Virus genome (UHGV): UHGV-0027388
Origin: a virus
Direction: 5' to 3' (one strand)
Length of the DNA: 64,000 nt
Of the stretch, positions 1 through 64,000 are shown in pieces. The translations under genes and the position numbers were made by a program. Below the pieces are notes generated by a model. That model was not told where the DNA came from and did not search any database. It saw nothing but the letters and a program-made list of their open reading frames with translations. The stretch's first letter is position 1, and each line of letters begins with the position of its first letter.

Positions 1-24
1 GCAGCAGGATAAAATAAAAAACTA

Positions 25-53
25 TTGACTTTCTGCTAGGCAGATGTTATATT
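25..53 (+). promoter_or_regulatory. sigma70-like promoter (TTGACT-17 nt-TATATT) upstream of the RHH/acidic-protein operon
   Basis: TTGACT at 25-30, 17-nt spacer, TATATT at 48-53, about 30 nt before the RBS of the 84..266 CDS. Confidence 0.5.
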
Positions 54-83
54 ATGCCTAGGCGAAAAACTGGAGGTGATTCA

Positions 84-266
84 ATGTCGCCTAAAATGGG
101 ACGGCCTATCATGGGAGATGAGCCAAAGAACAAGCAGATTGCAATGCGAGTAGCGCAAAGCACGGCCGATAAGTTTCAAAAATGCTCTGAACTTTCAGGA
201 AAACCAAAGGTCACTCTGTTTGAAGACATGGTTAACAGCCTATATGAAAAGCTGACGCAAAAATAA
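84..266 (+). CDS. ribbon-helix-helix (CopG/Arc-like) DNA-binding protein, 60 aa
   Basis: ATG at 84 preceded by GGAGGTGA; N-terminal beta strand QIAMRVA followed by two helices; paralogous to the 2594..2770 product (both begin MS..MGRP). Confidence 0.6.
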   Translation: MSPKMGRPIMGDEPKNKQIAMRVAQSTADKFQKCSELSGKPKVTLFEDMVNSLYEKLTQK

Positions 267-389
267 AAATCTCTGCGCTGTTACTTCTTGACGGTCGTAC
301 AGCACAGAGATTCGCCAAAGAGGTTACTCATTGGTAAATCTATTATACCATGCGGTTTGGCCTCTTACAAGTAGAAATGAGGTTTTACT

Positions 390-665
390 ATGACTATCCG
401 TAAAAGCATGAAAGAATTCCATAATGACCACTGCGACAACATCTACTGGCTGACGTTCTGCGGCGAGAAAATGTCCGAGCTGATGCGGGACAGCAAGTAC
501 GGAGACCGGGCGGCAAAGCCGGATGACATCGACGATACCGAGATCATGGGAGCGTGGTTCAACTGGGCATTCTCATTTATCGGCGATGAGATTATGAAAG
601 TTGAGGAAAACGTTGATTACCTGCCGGACGTTCAGATTGAGGAATCTAGCGATATTGCGGAGTAA
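390..665 (+). CDS. acidic ~90-aa protein of the MTIRKSM family (unknown function), copy 1
   Basis: ORF with RBS GAGG; net charge about -14; conserved MTIRKSM(K/R)(D/E)(F/Y)xN(D/E)H N-terminus and WxWAFxFIxDE motif shared with 2192..2470, 58936..59208, 25252..25530 and the fragment at 3179..3241. Confidence 0.7.
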   Translation: MTIRKSMKEFHNDHCDNIYWLTFCGEKMSELMRDSKYGDRAAKPDDIDDTEIMGAWFNWAFSFIGDEIMKVEENVDYLPDVQIEESSDIAE

Positions 666-667
666 AG

Positions 668-702
668 TAATAACCCCCTCGATTTCGAGGGGGTTATTAC
701 TT
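668..702. terminator. bidirectional rho-independent terminator hairpin (AATAACCCCCTCG-loop-CGAGGGGGTTATT)
   Basis: perfect 13-bp stem directly after the stop of the 390..665 gene and directly after the last tRNA of the minus-strand cluster. Confidence 0.7.
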
Positions 703-777
703 TGGCAGCGATGGCTGGATTCAAACCAGCGATGGAGGAGTCAAAGTCCCCTGCCTTAATCACTTGGCTACACCGCT
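702..777 (-). tRNA. tRNA-Gln (anticodon UUG)
   Basis: cloverleaf with A1-U72, G73, anticodon loop CTTTGAC, T loop GGTTTGAATCC, encoded CCA. Confidence 0.8.
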
Positions 778-967
778 AAATAGTATTAGCCGCCTCCCTG
801 GATTCGCAGAAGCGGCTAATACGTCTCACTAGAGCTGGACTTCTGGTGATCCACCCAGAAACGCTAATTATGCGCATGAATCAGCTGTCCAGCAAAGGCG
901 GGTCATGGTCATTGCACCCATGCGCAACCCTTGTACTTCGAGCTGCCCACTAACGCCCCGCATATGA
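778..967 (-). other. unassigned 190-nt structured spacer inside the tRNA operon
   Basis: no ORF; several long hairpins (GCGGGGCG...CCCGC, TTAGCCGC...GCGGCTAA, TTCTGGGTG...CACCAGAA); does not fold as a tRNA. Confidence 0.3.
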
Positions 968-1044
968 TGGTGGACCTTGTAGGTCTCGAACCTACGACCG
1001 TGCGGTTATGAGCCGCGTGCTCTAACCAACTGAGCTAAAGGTCC
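968..1044 (-). tRNA. tRNA-Ile2/Met (anticodon CAU); the GGACCTTTAGCTCAGTTGGTTAGAGC 5' half is typical of lysidine tRNA-Ile
   Basis: perfect acceptor stem GGACCTT/AAGGTCC, anticodon loop CTCATAA, TTCGAGT T loop, CCA encoded. Confidence 0.8.
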
Positions 1045-1141
1045 GCATTAAACCGAGAGGGCGCATCTTGGTTATCTGGTTTTCTCCCAGACCATCTTTC
1101 AGGCGTGCGCCGGTGAGCATTTATTCCGCTCCTCTCCCGGT

Positions 1142-1215
1142 TGGAGCACCAAGCGGGAATCGAACCCGCGCAATCAGCTTGGAAGGCTGATGTTCTGCCA
1201 TTAAACTACTGGTGC
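1142..1215 (-). tRNA. tRNA-Gly (anticodon UCC)
   Basis: acceptor GCACCAG/TTGGTGC, anticodon loop CTTCCAA, U73, TTCGATT T loop, CCA encoded. Confidence 0.8.
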
Positions 1216-1322
1216 AAAATGCCGCCCGAATTGCACGGTCGCCGCCGGAGGTATGTTAAGCGGAGCATTCCATCTAGGCCGAATGCTTATATATGAAAGG
1301 AGATGGTTATGTACGCCATCCG

Positions 1323-1406
1323 TGGTGCCGCTAGTGGGAGTCGAACCCACACGCACAAAGCACAGGAACCTAAATCCTGCACGTCTGCCAATTCCGTCAC
1401 AGCGGC
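1323..1406 (-). tRNA. tRNA-Leu (anticodon UAG), class II with long variable arm
   Basis: GCCGCTG acceptor, D arm GGAATTGGCAGAC, anticodon loop TTTAGGT, long variable arm, A73, CCA. Confidence 0.8.
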
Positions 1407-1424
1407 AAGCCTGAGTTGAGTGTA

Positions 1425-1514
1425 TGGCGGCGCAGGTGGGATTTGAACCCACGCACGGTTTCTCCGTCTAGCGGGTTTCAAATCCGCCCCCTTAAACCAC
1501 TTGGGTACTACGCC
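1425..1514 (-). tRNA. tRNA-Ser (anticodon UGA), class II
   Basis: 3-bp D stem, anticodon loop TTTGAAA, variable-arm hairpin ACGG-AGAAA-CCGT, G73, CCA; one A-C mismatch closing the anticodon stem. Confidence 0.7.
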
Positions 1515-1515
1515 G

Positions 1516-1591
1516 TGGTCGAAGTGGTGAGACTCGAACTCACGACCTCCTGAACCCAAATCAGGAGCGCTACCAACTGCGCTACACCTCG
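1516..1591 (-). tRNA. tRNA-Pro (anticodon UGG)
   Basis: acceptor CGAGGTG/CACTTCG, anticodon stem CCTGA/TCAGG with loop TTTGGGT, A73, CCA. Confidence 0.85.
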
Positions 1592-1609
1592 ATCTATTAT
1601 ATTTCTTTG

Positions 1610-1684
1610 GCGCTATCGGCAAGGACTTGAACCTGCATCCTCCTGAGTACGAATCAGGCGCTCTGCCATTAGAGCTACGACAGC
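1610..1684 (-). tRNA. tRNA-Thr (anticodon CGU)
   Basis: acceptor GCTGTCG/CGATAGC, anticodon stem CCTGA/TCAGG with loop TTCGTAC, CCA encoded. Confidence 0.75.
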
Positions 1685-1822
1685 ATATATAGCGCCGCCG
1701 GAATTGCACCGTGGCTTTCAGCGTTCGCCGGGGAACTTCCCCAACTGGCCGAAAGAGCCTCCCACTTAGGCGATGAAGGCTTATAAATACATGAAAGGAG
1801 AAAGGGCTATCGACCTGCCCTA

Positions 1823-1898
1823 TGGAGCTGGTGGACGGACTTGAACCGCCGACCATCGACTTACAAAGACGCCGCTCTACCAACTGAGCTACACCAGC
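1823..1898 (-). tRNA. tRNA-Thr (anticodon UGU), 76 nt with canonical numbering but two mismatches in the anticodon stem
   Basis: perfect acceptor GCTGGTG/CACCAGC, D arm TAGCTCAGTTGGTAGAGC, loop TTTGTAA, T arm GGCGG-TTCAAGT-CCGTC, CCA. Confidence 0.7.
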
Positions 1899-1975
1899 AG
1901 ATCGACCGCCCCGAACCGAAAGAAACAGAAAAATTCGGAGCGGTCAAATAGGATATGTCCCCCATCCCTGATAAA

Positions 1976-2004
1976 ATTATAGCAACAGGTTTGCGTGGTA
2001 GTAA
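1976..2004 (-). promoter_or_regulatory. candidate promoter of the tRNA operon (TTACTA-17 nt-TATAAT on the minus strand)
   Basis: -10 TATAAT is the reverse complement of 1976-1981 and -35 TTACTA of 1999-2004; about 70 nt upstream of the first tRNA. Confidence 0.4.
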
Positions 2005-2117
2005 CCCCTAAAAAAATTTTCTTGAAAAGGGCTTGATAAGAACGCAGAGCCTGTTAAACTATAGTTGCGCTTGGACGATAGTCTCATGTTTGCCTTCCTC
2101 GCAAGTCTTTATTTCTA

Positions 2118-2160
2118 AAGAAGAAGCAGCACCCGGTGAAAATTCGGGTGCTGCTTCTTT
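2118..2160. terminator. hairpin terminator (AAGAAGCAGCACCCG-loop-CGGGTGCTGCTTCTT)
   Basis: 15-bp perfect inverted repeat 3' of the minus-strand gene 2192..2470. Confidence 0.6.
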
Positions 2161-2191
2161 ATGCTTTCTAACCGCGTCGATTTCGACACAG

Positions 2192-2470
2192 TTACTTTTT
2201 GTATCGCTTCTGCATTTCCTCCACGGTGTCCACTGTCTCTTCCAGCTGGATGTCAGGAAGGTACTCTGTGTTTTCTCCCATTTTCACAACTTCATCCTGG
2301 ATGAACTCGAACGCCCACGCAAAGTAAGTTCCCGCCACCAATGGGTCAATTTCTTGATCTTTGGGGGCATCCCGGAACAGCTCCGCCATCTTCTGAGCGG
2401 ATTCTGCCGTGTGAATGATGTTCTCAAAGTGTTCGTTCTGATAGTCTCTCATGCTCTTACGGATAGTCAT
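2192..2470 (-). CDS. acidic ~90-aa MTIRKSM-family protein, copy 2
   Basis: ATG at 2470 with RBS AAAGGAT; MTIRKSMRDYQNEH...FAWAFEFIQDE; about 45 percent identical to the 390..665 product. Confidence 0.7.
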   Translation of the reverse strand: MTIRKSMRDYQNEHFENIIHTAESAQKMAELFRDAPKDQEIDPLVAGTYFAWAFEFIQDEVVKMGENTEYLPDIQLEETVDTVEEMQKRYKK

Positions 2471-2593
2471 ATTCAAAATCCTTTCTTGCGTCAGGCAAGA
2501 ACTAGTGATATAATAAATTTATCATTAGGCCTTGCCTTTTGGTGTGTATAAGGCTTCGTCCCGTGATTGCTAGTCCAGGGGGCGAAGTCTTAT

Positions 2594-2770
2594 TTACTTT
2601 TCGGTGGACTGTTCAACAAGGTCAATTCCCTTTCTGACAATATCGCTCTTGGAGAGATTCAGCTTTTCAGCGCACCGTTCAAGTTTCTTGCGGTATTCTT
2701 CGTCAAGCCGAACTCTGAGCATCGTGTCTTTAGGGCTGTCGCTCTTTGGACGTCCCATGTTTTGCGACAT
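2594..2770 (-). CDS. ribbon-helix-helix DNA-binding protein, 58 aa (not present in the ORF track)
   Basis: hand translation MSQNMGRPKSDSPKDTMLRVRLDEEYRKKLERCAEKLNLSKSDIVRKGIDLVEQSTEK; RBS GAGGTGA; paralogue of 84..266. Confidence 0.6.
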   Translation of the reverse strand: MSQNMGRPKSDSPKDTMLRVRLDEEYRKKLERCAEKLNLSKSDIVRKGIDLVEQSTEK

Positions 2771-2774
2771 CTAA

Positions 2775-2832
2775 TCACCTCTTTCTGTCGCTACAACAAA
2801 TATATCATTGTAGCTACAACAAGTCAAGAGTT
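2775..2832 (-). promoter_or_regulatory. promoter (TTGACT-17 nt-TATATT) overlapped by TTGTTGTAGC/TACAACAA inverted-repeat operators
   Basis: minus-strand reading TCTTGACTTGTTGTAGCTACAATGATATATTTGTTGTAGCGACAG; same architecture as 3134..3185. Confidence 0.5.
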
Positions 2833-2953
2833 TTTTTATTTTTCCTTGTCTGTGGCGGAACCGCATGGTATAATGGATTTACCAGTTGCACCGCTTCTGG
2901 GGGATAACCGTAAGCTGTTGGTCGTCAGCCTTTACCAGCTTGCGGTTATTTTC

Positions 2954-3127
2954 TTACTTGCTGAGTTCTTCCTCAAGGACACGCCTGAACCACTCTGTGC
3001 GCCCCTCTCCACGTTCTGAGAGTTTTCGGTCGAGAGCGTCAGCCTTGTCCCTGTCTACGAGGAAAACTAATTGCTTCTTAGCTTTCCTCAACTCGCGGAA
3101 GTATTCAGCACGGCTTTTTTCAGCCAC
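2954..3127 (-). CDS. ribbon-helix-helix DNA-binding protein, 57 aa, GTG start (not present in the ORF track)
   Basis: hand translation VAEKSRAEYFRELRKAKKQLVFLVDRDKADALDRKLSERGEGRTEWFRRVLEEELSK; RBS AGGAGGTGA 4 nt upstream of GTG. Confidence 0.5.
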   Translation of the reverse strand: MAEKSRAEYFRELRKAKKQLVFLVDRDKADALDRKLSERGEGRTEWFRRVLEEELSK

Positions 3128-3133
3128 CGGCTC

Positions 3134-3185
3134 ACCTCCTTGTTGCTAACAACAATATACTATGTTGCTAACAACAAGTCAAGAA
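3134..3185 (-). promoter_or_regulatory. promoter (TTGACT-17 nt-TATATT) overlapped by two TTGTTGCTAACAACAA-type palindromic operators
   Basis: plus strand shows ttgttgctaacaacaa twice, then gtcaaga; near-duplicate of the 2775..2832 region. Confidence 0.5.
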
Positions 3186-3241
3186 GTTTCTTTTCGTCGG
3201 CGGTCACAGTGGGGCTGCTTCATGCTTTTACGAATAGTCAT
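3179..3241 (-). pseudogene. 20-codon remnant of an MTIRKSM-family gene (MTIRKSMKQPHCDRRRKETS-stop)
   Basis: retains the family leader AAATGAGGTTTTAAGTATG and first 8 codons, then diverges to a stop; sits divergent from the RHH gene 3485..3826. Confidence 0.5.
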
Positions 3242-3323
3242 ACTTAAAACCTCATTTCTGGTATTTTGGGATTGGACTTCGGAATGAAGCCCCGCTCCCT
3301 TGAACTGCCTTTATTATAGTACT

Positions 3324-3419
3324 TACTAAGTACAACCGCAATCGGCAGAATAAACAATGATTAAGTACAAGTATTGTGCATTATTGTACTTGCCAAGTGC
3401 TGACATTATGCGCTATAAT
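3324..3419 (+). promoter_or_regulatory. operator/promoter region with GTACTT/AAGTAC inverted repeats and TTGCCA-18 nt-TATAAT
   Basis: AGTACTTACTAAGTAC palindrome and AAGTACAAGTATTGTGCATTATTGTACTT, then TATAAT at 3414-3419 upstream of the 3485 CDS. Confidence 0.45.
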
Positions 3420-3484
3420 AAGGACAATGGAAAAGGTATGCTTATATTAGTTTGCTACTTACAGAAACGAAAGGGCGGGATAGC

Positions 3485-3826
3485 ATGGCTGTAACTGAAT
3501 CCAGGAAAAAAGCGAACGCTAAATGGGATGCGGCAAATCTTGATAGGATGTCGCTTGCACTCCACAAAGGAAAGAAAGACGCAATTAAAGCGGCGGCGGC
3601 GCTGGCCGGTGAAAGTATGAACCAGTATATCGGTAATGCAATTGATATGCGCATGGCTGGGGTGGCAGGGAGTGAAGTTACTGCTTCTATTTTGACACCT
3701 GCTGCTCTGTGTGCGGCTCAGACGGGCGCAAAGCTGGCAGGGGAGGAAGTACCCGCCTTTGTGGAAAGGGCTGTTAAAAACGAATCTAAGCGGGATGAAA
3801 TGCAAAGAAAACTGCTTGGTAAATAA
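3485..3826 (+). CDS. Arc/MetJ-type RHH regulator (AGESMNQYIGNAI motif), 113 aa
   Basis: ATG at 3485 with RBS AAAGGGCGGGA; homologous to 25699..25896 and 59379..59567 (HGESVNGFI motif). Confidence 0.6.
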   Translation: MAVTESRKKANAKWDAANLDRMSLALHKGKKDAIKAAAALAGESMNQYIGNAIDMRMAGVAGSEVTASILTPAALCAAQTGAKLAGEEVPAFVERAVKNESKRDEMQRKLLGK

Positions 3827-4038
3827 AAGGCCCGGAAAAGTGGTGCAAACATGGCAAAAACCAAAGCCCAGCAAGCTACACAAAAGATGAAAACGAGAGT
3901 CAACCTTGACGGGCTGGCTCTCGTTTCTTATTAAAGGCAAGATTGATTTTCTGTGATTATTTTTCGGAATCCGTCTTTATCTGCTTCATAGCATCCTGCA
4001 TCTTAATCTTATACCAGTAAACAGGAAGATTTGCGCAA

Positions 4039-4196
4039 ATTTACACGGTAAACAGTAAGGGATTTACACGGTAAACAGGAGCAAGGGGTGAGAACAGGTA
4101 TTTTCCCCTATTCCGCAACACATTTTTGTCAACCTGTCAACAGAACTGTCAACTTTCACCCGACTCTACAACTTTTTATTGTGGACGCGGTTGTAG
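4039..4196. repeat. direct and inverted repeat cluster: ATTTACACGGTAAACAG twice, TGTCAAC three times, CTACAAC..GTTGTAG
   Basis: 17-bp direct repeat at 4039 and 4062; TGTCAAC at 4127, 4135 and 4147; inverted repeat 4166-4196; directly downstream of the integrase remnant. Confidence 0.6.
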
Positions 4197-4202
4197 CTAG
4201 AT

Positions 4203-4472
4203 TTATGGAATATATTTACAGAATTTCATGCGCCACGTTCTGGTTGTTATTTCCTCTCTGTGCTTGCGCTGCCATTCTTCTGAAACCTGCTTGAAAGTTA
4301 TTATTTTTGGCTGAATTGCCTTGTTTAACTTCGTGTAAAGGCGTTCGGGATCGCGGTCATAAACATACCTCCGTTGACCGTTTCCGCCCAGATAAGAGCC
4401 TTGATAGCGACCGTCTTTTTGCAGTGTAAACATCGACGCGAAATCCAAAGTTTTCTCTTGTTCTTTGCCCAT
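4203..4472 (-). pseudogene. N-terminal fragment of a tyrosine integrase (AP2-like arm-binding domain), truncated at 90 aa
   Basis: product ...LQKDGRYQGSYLGGNGQRRYVYDRDPERLYTKLNKAI...ITFKQVSEEWQRKH resembles integrase N-termini (compare the intact integrase at 6012..7082) but stops before the catalytic domain. Confidence 0.5.
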
Positions 4473-4965
4473 GATGTTACCTCCCCGTAACAAGCGTTTC
4501 TGTTTCTTACGGCGTCAGTTTATCATGCGCAGTTTGAAAGTCAATGAACCATCCTGCCCAACAGGCCAGACTGTAAAACGGCGTAGAATGCGTTCTGAGC
4601 GGTTTTTATCTGCCGTTGATTAGTTTTGCACCTACGCACCTAAAAATCGCTTTACGGTCGTTCTGTGGCTTCTGATGGCATTTTGGAAGTGTTCCCTGTG
4701 TGTGCAGGTGCGTATATGCGTGTGTGAGCGCGTGTGATGCCCGGTGTGCCGTTTTCAGAGCTTCAACGGGAAATTACATTCCGCAAGTTCAAAACGCCTT
4801 CTTAGCCGCTCTGTGACTGTTAGAGGGCAACTGATTGATTTGCGCCGAGATTGTATTTTTTTCTTTCCTGATTTCGCAGAATTCCGTCCCACCCGCCGTG
4901 TACGCGCACGCGCATCAAGTCTCTGCATATCTTATAAATATATATTATATATATACTAGACTTGT

Positions 4966-5218
4966 AAGTCTTATTTTCTATTTAGACTCTCTATATATGC
5001 TAGTCTCTACTCCTAATCCTGTAGGTCTTATCTTCTATTTAAGCTCTCTATATATGCTAGTCTGTACTCCTAATCCTGATAGTCTTATTTTCTAACGTAA
5101 ATCTGTACTATCTGTAGGTTTGTACTTCTACCGTACTAAACCTGGAAGTCTTTACTTCTAACTAAGTACTCAAAAAAATAAAAAACTGCATCAATAAACT
5201 TGCAAGTCAGTATTTCTA
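4966..5218. repeat. six direct copies of a 15-bp motif aRGTCTTAtTTTCTA, including a 57-bp tandem duplication; candidate integrase arm-type sites
   Basis: copies at 4966, 5024, 5080, 5116, 5147 and 5205; two near-identical 57-bp units (4985-5041 and 5042-5098). Confidence 0.6.
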
Positions 5219-5596
5219 CCGTTAATACGCTGATAGTTATAGCTTTTACTCTTACCGACTATGCTTATAACTTTCCTAAACTTAGAGTTCAAGCCGCTAC
5301 ACAGTATTGCCATTTACTACCATAAATATTCCTTTGATTTTACAATTTTATGCGTCTACGGCAGATTTGTTACGGAGTTGACACTTTTTGTCAAGGTTGA
5401 CAAATATTTTCCTACTCGGTAGTTAATTACTATTATTATAAAATCCGACGATTTTCGCCTCTTGGTGCATGATACGCCTTTGCCGTGCACCAAACAACAC
5501 CGCAAATCAGTTTACCATCATAAGGAGGAACGCAAATGAAAGAGAAGCGAAATAAGTTAGGCCTGACACAAGAGCAGGTCGACAGGGTGTGATCGT

Positions 5597-5836
5597 GTGC
5601 TTGATGCAAAAGAGATCAACGCCGAAATAGCCCGCCTTGAATACGTCGAGAGCAGCTATCCGAATTACGCCAAGCTGGCCGACCTCTATATCATCCGCGA
5701 TAAGATGGAGTCATGCGCAAGATTGAGCAAATATAATGCAAATCCCCCAGCCGAAAAAGCTGGGGGATTTGCCGTAGCAAAAACGTATCAAAAGGCGAAA
5801 TTCACGGTACTTAATTCAAACAGAAACGAGCCTTAA
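5597..5836 (+). CDS. hypothetical protein (GTG start); possibly the downstream half of a frameshifted XRE-type regulator whose 18-codon HTH start lies at 5536..5592
   Basis: ORF only; upstream AAGGAGGA-ATG encodes MKEKRNKLGLTQEQVDRV then a stop. Confidence 0.25.
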   Translation: MLDAKEINAEIARLEYVESSYPNYAKLADLYIIRDKMESCARLSKYNANPPAEKAGGFAVAKTYQKAKFTVLNSNRNEP

Positions 5837-6011
5837 TCGTCATCAAAACACACAAAAATGCGTTAGCGCACAATGGATTGCGTGTTCTGTCAGTCTATGA
5901 TACAATAAAATACATATAAAATATACGAATATTTATCACTATAAAACGAAGCAAACAAGCAAAAACAATCATAATCTGCAATCATTAAGTGTAAAAAATA
6001 AAATGCGAGAT

Positions 6012-7082
6012 TTATGGCGTAGCAGAATCGTAGCATCTCTCCAAAATGGAGCACAAATCGTCCCGTTTGGCTTTGTAGAGATGGGAGTAAACACGGAGTG
6101 TTACAGTCACATTTTCGTGGCCTAAACGCTCTGCTATGAGCAGTGGCTGCACCCCCTGGTCTATCAGCATCGACGCGTGAGAATGTCGGAGATCATGCAC
6201 CCTGATGATCGGCACACCTGCCTTAACGCAGTTGCGCTTGCAGTGGTTGCGGAGCATAGACGCGCTTGTACCCTCGAATAGCCTACCGCCTGACATTGTG
6301 GCGATAAGCGGGGCTAATTCCTCCTGCAAAAAGTGTGGGATTGATACAACTCTGACGGAGCTTGCAGTTTTAGGCACTCCGATAATTTCTTCTCCGTTCA
6401 GCTTTATGTAGGTTTTGGTAATGGATATTTTACCGTCGCTCACATCCTCTGGTGCAAGCGCCAGCAACTCGCCCTCACGCATACCCGTCCAAAACAATGT
6501 GTCGAAAGCAATCTTCATAAGCTCGTTTTGCTCACAAGAACGGAATTTGGCATACTCCTGCACGGTCAGAAATTTCATTTCTCGCTTTTTTTCATTTCTC
6601 TTTTCGGCGACTGCGTTTGTGCATGGATTTGACGGCAGTCCATATAACCGGACAGCAAAGTTAAAAATGCTCGATAACCTCGATTTCAACATAGCGGTCG
6701 TCGTTTGAGATAGTTTCCCTCCGGTTATGCGCGATTTCCGGTTTTGCAGATCGCTATACCACTTGCGTACAGCCAGTGGCGTGACGTCTTGCACTGCGGT
6801 TTTTCCAAACGCTGGGCGCAAACTCTTTTCGACCGCGAATTCAATCGACGAGTATGTCGTCGGCTTCACCCTTGTTTTTGCGTCCTCTAGATATAGGTCA
6901 AGCAGCGACGACATGGACATAGATAGACTTCCATTCATCTTTTGCAAAAATTCACGCTCGTACTGCTGGGCTTCTCGTTTTGTTGGAAATCCCTCTTTTT
7001 TCTTTTGTTTTCGCGTCCCATCAAATGTAGTATATCTACAGGTCACCTTCCAGCGCCCGTCCGGCATTTTCGATACGCTCAT
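6012..7082 (-). CDS. int: tyrosine site-specific integrase (phage integrase)
   Basis: AP2-like N-terminal domain plus C-terminal catalytic motifs R...HDLRHSHAS...LGH...Y. Confidence 0.9.
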   Translation of the reverse strand: MSVSKMPDGRWKVTCRYTTFDGTRKQKKKEGFPTKREAQQYEREFLQKMNGSLSMSMSSLLDLYLEDAKTRVKPTTYSSIEFAVEKSLRPAFGKTAVQDVTPLAVRKWYSDLQNRKSRITGGKLSQTTTAMLKSRLSSIFNFAVRLYGLPSNPCTNAVAEKRNEKKREMKFLTVQEYAKFRSCEQNELMKIAFDTLFWTGMREGELLALAPEDVSDGKISITKTYIKLNGEEIIGVPKTASSVRVVSIPHFLQEELAPLIATMSGGRLFEGTSASMLRNHCKRNCVKAGVPIIRVHDLRHSHASMLIDQGVQPLLIAERLGHENVTVTLRVYSHLYKAKRDDLCSILERCYDSATP

Positions 7083-7092
7083 GTCCTACACC

Positions 7093-15750: not shown

Positions 15751-16470
15751 ATGGATATTTTGAAAGCAATGACGAAGAAGCACATTCGCATGACCTTTAC
15801 GGAGGAAGTTTTGGGAACCTGCTCCAACAACCCGGAGTTGCATGATGAGTTTATCGCCAGCAAAGCACCAGACGCTATGACACGCGAACAGGAGGTTGCA
15901 GCAATCGGTGTCGGCGATATGGTCGAGAAGGGAATGACCGTTTTCCCCCGCAACTCCGATGGCGTACCTATCCTCTGGGGATACCAGATCGAGGGGTTTC
16001 TCAAAGAGGCCATGAAGAATATCAAAAAACATTGGCCTAACAGCGAGTGCGCAAAAGTAAAGGCCAACAAACAGACTATCGACAATGCGATTTTCGTCTA
16101 TTACGAGGCTATTCCGTACATCGAGATTCAGAGCAAGGAGAAAACAGACCGTATCGGCGTTCCGTATCAAAAGGACGGTGTTTTCTACGACACGGCTATT
16201 CCGGTCGATATGTACGGAGGTGTCGTAGGAGACTGCCAGCGTCCTCTGAGAGCAGAAACCGCACAGGGGCCAAGAGTTGCTCTCGCACACTCCGAGAGCT
16301 TGCCCGCCGGGAGCCAAATCGAGTTCTGGGTCAGCATTGCTCCAATTCTCGGTAAAGGCATTGACGCAGAGGAGGTCTTGCACGAAGTGCTTGACTACGC
16401 ACAGCTCAAGGGTATTGGCCAGTGGCGCAACTCTGGCAAGGGCCGAGCCGTTTGGGAATATATTGACTAA
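15751..16470 (+). CDS. hypothetical phage protein
   Basis: RBS GGAGGT before ATG; protein-like composition (unlike the antisense 363-aa ORF). Confidence 0.55.
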   Translation: MDILKAMTKKHIRMTFTEEVLGTCSNNPELHDEFIASKAPDAMTREQEVAAIGVGDMVEKGMTVFPRNSDGVPILWGYQIEGFLKEAMKNIKKHWPNSECAKVKANKQTIDNAIFVYYEAIPYIEIQSKEKTDRIGVPYQKDGVFYDTAIPVDMYGGVVGDCQRPLRAETAQGPRVALAHSESLPAGSQIEFWVSIAPILGKGIDAEEVLHEVLDYAQLKGIGQWRNSGKGRAVWEYID

Positions 16471-16501
16471 TCCTAAAAATTGATAAGGAGGAAATGCCAA
16501 A

Positions 16502-16810
16502 ATGAAGATGATGAAGTGTGGGCACTCGGCTAACGCAGAGAGAATCAACCCAGATGGAAGCAAATCCCCATACTGCCTGATTTGCGATTGCGGAGAAGTA
16601 GCTGATGAGCCAAATTTGTCCGGGAGAATGGCAAGATGCTCCTGTTACGGTATGATTGTAGATCGGAAGAACGAAACATGGTACCCGCAGATGATGAACG
16701 GGAATAGGTGCGGAAGCATCGTTCCATCCAGTACAGACTTGCCATTCTTTGAGTATAGACCAAATTTCGAGTTCGACAAGTTTTATTGCGGGTGCCAGTC
16801 TTGGGACTGA
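16502..16810 (+). CDS. Cys-rich zinc-finger protein
   Basis: CLICDCG...CSCYG...CGCQ cysteine clusters. Confidence 0.5.
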   Translation: MKMMKCGHSANAERINPDGSKSPYCLICDCGEVADEPNLSGRMARCSCYGMIVDRKNETWYPQMMNGNRCGSIVPSSTDLPFFEYRPNFEFDKFYCGCQSWD

Positions 16811-16843
16811 TTTGCCGCCAACTAAAGGAGGAATAAAAACTAA

Positions 16844-17845
16844 ATGAACGTAAAAAATCAGCTAGTCACACGCCAGAAAGAAGAATTCTCTGCCTTCATT
16901 GCAAAAGAAGGGACTCAGAAAACAATTATGAATGCGCTGAATGATACAGCGTCAGCGCAGAGACTTACATCAACTCTTGTTTCAGCCGTTGCGTCAAACC
17001 CGCAGCTGAAACAATGTAAGTCGGAAACCATCCTTGCAAGTGCTTTGCGCGGTGAAGGAATGGGGCTTATCTACGGGCTGACATATTACCTTGTGCCGTA
17101 CAATGACATCTGCACCTTCCAAATGGGCTACAAGGCATACATTCAGCTTGCGATCACAACGGGGCTTTACTCTGACATGGACTGTCTGGAGGTACGGGAG
17201 GGTGAGCTTGCTGGGCGCGACAAGCGCACAGGAAAGCGCCTAGTTGACTTGTCAGTGTACGAAACCGACGAAGAACGCCTTTCCCACCCAGTTATCGGCT
17301 ACTACGCCTATTTCATCCTGAAAGATGGCACTTTCCGATGTGAATACTGGCCTATGGAAAAGATTTTGGAGCACGCAGACCACTATTCAAAAGCATTTGA
17401 CCTGGAAAAATTCCGAAAGCTACAGAACAATGAGCTTTCAGACAGTGAAGCGGCAAGTCTGCTCGGTGGTTCTCCGTGGTACGATGCGGGCGGCGGTCAG
17501 ATTAAGATGGCAAAAAAGACTGTCCTGAAATCACTCCTGACTTCCGGCTTTGCTCCGCTGTCCAACGAGGTCAAATATCAGTTCCGCTTTGATTCCTCTG
17601 ATGAAACCCCGAAGTTTGAGGGAATGCCGATTTTCAGCACTGACAATACACCCAGGATCGGAAACGAGGCGGCAGAACCAGAGAGTGATGCGCTTCCGGC
17701 TGCTGCTAGTGCGGGGCCCGCTACTCAGAGCGCAGATTCCTTCGATGCGGCCAACGAGCAAACGAAACCGAAGCGCGGTCGGTCAGCTAAGAAAGCGGAA
17801 ACAGACGATGATGTTTTCAACCAGTTTTTCGGAGAGACTGAATAA
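16844..17845 (+). CDS. recT: RecT-family single-strand annealing recombinase
   Basis: AVASNPQLKQC...GLIYGLTYYLVPY...FQMGYKAYIQLA motifs typical of RecT. Confidence 0.8.
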   Translation: MNVKNQLVTRQKEEFSAFIAKEGTQKTIMNALNDTASAQRLTSTLVSAVASNPQLKQCKSETILASALRGEGMGLIYGLTYYLVPYNDICTFQMGYKAYIQLAITTGLYSDMDCLEVREGELAGRDKRTGKRLVDLSVYETDEERLSHPVIGYYAYFILKDGTFRCEYWPMEKILEHADHYSKAFDLEKFRKLQNNELSDSEAASLLGGSPWYDAGGGQIKMAKKTVLKSLLTSGFAPLSNEVKYQFRFDSSDETPKFEGMPIFSTDNTPRIGNEAAEPESDALPAAASAGPATQSADSFDAANEQTKPKRGRSAKKAETDDDVFNQFFGETE

Positions 17846-18309
17846 TGAAAATTGCACAAGTCGGGAAAGACGGAACAATCTACACTATTGTTACCGGGAA
17901 GGTTTCGCGTGATGCAAAATTAGAATATACGCCAAATAAGCACACTCCAAAGGTGACATTCTCAATGTCATACGGGAAGAAGCAGTATGTAAACTGTTGC
18001 GCGCTCGGAGAGAATGACACAACGGTTATTGCATCTACGCTTGAAGGTGGAGATGTTATTTGTGCGGCTGGAACTTACTCTGAGCGAAAATATACGTCTA
18101 AGAAGGATGGCTCCGAAAAGGTCTGGGGGGAAATCCTAGTTGACTTTATCTGCCCGCAGTCATCACTTGCATTTGGAAACCAAGACAGCGCGGAAAGCGT
18201 TCAGGGCGTTCCAGAAGGCTCAGATCAGGCAGAAGCGCAACAGCAGAAGAACGACGATGACAGCGGTTTCTCCGAAGTATGTGACGAGGATGAAGAGTTG
18301 CCGTTCTGA
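17845..18309 (+). CDS. ssb: single-stranded DNA-binding protein
   Basis: OB-fold N-terminal region and acidic C-terminal tail ending DEDEELPF. Confidence 0.8.
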   Translation: MKIAQVGKDGTIYTIVTGKVSRDAKLEYTPNKHTPKVTFSMSYGKKQYVNCCALGENDTTVIASTLEGGDVICAAGTYSERKYTSKKDGSEKVWGEILVDFICPQSSLAFGNQDSAESVQGVPEGSDQAEAQQQKNDDDSGFSEVCDEDEELPF

Positions 18310-18378
18310 TGTAACAAATACGGTTTGGGCGGTGCCGCGTCGTCGCCCAAGCCGAAAAAGAAAGGTACGGGATGAGAA

Positions 18379-19269
18379 TTGGCAGATGCAATTATTGAGC
18401 GATCCATAGTAAGGAAAATTATAGAGAACGCATCTAGACTTCCTTCCCCCTACACATACATTGGAACCGACGGACTTAAACATTGCTCAAGATGCCACGG
18501 CCTGAGAGAGCATACCGTGAAAGTTGATGGTGTATTCAATGGTGTCAAGGTTCCGTGCATCTGTGCTTGTATGCAAAAACGGTATGATGCATCGCTGGAA
18601 TCACAAAGGAAGAAGCAGCTTGAATTAAAAATCATGGAATACCGCAGCTTGGGGTTTGCGGAACGGCGCTACGAGTCCATGACATTTGATGCAGATGCCA
18701 ATGCGGGAAGCAAGTTGTCTAACGCAATGAAGCGTTACTGCGACAACTTCGACAAATTCAAGGAGCGCGGATTAGGGTTGTTGCTATACGGTCCGTGCGG
18801 AACCGGAAAAACATTTTATGCGGCTTGCATCGTGAATCAGCTCATAAACAGCGGCAGACCGGCAATGCTTACGAATTTTTCAAGGCTTGTAAATCTGGCG
18901 CAAGCTACAAAGTTTGAGAATCGTCAAGACTTCTATGATAACTTAGCGCGGGCTGATTTGATTGCCATTGATGATCTCGGAGTTGAGCGTGGAACAGAGT
19001 ATATGACCGAACAGATGGAATTGATTATAGATCAGCTCTATCGAGCCGGAACTCCGATGATTATTACGAGCAATTACAGTCCAGAATGGATGATGAGAGA
19101 ACAGGAACTCAGACGCAAGCGAATGTATGACCGTATATTAGAGCGTTGCCATGCAGTCGAGATTGCCGGAGAGAGTAAAAGAATACAAGCGGGAAGGTCA
19201 AATCACTGGCCTGTGCATAAGGAACTTGGATTGAGCGGTGGAGAAGATGCGTCCGGCACGAGAGCTTGA
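18379..19269 (+). CDS. DnaC/IstB-like AAA+ helicase loader with N-terminal zinc finger
   Basis: Walker A LLLYGPCGTGKTF and Walker B IAIDDLGVER. Confidence 0.8.
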   Translation: MADAIIERSIVRKIIENASRLPSPYTYIGTDGLKHCSRCHGLREHTVKVDGVFNGVKVPCICACMQKRYDASLESQRKKQLELKIMEYRSLGFAERRYESMTFDADANAGSKLSNAMKRYCDNFDKFKERGLGLLLYGPCGTGKTFYAACIVNQLINSGRPAMLTNFSRLVNLAQATKFENRQDFYDNLARADLIAIDDLGVERGTEYMTEQMELIIDQLYRAGTPMIITSNYSPEWMMREQELRRKRMYDRILERCHAVEIAGESKRIQAGRSNHWPVHKELGLSGGEDASGTRA

Positions 19270-19435
19270 GAACTGCCCGTTTTGTGGCTCCGAGGCCAAG
19301 CTATTTTCACACGAAATAGACACCGGGAAGTTTATTTGGTGGGTGCAATGCAGAAATACTCACTGCCTTGCCAGACAAACGCCTGTCAACAGTGAGAAAA
19401 TCGCAGTTGAAAGATGGAATTACAGGGAGTGTTAA
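19238..19435 (+). CDS. Lar-family restriction alleviation protein
   Basis: CPFCGS...WWVQC..HC...AVERWNYRE zinc-finger pattern. Confidence 0.6.
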   Translation: MEKMRPARELENCPFCGSEAKLFSHEIDTGKFIWWVQCRNTHCLARQTPVNSEKIAVERWNYREC

Positions 19436-19494
19436 GACGTTGTTTCAACGTGCGTAATATACTTCACACAGTTCTGAAATGAGGACGGTACCAA

Positions 19495-19689
19495 ATGACA
19501 CGGTTTGAATGGCTACAGGCCACATCTAAAGAAGAAGCCGCAGATTGCCTTGCGAACCTTCTGAATTGGACTGTTTCAGAGGCTTGTGCCTACTACAATC
19601 AAATGCCGCCTTATTGGGCATACCTGACGAGAGAAGATATTCTTGAAATATTAGATAGACCGATAGAGAAGGACGTGACAGCTGAATGA
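19495..19689 (+). CDS. hypothetical protein
   Basis: ORF with RBS. Confidence 0.4.
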   Translation: MTRFEWLQATSKEEAADCLANLLNWTVSEACAYYNQMPPYWAYLTREDILEILDRPIEKDVTAE

Positions 19690-20156
19690 TCTTTATTGGA
19701 ATAGACCCAGGAAAGAGCGGCGCTATGGTCGTTTCATTCCCAGATGGGCATATGGATTGCATTTTCTTTGACGAGAGAGCTTACGCGAAAGAGATCAGAA
19801 CTGTAGCAGACACAATGCGGCAGGAGAATGAAAAGGCTGTGTGCTGCTTGGAACGAGTCGGAGCGATGCCAAAACAGGGACTGGCAAGCACCTTCAATTT
19901 TGGCATGAATTACGGGATTATCCAGGGCGCCTTAATCGCTTGCGGAGTTCCGTTTGAGCTAGTAAGCCCGCAGAAATGGAAGAAGGAGTTTGGGGTAACA
20001 TCAGACAAGAACACGTCAATTCAGGTTTGTCAGCACCTTTTCCCAGACCTCAATCTTTACAGGACAGACCGCTGTAGGAAGCCACATGATGGGCTTGCAG
20101 AAGCGGCCCTGATGTGCGAATACGCCAGAAGAAAGTGGAGTGATGCGCAACGATGA
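19686..20156 (+). CDS. RuvC-like Holliday junction resolvase
   Basis: N-terminal IGIDPGKSGAMVV catalytic motif. Confidence 0.75.
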   Translation: MIFIGIDPGKSGAMVVSFPDGHMDCIFFDERAYAKEIRTVADTMRQENEKAVCCLERVGAMPKQGLASTFNFGMNYGIIQGALIACGVPFELVSPQKWKKEFGVTSDKNTSIQVCQHLFPDLNLYRTDRCRKPHDGLAEAALMCEYARRKWSDAQR

Positions 20157-20347
20157 AGGAATTTATTAAATGCCCGAACGGGCATATTTTGGGAGAACTC
20201 AAGAAGGATGGAACCTTTACAAGTAAGCACAGGCGCAGAATTGTGACCGTCAGAGCTGACGGAGAAATCACTCTTGAGTGTGGCCAATGCGGGAAAATCG
20301 TTCAGATTTCCACCCATTACCCCGTCGGAAGCGGTGATGGAGAATGA
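20153..20347 (+). CDS. zinc-ribbon protein
   Basis: CPNGH...CGQCG. Confidence 0.4.
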   Translation: MKEFIKCPNGHILGELKKDGTFTSKHRRRIVTVRADGEITLECGQCGKIVQISTHYPVGSGDGE

Positions 20348-20550
20348 ATTATAGGGGTCAAAAGCACCTGCACCCTCTCCCACCTTGTCAACATTGCGGG
20401 ATGGATAGTGGAGTGAGGAAACAGACAGAAGAACCAGATCGATACTGCGTGATTTGTGAAAGTTGCGGATGGCATACAGCAATGAGCACAGACAAGGCTA
20501 AGGCAACCCGCGATTGGAAGAACGGAAAACTCTTTCCGGGACGCAAATAA
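20344..20550 (+). CDS. Lar-like zinc-finger protein
   Basis: CQHCG...CVICESCGWHTA...ATRDWKNGK. Confidence 0.45.
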   Translation: MNYRGQKHLHPLPPCQHCGMDSGVRKQTEEPDRYCVICESCGWHTAMSTDKAKATRDWKNGKLFPGRK

Positions 20551-20563
20551 AGGCGGCGATTGA

Positions 20564-21124
20564 ATGACCTACGAAGAATGCAAAAAAAAAGGCGTATGCC
20601 CGCAGTGCAGGAAAAGGAAGGCAATAGAAGGATATTTCTACTGCCAAGAATGTCTGGATTACAAGCGCAAGTCCGCAGAGGAATACAGGAGAAGGAGAGG
20701 GGCTATGCCAAGGGCCGGAATCGGAGAAAAGTATATAGCGTGTCGTCTAGAAAAATTTTGCCAGTATGGCGGCGGGAATGGGACGTGCGACTATTATCTC
20801 GATACAGGAATAAGGCGGGTTCCAATATGCGGAGTTGATTCAGAATGTACCGTGTTTGATCCGATAAGCGATGTAGCCGAAAAAGAAGCAAACAAAATAA
20901 TTTCTGGGGCTTATTCCGAGGCTTGTGCGGGTGAAAAGGCGGGAAGAAAGGGCTGTCCTGCAATAAAGGGACACGAAGAAAAAGCGCTTGAGTTATACAA
21001 GAGCGGAATGTACGACACGGAAATTGGATGTGCGCTTGGACTTAGCACAAGCCAGATTTTTGAATGGAGAAAGTCGCTTAGATTGCCAGCAAACACTAGA
21101 AGAAGATCGGGCGAAAGGACGTGA
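20564..21124 (+). CDS. Cys-rich protein with C-terminal sigma-70 region-4-like HTH
   Basis: CPQCRK..CQEC N-terminus; ALELYKSGMYDTEIGCALGLSTSQIFEWRK C-terminus; A9 run at 20582-20590. Confidence 0.5.
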   Translation: MTYEECKKKGVCPQCRKRKAIEGYFYCQECLDYKRKSAEEYRRRRGAMPRAGIGEKYIACRLEKFCQYGGGNGTCDYYLDTGIRRVPICGVDSECTVFDPISDVAEKEANKIISGAYSEACAGEKAGRKGCPAIKGHEEKALELYKSGMYDTEIGCALGLSTSQIFEWRKSLRLPANTRRRSGERT

Positions 21125-21354
21125 ATTTTGTGCCGTATGGGTATGAGAGACGCAGACGGAGAGCTGCAATATGCGAAGATAACTGCATGATGGAGCCGGA
21201 AATGCGAAACTGCAAAAGAGACTGCGGGTCGTGCGGATGGGACATTGGAGAGCATCGGAGACGGGTTAAGCGGGTAAAAAATCTGGATTTAAAAGTGAAT
21301 CAAGAAACCGGAAACCATTATCTATCAATCAGAAGGAAGAACCCGTTTTTATGA
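21121..21354 (+). CDS. small Cys-rich protein
   Basis: CKRDCGSCGWD. Confidence 0.35.
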   Translation: MNFVPYGYERRRRRAAICEDNCMMEPEMRNCKRDCGSCGWDIGEHRRRVKRVKNLDLKVNQETGNHYLSIRRKNPFL

Positions 21355-21632
21355 AAACGTGTCAGCACTACAAGAATGAGAGTTCGTGTTTTACTTGTCC
21401 ATACCCGGATTGCAGATGGCAAGGGAAAATTGGAGTACGCAGACTGACCATTGATGAAAAAATCCAGAAAGAGGAAGCGTTGACTCTCAAATACGAATTA
21501 GAGTATATCGCAAAGAAAGAGCAGGGGGACCGTACAGGATCAAAGGGGCCATACAGCAAGATGAAATACCATGAAAAACGGCTGAGAGAGCTACGGTCTG
21601 AGAAAAAACGGATATATGGAGAAGCCGAATGA
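21351..21632 (+). CDS. hypothetical protein
   Basis: ORF, CxxC pairs. Confidence 0.4.
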   Translation: MKTCQHYKNESSCFTCPYPDCRWQGKIGVRRLTIDEKIQKEEALTLKYELEYIAKKEQGDRTGSKGPYSKMKYHEKRLRELRSEKKRIYGEAE

Positions 21633-21723
21633 GACACTCGGAAACTCCATAGCGCTTCCGCAAAGGAATTGTCGGAGATTATCAGAAATACCTATGAGGT
21701 GAAATTTGTTCGGAGATGATTGA

Positions 21724-22419
21724 TTGAGCGAATATATAAAAAACGGAGTTGCAAGCCGGACGTTCAACGCAGACTGCCTCATAAAAATGAAGGAGTACCC
21801 TGATGGTTATTTTGACCTTGCAGTGGTTGACCCACCATATGGCGGGGGGGGGGGGATTTCACGGCAGGAACGGAACGAGGTTCGGTGGCCGGTTCGAGAA
21901 ATATACCTCTCAAGAACCGGCGGCGGATGGGCAGCTAAATTCGGCAAAAAAATTGTGGCTTGGGACAACGCGCCAAGCAAAGAATATTTCGATGAACTGT
22001 TTCGCGTTTCTAAGCAACAGGTCATATGGGGCGGGAATTACTTCAACCTCCCACCGTGCCGATGCTTTATTGCGTGGCATAAAACGAACATCCCGGAAGA
22101 ATTTACAATGTCGAACGTAGAGTATGCATGGACTAGCTTCAATGAAAATGCCAAGCTATGGCACGGTTCCAGCGCAAGAAGCAAGAATGAATCCCATTTC
22201 CACCCGACGGAAAAGCCACAAGCTCTCTACGCATGGATTTTCCGGCGATTTTCAAAACCGGGCGATAAAATCCTAGATACACATTTAGGAAGCGGGACAA
22301 GCCGAAAGGCCGCATGGGATGCAGGGCTTGACTTCACTGGATTTGAGATAGATGCGGAGTACTTCCTGAAACAGGAGGAAGCATTTCAGGAATATGCGAA
22401 TCAAACCACGCTATTTTAG
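21724..22419 (+). CDS. orphan DNA methyltransferase (N6-adenine or N4-cytosine, beta class)
   Basis: motif IV DPPY at aa 36-39, motif I ILDTHLGSGTS near the C-terminus, HPTEKP; contains a G12 homopolymer. Confidence 0.85.
   Translation: MSEYIKNGVASRTFNADCLIKMKEYPDGYFDLAVVDPPYGGGGGISRQERNEVRWPVREIYLSRTGGGWAAKFGKKIVAWDNAPSKEYFDELFRVSKQQVIWGGNYFNLPPCRCFIAWHKTNIPEEFTMSNVEYAWTSFNENAKLWHGSSARSKNESHFHPTEKPQALYAWIFRRFSKPGDKILDTHLGSGTSRKAAWDAGLDFTGFEIDAEYFLKQEEAFQEYANQTTLF
21844..21855 (+). repeat. 12-G homopolymer inside the methyltransferase ORF (currently in frame, encoding GGGG)
   Basis: ccatatggcGGGGGGGGGGGGatttc; alternative-frame ORFs begin just downstream. Confidence 0.9.
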
Positions 22420-22469
22420 GTAGAACGCATATAAATGTACAGTTACAGATTCAACGCAAGGAGGATAAC

Positions 22470-22868
22470 ATGGGTAAAACATACAAGATCATGCTGACTG
22501 AGAATCAGCTCAGAGTCATCAATGCAGCATTGGAGGAATATTTCCGGGCGGCGCTTGGCCAGTGGGATTTGCTGGCAGAACGTTTAGCTTTCCGTGGTTT
22601 CAACGACCACTCCAACAACAACATTGAGCTTGTCCGGCGTATGACAAAGAAAGATGCAGCTAGGCGTATGCTTAACGCGGTAGGCGAAATCCTAGTTGAT
22701 CGCTATGATATTCCCAAGCAGGAAGAAGATATGATCGCCGTTGATATGTGGCGCATTCTGCGGTGGGAATTGCAACCGGAGTCATTCAAGCGGGAAATTT
22801 ACAGAGACACATACCACGAGAGCGATGAACCACCTATCAAGGTGGAGGAGGTATCAGATGACGCTTGA
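22470..22868 (+). CDS. hypothetical protein
   Basis: ORF with RBS AAGGAGGA. Confidence 0.5.
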   Translation: MGKTYKIMLTENQLRVINAALEEYFRAALGQWDLLAERLAFRGFNDHSNNNIELVRRMTKKDAARRMLNAVGEILVDRYDIPKQEEDMIAVDMWRILRWELQPESFKREIYRDTYHESDEPPIKVEEVSDDA

Positions 22869-23058
22869 AAACAAAAAGGAGCTTGTACGGCTTTTACATC
22901 TGTACATGGCTGATATTATGCGGCAGGATGCGGTCAAGCGGCGCGAGGATAAGCGCAATATGGGAATGCATATTGGCATTAAAAGCCAGTTCGACCATGC
23001 ACGCATTATCGCAGACAAACTAACGAAAGAGATTTCAAACGATCTTTTCAGATTTTGA
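22858..23058 (+). CDS. hypothetical small protein (66 aa)
   Basis: GGAGGAGG RBS before ATG 22858. Confidence 0.4.
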   Translation: MTLENKKELVRLLHLYMADIMRQDAVKRREDKRNMGMHIGIKSQFDHARIIADKLTKEISNDLFRF

Positions 23059-23071
23059 CGGGGGAACAACC

Positions 23072-23275
23072 ATGTATGAACTGAAACCTTGCCCATTTTG
23101 CGGCGGGAGCGCGCTTCTGGGCACCGACCCGGACGGCGTGACCGATACAGAAGGAAGAAAATGGGCGTATATAGTTGTTTGTAGTGAATGTTGCGCAACG
23201 ACAGGGCTGTGCGACTCTATTAGAATGGCGGCAAATAGCTGGAACAGGAGGGCCGAAGATGTACCTACTCTTTAA
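23072..23275 (+). CDS. Lar-family restriction alleviation protein
   Basis: LKPCPFCGG...CSECC...AANSWNRRA. Confidence 0.6.
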   Translation: MYELKPCPFCGGSALLGTDPDGVTDTEGRKWAYIVVCSECCATTGLCDSIRMAANSWNRRAEDVPTL

Positions 23276-23522
23276 CATTATCTCCTTTTGTGCTGGCGCT
23301 ATCATCGGCGTAGTGCTAACAGCCTGCATCGTTGCGGCGGATTGGCACGAGAAGCCCCGGCGGCACCGGGGTTGGTGGATTGTAGATGAAGAAGGTCGCG
23401 CGCACTGCTCTAGGTGCGGTGGTGTGATTGGCTTTAATGACCATGAGCCTACGGATTACTGCCCGTTATGCGGTGCAGAAATGAAAGGAGTGAAGATCGA
23501 TGCAAAGAGAGATCAACAATGA
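23259..23522 (+). CDS. membrane-anchored zinc-ribbon protein
   Basis: N-terminal TM helix, then CSRCGG...CPLCG. Confidence 0.4.
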   Translation: MYLLFNIISFCAGAIIGVVLTACIVAADWHEKPRRHRGWWIVDEEGRAHCSRCGGVIGFNDHEPTDYCPLCGAEMKGVKIDAKRDQQ

Positions 23523-23850
23523 ACTGTACATCATGACAGAGGAAATCGAAAAGAGAATTGACATCGGCAATCAGCTCACACAAATTGCAGAGGAGGCTAC
23601 AGAGCTGGCTCAAGCGGCGCTAAAATACAGGAGGGAGCTCCAAACCGAATATGGAGATAAAGGTATCAGTCCAACGCCCAAAACTGCAAATGAAACATAT
23701 GTCGATCTCGTGGAAGAGTGTTCCGATGTTATGCTCTCCCTTATGGTGTTCGGAGAAGGACTTATCTCAGATGGAATTATGCTCAACAAGGCCAGACGCT
23801 GGCTAGACCGCTTGAAGCGCTATCGGGATGAAGGCGAAGAAAACGACTAA
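23500..23850 (+). CDS. MazG-like nucleotide pyrophosphohydrolase domain protein
   Basis: EEATELAQA...EECSDV EExxE/D motifs. Confidence 0.5.
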   Translation: MQREINNELYIMTEEIEKRIDIGNQLTQIAEEATELAQAALKYRRELQTEYGDKGISPTPKTANETYVDLVEECSDVMLSLMVFGEGLISDGIMLNKARRWLDRLKRYRDEGEEND

Positions 23851-23879
23851 AAACTACGAAAAAGGAGCGAGGATAAAAG

Positions 23880-24473
23880 ATGAAAAAAGTAATTTCGTGC
23901 CATTGTGCAAATAGTTGCTCACACTATCTAGTAAAACGTACCGTACCAATCACAATAGGAAAACACAAATTTGAATACAAAAATGTTAGAGCATTCTGTA
24001 GTAATTGCGGAGGAGAGGTGTGGACAGACGAAATTGTTATGCTCGCACACGAGACAGCCTCAGCATTGAGTCGGTTGATTGAGACTGCCCTGTATGAATC
24101 GTCTGAAGAAATCGAAAATCGTACAACGAGGAATGAGAGAAGAATGACCAGAAACGAAATTCTGAAAGCCGCAGAGAAAATCGTGAGCGGCGAACGACAG
24201 GAACAGTACGGTTCCCCGGAAGATAATTTTGCGGTGATTGCCCGCTATTGGGAGTGCTATCTTGATGCACGGGCGAAAAACGGCGGCAGTGATGCAACAT
24301 TCACGCTTGGCGCAGACGATGTGGCGGCTATGATGATTCTTTTTAAAGTTGGCCGTCTAAGCACTGGTGCCGGAAGCGCCGATACATGGATTGACATTGC
24401 GGGCTATGCGGCTTGCGGCGGTCAAATTCAGACGGCGAAGAAGAATGACGGAGAATCCCCAAATGAAACGTAA
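23880..24473 (+). CDS. hypothetical protein with N-terminal zinc finger
   Basis: ORF with RBS GGAGCGAGG. Confidence 0.45.
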   Translation: MKKVISCHCANSCSHYLVKRTVPITIGKHKFEYKNVRAFCSNCGGEVWTDEIVMLAHETASALSRLIETALYESSEEIENRTTRNERRMTRNEILKAAEKIVSGERQEQYGSPEDNFAVIARYWECYLDARAKNGGSDATFTLGADDVAAMMILFKVGRLSTGAGSADTWIDIAGYAACGGQIQTAKKNDGESPNET

Positions 24474-24798
24474 TTCATACTTGGATAGGCTCCAACAACA
24501 GCGGGAGCTGGAACTCAATATTGCGGAGACATGGGCTATTCAGAGTGCTATGGACTGCGCTGGGGATATTATGAACTCCATGTTTGGAATCGGTCGAGAC
24601 AGGCTGGCGGAGTTCAATGCGGAATTTCAGAAGAATTACCCGGACTACCGAAGGGCGCTGACAAGAGACCCGGAAGCAGACTATTTCAGAGAAAAGATAG
24701 ACCAGCGTCAAAAAGAAATTTATAAAGAAAAAGCCCTCCCGTGGGAGGACAGATACGATGGATGGAAGGAGTTTTCCAATGCGAGTAAAGTTAGATGA
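24463..24798 (+). CDS. hypothetical protein (111 aa)
   Basis: in-frame ATG at 24463 after GGAGAA. Confidence 0.4.
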   Translation: MKRNSYLDRLQQQRELELNIAETWAIQSAMDCAGDIMNSMFGIGRDRLAEFNAEFQKNYPDYRRALTRDPEADYFREKIDQRQKEIYKEKALPWEDRYDGWKEFSNASKVR

Positions 24799-25189
24799 GG
24801 GTGCATTCCCACCAGTCAGAGAGCATGAAACAGATGCTGGGCTTGACCTTAAAACCCCTATTTCCTTCAAGATTCTTCCGCACGAATCTAAAATCATTGA
24901 TACCGGAGTCCATATTGAGCTTCCGCACGGAACAGTCGGAATGCTGAAAAGCAAGTCCGGACTGAACGTCAAGAAGAACATTGTGTCGGAGGGTGTCATT
25001 GATGAAGGATATACCGGGAGCATTCGCGTAAAGCTCTATAATCATGGGAATTTCTTTGTGCCATTTGAGCGCGGAGACAAAATCAGCCAGCTTGTGATTA
25101 TGCCTGTTCTCTATGAAGATGTAAAGATCGTTCATAAGCTGAAACCCTCTGAGCGCGGTGACAACGGATTTGGAAGCACCGGACGATAA
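24758..25189 (+). CDS. dut: dUTP diphosphatase (dUTPase)
   Basis: DAGLDL, GVIDEGYTG and RGDNGFGSTG motifs. Confidence 0.9.
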   Translation: MDGRSFPMRVKLDEGAFPPVREHETDAGLDLKTPISFKILPHESKIIDTGVHIELPHGTVGMLKSKSGLNVKKNIVSEGVIDEGYTGSIRVKLYNHGNFFVPFERGDKISQLVIMPVLYEDVKIVHKLKPSERGDNGFGSTGR

Positions 25190-25251
25190 AGACAACCGAA
25201 CGATAAAAAATGAGTGGCGCTCAAAACTGAGCGCCACTCATTATGCTTCTG

Positions 25252-25530
25252 TCACGCATTGCTCTCCGGTTTCTCGACAGATGCCGCGCAAAGTTTGCTC
25301 ACTGCATCTAACACTTCGTCAACGCCCGGCATTTCGGTCAGATCAAGCGTCTCCTCGTACAGATCACGCGCCTCCTTATGGATGAACTCACTCGCCCAGT
25401 AGAAGAACTGGCTGTATTCCTCGGAATCTACCTCAGTTCCGATTTTGAGTTGGAAGTTCATGAAATCTGCGACCTGCTTTGCGCCATAGGCTACCTGACG
25501 GATGTTTTCAATCTTGGTATTCTTGTTCAT
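25252..25530 (-). CDS. divergent member of the acidic MTIRKSM/WxWAxxFI family
   Basis: QFFYWASEFIHKE aligns with AWFNWAFSFIGDE; RBS AAGGAGGA; divergent from the RHH gene. Confidence 0.55.
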   Translation of the reverse strand: MNKNTKIENIRQVAYGAKQVADFMNFQLKIGTEVDSEEYSQFFYWASEFIHKEARDLYEETLDLTEMPGVDEVLDAVSKLCAASVEKPESNA

Positions 25531-25621
25531 AGTAAAATCCTCCTTAAAGTATGTGTGGCTTACTGGGATGTCCTTATTCTAATATAATGGGGACAATATA
25601 TCAATTGCCGACTTACACAAA

Positions 25622-25665
25622 TATTGTACCCAATATATGTGTAAAGTGACTATTGTACCCAATAT
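25622..25665. promoter_or_regulatory. two 14-bp direct repeats ATTGTACCCAATAT (operators), the second overlapping the -35 of the RHH gene promoter
   Basis: repeats at 25622 and 25652; TTGTAC-17 nt-TATAAT (25676-25681). Confidence 0.55.
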
Positions 25666-25698
25666 GCGAATGAGATATAATGCAAAAGGGGTGATGCA

Positions 25699-25896
25699 AT
25701 GTCAGCAACTAAAGCACAGCAAAAGGCTGTTGCAAAGTATACTAAAGCAAATTATGACGAAATTAAGATTCGCACAGCAAAAGGCCAGAAAGCAGTAATC
25801 AAAGCCCACGCAGAAGCGCACGGAGAAAGCGTCAACGGTTTTATAGGCCGCGCAATCAATGAGACGATTGACAGAGACAACGCCGAAAGCAGATAA
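25699..25896 (+). CDS. Arc/MetJ-type RHH regulator (HGESVNGFI motif)
   Basis: 65 aa; RBS AAGGGGTGA; homologous to 59379..59567 and 3485..3826. Confidence 0.65.
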   Translation: MSATKAQQKAVAKYTKANYDEIKIRTAKGQKAVIKAHAEAHGESVNGFIGRAINETIDRDNAESR

Positions 25897-25909
25897 ACCA
25901 TTGAATTTT

Positions 25910-25938
25910 GTGCGTTATAGTTGACAATGCGTGGTAAA
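25910..25938 (+). promoter_or_regulatory. consensus promoter TTGACA-17 nt-TATATT at the head of the packaging/structural operon
   Basis: TTGACA at 25910-25915, TATATT at 25933-25938. Confidence 0.5.
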
Positions 25939-25947
25939 TAAAGTATA

Positions 25948-26004
25948 TTTATTTTGATAAACGGCGCACTCCGCGTCACCGACAAGGTGTATGGAGTGCG
26001 CCGT
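25948..26004 (+). terminator. strong hairpin (11-bp stem CGGCGCACTCC/GGAGTGCGCCG) plus T-run immediately downstream of that promoter
   Basis: stem 25951-25961 and 25982-25992, followed by TTTCTTTATTTA. Confidence 0.55.
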
Positions 26005-26038
26005 TTCTTTATTTACGGAGAAAGGGGGATGCAATCGG

Positions 26039-27145
26039 ATGAAGTACAGCGAGTTTGACGAGGACGAACTGGACGAACTGGATGAAGAATTCGACGATGA
26101 TCCGGATGAAACGGAAGATGCGGAAGAAGCCGTTGGTGAATCCAAGGGCACACGGGATTGGTCTGAGCGCGGGATGGCGGAAAAGGCCGTATTTGACCAG
26201 TTCGAGGCGGTCTTTGGAAAGAATCTTGCTGTGTTTTACTGCTGCGTCCGGTTTGACATTCCCTTTGAGACGAACTGCGTTCCTAAGAAACCAGTAGATA
26301 ACGCATGGGCGCTCTATAAGCGCCGTCTGCGCAAGAGAAAAGAATATCTCGGTGAGAATTTTGGTGGAAAAGGCTTTCTTGATGGAATGGCCGACATCAC
26401 CAAAATTTTTGGTGCAGACCTTACCCTAAAGGACTTCTCACGGGCAGTTGACGCGGAGGTTGCCGCCCGTGTGCGCCGCAATGGCACTAATAAGCAGAGG
26501 GCGGATTGGGGCACAAACGGCACCAAGAATCCGTACACGAACTACGACTACCAAGAACTGGACAGAACCTACGCTATTTTCTGCTCCCGTAAAAAGGGCG
26601 TTGGTTTGGATGAACAGCAGGAATATACTCTGCGTGAGTGCGCAAAGATGGACTTGGCAATGCAGAAAGCAATGCAAGCCGGAGACGTTCAGACCGCCGC
26701 AAAGTATCACGCTATGATTCAAAAGAGCCTTGAATCTGAAAGTATGCGCAAGAAGGATGAAAAACCAGTTGATGATTTGAGAATCGACGGCATCACAGAT
26801 GCGCTTGAAAAGAAGTATGGAATTGATCCTAACAAGATGCTCTCTAAAGAAGCGGTTCTGAAAGTGATCTATGAATGGATGCGCAGTAAGAAATATCCCG
26901 AAACGCTGGACTGCGCCCATAAAATCACACTGAGCATTATCAATGCAACGCGAATCAACAACGATGAACCACCGCTGCTTGACCTGCCAGAAGAACTTGA
27001 GTTCACCGACGATTACGGAGAGCTGGCAAAAGAGCCGAATGAAGCGGAACAAGCGGCATATGAGTATCTTGGATTGATCCGAGGGAATGGGAAGGCAAAC
27101 CCACCCACGGAAGAAAACGACAAGGACGAGATAGACGATGGCTAA
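26039..27145 (+). CDS. hypothetical phage protein with acidic N-terminus; possibly a small-terminase/packaging protein, by position only
   Basis: RBS AAGGGGGA; immediately upstream of the large terminase. Confidence 0.4.
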   Translation: MKYSEFDEDELDELDEEFDDDPDETEDAEEAVGESKGTRDWSERGMAEKAVFDQFEAVFGKNLAVFYCCVRFDIPFETNCVPKKPVDNAWALYKRRLRKRKEYLGENFGGKGFLDGMADITKIFGADLTLKDFSRAVDAEVAARVRRNGTNKQRADWGTNGTKNPYTNYDYQELDRTYAIFCSRKKGVGLDEQQEYTLRECAKMDLAMQKAMQAGDVQTAAKYHAMIQKSLESESMRKKDEKPVDDLRIDGITDALEKKYGIDPNKMLSKEAVLKVIYEWMRSKKYPETLDCAHKITLSIINATRINNDEPPLLDLPEELEFTDDYGELAKEPNEAEQAAYEYLGLIRGNGKANPPTEENDKDEIDDG

Positions 27146-29003
27146 GAGAGGCGGCAAAGTCTGGGTGTCCAGCATAGGCTGGGTCACTAAGAAAACCACA
27201 GAAGCAATCGACTATGCAGAGTTCCAAGAGGACGGCTGGGCACTGCTGATTTCATTCATTAGATGGTTTCCAGACTTCCTTCTTGATCTGATGCGTTCAG
27301 ATGAAGCAGATTACCAGAATGAGGAACTCATTCAGAGAGTCATGATGCGGGCTATGGCTGAATACCAGTATGTTGATATTACAGGTTGCCGTGGCCTGAC
27401 AAAGACGAACACAACGTTCAAAGAAGAGTATGTAGAAGCCCTAGTTTGGCCGGGAACTAAAACTGCTTACTACGGCCCTTCCTATAAACAGCTTGCCAAG
27501 ATTGGAAGTAAGACCCACCAACAGCTTGAACACGACTACCCCGGTATAACCAAACACTTTGTGGTGGAAGCAGAGTCCGTTGATAGATTTGAGCTGTCTA
27601 CACAGTTCCACTCCACATTTGCTATTACTGCAATTCGTGGCGATAACATCCACAAGGTCATTGCAGAAGAATATGCACAGGAAGAAAACCCTGCATTCGA
27701 CTACGAGGAATATAAACGTGTCGTTCTTCCTGCTGTCCGTCTGCAACATATGGTGAATGGACGACCCGACCCGACATATGTTCGCTTCAAACAGCACAGC
27801 ATAACGTCAGCTGGACGCAGACAGAACCACAGCTACGAAACCAGAAGCAGGCACTACCAGATGATGCAGCGCGGAGAAAGCGCGTTCGTGATGGATGTTC
27901 CGTTCGCTGTTCCGCTCCTGTCTCAAATGCGGCCCATTCAATGGGCACAGAACCTTAAAACGGAGTTGACCCCGGAAGAGTGGGCAAGAGAAATGGACAG
28001 CAGATATACAGGCGCAGACGCAAATCCTATTGTCAGTGACGAGGATTTGCATGAAAGCAGAAGCCTGATGCTGATGGAAGAACACCACTGCTGCAAAGAC
28101 CAAGGATGTAAGTTAAATCCAGAGGATGTTATCTATATTGTCTGCTATGACGTTTCATATGAGGACAACAAGCGGAACGCAAAATGCGCCTGTTGCGTCC
28201 TGAAACTGACAAAACAGAGCGACTTTTTAAAGCGCGACAAATACCTAAAGCAGGTTGTTTGGGTAGACGATTGGCCGCCGCCTCCAACCAGTATGATGCA
28301 GGCCAGAAAGCTAAAGCAGATTTGGTATAAATACTGCATAGAGGGTGGAAACACAACCTATATTGCAATCGACGGTTGGCAGTACGGTAAATCCGTTGTT
28401 GAAAACCTCATGATGGATTTAGGAGATGGCGTTTCTCCGCTTTGTATTGTTGACCATGCGCAATACACAGAATTGGAGCTTGAGGGTGCGCTTCCCGTTA
28501 TATACGCCATAAAGGCGGGCGGTGCTGGCGCGACAGACCCGGATAGTGAAATGGTGCGAAACGCAGAGCTTCAATTCGTCAACCATAATGTCCAACTACT
28601 AACATTCAATAGATACGAGGGTGTGGAAGCCTACAAAAAGGCCCATCGTATTAAAGACGACTATATGGATGCCGTTATAGACACACCATATAAAAAGACA
28701 ACAGCTCTTGTTGGACAGATTCAGAACCTAAAAAAGGTTCCAAGTGGTGCTGGATTCAGCGAAAAGCGCATTTCAAAGCACATTCAACGTGATAGTTGGT
28801 CTGCGTTGAAATACGGTTTGAGAATCGCCCAGAGGCTTGAATGGAAGAACCTGATGCGGGCTGAGAAAAAATCAGATTGGGACGAAGAGCTGAATAAATA
28901 TCGCGGCAAATCGGAACTGAAAACCAGAAGCGTAGTTGGCACCACGGGCGGAACATTCGGCGGTCGAATGATCGGCACAAGAAGGGGCGGGAGAATTTCG
29001 TAA
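27138..29003 (+). CDS. terminase large subunit
   Basis: 621 aa; Walker-A-like GCRGLTKT and a C-terminal nuclease-like acidic core; position before portal. Confidence 0.7.
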   Translation: MAKRGGKVWVSSIGWVTKKTTEAIDYAEFQEDGWALLISFIRWFPDFLLDLMRSDEADYQNEELIQRVMMRAMAEYQYVDITGCRGLTKTNTTFKEEYVEALVWPGTKTAYYGPSYKQLAKIGSKTHQQLEHDYPGITKHFVVEAESVDRFELSTQFHSTFAITAIRGDNIHKVIAEEYAQEENPAFDYEEYKRVVLPAVRLQHMVNGRPDPTYVRFKQHSITSAGRRQNHSYETRSRHYQMMQRGESAFVMDVPFAVPLLSQMRPIQWAQNLKTELTPEEWAREMDSRYTGADANPIVSDEDLHESRSLMLMEEHHCCKDQGCKLNPEDVIYIVCYDVSYEDNKRNAKCACCVLKLTKQSDFLKRDKYLKQVVWVDDWPPPPTSMMQARKLKQIWYKYCIEGGNTTYIAIDGWQYGKSVVENLMMDLGDGVSPLCIVDHAQYTELELEGALPVIYAIKAGGAGATDPDSEMVRNAELQFVNHNVQLLTFNRYEGVEAYKKAHRIKDDYMDAVIDTPYKKTTALVGQIQNLKKVPSGAGFSEKRISKHIQRDSWSALKYGLRIAQRLEWKNLMRAEKKSDWDEELNKYRGKSELKTRSVVGTTGGTFGGRMIGTRRGGRIS

Positions 29004-29004
29004 T

Positions 29005-29340
29005 ATGGCAAGAAAAAAGAAATATCGCCTGTTCGCACTTCGACCGGATGAGAGCGGCGTAAAGTGTGCGACCGAAAGCGAGTTTAGCCGCATTACTCCC
29101 AAATACGTTCTGATCTATAAATCTGGCAGAAAGCCAGAGAATAGCGTAGAGATAAAGAGTGCAGACCTGGATCGCCTGACTTTGGCTGATGAACAGTGGC
29201 TATTTGAGTCAAATCTTAAAATCATTGCAAACGAAGCAAGGAAGAAGCGCCCGGAAACGGAAGCAAAACTGAACGCAATGGTTGAGAGTTTGCAAAAGGC
29301 GCTGGAAGAGGAAAGAAAAAAAGAGGAGGGTGCAATTTGA
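29005..29340 (+). CDS. hypothetical phage protein
   Basis: ORF. Confidence 0.45.
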   Translation: MARKKKYRLFALRPDESGVKCATESEFSRITPKYVLIYKSGRKPENSVEIKSADLDRLTLADEQWLFESNLKIIANEARKKRPETEAKLNAMVESLQKALEEERKKEEGAI

Positions 29341-31130
29341 ATCGTTTTGCAGAAATGCGGGAAATGCAGTTCTCCTCTTTTCCTAAGATTTATGAAAAGA
29401 TGCGCCAGCTTTCAAAGCAGTATGGCGATATGTCAACGGGGAGCCTGATTTCCGCTTTTACAAAGGCCACAAGCGGGCAATATTCGCTCGGAAATCCCTA
29501 CATTCAGAACAGGAGAGTTAAGGAAATATCCTCACTCCCCAGAGATTACAGCAAAGACCAGGTTGTTGAAATGCTCCGCAACCCAAACGGAAACGAAAAG
29601 CCGCTGAGAGAGGTTGCGCACACGTTGGAATATACGGCATACCCGCAGTTCCACCTACGAAAAGTATATCAAGAACTTCTGACGTACCACAACTTTATTT
29701 CCCCCGCTTATGCAGATGAGACAGATGTTAAGTCTCAGGACTTCTGGCGGGAGTGGAAGTTACTTGAGAAAATCAGAGCTGAACTGAACCCTGCCGATGT
29801 GGCACATAAAGCAGCAGGACAAGCACTCGTTGAAGGGAAGGTATTCTACCACCCCAGAGTGAGCGCAGACAAGGCGCACAATTCCGTCAATCATGCGTTC
29901 GTTCAGCAGCTTCCCTCTGACTGGACTAAGATTGTGGGATTCAACAACAAGAGCAAATATACCATTGCTTTCAACCTTTTCTATTTTTTGCAACCCGGCG
30001 CTGACCCGCTCCAATTCGGAAAATTGTTCTTGCCGTATCTCGACCAATTCAACGACGTGTTGAACATTGCTCCACCCGCCGGAACCGGAAAGGGAATTGT
30101 GTACGCTTCAACTCAGAATGTGGCCGTTGACATGAACAAATTCAACAAGATGAGTCAGACTCGCCACCTGAACGGAAATCCAGATGTTTACTATCAGGGT
30201 GGAAAATGGTTCTACTGGGTCACACTTCCTGTTGACAGCGTTTTCACATTTGAAGTCGATGACGCGAATGCAAATGTTGTTTCTCCGTTTACCGGGCTAT
30301 ATATATCAATGCTACAAATTGCCCAGTACGAGCAAATCCAGCTTGAGCTTGTTCAAAACCCGTTAATTGCCCTCATCACTGGCGAGATACCTTATAGAGA
30401 TGACAACAAGGCTGATGCAGACGATGCATACAAGCTGTCTAATGCAGGGCGGCAGCTATTTGAAGCCCTCTGGTATCAGATGATGAGCGAGAACAATACG
30501 AGCGGCATTGGCTTGTACATGGCTCCGTTGGAGAACATCACGATGCATCAGTTAGCCGAAGCACCGTCCGCGACAGAAATAAGCACCAACGGGTACAGTT
30601 ACACCATCGATAAAGCCGGTATGGCGGGAATTATCCCGACAAGCGGAGATACAAGAGCTGGAACAGCAAATATATCCTACGCGATTGAAAGTAAGTTTGC
30701 TCAACCGATATACTCTTGCATGGAAAACATGATGTGCCGCATCATAGCTGGACTCCACCTTAAATATGATTGGGAGTTTAAAATGTTCGGCTCCCTTGCG
30801 ACAGACGAGAAGATGGAGGAGGCGTCCAGAACAGGCGCTACGCTAGGCATAATGAGTGACCAGCTCACATATCTGGCATTGCACGACCGAAGCCTGTTGA
30901 ACGATATTTCCATTTCCAGAGCCATAGATGCAAGCGGAATCATGGAGCTGAGAAAGCCGCTTTCAAGCACTTTTGGCGCAAGCAAGGATTCCAGTTCGTC
31001 CAATAGCGGTGAGAAAGAAAAAGCAGAATCGCCAGAGATTAAGAAATCGCTGAATCCGGGCGGGCGCCCTTCCACAGGAGATGCAGCAACCACGGATGGA
31101 CAGGAAGGCGATTTGGACAGCGGGGTGTAA
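29337..31130 (+). CDS. portal protein (probable)
   Basis: 597 aa gene directly after the large terminase. Confidence 0.55.
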   Translation: MNRFAEMREMQFSSFPKIYEKMRQLSKQYGDMSTGSLISAFTKATSGQYSLGNPYIQNRRVKEISSLPRDYSKDQVVEMLRNPNGNEKPLREVAHTLEYTAYPQFHLRKVYQELLTYHNFISPAYADETDVKSQDFWREWKLLEKIRAELNPADVAHKAAGQALVEGKVFYHPRVSADKAHNSVNHAFVQQLPSDWTKIVGFNNKSKYTIAFNLFYFLQPGADPLQFGKLFLPYLDQFNDVLNIAPPAGTGKGIVYASTQNVAVDMNKFNKMSQTRHLNGNPDVYYQGGKWFYWVTLPVDSVFTFEVDDANANVVSPFTGLYISMLQIAQYEQIQLELVQNPLIALITGEIPYRDDNKADADDAYKLSNAGRQLFEALWYQMMSENNTSGIGLYMAPLENITMHQLAEAPSATEISTNGYSYTIDKAGMAGIIPTSGDTRAGTANISYAIESKFAQPIYSCMENMMCRIIAGLHLKYDWEFKMFGSLATDEKMEEASRTGATLGIMSDQLTYLALHDRSLLNDISISRAIDASGIMELRKPLSSTFGASKDSSSSNSGEKEKAESPEIKKSLNPGGRPSTGDAATTDGQEGDLDSGV

Positions 31131-31132
31131 TA

Positions 31133-31296
31133 TGGCAATTTACTTGACTGCTGATGACCTGCATTGCATCAACCAAGCCTTGAGCAAGGGTGATGATGTG
31201 GAGATACGAAAAACACCGGATGGTGTCAAAATCACCGCCAAGTCCGTGAGAACCATAAAGAAGAAGCAGGAGCGAAAACTTCCTAACACAAAATGA
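31133..31296 (+). CDS. small hypothetical protein (54 aa)
   Basis: ATG 31133. Confidence 0.3.
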
Positions 31297-31408
31297 ACAC
31301 TATTCCACTCCGCAAACGGGCAGAGTGAAGAGCCAAACGGGGCTGAATTTGTACAATTTTCGTACAGGTTCAGCCCCGTTTTTATATCCCGGAAAAGGAG
31401 GTGAAAGC

Positions 31409-31951
31409 ATGGCTAAAGCATATGACATTTTCAATTATGATAGCGCCCTATATGGCGTTATGCGAGACCCGACAAGACGTGCCACTCAGGCTTGCCAGAA
31501 CGCAAACAGGGCGCTAGATACGCTGAAAGAGAGAGTTCTCATCGAGTTTGGACTTCCGAACACATCTGAATACATCCACAATCTCGCCCACTGGTTTCCA
31601 CCATTCTTTGACAGAATCGGAGACATACTGCATCAACGGCATCTGACACAGGAGTATCCAGAAACACCGGAATATAAGGAACGGCCAGCAGACTTGGACG
31701 GAGTTTTCGGAGAGATTATCCGACTACTAGACGAAGTTCAAAATGCGCTCCATCAATGCGTAGTGACTGCGGATGATAATAACCTATATCCACTAGGCAG
31801 ACAGTTTGAGAACCTAGAAGCAGATAACTCTAAGCTATATGAGCAAATCTTGTACGCATGGAATATGTTTGACGCTTCCGAGGACAGCGCCACCAGCTAC
31901 GACAACTGGGTTGCCCAGTATCTACTTAAAGATTGGACTGATGAGCATTGA
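31409..31951 (+). CDS. hypothetical phage protein
   Basis: strong RBS AAAGGAGGTGA before ATG 31409. Confidence 0.5.
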   Translation: MAKAYDIFNYDSALYGVMRDPTRRATQACQNANRALDTLKERVLIEFGLPNTSEYIHNLAHWFPPFFDRIGDILHQRHLTQEYPETPEYKERPADLDGVFGEIIRLLDEVQNALHQCVVTADDNNLYPLGRQFENLEADNSKLYEQILYAWNMFDASEDSATSYDNWVAQYLLKDWTDEH

Positions 31952-33315
31952 GCAGATTTAAGACACCGAACCGCGAATACGGGGCGGGCGAACTGAAAGT
32001 GCTACAACGGCTCAATAAATACGAATTTGCCGTAGAGCTTTGGGTTATGCGTGAAGGCCCTAATAGAAACAAATGGGACTACCGTAATATAAGGGAACAC
32101 TATCTCTCATTCCGTGGAGCGCCTATCCTGTGCGCCTACGTTGGACGAGAAATAGGAGACGGCCACAATATGCGGGAAACCAGAAACCCCAAGACAGGAG
32201 AAAGCTACTACACATTCACAGACGGAACCGCCGAACGAATTGTAGGAACTATTTCCGACGATGAGAAAGACCTATCTCTCGCTGAGAGGGACGGCCATAC
32301 ATGGATTGTAGCCAAAGGACGGCTTTGGTCGTTCTACGCCCCGGAACTGGTTGACAAAATCGTGCGTACAGGGCGCATGGAGGTGTCCGCCGAGACTGAG
32401 GTTGAGCCAGGGGAGAAAGACGAAAAAGGAAATGAAGTCTATACGAACTGGACGGGCGTTGGTGTCACGATCCTCGGCGACAATGTACCACCTGCTATTC
32501 CGGGTGCCAGAATTGCCGCACTAACCGCAATGCAGAACGAATTTAAGGAAATGAAGCTCCGTGTTGCATCGCTTTCCAGCGAACAAAACAAGCCGAATTC
32601 AACCCGAAAAGGAGTGAAACAAATGAACAACAAGCAGGCAATTTCCCGCCTTGCTTCCAAGTTCGACGGTTATAGAATCGTCGGCCTGTCCGAAGATGGC
32701 ATGAGAGCCGCACTGGTGGATTCCGCCGGTCGTGCTTACAGCTATACCTTTAATCAGGAGGACGGAGAGGAAATTATTCAAGCTCGTATCAAGCCCGCAA
32801 ACCTGTCTGCTTTCTATCGTTTCGACGGAGAGGACGCAGATGTTTATGTGGACATTGCAGACATCACAGAGTATGTCGCCGCAAATGCCCGCACAAAGAG
32901 CGAGTCAGACGATGCCAAGATTGCCGATCTCAGCAAGCAGCTCAGTGACGCTACAGCCGAGCTTGAAACCATGCGCAAGGCAGAACACGCCCGCCGCATC
33001 CAGTCCGTGAAAGATATTCTGAAAGCGACTGTCGCTTCAATTCGTAAAGCCGCCGATGACGAAGATGATGATCCGGCTGATGATGCGGATGAAATTGAGA
33101 AGAACGCCGAGGACTACGCTTGCATGGAAGCTGACGGTAAGTTTGTGGGCGACCAGAAGGCCGCACACGATCTGATGGCGCGTTGCATGGAAAAGAAGCT
33201 AAAGAGAGCCAATAACTCCCGTAAGAAGGCCTACATTTGGGATTCTGACAACGGCGAAGATGGCGGCTCCGACTCCGGCATCGACGAACTGCTGTCCTAC
33301 TTCGATAACAAGTAA
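31948..33315 (+). CDS. head morphogenesis protein (possible prohead protease/scaffold)
   Basis: 455 aa with coiled-coil acidic C-terminal half; position between portal and capsid. Confidence 0.4.
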   Translation: MSRFKTPNREYGAGELKVLQRLNKYEFAVELWVMREGPNRNKWDYRNIREHYLSFRGAPILCAYVGREIGDGHNMRETRNPKTGESYYTFTDGTAERIVGTISDDEKDLSLAERDGHTWIVAKGRLWSFYAPELVDKIVRTGRMEVSAETEVEPGEKDEKGNEVYTNWTGVGVTILGDNVPPAIPGARIAALTAMQNEFKEMKLRVASLSSEQNKPNSTRKGVKQMNNKQAISRLASKFDGYRIVGLSEDGMRAALVDSAGRAYSYTFNQEDGEEIIQARIKPANLSAFYRFDGEDADVYVDIADITEYVAANARTKSESDDAKIADLSKQLSDATAELETMRKAEHARRIQSVKDILKATVASIRKAADDEDDDPADDADEIEKNAEDYACMEADGKFVGDQKAAHDLMARCMEKKLKRANNSRKKAYIWDSDNGEDGGSDSGIDELLSYFDNK

Positions 33316-33329
33316 AGGAGTGATATAAA

Positions 33330-33953
33330 ATGGCAACTATCGCTAAGACTGCGTTTGAGGTCAAAATCTCCAACCATGAGTTTGACTCCATCGCTAACAT
33401 TACGGGCTATTTCCAGACTGATGGCGCGGCTGACATTTGCCCTGCCGGTATGCTGTGCATTCGTGACACGCTGACTGACAACGACGGCTATACATCAGTT
33501 GGCCCCAGCGATGCGCAGGTCACTATCAAGAACATGAACACATGGACAATGAAGGTTGCACCCGCCGCCACCGCCGCTCAGACTGGCATTTATGCTTGCA
33601 ATCCTTTTGATGTCAACATGATTACCGACCCAGTTACTGGTGCCGTTTACAAGGTCGGCTCCAACACGCTAGGCCTTCCCGCTCCTGCCGGATACCCCGT
33701 CACATTCACCAAGATTGAGTTCAACAACAACAATGTGTACCGATTCGGCGTGGGTAATGTCAACGGGACTGTCACAAACCAGACATTCTTCACGATTGCA
33801 AACGGCCTGCTCGTTCCCGCTGCCGCTGCGCCCACTACGGCTGATGCTCCGTACTTCCAGCTTGTCGGAAGCGGCACATTTACCGTTGGAGCCTCTGCTG
33901 GATTCGGCTACTATGATCTCCGCGCCTGCAAGACTGTGGCCGCTGCGGGCTAA
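33330..33953 (+). CDS. hypothetical structural protein (possible head decoration)
   Basis: Ala/Gly/Thr-rich 207 aa with strong RBS. Confidence 0.4.
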   Translation: MATIAKTAFEVKISNHEFDSIANITGYFQTDGAADICPAGMLCIRDTLTDNDGYTSVGPSDAQVTIKNMNTWTMKVAPAATAAQTGIYACNPFDVNMITDPVTGAVYKVGSNTLGLPAPAGYPVTFTKIEFNNNNVYRFGVGNVNGTVTNQTFFTIANGLLVPAAAAPTTADAPYFQLVGSGTFTVGASAGFGYYDLRACKTVAAAG

Positions 33954-33972
33954 CGGAAAGGAGTGATTTTAA

Positions 33973-35217
33973 ATGGCAATTAACTTTAACAGCATCAATC
34001 CTGATGTTTACAACGTAAACTCCGCTGAGTTTAACGGTGTTGAGCGTGAGCGCGCCAATATCGTTGCTATGGGACGCCTTCTGATGGCCGAGCGAAACGG
34101 ACGCGACCTCAACAGTCTGCGCGCACTTGAGAACAAGGCCGCAGAGTACACCCCCCGCCTGTCAGATACTGGCGGAAAGAGCTATGCTGACATGAACCAG
34201 AAGATGCAGCGGACTCTGATGCTCTTCTGCGCTAAGCGTGCTTGCTCAGCTACTGGTGCTGTGGCTCCCGCCACCTATCAGGATTTCCTCAAGGCGCAGC
34301 GCCGCTTTATGAGCGACCGTACCTTCCTGAACACCCTGCAAGGAATTATCCGCGAGGTAGTTACTCCCATCATCCCAACCACCATGAGCAACGCCGTCTC
34401 TTGGTTTGCCGATACCGTTAGCGTTCCTCTGGGCCAGACCTATGAGTTGGATGTTGCCAGCAACGACTTCTTTGTGTTCGAGGATGATTCCTGGGGCGCT
34501 TCCCGTTCCAAGCCCTCTAACTACCTCTACAGCCAGCCAATCACCATCAATCCCACTCTGCGCACCGCAAAGTCCACTGTTAAGTGGTATCAGCTGGTCG
34601 GAAATAACGCCGATCTGGGCCATGTGTTTAATGCTATTGCCGCTGGTATGTACAGCAAGATTGTCGCCCTGTGGAACAAGGCTATGACAAAGGTCGGAGA
34701 CACCGGCTCCACCTACGTTCCTTCTGGCCTGCGTTTCACCAACACATCCAAGAACTGGGTTAAGGCCGCCGAACGTGTGAGCATGGTCAACGGAACTCAG
34801 TACAGCAATATCGTTGCTATCGGTATGCCGTCTGCCCTGAGCACAGCTCTTCCTTCCGGCATTGTGAACGGCTCCAGCACGAATCTTGACGCGGCTCTGT
34901 CTACCATGCTTGGTCTGGACTATACCCGTTACGGATTCATGGGCGAGTACATGGGTGTTCGTCTGCATCCTCTACAGGGCGCTATTGTCCCAGGCACTCA
35001 GAACAGCACTGTGACCAACATCGTCCCCGACAATAAGATTTGGATGATGGCCACCGCTGGCTACAAGCCCGTTTACATCGGTCTTGAGGAGGGCGGAGAC
35101 ATTACTATCCAGCTCGACCCCAGCGAGACTGCGGACATGACCATCGACATCATGGTTTCTATGAGCATCGAGGCCGTTCCTGTCTGCGCGTCCAAGATTG
35201 CCATTATCACCGTGTGA
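33973..35217 (+). CDS. major capsid protein (probable)
   Basis: 414 aa with strong RBS AAAGGAGTGA, in the head module. Confidence 0.5.
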   Translation: MAINFNSINPDVYNVNSAEFNGVERERANIVAMGRLLMAERNGRDLNSLRALENKAAEYTPRLSDTGGKSYADMNQKMQRTLMLFCAKRACSATGAVAPATYQDFLKAQRRFMSDRTFLNTLQGIIREVVTPIIPTTMSNAVSWFADTVSVPLGQTYELDVASNDFFVFEDDSWGASRSKPSNYLYSQPITINPTLRTAKSTVKWYQLVGNNADLGHVFNAIAAGMYSKIVALWNKAMTKVGDTGSTYVPSGLRFTNTSKNWVKAAERVSMVNGTQYSNIVAIGMPSALSTALPSGIVNGSSTNLDAALSTMLGLDYTRYGFMGEYMGVRLHPLQGAIVPGTQNSTVTNIVPDNKIWMMATAGYKPVYIGLEEGGDITIQLDPSETADMTIDIMVSMSIEAVPVCASKIAIITV

Positions 35218-35324
35218 TACGGCACCAGAGGCGGTTATTCCGCCTCTGGATATGCAGATAAGGGTATAGCGCCGGTTCAACTCCGGCAATCTGCCTACAA
35301 AGCCGAAAACAAGGAGGAATTGAT

Positions 35325-36128
35325 ATGGCTAGAGGTGCAAAGACACCAGAAGAGAAGGCAGCTTTCGCTGAAAAGATGAAGGCCGCACGAGCTGAGAAGG
35401 CCGCAGAAAAGAAGCTGGCTGAGAAGGAAGCACAAGAGAAGAAGGCTGATGTGCAGCCGGAGAATACCGCTATCGAAGAAGCAAGCAAGGTAAACGAATC
35501 TCAATCTGCCGAGATCGAATTGCTGAAAAAGCAGGTCGAAAGCCTGATGGCACAGCTTCAAACAAAGCAGACTACGCAGGTTATCAATGTCATGCAAGAC
35601 ACCGAGAAGGTGATTCTGCGCTGGCAAGCGGAGGTTGCGGACGATAATACCGAAATTTTTGGGCCGAACGGTATGTACGGCCAAGTTACAGGCAAAACGG
35701 GAAAGGTAATTGTTCCAAAATCTGAGTGGAGCAGATTCTACACTGATTCCGTTCGCTGGAGAATTGATAACCGCTGGCTGATCGTCCTCTCCGGCCTTAC
35801 CGATGATGAGAGAGAAATTTACCGTTGCAACTACAGGGAAGGCGAAGTATTGGATGAACAGGCATTCACCAAGCTGGTTGAAATGCGAGATGGCCTTCTG
35901 GATATTTTCTCTGATCTGTGCATTCCGAACCAAGAGTTTGTTGCGCAGAGATTCATTCAGGCGTGGTATGACGGCACTATCACAAGCGACGACCGCCAGC
36001 TTATCACTAAGCTGAACCAGATGAGCAGAGCCGCATACGAAAAGGCTGGAATCCCAGCCTCCGACTATCGCGCAAAAGGAGCGTTTATGCCACTAATTGA
36101 GTGGATGAACGCAAAGGAAGTCCAATAA
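35325..36128 (+). CDS. hypothetical head/neck protein
   Basis: ORF. Confidence 0.45.
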   Translation: MARGAKTPEEKAAFAEKMKAARAEKAAEKKLAEKEAQEKKADVQPENTAIEEASKVNESQSAEIELLKKQVESLMAQLQTKQTTQVINVMQDTEKVILRWQAEVADDNTEIFGPNGMYGQVTGKTGKVIVPKSEWSRFYTDSVRWRIDNRWLIVLSGLTDDEREIYRCNYREGEVLDEQAFTKLVEMRDGLLDIFSDLCIPNQEFVAQRFIQAWYDGTITSDDRQLITKLNQMSRAAYEKAGIPASDYRAKGAFMPLIEWMNAKEVQ

Positions 36129-36142
36129 TAGAGGGTGATTGA

Positions 36143-36850
36143 ATGGCAACACAATTTGCAGATGTAATTACCGGGTATGCGCTCCCTGTAATTAATGACG
36201 TGCGACTGCAAGAGGAACTCGCTAAAAATCCAGCAGTTCTGTTCCGCAGAATGTCCATATTTTTGACCGTTGCCATTCCGTCACTTAATTACCCGCCTAC
36301 TCTTGTCCCGTATCTTTTGGATGGCTTAACAGAAGCGCGATATGACGATTACTACTGGGTGGCAGGGGAATCAGAAACGGAAACGGTTATAGAAACCGGT
36401 AAAATCGGGTATGAGCTGATGAGTTGCCAACTCAATAAAGCTGCACAAGACGGAACAATCTACTCCACGCCGTACAAACAGGCAAGCTATGATCCGAAAA
36501 CAGGGGAAGTTGCTTTTCCGGCAGGCATAGCCGCTGGAACGGAATTTCAGATAGACTTCTACTCCGATGGCACGTTTGCAAATGACCTCACACCTAGCAT
36601 AAAGCGCCTGCTCGGCCTTGCTATCGCTATCGTATGGGATGAGAGATTTACGCGAAACTGGCTGAATATGCAGCAGAAGATACATGACAAGTCCTTTGAT
36701 ACCGTAAACGAGGGTACCTATATGCGCGAGTCCTCTAACAGGCTAGAGAAGAACAGAGCGGAGTTCTTCGCACAACTGCGAAAGTACGAACAGGACTGCG
36801 CATACGCTAAGGCCGTGAGCCGCTCAGGCAAGAGGATGGAGTTCGTTTAA
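36143..36850 (+). CDS. hypothetical head-tail joining protein
   Basis: ORF. Confidence 0.45.
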   Translation: MATQFADVITGYALPVINDVRLQEELAKNPAVLFRRMSIFLTVAIPSLNYPPTLVPYLLDGLTEARYDDYYWVAGESETETVIETGKIGYELMSCQLNKAAQDGTIYSTPYKQASYDPKTGEVAFPAGIAAGTEFQIDFYSDGTFANDLTPSIKRLLGLAIAIVWDERFTRNWLNMQQKIHDKSFDTVNEGTYMRESSNRLEKNRAEFFAQLRKYEQDCAYAKAVSRSGKRMEFV

Positions 36851-36865
36851 AGAGAGGTGATACCT

Positions 36866-38269
36866 ATGTCCAAGATAGACAGCTACATTAAAAGCGCCTT
36901 AACTCTGGACAGAAGCATTGCCCGGAACAATAACTCTCCGTCCCAATACTCAGACCAGCTTAACCCGTACCTATATGCAGAGAGCACCGAGTTTGTACAC
37001 CAGTACGCGAAGTACGCCTCTGATTTTTTTACCGTGGAATCTCAAGGGCTGAATCCGAATGATTTCTTCGATTGGGTTAGCACAAGGGCGAGAATGTCAG
37101 ATGCTTCTACGGCGACCGCTGCTACAACCAAACTGGTAGATGACTTCAAAATGATCTTGTTTGAAAATCCATCTATCCTGTACTTTCCAATCGGCGCAAA
37201 GCTGAAAGCAATGGGGTCAGTGTGGATTTCAGTTAATCCGCAGAATATTTCCGCACCAACCGGATCAGGCCTTGTTCAGCGGTGCAATAGCGTTTGGAAC
37301 CATCTTGATTTTTACGGGAACATTTTATCTGAGCCGATCTGCCTAATGAAAGCCGCTGAAATGGCAAACGACAACGACGAACAGCGGCTTACGCTCATCA
37401 CGAAGGGCTATATGGATGTGCTGTGCCAATACAACAGCGAAACAAAGCAACTAAACCAAAATAGCCGTTTGATTCTAGGTTCAAGTGCTTTTTCAATCAC
37501 CGGCTATACAGACTATGTTCAAGAGTTTACAGGCGACTACAACAGTGTGCATATATTGAGATTCACTGTACGGTACATGGAGCCAAATGAGACTGACGAT
37601 ATGGTTAATCATGTGGCGGGGGGAAAACTGTTCAGCTGGAAAATCTTGATTGATGGCACACCGACAATAGCTACGGGGACAAAGACGATATTTACCGCAT
37701 CTTCAATAAGACGCGGTGAATCAGTCGTAGCTACGTCCGAAAATCCAATCTCATACATATGGGAAAGTTCAGATGAAAGCATAGCCACTGTAGATTCCAA
37801 CGGAACTGTGACTGCGATTTCACCCGGAACCTGCACCATTACCGCCACGCTAGAACAAAATAAAAAAATTTCTTCAAGCGTACTCATATCAACATATATT
37901 TCAACGTATCTGCAAGACTCCGAGGGAGAGTACATTTTGGATAGTTCTGGTGAAAAAATCGAAACCGCGCTTTCCGACCAGCAACCGCCCGCAATATCTG
38001 AACTTAAATTTACTACAGAACCTCCAACGGCTTTATCCATGTTTGATTCTGCAACATTAAGTGTGGCGCTCTATTCAGATGGTGTTCCGCAGGATGCAGA
38101 AATTTCTTGGGACTTATCTGGGGCGCCGAAAGAATCTTACAAATTCTTAATACAGGACCAAAACAGCATCAAAATAACCTGCTTTAGGGGTTCAGAAACT
38201 CAGCTCCAAATCAAAGCGAGCACCGGAGAAAAAGCAATAACAACCGCTATTAGACTTATAGGGATGTGA
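36866..38269 (+). CDS. structural protein with bacterial Ig-like (Big_2) domain
   Basis: SDESIATVDSNGTVTAISPGTCTITA matches the Big_2 signature. Confidence 0.55.
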   Translation: MSKIDSYIKSALTLDRSIARNNNSPSQYSDQLNPYLYAESTEFVHQYAKYASDFFTVESQGLNPNDFFDWVSTRARMSDASTATAATTKLVDDFKMILFENPSILYFPIGAKLKAMGSVWISVNPQNISAPTGSGLVQRCNSVWNHLDFYGNILSEPICLMKAAEMANDNDEQRLTLITKGYMDVLCQYNSETKQLNQNSRLILGSSAFSITGYTDYVQEFTGDYNSVHILRFTVRYMEPNETDDMVNHVAGGKLFSWKILIDGTPTIATGTKTIFTASSIRRGESVVATSENPISYIWESSDESIATVDSNGTVTAISPGTCTITATLEQNKKISSSVLISTYISTYLQDSEGEYILDSSGEKIETALSDQQPPAISELKFTTEPPTALSMFDSATLSVALYSDGVPQDAEISWDLSGAPKESYKFLIQDQNSIKITCFRGSETQLQIKASTGEKAITTAIRLIGM

Positions 38270-38475
38270 TGAAATGGAAAAATGTAAATTTGCGTTCAGA
38301 AAACCGGGCGATGCAAGCATTCACTGCGAGTTGCTTACAAAATACAACGCAAGCCAATGTGCCCACCAGTATTACTGCAAGCGCAGTCGCCGGTGGGAGG
38401 CAAGCCCACAGTCAAACACCTGTCCTATCAGGGTAAGAGAACTCGAAAATTCCACGAAAAAGGAAGGAAATGAAG

Positions 38476-39066
38476 ATGGAATTCGTAAGACTGCAAAAAG
38501 AGGACATAAAGTCAGCAGCTGACTACCTGCCAATGCTTGAAAAGCGCAAGTTCCTCACACTTGCCGCCGCAAATTGTATTGAACGCATTTCGGTCAGTTT
38601 GGAAGAGCCGGATGAGTATAGTATGCCTATGCCGGACTACTACAAAGAAAATCAGGCCCAAATGCACCGATACCTCATGGGCGCGTTCGTCAAGCTATAT
38701 CTAAAAAAGGAATTTGAACCAATCGCAGGTGATGATTACCTGATGGCGCAGGATGATTTCGACCGCTGGGCGGGCGGTCATGTTTTCAACCAGATTGACC
38801 GAGCCAAGAAAGACACTGAACTCAAGGACAAGTGCTTTGATATTCTGGAGGACTATAACAATCTGCGCCGGATGTTTTACGCAGAAGTTCACTCCCTCCT
38901 AGCCACGATGAACGACCCGTGCCAGCGCATCATGGCAATGCTTCAAATGCAAGGAACACCCGAAAATGTAAGCAAAAGTATTGAGGAAGTGGAGCGCCTG
39001 AAAAAGGAATGGGAAGCAACGAGAAAGCAAGTTGGTGATTCTTATGCCGCCGCAAGTGCCATTTGA
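38476..39066 (+). CDS. hypothetical phage protein
   Basis: ORF. Confidence 0.45.
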   Translation: MEFVRLQKEDIKSAADYLPMLEKRKFLTLAAANCIERISVSLEEPDEYSMPMPDYYKENQAQMHRYLMGAFVKLYLKKEFEPIAGDDYLMAQDDFDRWAGGHVFNQIDRAKKDTELKDKCFDILEDYNNLRRMFYAEVHSLLATMNDPCQRIMAMLQMQGTPENVSKSIEEVERLKKEWEATRKQVGDSYAAASAI

Positions 39067-39748
39067 CTCCCCATTTTATCCGTATGAAAAGACCCAAACT
39101 GGGTTTTCCGGGTTCAGAGGGGCGGAACAAATTCCGTATAAAATCATACAGTATCTTCTAGACCTGCCGGACGCAAACGGTTATGAGCCAGCAGACGATA
39201 ATACGAGACCGAGAGTCCGACTGATGAAGTACCTTTGGTACGACGGCGCAAATCCCCTGGAACATCCGCTTCCTACTCCGAAAGAGAAATTGTCTTTGCT
39301 TTTTAACGGTGACGAACCGGTTTTAAACACAGACGAACTCAAAGCGAAGCATCCTAAAGGCTACCGCATATTCCCACAAGTTCTCTGGGGGCAGAGCCAG
39401 AAGGACGCACAAAGCACACTGAAAATCTATATGGACAGGTCTGTTGCTCTCACGGATTTCAAGACAAGTCTGGGGATTACATTTGAAATTATGACAAATG
39501 CCCATACAGACGGCAACACACGCACAGATGCATATTCACGGACATATGACATGGAACAGTGCCTCCTAGAAGCGCTGCATGGCGTGAATATTGCAGGTGT
39601 CGGTGTTCTCGACTTCGCCCGCAGTTCTCACGGAGATGCAGGAAGTAATGCCATATACGACACATCCGGCACGAATGTTGGGCGAGAGCTACATATGAGT
39701 GTCCTATGGATGGACAGCAACGCAGAAGCGATAAACGACTATCAGTAA
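39032..39748 (+). CDS. hypothetical phage protein
   Basis: ORF. Confidence 0.45.
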   Translation: MVILMPPQVPFDSPFYPYEKTQTGFSGFRGAEQIPYKIIQYLLDLPDANGYEPADDNTRPRVRLMKYLWYDGANPLEHPLPTPKEKLSLLFNGDEPVLNTDELKAKHPKGYRIFPQVLWGQSQKDAQSTLKIYMDRSVALTDFKTSLGITFEIMTNAHTDGNTRTDAYSRTYDMEQCLLEALHGVNIAGVGVLDFARSSHGDAGSNAIYDTSGTNVGRELHMSVLWMDSNAEAINDYQ

Positions 39749-39772
39749 TGATCTGGGGAAGGATGAAGGAAG

Positions 39773-40651
39773 TTGAAACTCCCAGCTCAATATATAAAAG
39801 CTATCGGTCGCTATGAACCGATTAGGTTCGGCGATGTGGTAGCATACCCAATTTTGATGGACGAATACGAAGAATTTTTGTCCGCAAAACCAGCGATTGA
39901 AGCAATGCAGCAAACATTTAAAGTCAGATACGCTGTAAAGCCGCTTCTCTCCGCGCTGTATGCAATGGATATGGATTCGGTCTTGGGTGGAGAGCAGCCA
40001 CTGGGGTTGTTCAACTGCGCACTTGCGTTCTTGGCGCTCTCCTTACGGCTTGGGAGAGGAAAGAGCTTAGAGGAGCGCGTTAGACAATTCCAGCTGATGT
40101 ACTCCAAAACAGACCCTACCGACCTCCAACGCATAGCATATACTCAAACCATCAACGGGAAGGAGCAGGAAATATCTATATCCCCTGTCCTGTTTTCTGA
40201 GATGCGCCCTGTACTCGCAGCTCAGAACGGGATAGAGCTTATAGATGAAGCGGATAACCCGGAACTAATCCAAGCTGAGCGAGACATCGCAGAGCTGAAT
40301 TGCCCACCAATGAAGCAAGACATCTACGCTGCCATTTCTACGGTCGCAACGTTTTCACACTGTGACGAGTCAGAGATAAATTCATGGCCAATCTTAAAGT
40401 TTGATTATAGAAGAAAAGCCATTCAGCGTAGTCTCGATTACGTTATATGCTCCATCAACGAGGGAGCAGGGTGCAAGTTCAAGGGCGGCAACCCGTGTCC
40501 CAGTCCTTTCTTCGATAAACTCAAAACGAGCAATAGCGGTCTTATGGCCTTGTCCAGTTTCGCTGGAGGTCAAGGCGAAAAGGCCGTTATGCAACAGATG
40601 GCAACCGGTGCTCAAAATGCACCACCGCCGGAATTTCAACAGAAGGAGTGA
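39773..40651 (+). CDS. hypothetical phage protein
   Basis: ORF. Confidence 0.45.
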   Translation: MKLPAQYIKAIGRYEPIRFGDVVAYPILMDEYEEFLSAKPAIEAMQQTFKVRYAVKPLLSALYAMDMDSVLGGEQPLGLFNCALAFLALSLRLGRGKSLEERVRQFQLMYSKTDPTDLQRIAYTQTINGKEQEISISPVLFSEMRPVLAAQNGIELIDEADNPELIQAERDIAELNCPPMKQDIYAAISTVATFSHCDESEINSWPILKFDYRRKAIQRSLDYVICSINEGAGCKFKGGNPCPSPFFDKLKTSNSGLMALSSFAGGQGEKAVMQQMATGAQNAPPPEFQQKE

Positions 40652-40656
40652 AATAA

Positions 40657-41757
40657 ATGATCTCTTTTAGCGACAAGCGCCTCTATGTGAAGGGCACCTG
40701 CTCTGCTCTGTGCTCTGATCCTGTCACAGGCCAAGTGCTGTATTACAGCAACAAGTTCCAGACCGGAAATGTGGAGTCCAGCGTAACTCTGGGCGATATT
40801 CACGCCGGACTTGGCAATGCTATTGCCGCCATTATCCCATCTGACTCTGCACTGAACGTCAACTTTGTTGCCGCAGACTTCTCTCTGTGGGCAAAGGCGG
40901 CTCAGGTTGGTGCCGCACTCAGCTATAATGCGGTGGTTCCTACCTGCCAAGTCGTTACAGCCAATACTACAAGCCTCAAAATCGACGTTACAGACGGCGC
41001 ACCTACCGCCCAATACGGCTATGGTAACGCCTTCTGCCAAGTGCAGGAGGTCGGAAAGCCCTCTCCTATCGCCACGGGCGGAACGCAGTACAGTATCTCC
41101 CCGGATGGAACCGTTGCCGGATTCACGGCTACTTCCGGCACGAAGTATAAGGTGTGGTATTTCGTCAACCGCGCTTCCGCGCAGGTTGCGGAACTGTCCA
41201 CCATGTTTGACCCCCGCGTCGTTCACTTTACGGCTCAGATTGCCGTTTATGCGAACGATGTCTCCGCTTCCGAGTCTCAGGGAACCCGCGTTGGATGGCT
41301 ATACGTCATTGTCCCGCGCATGAAGATGAACGGAGCTGGAACCATCACTGGCGATCAGAGCAATCCAGACACAACCAGCCTGACCGGTCAAGCCATTGCG
41401 TTTGACACCGATACGGTCTCTGCTGAATGCAGTGATTGCTCTGCCGGAACTCTGGCTTATTACATCTACTGCCCGGATAATGCCACGGAAGAGAACGTGG
41501 TCGGTCTAGCCGTCGTGGGCGGAGTTGTTTCCGTCCCACAATCTACCAGCGCTCAAATTCCCGTTCGCTACGTCATGGCTGACGGCTCTCTGGTGACTCC
41601 GGCTTATAGCGCTCTGACCTACAAGCTGACTAGCCCTCCTTCTGGAACTAATGTTTCCGACTCAGGAGTGATTACCGCAGGGGCCACTACTGGTACCTGC
41701 ACTGGAACAGCCACGTTTAACTCTATGCAAACGTCCTTTAGCGTATCCGTGGTCTAA
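40657..41757 (+). CDS. major tail protein (probable)
   Basis: 366 aa, Thr/Ala/Gly-rich, followed by a GC hairpin and then chaperone-like and tape measure genes. Confidence 0.5.
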   Translation: MISFSDKRLYVKGTCSALCSDPVTGQVLYYSNKFQTGNVESSVTLGDIHAGLGNAIAAIIPSDSALNVNFVAADFSLWAKAAQVGAALSYNAVVPTCQVVTANTTSLKIDVTDGAPTAQYGYGNAFCQVQEVGKPSPIATGGTQYSISPDGTVAGFTATSGTKYKVWYFVNRASAQVAELSTMFDPRVVHFTAQIAVYANDVSASESQGTRVGWLYVIVPRMKMNGAGTITGDQSNPDTTSLTGQAIAFDTDTVSAECSDCSAGTLAYYIYCPDNATEENVVGLAVVGGVVSVPQSTSAQIPVRYVMADGSLVTPAYSALTYKLTSPPSGTNVSDSGVITAGATTGTCTGTATFNSMQTSFSVSVV

Positions 41758-41764
41758 CCTCAAA

Positions 41765-41791
41765 GTCCCCGTCCCTTCGAGGGACGGGGAC
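41765..41791 (+). terminator. GC-rich hairpin (GTCCCCGTCCC-ttcga-GGGACGGGGAC) after the major tail gene; no U-tract
   Basis: perfect 11-bp stem. Confidence 0.4.
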
Positions 41792-41855
41792 AATCACAAG
41801 CCCACGAATTTTCACTGACTCGTTGGTTTGTGATTGATATTGTGGAGGTGTTCGT

Positions 41856-42395
41856 ATGGCAGATAATATGGTTTTCTGCAACGAAACGCTGGAACAGGAT
41901 ATATTGCAGTTCGAGCAGAAGTGCAAAGACGCATTCTTTCAAGCTATGCCAGCACTCGCACAGGACATTATAGAAGCCCTATCATCCCATATTCAGACGG
42001 ATGTGTATGATGCCTATACTCCAAAATCCTACAAGCGCCGCAAGGATAACCCGAATCTCGGAACCTCAATCAGCGACATCAAAGGCTCTGGAATGGGTAG
42101 CTATGGGCGCGACAATGTAACTATTACTTACATCCCGGACGGCTCACATCCACAATGGGAAAATCCGGCAAGCGGTGACGACTTGATCCGCAGAATCGAA
42201 AGCGGAAGCGGCTATGAATGGCGCAAACATCCCGGCGCAAGGCCATTCTTCAAAAACACGACCGAAGAGCTATTTGACGAAGGGCGCGCAGAGCAATTCT
42301 TCATACAAGCCGTCAATGCCGCAGAACCAAATCTCGGCATTGATTATGGGGACGATTTCGATATTATACGAGACTCAAACGACTGGAATGGTTAA
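41856..42395 (+). CDS. hypothetical tail assembly protein
   Basis: ORF directly upstream of the tape measure gene. Confidence 0.45.
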   Translation: MADNMVFCNETLEQDILQFEQKCKDAFFQAMPALAQDIIEALSSHIQTDVYDAYTPKSYKRRKDNPNLGTSISDIKGSGMGSYGRDNVTITYIPDGSHPQWENPASGDDLIRRIESGSGYEWRKHPGARPFFKNTTEELFDEGRAEQFFIQAVNAAEPNLGIDYGDDFDIIRDSNDWNG

Positions 42396-42423
42396 AAATC
42401 GCGCAGAAGGGCGGTTAGCATAA

Positions 42424-45400
42424 ATGGCAAAAATCGTAGTCAAGACTCAACTTGATAACTCAGAGTTTACCAAGCAAGCGCAGCAGTTTCGACAGGAACT
42501 TTCAAAGCTAAAATCAACGCCTGTTAAACTGAGTGTCGATACCGAAGGAATCGACTCAAAGGCCGTTTCTGCTATCGCCCGCCTGACTAGGGCGCAGGCT
42601 GAACTTCTTGCGCAGCAGACAAAAGCTCAACAAGTAAACGCAGCGGCACAGAGAACGGAAACAAGCCTAGCTAAAGCGAAAGAAGCCACTGCACAGGCTA
42701 CAGAAAGACGGATAGCCGCCGAAAAGAAGCTGGCTCAGGAACAACAGCGTAGCGCAACACAAGCAGCTATGCAAGCCACAGAGACCCAGAAACAAGCTAC
42801 TGCGCAAGCCCAACTCGCCCTCCAGCAGGAAAAGACGTCCACCCAGACTGCGCGACTGGCCACAGAACAGCAAAAAGGCGCTAATATAGCCGCAAAGGCA
42901 ACTTCTCAGGCTAACGAAATGACAAGCGCCAGCGACCGCATGAGCGAGAGTTTGCTTTCGTCAGCTGCTGCTATGGCGAAATGGCAAATTCTAGGTAATA
43001 TTGTCGGCTCGGCAATTCGCTCTTTCAAGGATGCCCTCTCCACAATGAAAGAGGTCGATAGCGAATTAACCGTAATCAAGAAGGTTACGGATGCCTCCGA
43101 AGATCAGCTTGCCGCAATAGAGCAGCAAGCGTATAAAACAGCTTCCGCATACGGGGTTGCAGCCGATAGTTACCTATCTTCCGCCGCTGATTTTGCAAGA
43201 GCTGGCTACAAAGAACAGTCTGAATCTCTTGCCGAACTAGCTGTAAAGACACAGCTTGTCGGAGACGTTGACGAAGAAACCGCAAATCAGTTCTTACTTT
43301 CTCTTGATGCTGCCTACCAGTATAAAGGTTCCATAGAGCAACTGAGCCGCGTCTTGGATGGCGCAAATGAAATTGACAACAACTACGCCACCAGCATTCA
43401 GAAAATAGCAGAAGGACTTGGCAAAATCGCCCCTATCGCTTCTCAGGCTCATGTTGGCGTAGACGAGCTTTCTGCTGCAATCGGCACAATTACCGCCGTA
43501 ACCCAGAGAAGCGGCACAGAAGCCGCCACAGCCCTTCGCGCCCTGTTTCTGAACATCATCGGTGACACAAAGACCGAGATTGAAGATGGTGCAACATGGA
43601 CTGCCGGAGAAATCGCCGGACTTCGTGACGTCTTGAAAACCTACGCCCCAGAAGCCGTTAAGGCAGCAGAAGCGACAGGTCAAGTCATTAACCCGATGGA
43701 GGCAATTGGCGGACTGGCTCAATCCTTTAAGGATGGACTGCTGACCGAGCAGAAGTTGATGGAGATGACTTCTGACATCGGTGGCAAGCTCCGCACGTCC
43801 CAGCTCCTGGCCATTGTCGAAAACTGGGATACCATCTACGAACCAATGCTCCAGTCATTCCAAGACTCCGTTGGAAGCGCCGATAAGGAAGTTGAGAATG
43901 CTCTTGGTTCTTGGGATTCAAAGGTAAATATCCTCAAAAATACATGGACTGAGTTTATACAGCAGACGGTAAACACGGACTGGATTAAGAAGCTGCTGGA
44001 CGGCCTGACAAATCTCATCAAATATACCGGTGATCTCGGAAATGCCCTTATCATTGCGCTTGCCGTATTCACAACTATAAAAGCAAGATCAATCGTCGGT
44101 TTTTTTGAAAATCTTGCCGTTCAATTCTCCCTCCTCAAGATGGAGGCTGCGGATGCCGGCGGCGGAGTGAAGGGATTTTTCTCTGTATTAACATCCGGGG
44201 CTGCTGGTGCTCAAATCGCTATGGGTGCTCTGACTGCTGTTATTACAGGCGTAATTGTCGCCTATAATGCTTACAAGCAGCACCAAACAGAACTGCGGGA
44301 GGAAGCCACAGAAGCGGCAAAAGCCGCAAATGAGGAAATTTCTTCGCTTGAGGATTTGCGCCAGCAGTATGTTGAAATTATAGACAGCACGGATGACGAA
44401 GCCACAAAGAATCAAAAACTGACAGAATGGAAAAAGCAGCTTGTCGAGCAATACGGATTTGAAGAGGAAGCCCTCAGAAACGTCAACTCCGAACGGCAAA
44501 ACACTCTCGACCTGCTTGACTCTGAAATCGCTAAGAAATCCGCAACATCTTGGGGAGAAATACAAAAAGAGTACGAAAAGGCACAGGGCGCATATCAAAA
44601 AGCGGGTCAAAAAGAAACTTCTCTTGCGGGATTCACCATTTCAGAATCAGACCTACAGCTTCTTGGCAAGTACAAAGACGAGGTAGAAGAGCTTGGTGTT
44701 CTTTTCTCGGATGCAGGTGATGGAAGCTATTTTATCGGCGTTCAGCAGTTCGATGATGTGCAGAAGGGCTATGATAACATCATGGCCGCACAAGTCAAGC
44801 TACGCGAAGCATCGGAGCAGACCGGGAAAGGTATATACAATAGTATTGCCGAAGCACTCATTCAGGATGCTGACCGTAAAAAGAAAATCATTGACGAATA
44901 CGGAGAGATATACGAGGAAGGAAACAAAATCTTCGCTCAGTATGACCTCACCAACAATCGTGCCAATGATATTCTGACCGTAGACTCTCAAGATAAATAT
45001 GACGCTCTGACAGAATCAATCAAGAACAGCGTCACGAACCTTCAAGTTCAAGAGGCGGAGCTAGAACTACTATCTCAGATGTTCCCGCAGTTCAGCGGAG
45101 TTGTTGATGACAGCGCAGATGCCCTGAACAACGATACAGACGCACTCAATGATACTGCGGACGCGATGGACGCGCTCAGCGAGGAGTCTCAGGCACTTGA
45201 GAAAAACCTGAAATCCGCCGGAGATGCGTTCTCTGAGTTCGAGAAAAACGGACAGCTCTCATATTCCACTCTGGCCGACATTCAGAGCGCATTCAGCGAT
45301 GTTGACGGAATCAACAATTACATAGACGCACTCAGCCAAACTGGAATAACTGCATCAGAAGTACAAAGCATACTAGGCGATCTTGTCACAAAGAAGATTG

Positions 45401-47160
45401 AAGCCTCCTACACGACGGAGCAGCTGGCCAATGCGAATGTAAATCTTGTGGCGGCAATGCTTGATGAAGCGGGGGTGGCGAACTCTCTTGAAGTCGCTAC
45501 CGATCTAGTGGCGACGGCGCAGGAGAACCTCGCTCAGAAAACGTATGAAGCGCAGATTGCGTCCTATGATAGCGTCACGGCGGCGGTCGAATATGCAAAC
45601 TCCCTATATGCAACGGGTCAAGCATCAGATGACACATACGACTCTCTGATAAACCTTGTTGCAGAACAATCCATATTCAACAATGCCTCTCTTGACGTTT
45701 CGCAAAAATGCCAAGCTCTAGGAGAAATGGCAAATGCCGCTTATGATGCCGCATATGCGCTGGAATACGCAATGCAGTATCAGCTTGTTGCCAGCAGGCT
45801 TAACAGTAACCAGTTCATGACCGATTCGGAAAAGTCTGCGTCCCTGTCTGGTCTGATGAAATCATGGCAGAAGAAAAACCCAGCGGTATATAAGAATGGT
45901 GCAAACTCCGGCGGTGGCAGTGGTGGCGGAGGTGGAGGAACCTCTAGACGGCCAGTCACATTCAAGTCGAGCGGAGGCTCAGGCGGTGGTTCTAGCGGAA
46001 GGTCAAGCGGGGGCGGCGGTAGCTCAAGCGGCAGTTCTAGTACGCCATCATCCACTTCTGATTCGCAAAAGGAAGCACTAGAAGATAGAATTACGCTCCT
46101 TCAAAGTGAGCTGAAATTGCTTGAGGCGCAGAATGCTCCCGTTTCCCAGACGCTTGCCAAGCGCAGAGAGATTGCAGACGCACTCCAAAATGAAATAGAT
46201 TATCTTCGCAGTATCGGTGGCTCACAGACGGAAATCAACAATCTGTGTGTCGAGTGGTATGGTGTCCTTGATGATATTAAGGATATGGAAGATGACCTAT
46301 GGAGCGAACTGAAAGACAGTATTTCAGATGCTATGCAGGCCGCTTCTGATGCAAAAGACGCCGCAATCGAAAAAATAAAACAGGAATACGAAACAGAAAG
46401 CGACCTGCTTGAGATTGATGAAAAGCGCAAGGCCGTTTTGGAAGCACAGAATGACCTTCTTGACGCCCAGAATGAGCGTACAGTCCGCATCTACAACGCC
46501 GCAACAGGCCAGTGGGAATGGGTCGCAGATGCCAGCAAGGTAAAGTCTGCACAAGAGGCGCTATCCGATGCACAAAAAACGCTTTCTGACGCAGAAAAGG
46601 ATGCGGAAAAGGAATCTAGAATCCAGCAAGTTGAAGACGCCTATAATGCCCTCGAAAAGCAATGGAAAGGCCTTCAAAATGCCAGTTTTAATTCCAACAG
46701 CACCAGGGATGCGCAAGCAATAATCGCTGACATTTTGAACAATTTCGGATCATCGTCCGCTACCAACAAAGTAAATCAGGTCAACGCTCTCCTAAGCGCA
46801 CTAGGAGCGTTTGAAAGCAAGACCTATGATGATGGCGGAATTTTGTACGGAATGGGCGGAATTAAGGCAACTCCGCAAAACGAGGTCGTGCTGAACCCGA
46901 ATCTTACATCAAAACTACTATCACCCGTTGCGGATGACGTTTTCAGAAAGCGGGTTTCGGAGCTTGGCTATCTGTATGGAGCAAGTAACGATATACCGAG
47001 AAGTGTCGTGCAAACATCCTCAAGCCGCATAAGCAACGTAACGAACAATGGCGGCCCATACTATCTAAACGGTATAAAAATTGGAGAAGATGCTGCGCGA
47101 GGACTCACGCTGGAACAGCTTGCAAAGCAAATGCGCACACTATCTCTTTATAACAACTGA
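42424..47160 (+). CDS. tail tape measure protein (TP901-family core)
   Basis: 1578 aa, long coiled coils, AYQYKGSIEQLSRVLDGANEIDNNYATSIQKIAEGLGKIAPIA core, Gly/Ser-rich low-complexity insert. Confidence 0.9.
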   Translation: MAKIVVKTQLDNSEFTKQAQQFRQELSKLKSTPVKLSVDTEGIDSKAVSAIARLTRAQAELLAQQTKAQQVNAAAQRTETSLAKAKEATAQATERRIAAEKKLAQEQQRSATQAAMQATETQKQATAQAQLALQQEKTSTQTARLATEQQKGANIAAKATSQANEMTSASDRMSESLLSSAAAMAKWQILGNIVGSAIRSFKDALSTMKEVDSELTVIKKVTDASEDQLAAIEQQAYKTASAYGVAADSYLSSAADFARAGYKEQSESLAELAVKTQLVGDVDEETANQFLLSLDAAYQYKGSIEQLSRVLDGANEIDNNYATSIQKIAEGLGKIAPIASQAHVGVDELSAAIGTITAVTQRSGTEAATALRALFLNIIGDTKTEIEDGATWTAGEIAGLRDVLKTYAPEAVKAAEATGQVINPMEAIGGLAQSFKDGLLTEQKLMEMTSDIGGKLRTSQLLAIVENWDTIYEPMLQSFQDSVGSADKEVENALGSWDSKVNILKNTWTEFIQQTVNTDWIKKLLDGLTNLIKYTGDLGNALIIALAVFTTIKARSIVGFFENLAVQFSLLKMEAADAGGGVKGFFSVLTSGAAGAQIAMGALTAVITGVIVAYNAYKQHQTELREEATEAAKAANEEISSLEDLRQQYVEIIDSTDDEATKNQKLTEWKKQLVEQYGFEEEALRNVNSERQNTLDLLDSEIAKKSATSWGEIQKEYEKAQGAYQKAGQKETSLAGFTISESDLQLLGKYKDEVEELGVLFSDAGDGSYFIGVQQFDDVQKGYDNIMAAQVKLREASEQTGKGIYNSIAEALIQDADRKKKIIDEYGEIYEEGNKIFAQYDLTNNRANDILTVDSQDKYDALTESIKNSVTNLQVQEAELELLSQMFPQFSGVVDDSADALNNDTDALNDTADAMDALSEESQALEKNLKSAGDAFSEFEKNGQLSYSTLADIQSAFSDVDGINNYIDALSQTGITASEVQSILGDLVTKKIEASYTTEQLANANVNLVAAMLDEAGVANSLEVATDLVATAQENLAQKTYEAQIASYDSVTAAVEYANSLYATGQASDDTYDSLINLVAEQSIFNNASLDVSQKCQALGEMANAAYDAAYALEYAMQYQLVASRLNSNQFMTDSEKSASLSGLMKSWQKKNPAVYKNGANSGGGSGGGGGGTSRRPVTFKSSGGSGGGSSGRSSGGGGSSSGSSSTPSSTSDSQKEALEDRITLLQSELKLLEAQNAPVSQTLAKRREIADALQNEIDYLRSIGGSQTEINNLCVEWYGVLDDIKDMEDDLWSELKDSISDAMQAASDAKDAAIEKIKQEYETESDLLEIDEKRKAVLEAQNDLLDAQNERTVRIYNAATGQWEWVADASKVKSAQEALSDAQKTLSDAEKDAEKESRIQQVEDAYNALEKQWKGLQNASFNSNSTRDAQAIIADILNNFGSSSATNKVNQVNALLSALGAFESKTYDDGGILYGMGGIKATPQNEVVLNPNLTSKLLSPVADDVFRKRVSELGYLYGASNDIPRSVVQTSSSRISNVTNNGGPYYLNGIKIGEDAARGLTLEQLAKQMRTLSLYNN

Positions 47161-47177
47161 GAGGGGGCAAGTGAAGA

Positions 47178-49349
47178 ATGCTTTTTCAGCCCACAAATAT
47201 ATTTCCAAGCTTCACCGGAGGGCTTGGAAATGGCGTTGCGGATGTCAACTCCGACCTTACTGTTTCATGGCAAGTAAACGGAAACACGCCTATGACATCT
47301 TTCCAAATTGTAATTTACAAAAATGACGCAACCTCCACGAAACTCTACGACACGGGCACCCTTACGGATGGATGCCCATTTCACGGAATCAGCTACACAG
47401 GAGAGATTCAATTTTTCAGCTATACGATTTCTCACGATGCACTGTATCAGGCCGGAGTACGGAACGGGGGAGAGTATAAGCTCATAATAACGCAATCATG
47501 GGATGGCGGTTCGGTTACACAGAGTTCCGCATCGGCCTTCCACGCAAAGGAAACTCCGGTCATAAAAATTGCAAAGTTTCCGCAACAAATGCCGTTTTCA
47601 AAATATACTTTTGAGCTTGAATATCCAGATAATTCCGACCCGCTGAACTGGATGCGTTGGAGGGTTGCTACATGGGATAACACCTCAAATGAGCCAAGCG
47701 AAATTCTTTACGATACAGGAGATATATTTGGAGCTTCCGATCTCAGGTGCTTCTACGACGGTTTTCTTGCTGGAATAACCTATGCAATAGTCTGTGATGT
47801 TGAGACTGTCTACGGAGTCCAGACCACCACGGGATGGAATACGTTTATTGCGTCCTATACTTTGCTAGATTACCCAGGAATTGTTACAGCAAAACGAATT
47901 TGCGGGCATACTGGAGTGTTGCTATCTTGGGATAAGCTGATTTACATTCCCGGCAATATCAGTGGAGACTACATCCTCAAAGACGGAACCCTAGAATTAA
48001 GCCACGGCGCAAAAATCTATTGGGATCACGTCAACGGAAGTCAGATGAGCTTCCCAATACCATGGACATTTTTATTTCGTGGAAAGCTCTCAGAAATTCC
48101 TGGTGAAATAAGTCTTACTACAAGAAACTGTGACATATCCCTATCGCTCGCAAACGCAGACGGATTTACTTATATTCAAGATTCGTCCGGAAATGATATA
48201 TTGGATAGCTCTGGAAATAAAATTGAAGCTAACGCAGCTGGCTATACTCTCTTTGTGGCAAAAATAAACGGGGAAATCGTTTCATCCACCCCGATTGCTC
48301 AGAGTGGTTACGTTGACCAGATTGCCGTGACACCAACCAAACTTATCTACACAACAGTAGAATTTTCGGGCGGCCTATTTCCTACCTCCACTCTCTATCC
48401 ATCGAAGGAGCTATACCCAAAGCCAACAAGTGAAATAATAACTAGCACCTATACAATAGATTTGTCCTACACGCAGACGGAGTTGACTAAAATTTCTGTC
48501 ACAGGTCCAGTTCTGTGTGACTATCTATGGGTAGTTGGCATAAACGCCGACGGAAGCTACATATCGAATATCTTTTCAAACACTTCTTTTGAACCGTCGT
48601 TTGATAATAAAGACACGTTGTTTGCGGCTAAGTTTGAAAATGAACTCGGAGCCGGAAATGTCCCCGGACTATCTGCTGACTTGACTGGCATTGCGGTTTA
48701 CCGCAGAACTGGGGCGAGTGGTACTTTAAAACGAATAGCGGATATGCCACTGTCACAATCCTCTGTTGCTGACTTTTCTGTTTGCTCTCAAATGGATTAC
48801 ACATATTACCTATATCCTTACGGCGAAATGCGCATCGAAACCACTCCGCTTACAAGCGAGACGGTCAATATATGCTTCTGGGACTGGGCTATTTTGGAAT
48901 GCGCGGAGGATAGTTTAGGTGTATTCCATGTGGTCGGTGAGTATTTGTTCGGCAAAAATCTTTCCAGCGGCTCTATTTCAAACAACAATTCCCCGAACAT
49001 CCTAGAGAACTTTACGCAATATCCGCTAGTGCAGCTCAGAAACGCAAATTACATGAGCGGCACTCTGTCAAGCCTAATCGGAATAATCAGAGATTGCGAG
49101 TATAGTGATACGATAGCGCAAAAGAACGCAGTCTACGCCCTCTCAACCTCTCAAAATGCGCTCTTTTTAAAGTCTAGAAAAGGTGATATTTGGAGAATCA
49201 GAATAGCCGGAAATATCCAAATGGACACAATGGACGACACGAAACAGCAGGCGCAAACCGCTTCTATTCCGTGGGTTCAGACTGCCTCGGCGGAAAATTC
49301 TGCAATAATTTCCACACCAAGCGAAAACTTCTTTATAAACGCTTTATAA
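47178..49349 (+). CDS. distal tail protein (Dit-like, probable)
   Basis: 723 aa, immediately after the tape measure gene. Confidence 0.5.
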   Translation: MLFQPTNIFPSFTGGLGNGVADVNSDLTVSWQVNGNTPMTSFQIVIYKNDATSTKLYDTGTLTDGCPFHGISYTGEIQFFSYTISHDALYQAGVRNGGEYKLIITQSWDGGSVTQSSASAFHAKETPVIKIAKFPQQMPFSKYTFELEYPDNSDPLNWMRWRVATWDNTSNEPSEILYDTGDIFGASDLRCFYDGFLAGITYAIVCDVETVYGVQTTTGWNTFIASYTLLDYPGIVTAKRICGHTGVLLSWDKLIYIPGNISGDYILKDGTLELSHGAKIYWDHVNGSQMSFPIPWTFLFRGKLSEIPGEISLTTRNCDISLSLANADGFTYIQDSSGNDILDSSGNKIEANAAGYTLFVAKINGEIVSSTPIAQSGYVDQIAVTPTKLIYTTVEFSGGLFPTSTLYPSKELYPKPTSEIITSTYTIDLSYTQTELTKISVTGPVLCDYLWVVGINADGSYISNIFSNTSFEPSFDNKDTLFAAKFENELGAGNVPGLSADLTGIAVYRRTGASGTLKRIADMPLSQSSVADFSVCSQMDYTYYLYPYGEMRIETTPLTSETVNICFWDWAILECAEDSLGVFHVVGEYLFGKNLSSGSISNNNSPNILENFTQYPLVQLRNANYMSGTLSSLIGIIRDCEYSDTIAQKNAVYALSTSQNALFLKSRKGDIWRIRIAGNIQMDTMDDTKQQAQTASIPWVQTASAENSAIISTPSENFFINAL

Positions 49350-49375
49350 CCACGAAAAGGCAGGTAAAATAGGGT

Positions 49376-50641
49376 ATGAGAAGCACAAGAACCGAACAGT
49401 ATATCTCCTATCTTAACGCCCTAAGACGCCCATTCAAAAAGATGTGCCGACTCAGGTTTTTAAATGCTGATGGGAGTACAGCGTTTTCCATAGACAATAA
49501 CACACACAACAAAAGAAGTTCAGCTTTTATCCAGGATGGAACACTAACCGTAAACCTCCAGAACGGGCAGCGCAGGCAAGCCAATGTTACCCTGTCCAAT
49601 CTGGACGGCGCATACGATTATAATATCAATTCTTTATGGTTTGGACAGGAAGTAGCCATAGATGAGGGACTAGTCCTCCCAGATGGTACGGAATATTACA
49701 TTCCGCAGGGTGTTTTTTTGATTGAAACACCGACAGAAAACTACAGTCCGGGAGTCAGAACTGCACAGTTAAGTCTCATAGACAAGTGGGCTAATTTAGA
49801 CGGAACTCTATTTGGAAATTTAGAGGGAACCTATCAAGTTCCTGTCGGAACGAATATTTTTTCCGCGATTCAGGGTATTCTAAACCTAGATAGGGGAAAT
49901 GGAATTGCGCTCGATAGCATATCTCCTATATTTACGGAATATTATAACGGTAAAACGCAGTTACTTCCGAACGGTAGAACTGCAAATTTAACCGATACCC
50001 CGTACACACTCAAAGTTGACAGCGACAGCGGAACCTATGCAGATGTTATTCGGGGCCTTTCCGATATGATTAACGCTTGGATAGGATACGATAAAACAGG
50101 CGCGTTACGGGTAGACCCGTCTCAAGATGATATTCTGGACACGGATAAGCCGGTTTTATGGCGCTTTTCTCCGAATGAAGTTGACTTCCTAGGGGCCACT
50201 TATACCGTAAAAAACACAGATGTATATAACGACGTAATAGTGATCGGGGAGACCCTGAGTGACTATACGCAGGCCGCAGGAAGGGCCACAAACCTAGATC
50301 CATCCAGCGACACGAATATCTATACCTCCCTCGGAAAACGAACCATACGCCTGAGTTCCAGCGGATATTACACAAAACAGCAATGCGAAGATTTAGCTGT
50401 TTGGAAATTGAAGCGCATGAGCGTACTGCAAAAAAGTGTATCTATATCATGTGGACAACTTTTCCACATAGAGGAAAACAATTTGGTTGAAATCCAGCGC
50501 ACAGATAGGCCGGGAGCGCCGGTTGAACGACATCTTGTTATGGGATTCAGTCGCCCACTCAGCCAAACAGGAGCAATGACCATCTCCGCAGTATCTGTCA
50601 ACGACTTTGCAACAGCGACGGTCACAAGCTGGCCGCAATAA
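49376..50641 (+). CDS. tail-associated/baseplate protein
   Basis: 421 aa, position. Confidence 0.45.
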   Translation: MRSTRTEQYISYLNALRRPFKKMCRLRFLNADGSTAFSIDNNTHNKRSSAFIQDGTLTVNLQNGQRRQANVTLSNLDGAYDYNINSLWFGQEVAIDEGLVLPDGTEYYIPQGVFLIETPTENYSPGVRTAQLSLIDKWANLDGTLFGNLEGTYQVPVGTNIFSAIQGILNLDRGNGIALDSISPIFTEYYNGKTQLLPNGRTANLTDTPYTLKVDSDSGTYADVIRGLSDMINAWIGYDKTGALRVDPSQDDILDTDKPVLWRFSPNEVDFLGATYTVKNTDVYNDVIVIGETLSDYTQAAGRATNLDPSSDTNIYTSLGKRTIRLSSSGYYTKQQCEDLAVWKLKRMSVLQKSVSISCGQLFHIEENNLVEIQRTDRPGAPVERHLVMGFSRPLSQTGAMTISAVSVNDFATATVTSWPQ

Positions 50642-50653
50642 GGAGGACACATA

Positions 50654-52144
50654 ATGCCGACTGTAAACGGAAAGTATACCAATCCCGGATGGGTTAACAA
50701 CTCCGCCCCGGCATTGGACGCTGATGAGCTTAACGCGATGTCGAATGCCATTGAACAAAACCAAGAGAAACGTGGAGTGCAAATTGCATCACAAACGGCA
50801 TCTCAGTATCAGTTTTCATCCATAAGATATGCACCAGAAAATCAGACGTACCAAATAAACGCAATCGCCTACGGAGAAAACAAAGGGCTGTGCGCTTGCA
50901 TCAGTGGTTCCGTTTTGTACTACAACATAAACGGTATCGACTGGGTGAAACGTATATTGACCCCAGCGGTAGTGTCTGGAAATATGTACGATATAACGTA
51001 TGCGAACGGCCTATTCGTGTCCGTCGGTGACAATATCATGTCCGCCGAAACGCCAGACGGTAAGTGGACTGCGCGTACTAAGCCGACAAATGCGGGGACA
51101 ATGAGGGCAATCCGCTATATTTCCGGTTCTTGGGTAGTGGCTGGCGATGGTGGAATCTTTACATCATCTGACTTGAGGACATGGAGCCAGACGAATGCTG
51201 AGTCTTGGAAGGACATGGACTCCGATGGAACCACCCTATATGCGATTAACTCCAGCGGGATCAAGACATCATCCAATGGTAGCGTGTGGTCTAATTTTTC
51301 GCCCGCTAGAAGTGGAAGTAAAATCTCCATTTCGGATGAAGGAGAAATCTTTATCGTGGAAACTCAAGATGAAGATATGAGTACAGCTGCTGTATATTCT
51401 CCATCTACTTCCAAGTGGGTAGACTACTCCATCAGCGGCACCTCCTCATCAATCGTGAATGGAACTGTCCTGAATTCAATTCCGTACTTGGTCGTTGACG
51501 TCACCGACCCGGATGACGGTACAGTTTCGACCATAATTAAGTACGCCACATCATCAAGCAGCATTCAGACTGCAAAAATTTACGGTTTCGCGCCAACAAA
51601 ACTGAGCTGCATCTGCACGTTTAATAACGAGTTGTATCTTGGTGGACCATATGCAAACATCATAACGCAAATCCAAAATGTAACGTTATCCGACCCAAGC
51701 GGTCACGGAATCATACCTGCATTTTTCGGAGATCAACCGCTTGCCGACTATGTAACGAGCGTAAAGAAGTACGCTGTACAGCAGACCGGAGGCGGCGGAG
51801 ACGGGCAAAGGTATTGGATTGTTCGCACATACGCAAGTGGAACCAGAGAGATGTACCTCATTGGCTCTTATAGCGTAACGAGTGGAAGTGCGCAACAACT
51901 CAGAATACAAGTTGGTTTCCCGTCTGAAATTAAAGGAGCTGGCGAGGGTAACACTCTCATATTCGCGTCTATATCTCCATCGACACAAGACATCGGAGTT
52001 AAAAACGGAATCAGTTGTTGCGCAGAATACTATGAGTCATCGCTCGGTATTCCAACTATAACGGTTTACATATCTGTTAGTTCAGGTAGTTTAAACCCGT
52101 CTCAGGGTAGGTTCTGTATACATATTATCGGCTCCGAACTTTAA
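50654..52144 (+). CDS. tail fibre/receptor-binding protein with beta-propeller-like repeats
   Basis: repeated S/T-rich G-x-W motifs. Confidence 0.4.
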   Translation: MPTVNGKYTNPGWVNNSAPALDADELNAMSNAIEQNQEKRGVQIASQTASQYQFSSIRYAPENQTYQINAIAYGENKGLCACISGSVLYYNINGIDWVKRILTPAVVSGNMYDITYANGLFVSVGDNIMSAETPDGKWTARTKPTNAGTMRAIRYISGSWVVAGDGGIFTSSDLRTWSQTNAESWKDMDSDGTTLYAINSSGIKTSSNGSVWSNFSPARSGSKISISDEGEIFIVETQDEDMSTAAVYSPSTSKWVDYSISGTSSSIVNGTVLNSIPYLVVDVTDPDDGTVSTIIKYATSSSSIQTAKIYGFAPTKLSCICTFNNELYLGGPYANIITQIQNVTLSDPSGHGIIPAFFGDQPLADYVTSVKKYAVQQTGGGGDGQRYWIVRTYASGTREMYLIGSYSVTSGSAQQLRIQVGFPSEIKGAGEGNTLIFASISPSTQDIGVKNGISCCAEYYESSLGIPTITVYISVSSGSLNPSQGRFCIHIIGSEL

Positions 52145-52158
52145 GGGAGGGCTTCCAA

Positions 52159-52467
52159 ATGGATCAACCAATTTCTCGCGCCGAACACGAGGAGTTCAAA
52201 AGGCGACTCGAAGAGGAAAACAGCCGTCAAGATAAGCGTCTATCCCTCCTTGAAGAAAGCATAAGCCAAGTCACGGGCATTGCCGTCAGCGTTGAGAAGT
52301 TAGCGCAAAGCGTTCAGGCAATGTGCAAGGAGCAAGAAAAGCAAGGTAAGCGGCTTGAACGCCTAGAAAGTCGTGACGGTGAAATGTGGAGAAAAGTCTT
52401 GAGCACCGCCATATCCTGCATTGTAGGAGCTGCGGTTGGCTACGCATTATCAAAAATAGGGATTTGA
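52159..52467 (+). CDS. XhlA-like haemolysin/holin-associated protein
   Basis: coiled-coil N-terminus with C-terminal TM helix VLSTAISCIVGAAVGYAL. Confidence 0.5.
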   Translation: MDQPISRAEHEEFKRRLEEENSRQDKRLSLLEESISQVTGIAVSVEKLAQSVQAMCKEQEKQGKRLERLESRDGEMWRKVLSTAISCIVGAAVGYALSKIGI

Positions 52468-52480
52468 GAGGTGCTACCAA

Positions 52481-52651
52481 ATGCTCTGCCAAAACGTAGT
52501 GAAGAAATACTGGCTTGCCCTGATTCACCAAGCCGAAACAGAAAGCACAATCAGAATCTACGCAGAAACGGAAGCCGCCGCTAGGCTCATAGCACAAAAA
52601 TACGGCGATGTTCTTTCACTTTCTGAAATTGATTGCGAGGATGTGATTTAA
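52481..52651 (+). CDS. small hypothetical protein (56 aa, not in the ORF track)
   Basis: GAGAGGTG RBS before ATG 52481; MLCQNVVKKYWLALIHQ... Confidence 0.3.
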   Translation: MLCQNVVKKYWLALIHQAETESTIRIYAETEAAARLIAQKYGDVLSLSEIDCEDVI

Positions 52652-52652
52652 T

Positions 52653-53438
52653 GTGGCGACAAAAGACGACCTGACCTCGATTGCAGAGTATGTATGGCGC
52701 TACATATCCCCCAAAATAGAGGAGCGCCTCGCTCATAACGTTCAGTGGTACAGAGCGAAGGTTACTCAGGCCGCGAAAGATGATAGAATATCAATCCAAC
52801 GGCCATTTGACGAGACGGAGCAATCCATTCCTTACCTTTCCTCTATGGCGTCCGCGAACGCCGGGGACGAAGTAACGGTGTTCGTATTCGGTGGGACTTC
52901 CGGCGGCAATAACAACAACAGTGTAATTGTCAACAATGGTTCTTTTAACTATTTTGCACAGGATTTTGTGTCAGAATCTGGCACATCTGGAGGATGGGAG
53001 TACATTAAGTATGCCTCCGGCCTTGCTATGATGTGGTGCAACGTGACAGCGGAATATTCCACCGCATCCGTACTGGAAAAGTGGGTGAGTTACCCGTTCA
53101 CCCTGCAAGCGGGCGTAGCGGCCTTCGGAACGCTGGAGGGTGTCGGGAGCAATTCCGGTGCGGCGCTTGGATGGAACGTCAAGATTGTCCCGCAGGGCGA
53201 TAACAAAAATGCCCGCGTCTTTGTGCATGACCCGTCCGGCAGTTTCGGAGGCGCAGATGCACTTACCGTGTCCGTGCTGGTACTTGGACGATACGAGCAA
53301 GCAAATCAAGCACAGGTCGTCGGAACAGCCACCGTCGGTACCATCATTACGGCAGACCAGTTAAACGAGATTGAGGAAAGCAATTACAGCACAGACAGCA
53401 AGATTGCCGCTGTAAAGGAGGTCATGAGTAAACAGTGA
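52653..53438 (+). CDS. hypothetical tail protein
   Basis: ORF. Confidence 0.45.
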   Translation: MATKDDLTSIAEYVWRYISPKIEERLAHNVQWYRAKVTQAAKDDRISIQRPFDETEQSIPYLSSMASANAGDEVTVFVFGGTSGGNNNNSVIVNNGSFNYFAQDFVSESGTSGGWEYIKYASGLAMMWCNVTAEYSTASVLEKWVSYPFTLQAGVAAFGTLEGVGSNSGAALGWNVKIVPQGDNKNARVFVHDPSGSFGGADALTVSVLVLGRYEQANQAQVVGTATVGTIITADQLNEIEESNYSTDSKIAAVKEVMSKQ

Positions 53439-54886
53439 GTTACACGAAGAAAATATGGAAAACCGGAGACGTGATAACTGCGGAAGCGCTGAATAATCTA
53501 GAAGAGGGCGCAAGTGCAAATGCCTCCGCCATTGCGGAGATCGAAAAAGAACTACCCTCTTATGTCGGCGCAGATGTACCGCGCAAGGCGGCGGAAACCA
53601 TCACGCCCGGCACGGAAAATCAGACGATCGCCGCGAAGCAGTATCTCACTGGCGCTCAGACTATCGAAGGTGACGGAAACTTGAGCGCCGGAAACATCAA
53701 GAAGGGTGTGTCCATCTTCGGGGTATCTGGAACATTGGAAACTGGAAGCGCGGGGACTGACACCAGCGACGCGACAGCCACGGCAGGAGACATTTTGTAC
53801 GGAGAGACAGCTTACGTCAAGGGCGAGAAGGTGACGGGTACCATAAAGAGCGTGAGTGCCGCAACAATTACGCCGGGAACCGAAAACCAAACTATCGCGT
53901 CCGGGCAATACCTTGCAGGCGCGCAGACAATTATGGGGGATAGTAGCCTTATCCCAGAGAACATTAAGAAAGGCATATCTATCTTTGGCGTAGGCGGAAC
54001 CGCAGAAATGGACACCAGTGATGCAACAGCAGAAGCGGGTGACATCCTAAGCGGGAAAACAGCCTATATCGCAAGCGGCAAGGTAACGGGAACTCTGAGA
54101 ACCTCCACTCGTTTGATATACGTTAGCGGCAACAGTGGTAGCGGCGATGCCTCGGTATCGGAAACAAGCTACAAGCCGATGGTCGGCAGCTCGTACAAAA
54201 AAATCATTGTCAAGGCTCCGTCCGTAACATCCACCAGCGGTAAAACTGTCGTAGATGCATCAAATGTCGAGATTGAAATAGAGGTTGGCTGCTCCGACTT
54301 TGGAAATGCCGTTGCCGCGAACGTACTGTCCGGAAAGACATTTACCGCCTCTCCCGGATTGAAGGTTGCGGGGACAATGGCATCTAAGGAAGCTGAAACC
54401 ATTACTCCCGGAGTAGATGACCAGACCATAGCCGCGAACCAGTACCTCGCCGGAGCGCAGACCATCAAGGGCGACAGTAACCTTGTGGCGGCGAATATCA
54501 AGTCCGGCGTATCTATTTTTGGCGTAATTGGAACGTTGGAGGCAGGAAGCACAGGTAAAACTGTAAAAACTGGCAGCTTTACCGGGACTGCATCTGAGGT
54601 CGCAATCGAGACAGGCTTATCAAGTATCTCAGCGTTTATGGTTTACGACACAGCAAACAGGCTACATGCTGCGGGGCTTGTATGTGCATTTGTTGACGTA
54701 GCGGGCGGTATAACTGGACGCGGAATCGGGTGCTCGTCCTACTCATCATACATTCAAAATTTTGATATAAGTGACACGAATGTTTTGAATGTAGCCGGAG
54801 GTACTATCACAGTGCTTTCAACTTCGACTGCCTATAAGCCGATCTCAAATGCAACCTATAAGTGGCTTGCAGTCGGAGAGGAATGA
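53435..54886 (+). CDS. tail fibre protein with three tandem ~88-aa repeats
   Basis: ITPGTENQTIA..QYL.GAQTI.GD.NL...NIK.G.SIFGV.GT recurs three times. Confidence 0.55.
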   Translation: MSYTKKIWKTGDVITAEALNNLEEGASANASAIAEIEKELPSYVGADVPRKAAETITPGTENQTIAAKQYLTGAQTIEGDGNLSAGNIKKGVSIFGVSGTLETGSAGTDTSDATATAGDILYGETAYVKGEKVTGTIKSVSAATITPGTENQTIASGQYLAGAQTIMGDSSLIPENIKKGISIFGVGGTAEMDTSDATAEAGDILSGKTAYIASGKVTGTLRTSTRLIYVSGNSGSGDASVSETSYKPMVGSSYKKIIVKAPSVTSTSGKTVVDASNVEIEIEVGCSDFGNAVAANVLSGKTFTASPGLKVAGTMASKEAETITPGVDDQTIAANQYLAGAQTIKGDSNLVAANIKSGVSIFGVIGTLEAGSTGKTVKTGSFTGTASEVAIETGLSSISAFMVYDTANRLHAAGLVCAFVDVAGGITGRGIGCSSYSSYIQNFDISDTNVLNVAGGTITVLSTSTAYKPISNATYKWLAVGEE

Positions 54887-54946
54887 GCCGCCTAAAACGT
54901 TATAAAAGAATCCGTAATAAGACAACGATTCAGTCAGGAGGTCAAT

Positions 54947-56866
54947 ATGGCGAAGATAAGCGAATACCCTAAATCGACATCGTTTACAGCTAACGATGTG
55001 CTACTCAAAGATGGATCTGGCGGGACCAGAATTATAACTTGGGAGGATGCAGCGGCACAATTCGGGCGTCAAATCGGTGTGCCAGCTATACAGACCGACA
55101 TTGCTACGTTAAAAACCGAAGCCTCTGACACCGCATCAGATGTTGCCGCGCTGGAGGAATCAGTATCAGCGGCGAAAGATGACATTGCCGCCCTGCAATC
55201 AACCACGAAAACACAAGGAACTCAAATCTCCTCACTTGAAGCTAAAGACTTAGAGCAGGATGAGAAAATCGGAGAAAATGCCGATGGAATCGCACAGGCA
55301 GATAAGGAAATCGAAGCCATAAAGAAATCTGTCTCCGATCTGTCGCAAAAGATAGATGACACGGCCCTTGACGTCCTGTTCCGCTTTCCCCGGACCGGCA
55401 AAATCTACACAGTTAAAATCCCAAAATTCTCCGCCAACCAGACTACGGTCTGCGAAAAGCTGGACGACAACGCCGGTCTGGTCTGTGAACCCTCCACAGA
55501 CAGCGTAGAGGGACAGGACGATTATGCGGACATACCGTTGTTTAGGTGGTATAACTGCAATTATGTTAGAGACCAATACGGCCACGCCGCGCCGACGGCA
55601 ATTGAGGGACTGAGCGAGGATTACGTCACCAGCGGTAATGTGGATGTGGGTGTCATTCAGATGGCCCCGTACATCAAGTGGGACAACAGCAACGAGGCCT
55701 ACACTATCCTGTCTATCACAGACTCCCCAAAGGATGGCTACACGCTCTGGAGCACCGCTCGGAGCAATGGTGTACACTATCCCTATGTGATACATTCCAA
55801 ATATTTCAGCGGAGGCGCCTCGGACGGATTGCTGCGCTCCTTGCCCGGCCTAGCCCCGGCGCGGAATCAGTCGCATAACAATATCATTACCAATTATGCA
55901 AAAAAGGGAGATGGCTATTTCGGAGCAGGAGAAGATCGCAACACTTGGCAGATCGTGTTTACGCTCATCAAGTATGCCACAAAATCCAGTCAAGCCAAAT
56001 TTGCCGGGTGTACTGCATATAACTATCAATATCCCGCCAGCATCCAAAGAACCGAAAAGCTGACCTATTTCCCGCTGACCAAAGCGCAAGCTACAAATCT
56101 CGTTATTGGTTCCGGCGTGTCTGTTGGCTACGGAGCTAAATCAAACGATAATACTACGGTAAATACCGATAGAGGAGTATCGACGATGCACGCATACGCG
56201 GACAATGCGATAATCCTAAAAATTGAGGATTTGGATGAAGAAAACTCGGCAGTCTATTTGGACATTACTGACGGCTTTGATACTATGCCAGTTGCGCTAT
56301 CTGAAACGCTGAGTGCCCCTATCACGTTATCCACGATGTTCTGGTATAGCGGGGCGACCGACGCAGTAAAAGCGCACCATGATGGAAGCCCAGGAAGCAA
56401 TACTGATAGTAAGCGCCCATACCGAGTGCAAGGCGTTGAATATGCCGTCGGCGGGTATTTTGCGGCAGCCAACGTAGAGCTTATGTTTCAGGCTGATGGT
56501 TCCAGTAAAAGTGTCCTTGTGGCACCCGCTGGGCAAAAGAATACAAGCGATGAGGCAGCTATTCGCAGCACGCACACCAATGTAGGCACTATTCCCGGCG
56601 GAAATCCACCAACTGGAGACTTTTGGATTGGAGACATCGATATGGACGTGGAAACCTGTGTAACTTGGGCGTCCGCCGAAGGCTCCGGAAGCAACACCGG
56701 CGTAGGAGATAATCTTTACGGCGGAGGCACAAGTGTTGCGGTCAATACTCTGCGAGAGTATCTGCGATGCGGCTACATCATGGTCAGGTCGAATTCCGGT
56801 TCCTCGTGTACGCTTTGCTGGAACGGGCTTGGGAGCTCGGGCTGGCACTTCCTCACCGCCGATTGA
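54947..56866 (+). CDS. tail fibre/tail spike-like protein with coiled-coil N-terminus
   Basis: 639 aa. Confidence 0.45.
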   Translation: MAKISEYPKSTSFTANDVLLKDGSGGTRIITWEDAAAQFGRQIGVPAIQTDIATLKTEASDTASDVAALEESVSAAKDDIAALQSTTKTQGTQISSLEAKDLEQDEKIGENADGIAQADKEIEAIKKSVSDLSQKIDDTALDVLFRFPRTGKIYTVKIPKFSANQTTVCEKLDDNAGLVCEPSTDSVEGQDDYADIPLFRWYNCNYVRDQYGHAAPTAIEGLSEDYVTSGNVDVGVIQMAPYIKWDNSNEAYTILSITDSPKDGYTLWSTARSNGVHYPYVIHSKYFSGGASDGLLRSLPGLAPARNQSHNNIITNYAKKGDGYFGAGEDRNTWQIVFTLIKYATKSSQAKFAGCTAYNYQYPASIQRTEKLTYFPLTKAQATNLVIGSGVSVGYGAKSNDNTTVNTDRGVSTMHAYADNAIILKIEDLDEENSAVYLDITDGFDTMPVALSETLSAPITLSTMFWYSGATDAVKAHHDGSPGSNTDSKRPYRVQGVEYAVGGYFAAANVELMFQADGSSKSVLVAPAGQKNTSDEAAIRSTHTNVGTIPGGNPPTGDFWIGDIDMDVETCVTWASAEGSGSNTGVGDNLYGGGTSVAVNTLREYLRCGYIMVRSNSGSSCTLCWNGLGSSGWHFLTAD

Positions 56867-57038
56867 CCCTCCCACGGAGTGAATCCCGCGAAGCGGGAGA
56901 GGGACTTCCCCCTTGAGGGTCGGCGGCAGGCGCAGAAATGCGCCAGTTATGCCGGTATAAAAAACACCAGCTCTATCAAGCTGGCAAAGAAATACAAAAT
57001 ATACAGGACAATCAAGTTATCAAAAGGAGTGATAGCCC

Positions 57039-57341
57039 ATGAAAGCAATCTTCGATACACCGCAGCTCCCTGTCAAGGTAATCGAGGATGGTAACAAGGT
57101 ATATGCCTTTATCGCCGTCAACGGAGAATGGACGGAACATAAGTACAGCGACGAGCAGCCCACGCAGAAGGTGTGGGAGTGCGACTACCGCGAGATCGTG
57201 ACCACACGCGGCAAAATTGACCTAGACGCACTAAAGGCAAGCCCGGAGAACTATTTGGACTGGGTGGAACCAGAGGCGGATGACCCGCTGACCGACATCC
57301 AGCTTGCATTGGCAGAGCTGTACGAAATGATTGGAGGCTGA
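57039..57341 (+). CDS. hypothetical protein
   Basis: AAAAGGAGTGA RBS. Confidence 0.45.
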   Translation: MKAIFDTPQLPVKVIEDGNKVYAFIAVNGEWTEHKYSDEQPTQKVWECDYREIVTTRGKIDLDALKASPENYLDWVEPEADDPLTDIQLALAELYEMIGG

Positions 57342-57345
57342 TGAT

Positions 57346-57456
57346 ATGGCAAAAATCTACGCCGAACTGGTGCGCAAGGGTTTGCGCACGCTGGACTCTG
57401 TACCCGCAAAGCTCCGGGCGCAGGTCGAAAAAATCCTAAAGGAGGAAACCGCATGA
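57346..57456 (+). CDS. small XkdX-like protein (36 aa)
   Basis: MAKIYAELVRKGLRTLDSVPAKLRAQVEKILKEETA. Confidence 0.3.
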   Translation: MAKIYAELVRKGLRTLDSVPAKLRAQVEKILKEETA

Positions 57457-57674
57457 AAAAGCTGAAATACCTTATCGCCACCGCCGCCCTTGCGGCCTGT
57501 CTGATCGGAAGCGCATCCGCCGTCACACCGCCATACAAGCCGCCAAAGCTGCCTGATATGTCCGACGTCAAAATTGAGGTCAGCGTCCCCAAGTTGAAGT
57601 TTTCTCCCGGCTATTTTGATTATCTGTTTAAGAATATCAAAATTCCGGTGGACAAGCTACCCAAAACCAAGTAA
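57453..57674 (+). CDS. small secreted lipoprotein (lipobox LAAC)
   Basis: signal peptide MKKLKYLIATAALAAC. Confidence 0.5.
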   Translation: MKKLKYLIATAALAACLIGSASAVTPPYKPPKLPDMSDVKIEVSVPKLKFSPGYFDYLFKNIKIPVDKLPKTK

Positions 57675-57725
57675 ATATGGAAATTTAAGCGAAAAACATT
57701 ACAAGTAAAGAGGGGAATTTAGACT

Positions 57726-57989
57726 ATGAATATTAACTGGAAACTAAGATTTCAAAATAAGACTACTCTGACCGCAATCGTTCTGGCCTTTGTGGCGCTG
57801 GTGTACCAGGTTCTTTCCCTTATCGGCATTGTTCCGCCCGTGAGCGAAAGCCAAATCGTTGAAGTTGTCGGCATGGTCATCAATCTTCTGTGCCTCCTGG
57901 GCATAGTGGTTGACCCGACCACAAGCGGAATCACAGACAGTCAACAAGCCCTCACTTACGAAAAGCCAAAGGAGGCTGACAATAAATGA
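57726..57989 (+). CDS. holin
   Basis: 87 aa, two TM helices, charged C-terminus, directly upstream of the amidase. Confidence 0.6.
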   Translation: MNINWKLRFQNKTTLTAIVLAFVALVYQVLSLIGIVPPVSESQIVEVVGMVINLLCLLGIVVDPTTSGITDSQQALTYEKPKEADNK

Positions 57990-58894
57990 TTGTCAACGTA
58001 CATGGCGGCCACAACCGCATTGTCCCCGGTGCGTCCGGGTATCTGGATGAGGTGACCGAGGACAGAGCCGTCACCGCGCAGGTCATCGCCAAGCTCCGGG
58101 CGCTGGGGCACACCGTCTTTGACTGCACCGACGACTCCGGCCGCACGCAGGGTCAGAACCTGGCCAACATCGTCCACGCATGCAATGCCCATGCGGCTGA
58201 TCTGGATGTGAGCATCCACCTGAATTCCGGCGGCGGAACCGGAACCGAGGTTCTGGTGTATTCTGACACCGGCTCTGCGGCGGGCTATGCCGTCAAAATC
58301 TGCGCGGCCATCTCCGAGCTTGGCTATCGCAACCGCGGTGTGAAGGAGCGCAAGAACCTCTATGTGCTCCGCCGCACCACCGCCCCCGCGCTTCTGGTGG
58401 AGTGTTGCTTTGTAGATAGCGCAGAAGATAAGGCGCTGTACGATGCGGACAAGATGGCTTCTGCTATTGTCGCTGGCATTACCGGCCAATCCGCGGCAGA
58501 TACGGACAATTCCACTGAAACTACAACTCAGGCCGCGCCTGTTGAGCCACAGTCAGGCAAACTGACCGTGGATGGAGAGATCGGTGCAGAAACAATTAAG
58601 GCATTCCAGCGGCTTTTGGGGACTCCTGTTGACGGCTACATTTCCGGCCAGTCCGTTTACCGCAAAAAATATTGGCCCGCGATTTGCGACTCTGCTTGCG
58701 GCTGGACTGGTGGCAAGTCTCAGTTTGTGGCCGCAATGCAATCTGCGGTAGGTGCATCTGTTGACGGTTCGCTGGGAAAAGGCACGGCAAGAACGTTGCA
58801 GTCTTTTTTGCGAAGCGAGGGATTCTCCTGCTCCGTTGATGGCATATTCGGCACAGAATCCGCAGAGGCGCTCCAACGCTGGCTTAACTCCTAA
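57986..58894 (+). CDS. N-acetylmuramoyl-L-alanine amidase endolysin with two C-terminal peptidoglycan-binding repeats
   Basis: Amidase_3-like N-terminal domain; DGEIGAETIKAFQRLLG and DGIFGTESAEALQRWL repeats. Confidence 0.85.
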   Translation: MIVNVHGGHNRIVPGASGYLDEVTEDRAVTAQVIAKLRALGHTVFDCTDDSGRTQGQNLANIVHACNAHAADLDVSIHLNSGGGTGTEVLVYSDTGSAAGYAVKICAAISELGYRNRGVKERKNLYVLRRTTAPALLVECCFVDSAEDKALYDADKMASAIVAGITGQSAADTDNSTETTTQAAPVEPQSGKLTVDGEIGAETIKAFQRLLGTPVDGYISGQSVYRKKYWPAICDSACGWTGGKSQFVAAMQSAVGASVDGSLGKGTARTLQSFLRSEGFSCSVDGIFGTESAEALQRWLNS

Positions 58895-58900
58895 TCAAAG

Positions 58901-58937
58901 AGAAAGACCGCCCATCTGGGCGGTCTTTCTCTCTCTC
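58901..58937. terminator. terminator hairpin AGAAAGACCGCCCA-loop-TGGGCGGTCTTTCT
   Basis: perfect inverted repeat after the endolysin stop. Confidence 0.65.
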
Positions 58938-59208
58938 AAGAGTGGGCTTCCGTGGCTTCCTTCATGCTTGCGTCAGATGCACAGTCGTTGTTCTCAGCCA
59001 GCTTCGCCGTCTCATCCTGAATGAACCCGAATGCCCAGCTGAAATAAGCTCCCATAACGTCCGTGTCACTGGCGAACTCCGAAACTTCCGACTTGTCGCA
59101 TCTGCTATCGCACATCAGTTCTGCCAGCTTCTGTGCGCTAAATGCCGTCCAGTAGATGTTGTCGCAATGGTCGTTCCTGAAATCTCTCATGCTTTTTCTG
59201 ATTGTCAT
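58936..59208 (-). CDS. acidic MTIRKSM-family protein
   Basis: MTIRKSMRDFRNDHCDNIYW...YFSWAFGFIQDE; RBS AAGGAGGA. Confidence 0.7.
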   Translation of the reverse strand: MTIRKSMRDFRNDHCDNIYWTAFSAQKLAELMCDSRCDKSEVSEFASDTDVMGAYFSWAFGFIQDETAKLAENNDCASDASMKEATEAHS

Positions 59209-59259
59209 AATAAATCCTCCTTGAATGTGTTGGTTTATCGGTATGCCATTATTATAGCA

Positions 59260-59345
59260 TGGTTACGCAATTATGCAATCATCAGTTCTTACAACTTCGC
59301 ACCACTCTATTTGTGCATTTCGCATAATTGCGCAATAATGCGAAC
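59260..59345. promoter_or_regulatory. operator region with GCAATTATGC/GCATAATTGC inverted copies
   Basis: cgcaattatgcaatc ... cgcataattgcgcaataatgcg between the divergent genes. Confidence 0.45.
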
Positions 59346-59378
59346 TATAATATAATTGCTGTGATAGGGGGTGATTGC

Positions 59379-59567
59379 TTGGGCGGAAAAACAAGTGCAG
59401 CCAGCAAGAATAAATGGATTGCAAAAACCTATGACCGCATCAACCTGACTGTACCAAAGGGGAAGAAGGCCGAAATTCAAGCGTTCGCCGCGAACAGGGG
59501 AGAGAGCGTGAATGGCTTTATCAATCGTGTCATTGATGAAACAATGGAGCGGGATGATGGCCAATGA
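59379..59567 (+). CDS. Arc/MetJ-type RHH regulator (TTG start)
   Basis: GGGGTGAT-TGC-TTG mirrors the AAGGGGTGATGCAATG start of 25699; KGKKAEIQAFAANRGESVNGFINRVIDE. Confidence 0.55.
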   Translation: MGGKTSAASKNKWIAKTYDRINLTVPKGKKAEIQAFAANRGESVNGFINRVIDETMERDDGQ

Positions 59568-59677
59568 AAGGTACTTTTAAATTTTCTGTGCGCCTCAGTC
59601 ATTTTATTATTAGTTTCAATCAATAGAATAGGATGAGCAAAAGCCCGCCGCAAGGTTACTCCTGCGGCGGGCTTATC

Positions 59678-60760
59678 TTATGCATCCCCCAAGCGCAATT
59701 GCGCATCTTGTTCCTCCACAATTCGAGCAAGCATCTGTTCGTTTCGCTTTGCTTGCTTGTCTCGCGCATCCATGACGCGCTGGGCGGACTCTCTGGCTCT
59801 CCGTGGCATAAGACGCCCAGAATAAATTTGCGTCGTTTTCGGGCTTGAGTGGCCCAATTTAGCCTGTAATTCCTCCATGCGCATACCTGAGTTTAAGTCC
59901 ACTCTTGCGCATATGTGCCGCAAATCGTGAGAGCGTATGCCTTCTACGCCCACAACGTTTCTGACGTGCCGCTCAATCAGCGCCGAAAGCCATTGAGACG
60001 TGCCCCTTTTCCATGTGACTTCGCTCGTTTCCGTGCCGCTCAGTCGTTTTGGTTCCCCGGTGGTGCCAAACAAATAATCCGTGTCGCTCAACGAATCCGG
60101 GCGGAGTCCACTTGCAAGATACAACTCTAACGCTGTTTTCGCAATCTGCGGCAAGTCTACGACTCTGAATTTGTTCCCCTTTCCGCTCCTGACTGTCACC
60201 TCGTTATAGTCAAAGTCAATGTCAGAAAGCCGCAAATCCAGAACTTCCGCATTTCTGAGACCGGTCGCCATGATGAAAACCACAATCGCATAATTGCGCG
60301 GCCAGTAGCGCAAATGGCTCTGATCGATATGTTCCCGGTTCATATAGAGAGCTGCAATCTCATCATCAGTCAGGAGTATGTCGTATGGCTTTTCACTTTC
60401 CTTCGGCATATCAGGGATTAGAGAGCTTGGAACTGGGTTTTGCTTATAGTACACATTGCCTTTCCCACGCGCCTTATCTGATGCCCACTTGAAAAATGTG
60501 TGCAGCTCGATTAGGTACAGCCTCGCGGTGACAACGGAGGTAGACGCTATAAGCTCATCTCTCCATTCCTGAGCCACAACGAAGCACGGCCCCTTCCTGC
60601 GTCTTGCCGGGTCATCCAGCATGAAATTATAGAAGTAGCCGAGAGTTTTACGGTAGCAGTCCACGGTTTTAGCCGACCTTCCGACAGCTTGGCAGTTCCG
60701 CAAATACTGATCTGTGGCTTCTTCATATACAGCCATCTTAGACTTCATAAACCTGAACAC
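59678..60760 (-). CDS. tyrosine recombinase/integrase (XerD-like)
   Basis: R...HDLRH...LGH...Y catalytic motifs and N-terminal core-binding domain. Confidence 0.9.
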   Translation of the reverse strand: MFRFMKSKMAVYEEATDQYLRNCQAVGRSAKTVDCYRKTLGYFYNFMLDDPARRRKGPCFVVAQEWRDELIASTSVVTARLYLIELHTFFKWASDKARGKGNVYYKQNPVPSSLIPDMPKESEKPYDILLTDDEIAALYMNREHIDQSHLRYWPRNYAIVVFIMATGLRNAEVLDLRLSDIDFDYNEVTVRSGKGNKFRVVDLPQIAKTALELYLASGLRPDSLSDTDYLFGTTGEPKRLSGTETSEVTWKRGTSQWLSALIERHVRNVVGVEGIRSHDLRHICARVDLNSGMRMEELQAKLGHSSPKTTQIYSGRLMPRRARESAQRVMDARDKQAKRNEQMLARIVEEQDAQLRLGDA

Positions 60761-60832
60761 TTTCCTTTTCCTCCCCGAACTTCTACCTAGTTCTGTTCTG
60801 CACCAGAACTTTTACCATATTTTCTGCTGGCC

Positions 60833-61420
60833 TCACTCGACTTGCCACGGGTCAAGTTTGCTCCTATCAATAGAGGCACCATCCAACTTCGCGCCGGAGA
60901 AATCCACTCCGCCGAGATCAACGGCCATAAGGTCCGCACCGGACATATCAGCTCCAATCATCTTAGCTTGCGACAGGTGCGCACCAGAAAAATCAGCATC
61001 GTGTGCCGAGACAGAACTAAAATCCGCATTTGGAGCAAACGCCTTAGAGAAATTGCACCCATCCAGTTTAGCGCCACGGAAAGAAGCACCGTATGCGCGC
61101 ACACCTGAGAAATCCGCATGAGACAAATCCGCATCAACAAAATTTGCCTCGTCAACACTCGCCCCAGCGAAACACGCGCCGCTCAAATCGCAAGCCCAGA
61201 ACCTAGCGTAATCGCCCATTTTCAAACCAGAGAAATCAGCACCCTTGCAAACGGTCTGACTGAAATCAACTCCGGCCAAGAATGGCACATATAGATCACT
61301 GTGCGCAAAATCCACATCGGAGAAATCTGCACGAATGCCGTTCTTTCCGTTGCTGTTTACCCAGTCACGATGCAGCGCCAGAGCATCATCGAGTTCGTCC
61401 ATCGTAATAGTCTTTTTCAT
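60833..61420 (-). CDS. pentapeptide-repeat protein (Qnr/MfpA-like architecture, 195 aa)
   Basis: tandem A(D/N)FSGA.L pentapeptide units throughout; RBS GGAGGG before ATG 61420. Confidence 0.8.
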   Translation of the reverse strand: MKKTITMDELDDALALHRDWVNSNGKNGIRADFSDVDFAHSDLYVPFLAGVDFSQTVCKGADFSGLKMGDYARFWACDLSGACFAGASVDEANFVDADLSHADFSGVRAYGASFRGAKLDGCNFSKAFAPNADFSSVSAHDADFSGAHLSQAKMIGADMSGADLMAVDLGGVDFSGAKLDGASIDRSKLDPWQVE

Positions 61421-61446
61421 AGTTATTCCCTCCAAAGGCGCGGATT

Positions 61447-61740
61447 TCAATTAGTTCTTTCTGCTCCGTCTTCCGCTACCACATATCTTTCCGTTACTTC
61501 ATCCAGTTTCAGGACAACATCCGGATTTCCCCTGATTCGCGCTTTGAGTTTCCGCAACTGCGCATACGCTTCTCTTTCGTAATCATCTATTTCTTTTTCG
61601 GAGTATTCGCTGTGGAGGATGCCGTAGCCAATGTTATCCTCAATAATGGCTTCTTCGTGCTTTTTGACATCCCTGTACGGTACTTTGCCAATGCTTCCAT
61701 CGCTATTTAAGACTGATATGTATTCTGGGTATGCGTTCAT
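61447..61740 (-). CDS. hypothetical protein (97 aa)
   Basis: RBS GGGGGT 7 nt before ATG 61740. Confidence 0.45.
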   Translation of the reverse strand: MNAYPEYISVLNSDGSIGKVPYRDVKKHEEAIIEDNIGYGILHSEYSEKEIDDYEREAYAQLRKLKARIRGNPDVVLKLDEVTERYVVAEDGAERTN

Positions 61741-61741
61741 T

Positions 61742-62086
61742 TCAATTACCCCCGCTTTTCTGACTTTTGGCCTTCTTGCGTTCTCTGCACCGCTTAACCC
61801 TGACGGCATTGCACGTTTTGTTTTCCGTCAAATAGCTACCCTTTTGATAGGGCGTGTTGACCGAAACGGAGGAGCTGGAAACTCCGAGCAGCTCCGCTAT
61901 ATCCTTGAGCGGCATTCCTGCCGCACGGAGTTCCGCAATTCTGCGAGTCATTGCAGTCTCCACAACGCCCGCGCCAATCAGGTGCTTACGCACAACGCCC
62001 TCGGAGATTCCCAATTCCCTCGCGGTCGCCTTGATTGATTTTCGCCTATTGTAGGTACTCAAAACCAGTTGCTCACTAATGTTCAT
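61742..62086 (-). CDS. HTH DNA-binding protein (sigma-70 region 4/LuxR-like)
   Basis: SIKATARELGISEGVVRKH and LKDIAELLGVSSSSVS motifs. Confidence 0.55.
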   Translation of the reverse strand: MNISEQLVLSTYNRRKSIKATARELGISEGVVRKHLIGAGVVETAMTRRIAELRAAGMPLKDIAELLGVSSSSVSVNTPYQKGSYLTENKTCNAVRVKRCRERKKAKSQKSGGN

Positions 62087-62225
62087 TTTGCCCCTCACTT
62101 CCGCCTTCGCAAATAGCCCTTTCTTTTATTGCCTTTATAGATTTTATCACGCGCAGACGCCAATTTCCACACATTTCGCTTTCCCGCATCTTTTGGCTTC
62201 GCTGTTCTGCGCCGTACTTCACAAG

Positions 62226-62435
62226 TCATTTCACGATGTACAGCCTCGGAGTCTCAGCTGCCCGTTTCCGGGCGTTCTGCTGTTTCGCGTGTCTCTGCGC
62301 ATCCCGCATCATCGACCGATACAGCCGCACCAGAAGGAGCAAAACAGCCTCCTTCACGGCGTAGCAGATACCAGCCAAAACCATCCCCAAAGCACTCAGA
62401 CCAAGAATCAGGCCGATAGAAACAGAGTAACTCAT
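62226..62435 (-). CDS. small membrane protein (70 aa)
   Basis: AAGGAGGGG RBS; one long hydrophobic helix. Confidence 0.45.
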   Translation of the reverse strand: MSYSVSIGLILGLSALGMVLAGICYAVKEAVLLLLVRLYRSMMRDAQRHAKQQNARKRAAETPRLYIVK

Positions 62436-62521
62436 ATTTTGCCCCTCCTTAAAGGTACTTTTAAATTTTCTGTGCGCCTCAGTCAATCACAGATTATCAG
62501 GTTAATTACAGAATTTTGTTT

Positions 62522-63145
62522 TTATTTGCTGGAATATGCCGATAGTTCCACGAAATCGGAGAACACAGGGGTTGAAACGTCTCCGAAAATGACAAGTGCC
62601 CGCTTGCGCTGGCGGTCATAAACCGCTGCATATGGCCATTCTTCCGAATATCTCCGCGCATCAGCTATTGCATCGTTCAGCCTGTTAAAGTCCATCATTT
62701 CGTCGCTTCCGCAATCATTCGCCCACACGACTACTTGATAACGCGGCGCTTTCGGTTTTACATCGTCGTAACAGTCCGGCTCCTCTAGAGTCGGCTCCGC
62801 ACTGATAAGCTCGTAGTACTCCCACATTCTATCTTTATCGCTGACTTTCTCCATCTTCTCGCGCAGAACAGAGATACAGTTAAAAGCCGTTTTCTGTGCG
62901 TCCTCTCTGGTTTTGCCCTTCGTGAAGCAAATGCCGATACCAGGAACAATGACGAACCACGCATTCCCTTTGATTTTGTAATAGCGGAAAACTCCGTCAG
63001 TCCAGCCGCTCACCTCGTTTGCGCTCAGTTCCCCGTTGTGGCTCCGCATCGTGTAAAAGTCGCACTTGCGGAATCTTCCGGGCGCCCTGTAAAGCGTCCC
63101 AAGAATTTCCTGTCTCGCCTGTTCAATTTTATCGTGATCCATCAT
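62522..63145 (-). CDS. hypothetical protein
   Basis: ORF. Confidence 0.45.
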   Translation of the reverse strand: MMDHDKIEQARQEILGTLYRAPGRFRKCDFYTMRSHNGELSANEVSGWTDGVFRYYKIKGNAWFVIVPGIGICFTKGKTREDAQKTAFNCISVLREKMEKVSDKDRMWEYYELISAEPTLEEPDCYDDVKPKAPRYQVVVWANDCGSDEMMDFNRLNDAIADARRYSEEWPYAAVYDRQRKRALVIFGDVSTPVFSDFVELSAYSSK

Positions 63146-63276
63146 CTGAAATTCCTCCCGAACTTTTGCGCTGCGCTGTTTTGTGCTGCGCTCCCGGACT
63201 TTTTGAAGTCCCCTGTAAACTCCTGTACGCCTCAGCGGTTCCGGCTTGTTTCCTGTGAGCCTCGGCGGGCGGCCTT

Positions 63277-63870
63277 TTAGGCCGCTCCGCTCCTCCAGCG
63301 CCGGAACACTTCTAGCGCCTTTTGTTCGTTGCGTTTATAAAGGATTTGCAGGAAGAAAGCCGCCGCCGCTCGTCCCTCCTCGGTTTTCGGGTCCTCCAGC
63401 ATTACGGCCTCGGCTAGTGCATCATCTGGCAGCATTTCGGCCGCGTCTGTAATGTCCTGGATTTCTTGTTTTTTGCGCTCGATGGCCTCCAACACCCACG
63501 GCGCAAAAGTGACATTGACCACTTCGGCGGGCTTGGCTTCGGTGGCGCTGTCCTCCGGTAGGTTATAGCCGTTTGCGGCGTACTCCTCCACAGTCAAACC
63601 GGCAGCGCTTGCCTCGTCGGCGATCTCGTGCCGGACCTTATCGGCATAAACGGACATTTCCAGCAGTTCCGCGACGTGCTCAATTTTTGCGGCTTGATCG
63701 TCGTTCCCGTCTTTCCGGGACCACTCCGCGAAATAACGAATATGCGCAATTAACCCGCCGTCGTTGTCGCCCAAGTCATAGCGGCCTTCATAGGTGCATT
63801 CTTCCCCGCCCTCGTCATAAATGACGCAAAAGGACGTTTTCCAATAGCCGCCATTCTCGGCGGCTTTCAT
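63277..63870 (-). CDS. hypothetical acidic protein
   Basis: ORF. Confidence 0.45.
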   Translation of the reverse strand: MKAAENGGYWKTSFCVIYDEGGEECTYEGRYDLGDNDGGLIAHIRYFAEWSRKDGNDDQAAKIEHVAELLEMSVYADKVRHEIADEASAAGLTVEEYAANGYNLPEDSATEAKPAEVVNVTFAPWVLEAIERKKQEIQDITDAAEMLPDDALAEAVMLEDPKTEEGRAAAAFFLQILYKRNEQKALEVFRRWRSGAA

Positions 63871-64000
63871 CTCGTCGAAATGCCTAAAGATGATTTCAGC
63901 GGCAGCAGGGGAAAGCTCAAGCTCTCCATCTTTCCACGCATAAAAAGCGCCATATTCCGACCAATTAACCCGGATTACAGGCTCACCGCTGTTCTGCGGG

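What the first reader, a model, noticed from the sequence alone, without database searches (positions are those of the whole stretch)
84..3826. Five-member family of acidic ~90-aa proteins, each paired with a small RHH regulator
Intact copies lie at 390..665, 2192..2470, 58936..59208 and the divergent 25252..25530; a 20-codon remnant lies at 3179..3241.
- All share an MTIRKSM-type N-terminus, a Trp/Phe-rich W-x-WA-x-FI-x-DE core and a net charge near -14. I do not recognise the family.
- Every copy is coupled to a ribbon-helix-helix gene. Two are co-directional operons (RHH first) that flank the tRNA cluster and point into it. Three are divergent pairs with an Arc/MetJ-type RHH and repeat operators between the genes.
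- Copies occur both inside the prophage and in the flanking hotspot.

Small, strongly acidic proteins under a dedicated autoregulator resemble DNA-mimic anti-restriction or anti-defence proteins with their regulators. A toxin-antitoxin-like addiction module is an alternative.
Basis: partly seen in the sequence, partly recalled or inferred. Interest (0 to 1): 0.75.

Follow-up and report, generated by a model that had tools for sequence, protein, structure and literature searches.

The report
Repressor- and antisense-RNA-gated acidic phage proteins
A gut phage carries four copies of a small acidic protein found almost nowhere else, each kept off by small repressor genes and, at two copies, a previously unnoticed antisense RNA, the same control cassette that other gut phages use to hold back their anti-repressor genes.

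Summary
The family is real: four intact genes (390-665, 2192-2470, 25252-25530, 58936-59208) plus a 20-codon remnant, all next to ribbon-helix-helix (RHH) genes. Two details are wrong. Net charge is -13, -9, -8 and -9, not about -14. The "flanking hotspot" lies inside the same phage genome.

The family is confined to one gut-phage lineage and matches no known family. It models as a two-helix hairpin with an acidic disordered tail.

Each is a self-contained cassette: an operator-bearing promoter, a 57-60 aa RHH, and a convergent structured antisense RNA of about 80 nt. That RNA has a perfect extended -10 and a covarying terminator hairpin. The cassettes stack and recur in about 48 other viral contigs. 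There the downstream gene is most often a Bro-N/ANT anti-repressor.

The layout parallels P22 immI (mnt, arc, sar, ant), with the acidic proteins in the ant position. I read them as tightly gated, protein-binding antagonists. An anti-repressor role is most likely and an anti-defence role next. A toxin-antitoxin module is contradicted. Function is inferred, not shown.

The parts
25..83 (+). Promoter of RHH gene R1 (TTGACT-17-TATATT) with two palindromic operator copies (33-43 CTGCTAGGCAG; 55-65)
84..266 (+). R1, a 60-aa ribbon-helix-helix repressor and the first gene of the R1-A1 unit
   Evidence: phrog_876 at E 1e-7; pI 9.5
258..370 (-). Predicted antisense sRNA as-1 (RNA about 335->258) with its promoter TTGTAA-17-TGgTATAAT at 370..342
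   Evidence: Promoter scan. Fold z = -5.9, with a 5' stem-loop, a 15-bp terminator and a U-run. Covariance model 82 bits.
390..665 (+). A1, acidic family copy (91 aa, net -13)
668..700 (.). Bidirectional terminator hairpin between A1 and the tRNA cluster
703..1898 (-). Cluster of eight tRNA genes between the convergent A1 and A2. Related contig L007 lacks the cluster, so it is an insert and not part of the module.
2120..2160 (.). 17-bp terminator hairpin downstream of A2
2192..2470 (-). A2, acidic family copy (92 aa, net -9)
2486..2602 (+). Predicted antisense sRNA as-2 (RNA about 2521-2602) with its promoter TTGCGT-17-TGaTATAAT (-10 at 2509-2514)
   Evidence: z = -6.6; E 3e-4
2594..2770 (-). 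R2, a 58-aa RHH repressor directly upstream of A2
   Evidence: phrog_876 at E 2e-16; Pfam RHH_1
2771..2827 (-). Promoter of R2 (TTGACT-17-TATATT) with the palindromic operator TTGTAGCTACAA (2808-2819) and a second near-copy
2846..2962 (+). Predicted antisense sRNA as-3 (RNA about 2881-2962) with its promoter TTGTCT-17-TGgTATAAT at 2846-2874
   Evidence: (z = -4.6)
2954..3127 (-). R3, a 57-aa RHH-like repressor in a cassette stacked upstream of R2
   Evidence: phrog_3896 at E 3e-14; weak RHH_1
3128..3182 (-). Promoter of R3 (TTGACT-17-TATATT) with two copies of the palindrome TGTTGTTAGCAACA (3141-3154, 3163-3176)
3179..3241 (-). 20-codon N-terminal remnant of an acidic gene, cut off at the left end of the R3 cassette
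   Evidence: The same remnant-then-cassette junction is seen in L001, L008 and L010.
3242..3484 (.). Divergent control region with GTAC-type palindromes (for example 3319-3333), a -10 for the leftward unit and the Arc1 promoter at 3390-3419
3485..3826 (+). Arc1, an Arc-like RHH with a C-terminal extension, divergent from the remnant-R3-R2-A2 string (Mnt-like position)
   Evidence: phrog_13890 at E 1.5e-16
25252..25530 (-). A4, the divergent acidic family copy (92 aa, net -9), between the dUTPase and packaging genes, with a terminator hairpin at about 25210-25242
25531..25698 (.). A4/Arc2 control region with two direct copies of ATATTGGGTACAATA (25622-25636, 25651-25665)
25699..25896 (+). Arc2, a 65-aa Arc-like RHH divergent from A4
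   Evidence: phrog_13890 at E 2.5e-16
58936..59208 (-). A3, acidic family copy (90 aa, net -8), convergent with the amidase gene, with a shared terminator hairpin at about 58900-58932
59209..59378 (.). A3/Arc3 control region: inverted repeats GCAATTATGC (59267-59278, 59320-59331), a TGcTATAAT -10 for A3 and a TATAAT for Arc3
59379..59567 (+). Arc3, a 62-aa Arc-like RHH (TTG start) divergent from A3
   Evidence: phrog_13890 at E 3e-22; start placed by comparison with L001 and L007

Best explanation
The acidic proteins are the regulated payload of immI-like accessory modules in a temperate gut phage.

Shown or strongly predicted from sequence:
- Each co-directional unit is a self-contained cassette. 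A consensus promoter carries two copies of a cassette-specific palindromic operator.
- The promoter drives a minimal RHH autorepressor of 57-60 aa.
- Directly after the RHH stop codon lies a convergent gene for a structured antisense RNA of about 80 nt. It has an extended -10 promoter, a 5' stem-loop and a terminator hairpin with a U-run.
- This RNA is complementary to the RHH-payload intercistronic leader.
- Cassettes can be stacked two or three deep.
- A second Arc-like RHH can sit divergently, in the position Mnt occupies in P22.
- Each acidic gene ends in its own terminator and points against the flow of lytic transcription.

Inferred:
- Expression is limited to a burst on entry or induction, before RHH and antisense RNA accumulate. 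Otherwise it is held at a low homeostatic level.
- The 90-aa products are antiparallel helical hairpins with an acidic flexible tail. They act stoichiometrically by binding and neutralising another protein.
- Because the same cassette gates Bro-N/ANT anti-repressors in other gut phages, and this phage has no such gene, the most likely target is a repressor or other DNA-binding immunity protein. That would make the family a small anti-repressor or anti-immunity factor.
- The four diverged paralogues would then have different targets.
For: Family and protein
- The family is real and under purifying selection.
- It is confined to one phage lineage: 3 clusters among 1.84 billion representatives, none in 185,579 species genomes, and two IMG/VR contigs, one found by the protein scan and a second (L037) by the leader-pattern scan.
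- The model shows two helices (7-37, 50-73) and a disordered acidic tail, mean pLDDT 78.

Cassette anatomy
- Sense promoters and operators are present, and each operator is local to its own cassette.
- The promoter scan calls two of the three antisense promoters independently.
- TATAATRRATTT occurs exactly three times in the window, all at cassettes.
- All eight sRNAs tested fold as a 5' stem-loop plus terminator, with z = -3.7 to -6.6.
- 35 of 35 genuine cassettes show this architecture.
- On a model-fitted alignment, 93.9% of cells pair against 64% in shuffles. All 14 pairs carry compensatory changes. The covariation score is 0.73, against 0.25 in shuffles and 0.06-0.15 in slid controls.
- About 15% of paired cells are G-U (my tally from the per-pair table), and those are valid only on the antisense strand.

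Guilt by regulator
- The leader pattern finds 53 IMG/VR contigs, about 48 of them genuine.
- The downstream gene is a Bro-N or Bro-N+ANT protein in 23 of them (phrog_130 'anti-repressor Ant', E 1e-40 to 1e-45).
- In at least five contigs from three payload types the order is cassette, then a small acidic 73-84 aa protein, then Ant.
- The window has no Bro-N, ANT or Rha homologue.
- P22 immI consists of mnt, arc, the sar antisense RNA and ant (PMC2629481).
Against: - There is no homology to any anti-repressor, and no target has been identified.
- The same cassette also precedes small basic proteins followed by HNH-like genes. The slot is therefore not specific to anti-repressors.
- Many of the 23 Ant-type payloads come from one abundant lineage, so the number of independent associations is small (at least three).
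- Unlike sar, the predicted RNA does not cover the payload's ribosome-binding site. A thermodynamic test of an SD-occlusion switch was inconclusive: SD pairing probability was 0.30-0.62 free against 0.42-0.67 bound.
- No expression data exist for the sRNA.
- Four paralogues of one anti-repressor in a single genome would be unusual.
- Negative autoregulation could equally give steady expression in lysogens.
Confidence: 0.4

Rival explanations
1. The acidic proteins are anti-defence proteins, inhibitors of restriction-modification, CRISPR or another host system. They would be made in a burst on entry and then shut off by RHH regulators acting like Aca proteins.
For: - The acidic proteins are small, fast-diverging and lineage-specific.
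- RHH operators overlap the promoters.
- RHH-type Aca14 represses anti-defence operons.
- The neighbourhood holds a pentapeptide-repeat protein, an LPD25-domain protein and a tRNA cluster. Relatives carry Lar-like and methyltransferase genes.
Against: - Gene order is RHH first or divergent, not acr followed by aca.
- No antisense-RNA layer was mentioned in the one Aca paper read here.
- Charge is moderate and lies mainly on flexible segments, so there is no DNA-mimic-like surface.
- The only annotated payloads of the same cassette are anti-repressors.
- No library of known anti-defence proteins was available to search.
Confidence: 0.25
2. The acidic proteins are prophage-expressed morons. Negative autoregulation holds them at a steady low level in lysogens, where they modify the host or exclude superinfecting phages.
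For: - Each gene is a stand-alone unit with its own promoter and terminator, and is oriented against lytic transcription.
- The copies sit at classic moron sites: lysis-integrase, and early-late junction.
- Autorepressed operons give homeostatic expression (established knowledge of RHH autoregulators).
Against: - There is no membrane segment or signal peptide of the kind seen in many exclusion proteins; this comes from reading the sequences, no predictor was run.
- Three layers of repression (RHH, divergent Arc, antisense RNA) suggest the product must normally be kept off.
Confidence: 0.15
3. Each acidic protein antagonises its own neighbouring RHH repressor, binding the basic DNA-binding face in the manner of AbbA on AbrB or SinI on SinR, to form a local feedback switch.
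For: - An acidic protein (pI 4.3-4.6) always lies next to a basic RHH (pI 9.3-9.6).
- A helical-hairpin fold suits protein-protein binding.
Against: - RHH type is not tied to acidic subtype. The A4 type pairs with Arc-like, phrog_876-like or R3-like RHHs in different phages.
- The identical P0002 occurs with and without a co-directional RHH.
- The same RHH cassettes serve unrelated payloads.
Confidence: 0.07
4. The pairs are type II toxin-antitoxin addiction modules, with the RHH as antitoxin and the acidic protein as toxin.
For: RHH-first, autoregulated two-gene units resemble toxin-antitoxin operons. Weak sub-threshold hits link the RHHs to antitoxin families.
Against: - The RHHs are 57-60 aa with no toxin-binding tail.
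- A 123-nt intercistronic gap holds an sRNA gene.
- The acidic gene occurs without an RHH, and RHH cassettes occur without an acidic gene.
- There is no toxin-family or PADLOC hit.
- An acidic helical hairpin is unlike the known toxins that pair with RHH antitoxins (ParE, RelE, VapC, Doc, from my own knowledge).
Confidence: 0.03

Closest known systems
Immunity I (immI) region / 'ant moron' of Salmonella phage P22: mnt, arc, sar RNA, ant
   Same: - An RHH autorepressor is the first gene of the operon.
- A second RHH repressor is transcribed divergently.
- A small convergent antisense RNA is encoded between the RHH gene and the payload.
- The region is a high-flux accessory ('moron') site (PMC2629481).
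- In other gut phages the same cassette does carry Bro-N/ANT anti-repressor homologues.
   Different: - There is no sequence homology of the payload to Ant.
- The RHH cassettes are stackable (up to three).
- The antisense RNA covers the RHH 3' end and the leader, not the payload's ribosome-binding site.
- The host group appears different: the nearest cultured relatives of the large terminase are phages of Firmicutes, and the closest match comes from human faeces.
- There are four paralogous payloads per genome.
pMV158-type copy control: copG (RHH), antisense RNAII, repB
   Same: An RHH autorepressor first, then a short convergent antisense RNA in the intercistronic region, then the controlled gene. 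The dual repressor-plus-antisense control occurs in Firmicutes elements (from my own knowledge, not tested here).
   Different: The payload is a 90-aa acidic hairpin, not a replication initiator. The setting is a phage accessory region. RNAII targets the repB translation start.
acr-aca anti-defence operons, in particular RHH-type Aca14
   Same: A small autorepressor binds inverted repeats that overlap the promoter of a small, fast-evolving payload gene, and can control neighbouring operons.
   Different: Gene order is reversed or divergent. There is an added antisense-RNA layer. No known Acr or Aca homology has been shown.
P1 immI: c4 antisense RNA, icd, ant1/2
   Same: An antisense RNA gates an operon in which a small ORF precedes the anti-repressor. 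This resembles the order cassette, small acidic protein, Ant seen in L019, L029, L034 and L063. The P1 details come from my own knowledge.
   Different: P1 has no RHH repressor. In the window no Ant gene follows the acidic genes.

Membership tests
P22 immI-type anti-repressor control module | An RHH autorepressor as first gene, with its operator at its own promoter | tested here: met
   R1, R2 and R3 each follow TTGACT-17-TATATT with two palindrome copies found nowhere else in the window. Binding itself was not tested.
P22 immI-type anti-repressor control module | A second RHH repressor transcribed divergently (Mnt-like) | tested here: met
   Arc1 at 3485-3826 is divergent from remnant-R3-R2-A2. 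Arc2 and Arc3 are divergent from A4 and A3.
P22 immI-type anti-repressor control module | A small convergent antisense RNA between the RHH gene and the payload | tested here: met
   Predicted only. Supporting evidence is the extended -10 promoters, folds at z -3.7 to -6.6, 35/35 cassettes with the architecture and covariation of 14/14 pairs. There are no expression data.
P22 immI-type anti-repressor control module | The antisense RNA overlaps the payload's ribosome-binding site | tested here: not met
   The predicted start lies about 57 nt upstream of the payload ATG and the RNA runs away from it. The SD-occlusion test was inconclusive.
P22 immI-type anti-repressor control module | The payload is homologous to Ant (AntA/ANT/Bro-N) | tested here: not met
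   The acidic family has no Pfam or PHROG hit, and the window has no Bro-N/ANT/Rha match. The feature is met for the same cassette in 23 other contigs.
P22 immI-type anti-repressor control module | The payload inactivates a phage repressor | not testable with these tools
   This needs induction or immunity assays and binding studies.
Type II toxin-antitoxin module with an RHH antitoxin | The antitoxin has a DNA-binding domain plus a toxin-neutralising extension | tested here: not met
   R1, R2 and R3 are 57-60 aa, and the RHH domain fills the protein.
Type II toxin-antitoxin module with an RHH antitoxin | The two genes are obligately paired | tested here: not met
   P0002 occurs with an RHH (L001) and without one (L004). 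RHH cassettes occur alone or with other payloads.
Type II toxin-antitoxin module with an RHH antitoxin | The toxin belongs to a known toxin superfamily | tested here: not met
   There are no Pfam, NCBIfam, PADLOC or PDB sequence hits.
DNA-mimic anti-restriction proteins (Ocr, ArdA, gp5.9 type) | Sequence or fold similarity to a known DNA mimic | tested here: not met
DNA-mimic anti-restriction proteins (Ocr, ArdA, gp5.9 type) | A rigid surface array of carboxylates imitating a DNA backbone | tested here: inconclusive
   Net charge is -8 to -13. Acidic residues concentrate in the loop (38-49) and the disordered tail (74-91). Only a monomer model was made, so the oligomeric state is unknown.
acr-aca operon | An autorepressor binds inverted repeats in the promoter of the payload operon | tested here: met
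   Palindromes overlap the -35/-10 elements. This rests on sequence only.
acr-aca operon | The payload lies upstream of the regulator in one operon | tested here: not met
   The RHH is upstream or divergent at every copy.
acr-aca operon | The payload inhibits CRISPR-Cas or matches a known Acr | not tested
   No Acr or anti-defence library was available among the tools.
WXG100 / Esx helical hairpins | A WXG motif in the hairpin turn and a Pfam WXG100 match | tested here: not met
   The tryptophans lie within helix 2 and there is no Pfam hit. Foldseek matches have E above 2.

The most novel reading that the evidence does not exclude
Gut Firmicutes phages use a stackable control cassette: an RHH autorepressor plus a structured antisense sRNA that matched no family in Rfam release 15. 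It works as a plug-in gate for switch effectors. The acidic hairpin family is a new class of small anti-repressor or anti-immunity protein that has replaced the canonical Bro-N/ANT protein in this lineage. It has diversified into four paralogues, each with its own operator specificity and possibly its own repressor target.
Probability: 0.25. Interest if true: 0.7.

Novelty: new variant of a known kind. Interest (0 to 1): 0.55.

Why it matters
If the reading holds, three things follow.
- It gives a Gram-positive, gut-phage counterpart of the P22 immI paradigm, including an antisense RNA family not yet catalogued.
- It shows that these RHH-sRNA cassettes are modular, stackable parts that move between payloads.
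- It offers a 'guilt-by-regulator' handle for finding small switch or anti-immunity proteins in uncultured gut phages, much as Aca genes are used to find anti-CRISPRs. The leader pattern found about 48 viral contigs and at least five unannotated small payload families.

The acidic family itself is narrow and its function is unproven, so the value lies more in the regulatory module than in the protein.

Tried and rejected
PROTEIN SEARCHES
- Pfam, PHROGs, NCBIfam and PADLOC gave no family for the acidic proteins.
- The PDB sequence profile gave nothing.
- The exhaustive profile search found no distant relatives, and the scan of species genomes found none, so no host could be named. The closest large terminase is 61% identical and comes from a human-faecal phage.
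- The family profile does not match the other small payloads of the same cassette.

RNA TESTS
- I proposed a three-element leader switch in which the antisense RNA frees an anti-SD sequence to occlude the SD. Pairing probabilities barely change, so I do not claim it.
- A MAFFT plus RNAalifold run on 18 sRNAs gave no structure because the unrelated stems were misaligned. I solved this with a covariance model built from 5 sequences and a model-fitted alignment. That alignment leans towards the structure.
- No Rfam family covers the sRNA.

OTHER IDEAS DROPPED
- Site-specific inversion at the conserved MTIRKSM start codons: the breakpoints against L001 are at 332 and 2428, not at those sites.
- A functional link between the acidic genes and the tRNA cluster: L007 has the convergent gene pair without any tRNAs.
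- A near-copy of the R2 operator at 11197-11208 is within chance expectation.
- An alignment-based locus search with the Arc-like proteins failed, so a single sequence was used instead.

Full report
OBSERVATION

- A1 is 390-665 (+), A2 is 2192-2470 (-), A3 is 58936-59208 (-) and A4 is 25252-25530 (-).
- A1, A2 and A3 are 46-49% identical to each other. A4 is 22% identical to A1.
- A profile built from 30 family members hits all four at E 1e-33 to 1e-41. Intermediate and chimeric relatives such as P0012 and P0013 bridge the two subtypes.
- The remnant at 3241..3179 reads MTIRKSMKQPHCDRRRKETS* and shares the upstream ribosome-binding region with A1.
- Between paralogues the synonymous sites are saturated and dN/dS is 0.12-0.16. 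Close orthologues give about 0.6. These are old, constrained coding genes.

Two details in the finding need correcting.
- Net charge is -13, -9, -8 and -9, with pI 4.3-4.6. That is the most acidic 0-5% of this phage's proteins, but 16% of them have pI below 4.6.
- The copies outside the 'prophage' are not in a host hotspot. In contigs of 62.5-64 kb recovered from several samples, window 64000..62129 and window 332..2428 lie about 4 kb apart. They sit in a single accessory region bounded by the amidase on one side and the integrase and lysogeny genes on the other. The window is therefore a circularly permuted, nearly complete phage genome.

THE PROTEIN

- No Pfam, PHROG, NCBIfam, PADLOC or PDB sequence match exists.
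- An exhaustive profile search of 1.84 billion cluster representatives returned only three clusters, all from this lineage.
- The scan of 185,579 species genomes found none, and the IMG/VR protein scan found one contig. A second IMG/VR contig, L037, carries an A4-type copy and was found only by the leader-pattern scan.
- AlphaFold2 (mean pLDDT 78) gives two long helices, 7-37 and 50-73, and a disordered tail, 74-91.
- The invariant residues N17, I18, A22, A25, A29, F57, W59, A60, F63 and I64 fit a helix-helix core.
- The acidic residues lie mostly in the loop and the tail.
- The fold suggests a protein-binding module and nothing more specific. It does not look like a rigid DNA mimic.

THE REGULATORS

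All six neighbouring small genes are RHH-type.
- R1 (84-266) and R2 (2594-2770) match phrog_876.
- R3 (2954-3127) matches phrog_3896.
- Arc1 (3485-3826), Arc2 (25699-25896) and Arc3 (59379-59567) match phrog_13890.
- R1, R2 and R3 each follow a TTGACT-17-TATATT promoter. Each promoter carries two copies of a palindrome unique to that cassette.
- The divergent pairs have their own repeats.
- Each acidic gene ends at a terminator hairpin and faces its neighbour convergently.

A convergent small-RNA gene follows every co-directional RHH gene.
- About 75-80 nt past the RHH stop codon lies a conserved element whose reverse complement is a perfect extended -10, TGnTATAAT. It has a TTGNNN -35 at 17 nt.
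- The promoter scan calls two of the three independently.
- The 12-mer TATAATRRATTT occurs exactly three times in 64 kb, all at cassettes.
- Directly after the RHH stop codon is a hairpin of 8-17 bp. It is preceded by an A-run on the sense strand, which makes it an intrinsic terminator only for the antisense direction.
- The predicted RNAs are about 75-85 nt. All fold as a 5' stem-loop plus terminator plus U-run, with z = -3.7 to -6.6 in 8 of 8 tested.
- Of 38 distinct sequences picked by the promoter motif alone, 35 show this architecture. The other 3 are chance matches.
- A covariance model built from five sequences recovered diverged copies.
- On the resulting alignment 93.9% of cells pair, against 64% in shuffles (0/500). 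All 14 pairs carry compensatory changes. The covariation score is 0.73, against 0.25 in shuffles and 0.06-0.15 when partners are slid.
- That alignment is fitted to the model, which inflates pairing somewhat.
- About 15% of paired cells are G-U. These would be A-C mismatches on the sense strand, so the antisense strand is the one under selection.
- No Rfam family matches.
- How the RNA acts is open. It covers the RHH 3' end and the leader, not the payload's SD. My SD-occlusion model failed a thermodynamic test. Transcriptional interference between the convergent promoters, or duplex-directed processing, remain possible.

MODULARITY

- Cassettes stack: R3 then R2 before A2 in the window, two or three in L001, L008 and L010, and three in L019.
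- N-terminal remnants of the acidic gene precede cassettes in four phages. Each is cut off exactly at the A-rich left end of the next promoter. This points to recombination at cassette boundaries.
- RHH type is not tied to acidic subtype.
- The identical protein P0002 is found with a co-directional RHH in L001. In L004 it has only the sRNA module and a divergent Arc-like gene.
- These facts, and the lack of any C-terminal extension on the RHHs, argue against a toxin-antitoxin pair or any obligate protein partnership.

GUILT BY REGULATOR

- A scan of IMG/VR with the leader pattern found 53 contigs, about 48 of them genuine.
- Upstream is always a 56-59 aa RHH of the R1/R2 or R3 type.
- Downstream is a Bro-N or Bro-N+ANT protein in 23 contigs. 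These hit Pfam Bro-N and ANT, and phrog_130 'anti-repressor Ant' at E 1e-40 to 1e-45.
- Other downstream genes are another cassette, the acidic family (L037), or unannotated small proteins.
- In L019, L029, L034, L040, L060 and L063 the order is cassette, small acidic 73-84 aa protein, Ant. L040 and L060 have the same payload as L029 and L063; the downstream Ant gene was read in L019, L029, L034 and L063 only.
- In other contigs small basic proteins precede HNH-like or Rha-like genes.
- The Arc-like regulator family is also widespread, with 116 loci. Its divergent partners are diverse and often small and acidic, and some are Ant- or Rha-type.
- The window phage has no Bro-N, ANT or Rha homologue.

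INTERPRETATION

- The regulatory anatomy matches P22 immI: mnt, arc, the sar antisense RNA and ant (PMC2629481). It also resembles CopG-RNAII-RepB control (my own knowledge).
- The acidic proteins sit in the ant slot.
- I therefore read them as tightly gated, stoichiometric protein antagonists. An anti-repressor or anti-immunity role is most likely (0.4 for the whole statement).
- An anti-defence inhibitor under Aca14-like control is next (0.25).
- A lysogen-expressed moron follows (0.15), then antagonism of the protein's own RHH (0.07), then toxin-antitoxin (0.03).
- The regulatory layer is well supported by sequence. The effector function is inference only.

VERDICT

This is a real, very narrow orphan family embedded in a more general and more interesting control module. 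It is a new variant of a known kind. I score interest as moderate at 0.55.

Noticed in passing
window 7547-7648 (-) and ORF 7093-7512 (-): Two tandem matches to the Rfam 6A RNA motif (57 and 43 bits) lie directly upstream of a 139-aa ORF with no family hit, next to the integrase. A repeat RNA followed by a protein recalls type III toxin-antitoxin loci.
   Followed up: partly
window 31303-31350 (+): There is a match to the Rfam gut-2 RNA motif (42 bits, just above the gathering score) in the structural gene region.
   Followed up: no
window 332-2428 versus L001 9947-12025: The block A1, tRNA cluster, A2 is in the opposite orientation relative to its flanks in related contigs. The breakpoints lie in the A1 leader and 42 nt into A2, whose relative P0010 has a replaced N-terminus.
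   Followed up: partly
window 1-53 and 62129-64000; L001 12025-16295: The two window ends lie about 4 kb apart in related contigs, separated there by a class V aminotransferase gene. The LPD25-domain ORF at 63277-63870 runs towards the window edge. The window looks like a permuted, near-complete phage genome.
   Followed up: partly
window 60833-61450 (-): A 205-aa pentapeptide-repeat protein (Pfam E 1e-40) sits in the accessory region beside the second integrase. This fold is known elsewhere as a DNA mimic, as in Qnr and MfpA (my own knowledge).
   Followed up: no
window 4203-4493 (-), 6012-7082 (-), 59678-60760 (-): There are two full tyrosine-recombinase-like genes by reading of the translations (Pfam Phage_integrase is on record only for the L001 counterparts), plus a 96-aa fragment that may be a third. 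The fragment lies in DNA (4229-5589) that aligns to the region around the integrase in L001.
   Followed up: no
P0012, P0013; L005 9634-9876: Some family members are chimeras, with an A4-type N-terminus and an A3-type C-terminus. One is frameshifted or truncated at the A3 position in a related phage. The family undergoes recombination and decay.
   Followed up: partly
L015 7052-11088: The lineage with the most abundant Bro-N payload carries the cassette next to genes that read like Rep and ParA (identified from the translations, no domain search run). These roughly 58-kb elements may be phage-plasmids.
   Followed up: no
window 11197-11208: A one-mismatch palindromic near-copy of the R2 operator (TTGTAACTACAA) lies directly before the HTH gene 11209-11478 in the lysogeny switch region. 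This is within chance expectation by my estimate.
   Followed up: no
L012, L018, L021, L029, L034, L038 and others: At least five unannotated small payload families occupy the slot behind the same cassette: 67/112 aa and 73 aa basic proteins, and 73/79 aa (L034, L019), 77-82 aa and 84 aa acidic proteins. The three sets compared with the acidic-family profile showed no similarity; the 84-aa protein gave no reported hit and the 73/79-aa protein was not included.
   Followed up: partly

Follow-up and report, generated by a model that had tools for sequence, protein, structure and literature searches.

Repeat-driven phase variation is established in the mod methyltransferases of Type III systems (PMC6902483). 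In the corresponding phasevarions of Haemophilus, Neisseria, Moraxella, and Helicobacter, a repeat within the ORF of a beta-class adenine methylase shifts the reading frame and turns the enzyme ON or OFF. The phage gene described here would be switched likewise, and its predicted product has distant fold matches among Type III Mod structures. However, Mod is chromosomal and has a Res partner, whereas the phage gene is small, solitary, and Type II-like, and belongs to a temperate phage of gut Clostridia-like hosts. It further differs from mod in having two tracts and two intact isoforms, and no host regulon is indicated.

Contingency loci are also present in phages. In phage T2, an A-tract in agt toggles DNA glucosylation and thereby escape from TgvAB versus McrA/BC (Gomez, Barrick & Waters, bioRxiv 10.1101/2025.10.21.683753). 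The T2/T4 loci resemble the locus described here in that a homopolymer lies in a phage DNA-modification gene, where reversible frameshifts give progeny differing in modification. By contrast, T2 is virulent, its agt gene encodes a glucosyltransferase and contains A-tracts, and its switching was measured experimentally, whereas our locus is a methyltransferase gene of a temperate phage with G12 and A7 tracts and is supported by comparative evidence only. According to the same preprint, polyG tracts of Campylobacter Fletchervirus phages generate phenotypic subpopulations (Sorensen et al., 2021, via bioRxiv 10.1101/2025.10.21.683753). These runs of G7-11 are phage-borne, as is the tract considered here, but in that account they are located in receptor-binding protein genes, where they alter host recognition and not DNA modification. 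The preprint also mentions a polyG tract in the methylase of Bordetella phage BPP-1 (Liu et al., 2004, via bioRxiv 10.1101/2025.10.21.683753) and describes it as not studied further. We confirmed a G8 run at nt 584 of this gene (bpm), whose protein is 25% identical to that of our phage (E = 7e-8). Both are beta-class methylase genes of temperate phages with a polyG run, but the run of bpm is positioned just before motif I and not after the DPPY motif.

Among solved N6-adenine methyltransferases of the beta class, CcrM and M.BceJIV are the best sequence and fold matches, and the G tract and two peptide blocks of our protein (B2 and B3, see below) are at the position of CcrM loop-2B. Unlike CcrM, which has no repeats and to which it is ≈20% identical, the phage protein lacks a C-terminal DNA-binding domain. 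In futC of Helicobacter pylori, a poly-C tract and an A_AAA_AAG frameshift cassette occur in one ORF, and the arrangement is similar to that of our gene, in which a G/C homopolymer is likewise followed shortly downstream by an A-rich slippery site. However, futC encodes a glycosyltransferase with reported translational frameshifting, whereas the A tract of the phage gene changes at the DNA level. A paper on the C. jejuni CJIE1 prophage was considered as a precedent and set aside, since it concerns host genes. Literature searches, whose coverage was incomplete, returned no report that temperate gut phages have a family of orphan methylases switched by repeats, or that any such gene combines two tracts with two isoforms.

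The methylase gene, its genome context, and its G12 tract

The window, which is the whole stretch of 64,000 nt that was analysed, has the appearance of a temperate siphovirus-like phage genome (Table 1). Its further phage genes encode RecT, a DnaC-like loader, a portal protein, a tape measure protein, and an endolysin-like amidase. No host housekeeping genes were recognised among the flank proteins scanned, and integration into a chromosome is not visible in the window. The methylase gene has genes for replication, recombination, and anti-restriction around it, all in a long co-directional block of early genes, and is followed on its 3' side by the Lar-like gene, a DUF6378 gene, and a dUTPase gene. 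Neither a promoter-like site nor a terminator was found on the + strand between position 19000 and the methylase gene. This placement in an early co-directional operon lacking such a promoter-like site implies that action on phage DNA in lytic growth is the likelier role of the enzyme.

Table 1. Positions of the methylase gene, its tracts and peptide blocks, and other features in the 64,000-nt window.
Feature	Position	Strand	Remark
Eight tRNA genes	703-1898		
Integrase	6012-7082	-	
Repressor-like gene	7733-8332	-	
Ribosome-binding site GGAG	21712..21715	+	8 nt 5' of TTG; from sequence inspection
Orphan beta-class DNA methyltransferase gene	21724..22419	+	231 aa, TTG start; as assembled intact ("ON"), B3-in-frame isoform
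Alternative-frame ORF	21803..22120	+	105 aa; starts 5' of the G tract and runs through it
Motif IV DPPY (catalytic)	21829..21840	+	residues 36-39; start of the CcrM loop-2B equivalent
G12 homopolymer, hypermutable tract	21844..21855	+	codes for 4 of 5 Gly after DPPY; G6-G12 here in relatives
Block B2 ("ghost") RFGGRFEKY	21878..21904	+	+1 frame (that of ATG 21803); intact ORF reads EVRWPVREI
Block B3 RTGGGWAAKFGKK	21913..21951	+	ORF frame
A7 tract, second slippery tract	21946..21952	+	A8 in relatives restores the frame when B2 is in frame
Block B4 WDNAP...FRVSK...WGGNYF	21961..22044	+	first part of the conserved core, 3' of the variable loop
FHPTEKP and motif I LDTHLGSGTS, AdoMet-binding region	22198..22302	+	motif I at 22273-22302, residues 184-193; region absent from every frame-broken product
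Lar-like restriction-alleviation gene	23072..23275	+	operon shared with the methylase
Second tyrosine recombinase	59678-60760	-	

The methylase matched Pfam family PF01555 (N6_N4_Mtase) at 49.5 bits (cutoff 26.7), and its motif IV (DPPY) is N-terminal to motif I (LDTHLGSGTS), which is the beta-class order. PF01555 was present in all of its more than 8000 homologues. The DPPY motif and the source names of the homologues suggest that the enzyme is probably an N6-adenine methyltransferase. No restriction endonuclease was found beside the gene, and no nuclease family was detected among the neighboring ORFs scanned (19686-27145), of which several small ones are unassigned; we therefore regard the methylase as orphan (solitary). 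The original prediction, made from the sequence alone, had called an orphan beta-class methyltransferase, and both parts of that call agree with these results. At least 24 contigs from Hadza gut metagenomes, most of them 68,956 nt long, encode exactly this protein (P0121). Its closest genome matches are Gemmiger and Oscillospiraceae MAGs (identity ≤69%), and a DNA search of near and distant deposited phages gave short, weak matches only. In a protein search, homologues from cultured phages (of Polaribacter, Bacteroides, and Flavobacterium) were at most 43% identical, implying that the repeat-bearing clade has no close cultured representative in the collection searched.

The position given earlier for twelve consecutive G residues after motif IV proved exact; one GGC codon separates DPPY from the tract, and the peptide reads DPPY-GGGGG. 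No other G or C run in the 64-kb window exceeds 6 nt; runs of G4, G5, and G6 number 79, 18, and 3, a ≈5-fold drop per added base that extrapolates to ≈2e-4 expected G12 runs. Moreover, the phage uses GGG less than any other Gly codon (10.9%), and its 8 other poly-Gly peptides, one of them 6 Gly long, are encoded by mixed codons. Thus, the G12 tract is neither a chance occurrence nor a by-product of codon usage.

Changing the tract of the window sequence in silico by one base gave products of 131 aa (G11) and 71 aa (G13), both without the AdoMet-binding half, as expected from the truncation that had been proposed. Alternative-frame ORFs had been reported to begin just downstream of the tract; the actual start is upstream, and the ORF crosses the tract. 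In extra-base alleles of relatives (e.g., G9C, L194-197), the ATG equivalent to that start joins the downstream methylase frame, and the product reported by gene callers is a protein of 204 aa without DPPY.

Tract length and reading frame among relatives

Tract lengths given here are those of assembly consensus sequences, in which calls may be off by one for runs of 9-12 G, which are error-prone on some platforms. In one lineage with 0 substitutions in the 675 nt around the tract, we found the alleles G7C, G8C, and G9C. G8C is intact (L223, 4 contigs). The product of G7C (L113, L222, and L224) is encoded on 14 contigs, one of them at 576x coverage, and this allele recurs across IMG, ENA, and Logan assemblies; G9C (L194-197) is present on 10 contigs. 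Different samples of the same studies carried different lengths, with G8 in SRR29834382 and G9 in SRR29834413, and with G7 in ERZ26858505 and G9 in ERZ26858474.

Within the cluster formed around the window protein at 90% identity, tracts of G7, G8, G9, G10, and G12 occur. Intact members are 228-233 aa long and read GGGG, GGGGG, or GGGGKGG, and split gene calls of 204 and 103 aa also occur. An intact allele, GGA-G8-T (L112), is accompanied in this cluster by the broken alleles G7C (L113), G7T (L200 and L205), G10T (seven independent runs), G9C (four assemblies), and G9T with A8 (L206). Among the members listed, 34 contigs are intact and 34 are broken. A second clade has identical flanks (TATGGC-Gn-CAAGCGTTCAGGAG) and 0-15 substitutions per ≈690 nt, and carries G6-G9 together with A7 or A8 at a second tract further downstream. 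Its G7/A7 state is intact, as is G6/A8, which encodes another isoform, and its G6/A7, G8/A7, and G9/A7 states are broken; this variation of G6-G9 and A7/A8 is found within ≤2% divergence. The window's own allele was G12 in all 24 contigs, so that this lineage is uniform at the consensus level, and G12 was identical in both window-allele contigs that were retrieved (58x and 218x coverage). The original prediction had named a uniform tract and related phages lacking the G run as findings that would speak against a switch. Instead, relatives carry G6-G12, and intact and broken states occur in otherwise identical genes.

In unbiased locus sets of non-redundant genes, the frame was broken in 15 of 27 with G≥7 after DPPY, compared to 6 of 44 with G≤5 (Fisher p = 3e-4). 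Of these 6 broken genes with G≤5, five break inside the same post-DPPY loop, four of them at another repeat, namely C12, G7A5, A7 (where A8 is needed), and (GA)n; in L006, the frame is lost between B2 and B3. The remaining gene has a nonsense codon outside the loop. The full-length C-terminal ORF was kept in 38 of 38 non-redundant broken alleles (median 132.5 aa, compared to 133 aa in intact alleles), and therefore the broken alleles do not reflect pseudogene decay. As judged from their sequences, which contain no other lesions, the broken methylase alleles appear to be switched off, consistent with reversibility.

At least about half of the alleles have a broken frame. Tallied over three clusters among the members listed, ≈71 contigs are intact and 123 are broken. 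The intact share of ≈37% is near the 1/3 expected from free frame drift, and thus selection for the ON state is not evident. An intact share near 1/3, with the rest of the gene under selection, is the pattern typical of contingency loci.

Repeats are concentrated in the loop between DPPY and the WD motif. In 65 non-redundant genes, repeat density (counting G≥7, C≥7, A/T≥8, and dinucleotide x5) was 4.73/kb in this loop and 0.16/kb in the rest of the gene, a ≈30-fold difference. The loop repeats consisted of 34 G runs, three (AG)n, one C12, and two A8, and repeats found across the family at this place include G7-11, C12, (AG)n, and A8. In several homologue clusters, ERERER is encoded by (GA)n at the same place.

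The second tract and two peptide blocks out of register

Homologues share the blocks B1 (DPPY), B2 (RFGGRFxxY), B3 (RTGGxWAAKF/YGKK, which ends in an A run), and B4 (WDxAP...WGGNYF). All four are in one frame in the homologues P0017 and P0120. In the window clade, B2 is in the +1 frame relative to B3 and B4, and the second slippery tract, A7, is 90 nt downstream of the G tract. The A7 tract, the two isoforms, and the loop repeats across the family all come in addition to the original prediction.

With G12 and A7, the window gene reads B1-B3-B4, and B2 is translated out of frame as ISRQERNEVRWPVREIYLS. Relatives with one G fewer and A8 (L208-211, encoding P0010, and L212/213, encoding P0007) read B1-B2-B4, and B3 is scrambled; the offset from B3 to B4 is +1 in P0010-type alleles. 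The commonest broken state combines the G state in which B2 is in frame with A7. In silico, the window gene was full-length only if G = 0 mod 3 with A7, or if G = 2 mod 3 with A8, and the two tracts co-vary across relatives. These combinations of G and A tracts therefore define OFF states and two ON isoforms. The offset is opposite in another subfamily, where G9/A8 (L117) and G10/A7 (L118) are intact and G9/A7 (L141 and L144) is broken. In L214 and L216, a 10-nt tandem duplication returns B2, B3, and B4 to one frame. When the 120 best homologue clusters were searched by regular expression, ≈31 contained both blocks, 56 contained B3 only, and 21 contained B2 only.

We compared twelve unique window-clade sequences, chosen by clade membership only, for selection on each block. 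For the B2 zone, pN/pS was 0.10 in the frame that reads RFGGRFEKY, compared to 2.5-3.0 in the remaining two frames, which include the one used by the intact ORF of the window. In the B3 zone, 150 of 150 pairwise differences were synonymous in the B3 frame. A motif-anchored test over more loci gave the same picture. By this measure, B2 and B3, which are 1 nt out of register, each show protein-level purifying selection in their own frame, implying that both frames are translated and matter. No slippery site or heptamer joining the blocks was found in the B2-B3 spacer. Most simply, these sequences can be read as lineages switching back and forth between the two intact isoforms frequently enough to expose each of them to selection.

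An AF2 model of the window protein (pLDDT 83) had CcrM, M.BceJIV, M.RsrI, M.MboIIA, and M1.HpyAVI as its best Foldseek matches (E from 1e-11 to 1e-9). Loop-2B of CcrM has DPPY at its start and contacts target bases specifically, and catalysis depends on R44, which is ten residues further on from DPPY (PMC13092597). By position in the sequence, the post-DPPY loop of the phage methylase corresponds to CcrM loop-2B, which would place the G tract and B2/B3 where DNA recognition happens. Since pLDDT is below 50 both at residues 41-67 of the window protein and in the equivalent loop of P0017, where all blocks are in frame, comparing the two models is uninformative about the scrambled block. Given the position of the loop, the two isoforms may differ in function. 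One could go further and propose a three-state switch, with an OFF state and two active isoforms differing in activity or specificity, in which the out-of-register blocks are kept on purpose, but we hold this reading only tentatively and think it rather doubtful. If it were true, one phage gene would give rise to unmethylated progeny and to two differently methylated kinds.

A probable contingency locus and its alternatives

We consider it likely, from comparison of the sequences, that the G12 tract is a genuine contingency locus in the DNA-contacting loop of an orphan methylase and toggles phage DNA methylation. In the scheme that we favor, whose slippage mechanism, enzyme activity and target, expression timing, and adaptive value we infer, slipped-strand mispairing at replication would change the tract by one base. 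The frame would then break, so that only a truncated product of 71 or 131 aa, devoid of the AdoMet-binding half, is made, and further slippage would restore the frame. Change between A7 and A8 would provide a second route to an intact gene: with G = 0 mod 3 and A7, B3 would be read and B2 scrambled, and with G = 2 mod 3 and A8, B2 would be read and B3 scrambled. From an early lytic operon with a Lar-like neighbor, this switching would make the progeny heterogeneous for self-methylation. Such heterogeneity may be a hedge between two kinds of host, those with restriction-modification systems that cleave unmethylated DNA and those with methylation-dependent (Type IV) nucleases that cleave methylated DNA.

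The same length changes could be real and yet serve no adaptive switching, if the tract were a neutral slippage hot spot in a tolerant Gly-rich loop of a dispensable gene, with neutral or mildly deleterious broken alleles continually generated and lost. The intact share near that of free frame drift (≈37% in the tally of the members listed), a loop that is modelled as disordered and whose out-of-frame translation is tolerated in over half of the homologue clusters, and the uniform G12 of the window lineage all fit this explanation. However, G, C, A, and (AG)n repeats converge on one loop across lineages with 30-fold enrichment, no Gly codon is rarer in the phage than GGG, all 38 broken alleles are intact elsewhere, and both out-of-register blocks are under purifying selection, so that we judge neutral drift unlikely. 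Still less probable is recoding, in which RNA polymerase would slip on the G or A runs, or ribosomes would shift by -1 at A_AAA_AAA, and the tracts would tune dosage. In the commonest broken state (L113, L198-207, L215, and L217-221), the A7 run is a perfect heptamer of the X_XXY_YYZ type, and shifting by -1 on it yields exactly the conserved continuation ...KK-I(V/I)AWD; cluster-1 alleles have a stop codon one codon further on. On the other hand, no stable structure was found 3' of A7 (fold of 21953-22032, z = -0.76), and the A8 isoform is already encoded in the DNA of relatives (L208-213); for both reasons, we rejected A7 as a programmed -1 frameshift site. The DNA-encoded A8 isoform also means that slippage at the DNA level suffices. 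In addition, third-frame alleles (G9C and G13-type) are beyond such rescue, and the B2-B3 spacer has no slippery heptamer.

The original prediction had the switch turn lysogen methylation ON or OFF; as a host phasevarion, the methylase would be expressed in the lysogen and its switching would change the bacterial methylome and gene expression. Regulon-controlling phase-variable beta-class methylases are indeed well known (Type III mod; PMC6902483), and the tract polymorphism itself also fits this reading. However, the gene belongs to a co-directional lytic block with no promoter-like site or terminator on the + strand from 19000 onward, and chromosomal integration is not visible in the window; we therefore find a host phasevarion improbable, and switching of lysogen methylation is unsupported. 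A sequencing or assembly artefact at the homopolymer, raised earlier as the competing explanation, is the least probable of these accounts. Runs of 9-12 G are error-prone, and the window allele comes from one cohort only. Yet each length class recurs in independent assemblies, runs, and studies (G7C in IMG, ENA, and Logan, once at 576x; G10T in 7 runs; G9C in 4), G12 is the same at 58x and at 218x, and the short, reliably sequenced tracts G6/G7 and A7/A8 vary as well. Thus, sequencing error is not credible as the source of the variation. The comparative evidence upholds a slippage-prone, in-frame switch as the original prediction had it, but not its part concerning the lysogen.

Phase-variable methylases are known from bacterial pathogens, and phage contingency loci were described only recently (2025), in virulent coliphages. 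Our finding would extend both to a widespread family of orphan methylases in temperate gut phages, for which intact and broken alleles are roughly comparable in frequency among otherwise identical phages in public metagenomes. For annotators, it means that "frameshifted" methylase genes in viromes may be off and not dead. Two selected peptide blocks one base out of register are an unusual pattern, and they make repeat-driven isoform switching testable. For gut phages, a methylase switched in this way would be a concrete route to hedge between restriction-modification and methylation-dependent defences.

Repeats in the post-DPPY loop of related methylases

The variable stretch that follows DPPY in the methylase also carries other repeats in relatives. 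In two related loci, L214 and L216, we found a 10-nt tandem duplication (two copies of CAGATACAAG) in the spacer, ≈80 nt past DPPY. This duplication restores the conserved peptide blocks B2, B3, and B4 to a single frame, with the G tract still in the off, frame-broken state in both alleles (G8 in L214 and G7 in L216). There are no substitutions between L214 and L216. The post-DPPY loop of the related locus L030 contains a C12 run, and dinucleotide repeats occur in this loop in further loci (L-numbers) and in homologous methylase proteins or clusters (P-numbers), as listed in the table.

Features of the window and repeats of the post-DPPY loop
Feature	Position	Strand	Location or occurrence
Eight tRNA genes (Gln, Met, Gly, Leu, Ser, Pro, Thr, Thr), array	703-1898	-	One window end
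Tyrosine recombinase gene	6012-7082	-	Phage end opposite the other recombinase gene
Tyrosine recombinase gene	59678-60760	-	Phage end opposite the other recombinase gene
A9 run, coding for KKK	20582-20590		Close to the start of neighbouring ORF 20564-21124
Lar-like restriction-alleviation gene	23072-23275		Downstream of the methylase, at a distance of a few genes
(AG)n dinucleotide repeats, 12-20 nt, encoding ERERER	Post-DPPY loop		L008, L119, L132
(AG)n dinucleotide repeats, 12-20 nt, encoding ERERER	Post-DPPY loop		P0049, P0081, P0094, P0098, P0104, P0108, P0113

Homopolymers in other genes

The A9 run in the ORF neighbouring the methylase exceeds every other A run of the window in length and could be a second slippery site; in a related phage (L113, L222), A runs reach at most A6 across the aligned 160-nt stretch. 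The bpm adenine methylase of Bordetella phage BPP-1 (L225; 29758-30513, minus strand) has a G8 run at gene nt 584. Unlike the tract of the window methylase, this run lies just ahead of motif I.

Genome extent and gene neighbourhood

A contig of 68,956 nt with the same methylase was present in several samples, and therefore what the window covers may be an almost complete phage genome and not an integrated prophage.

The region immediately upstream of the methylase is interrupted by an ISL3 transposase insertion in four relatives (L198, L201, L202, and L204). Other genes upstream of the methylase encode a C5 DNA methylase (PF00145) in the close relatives L194, L197, L199, L200, L205, L223, and L224 and a PAPS-reductase-like protein in L195, L196, and L199. 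In the window, the proximity of the Lar-like gene to the methylase suggests an anti-restriction module.
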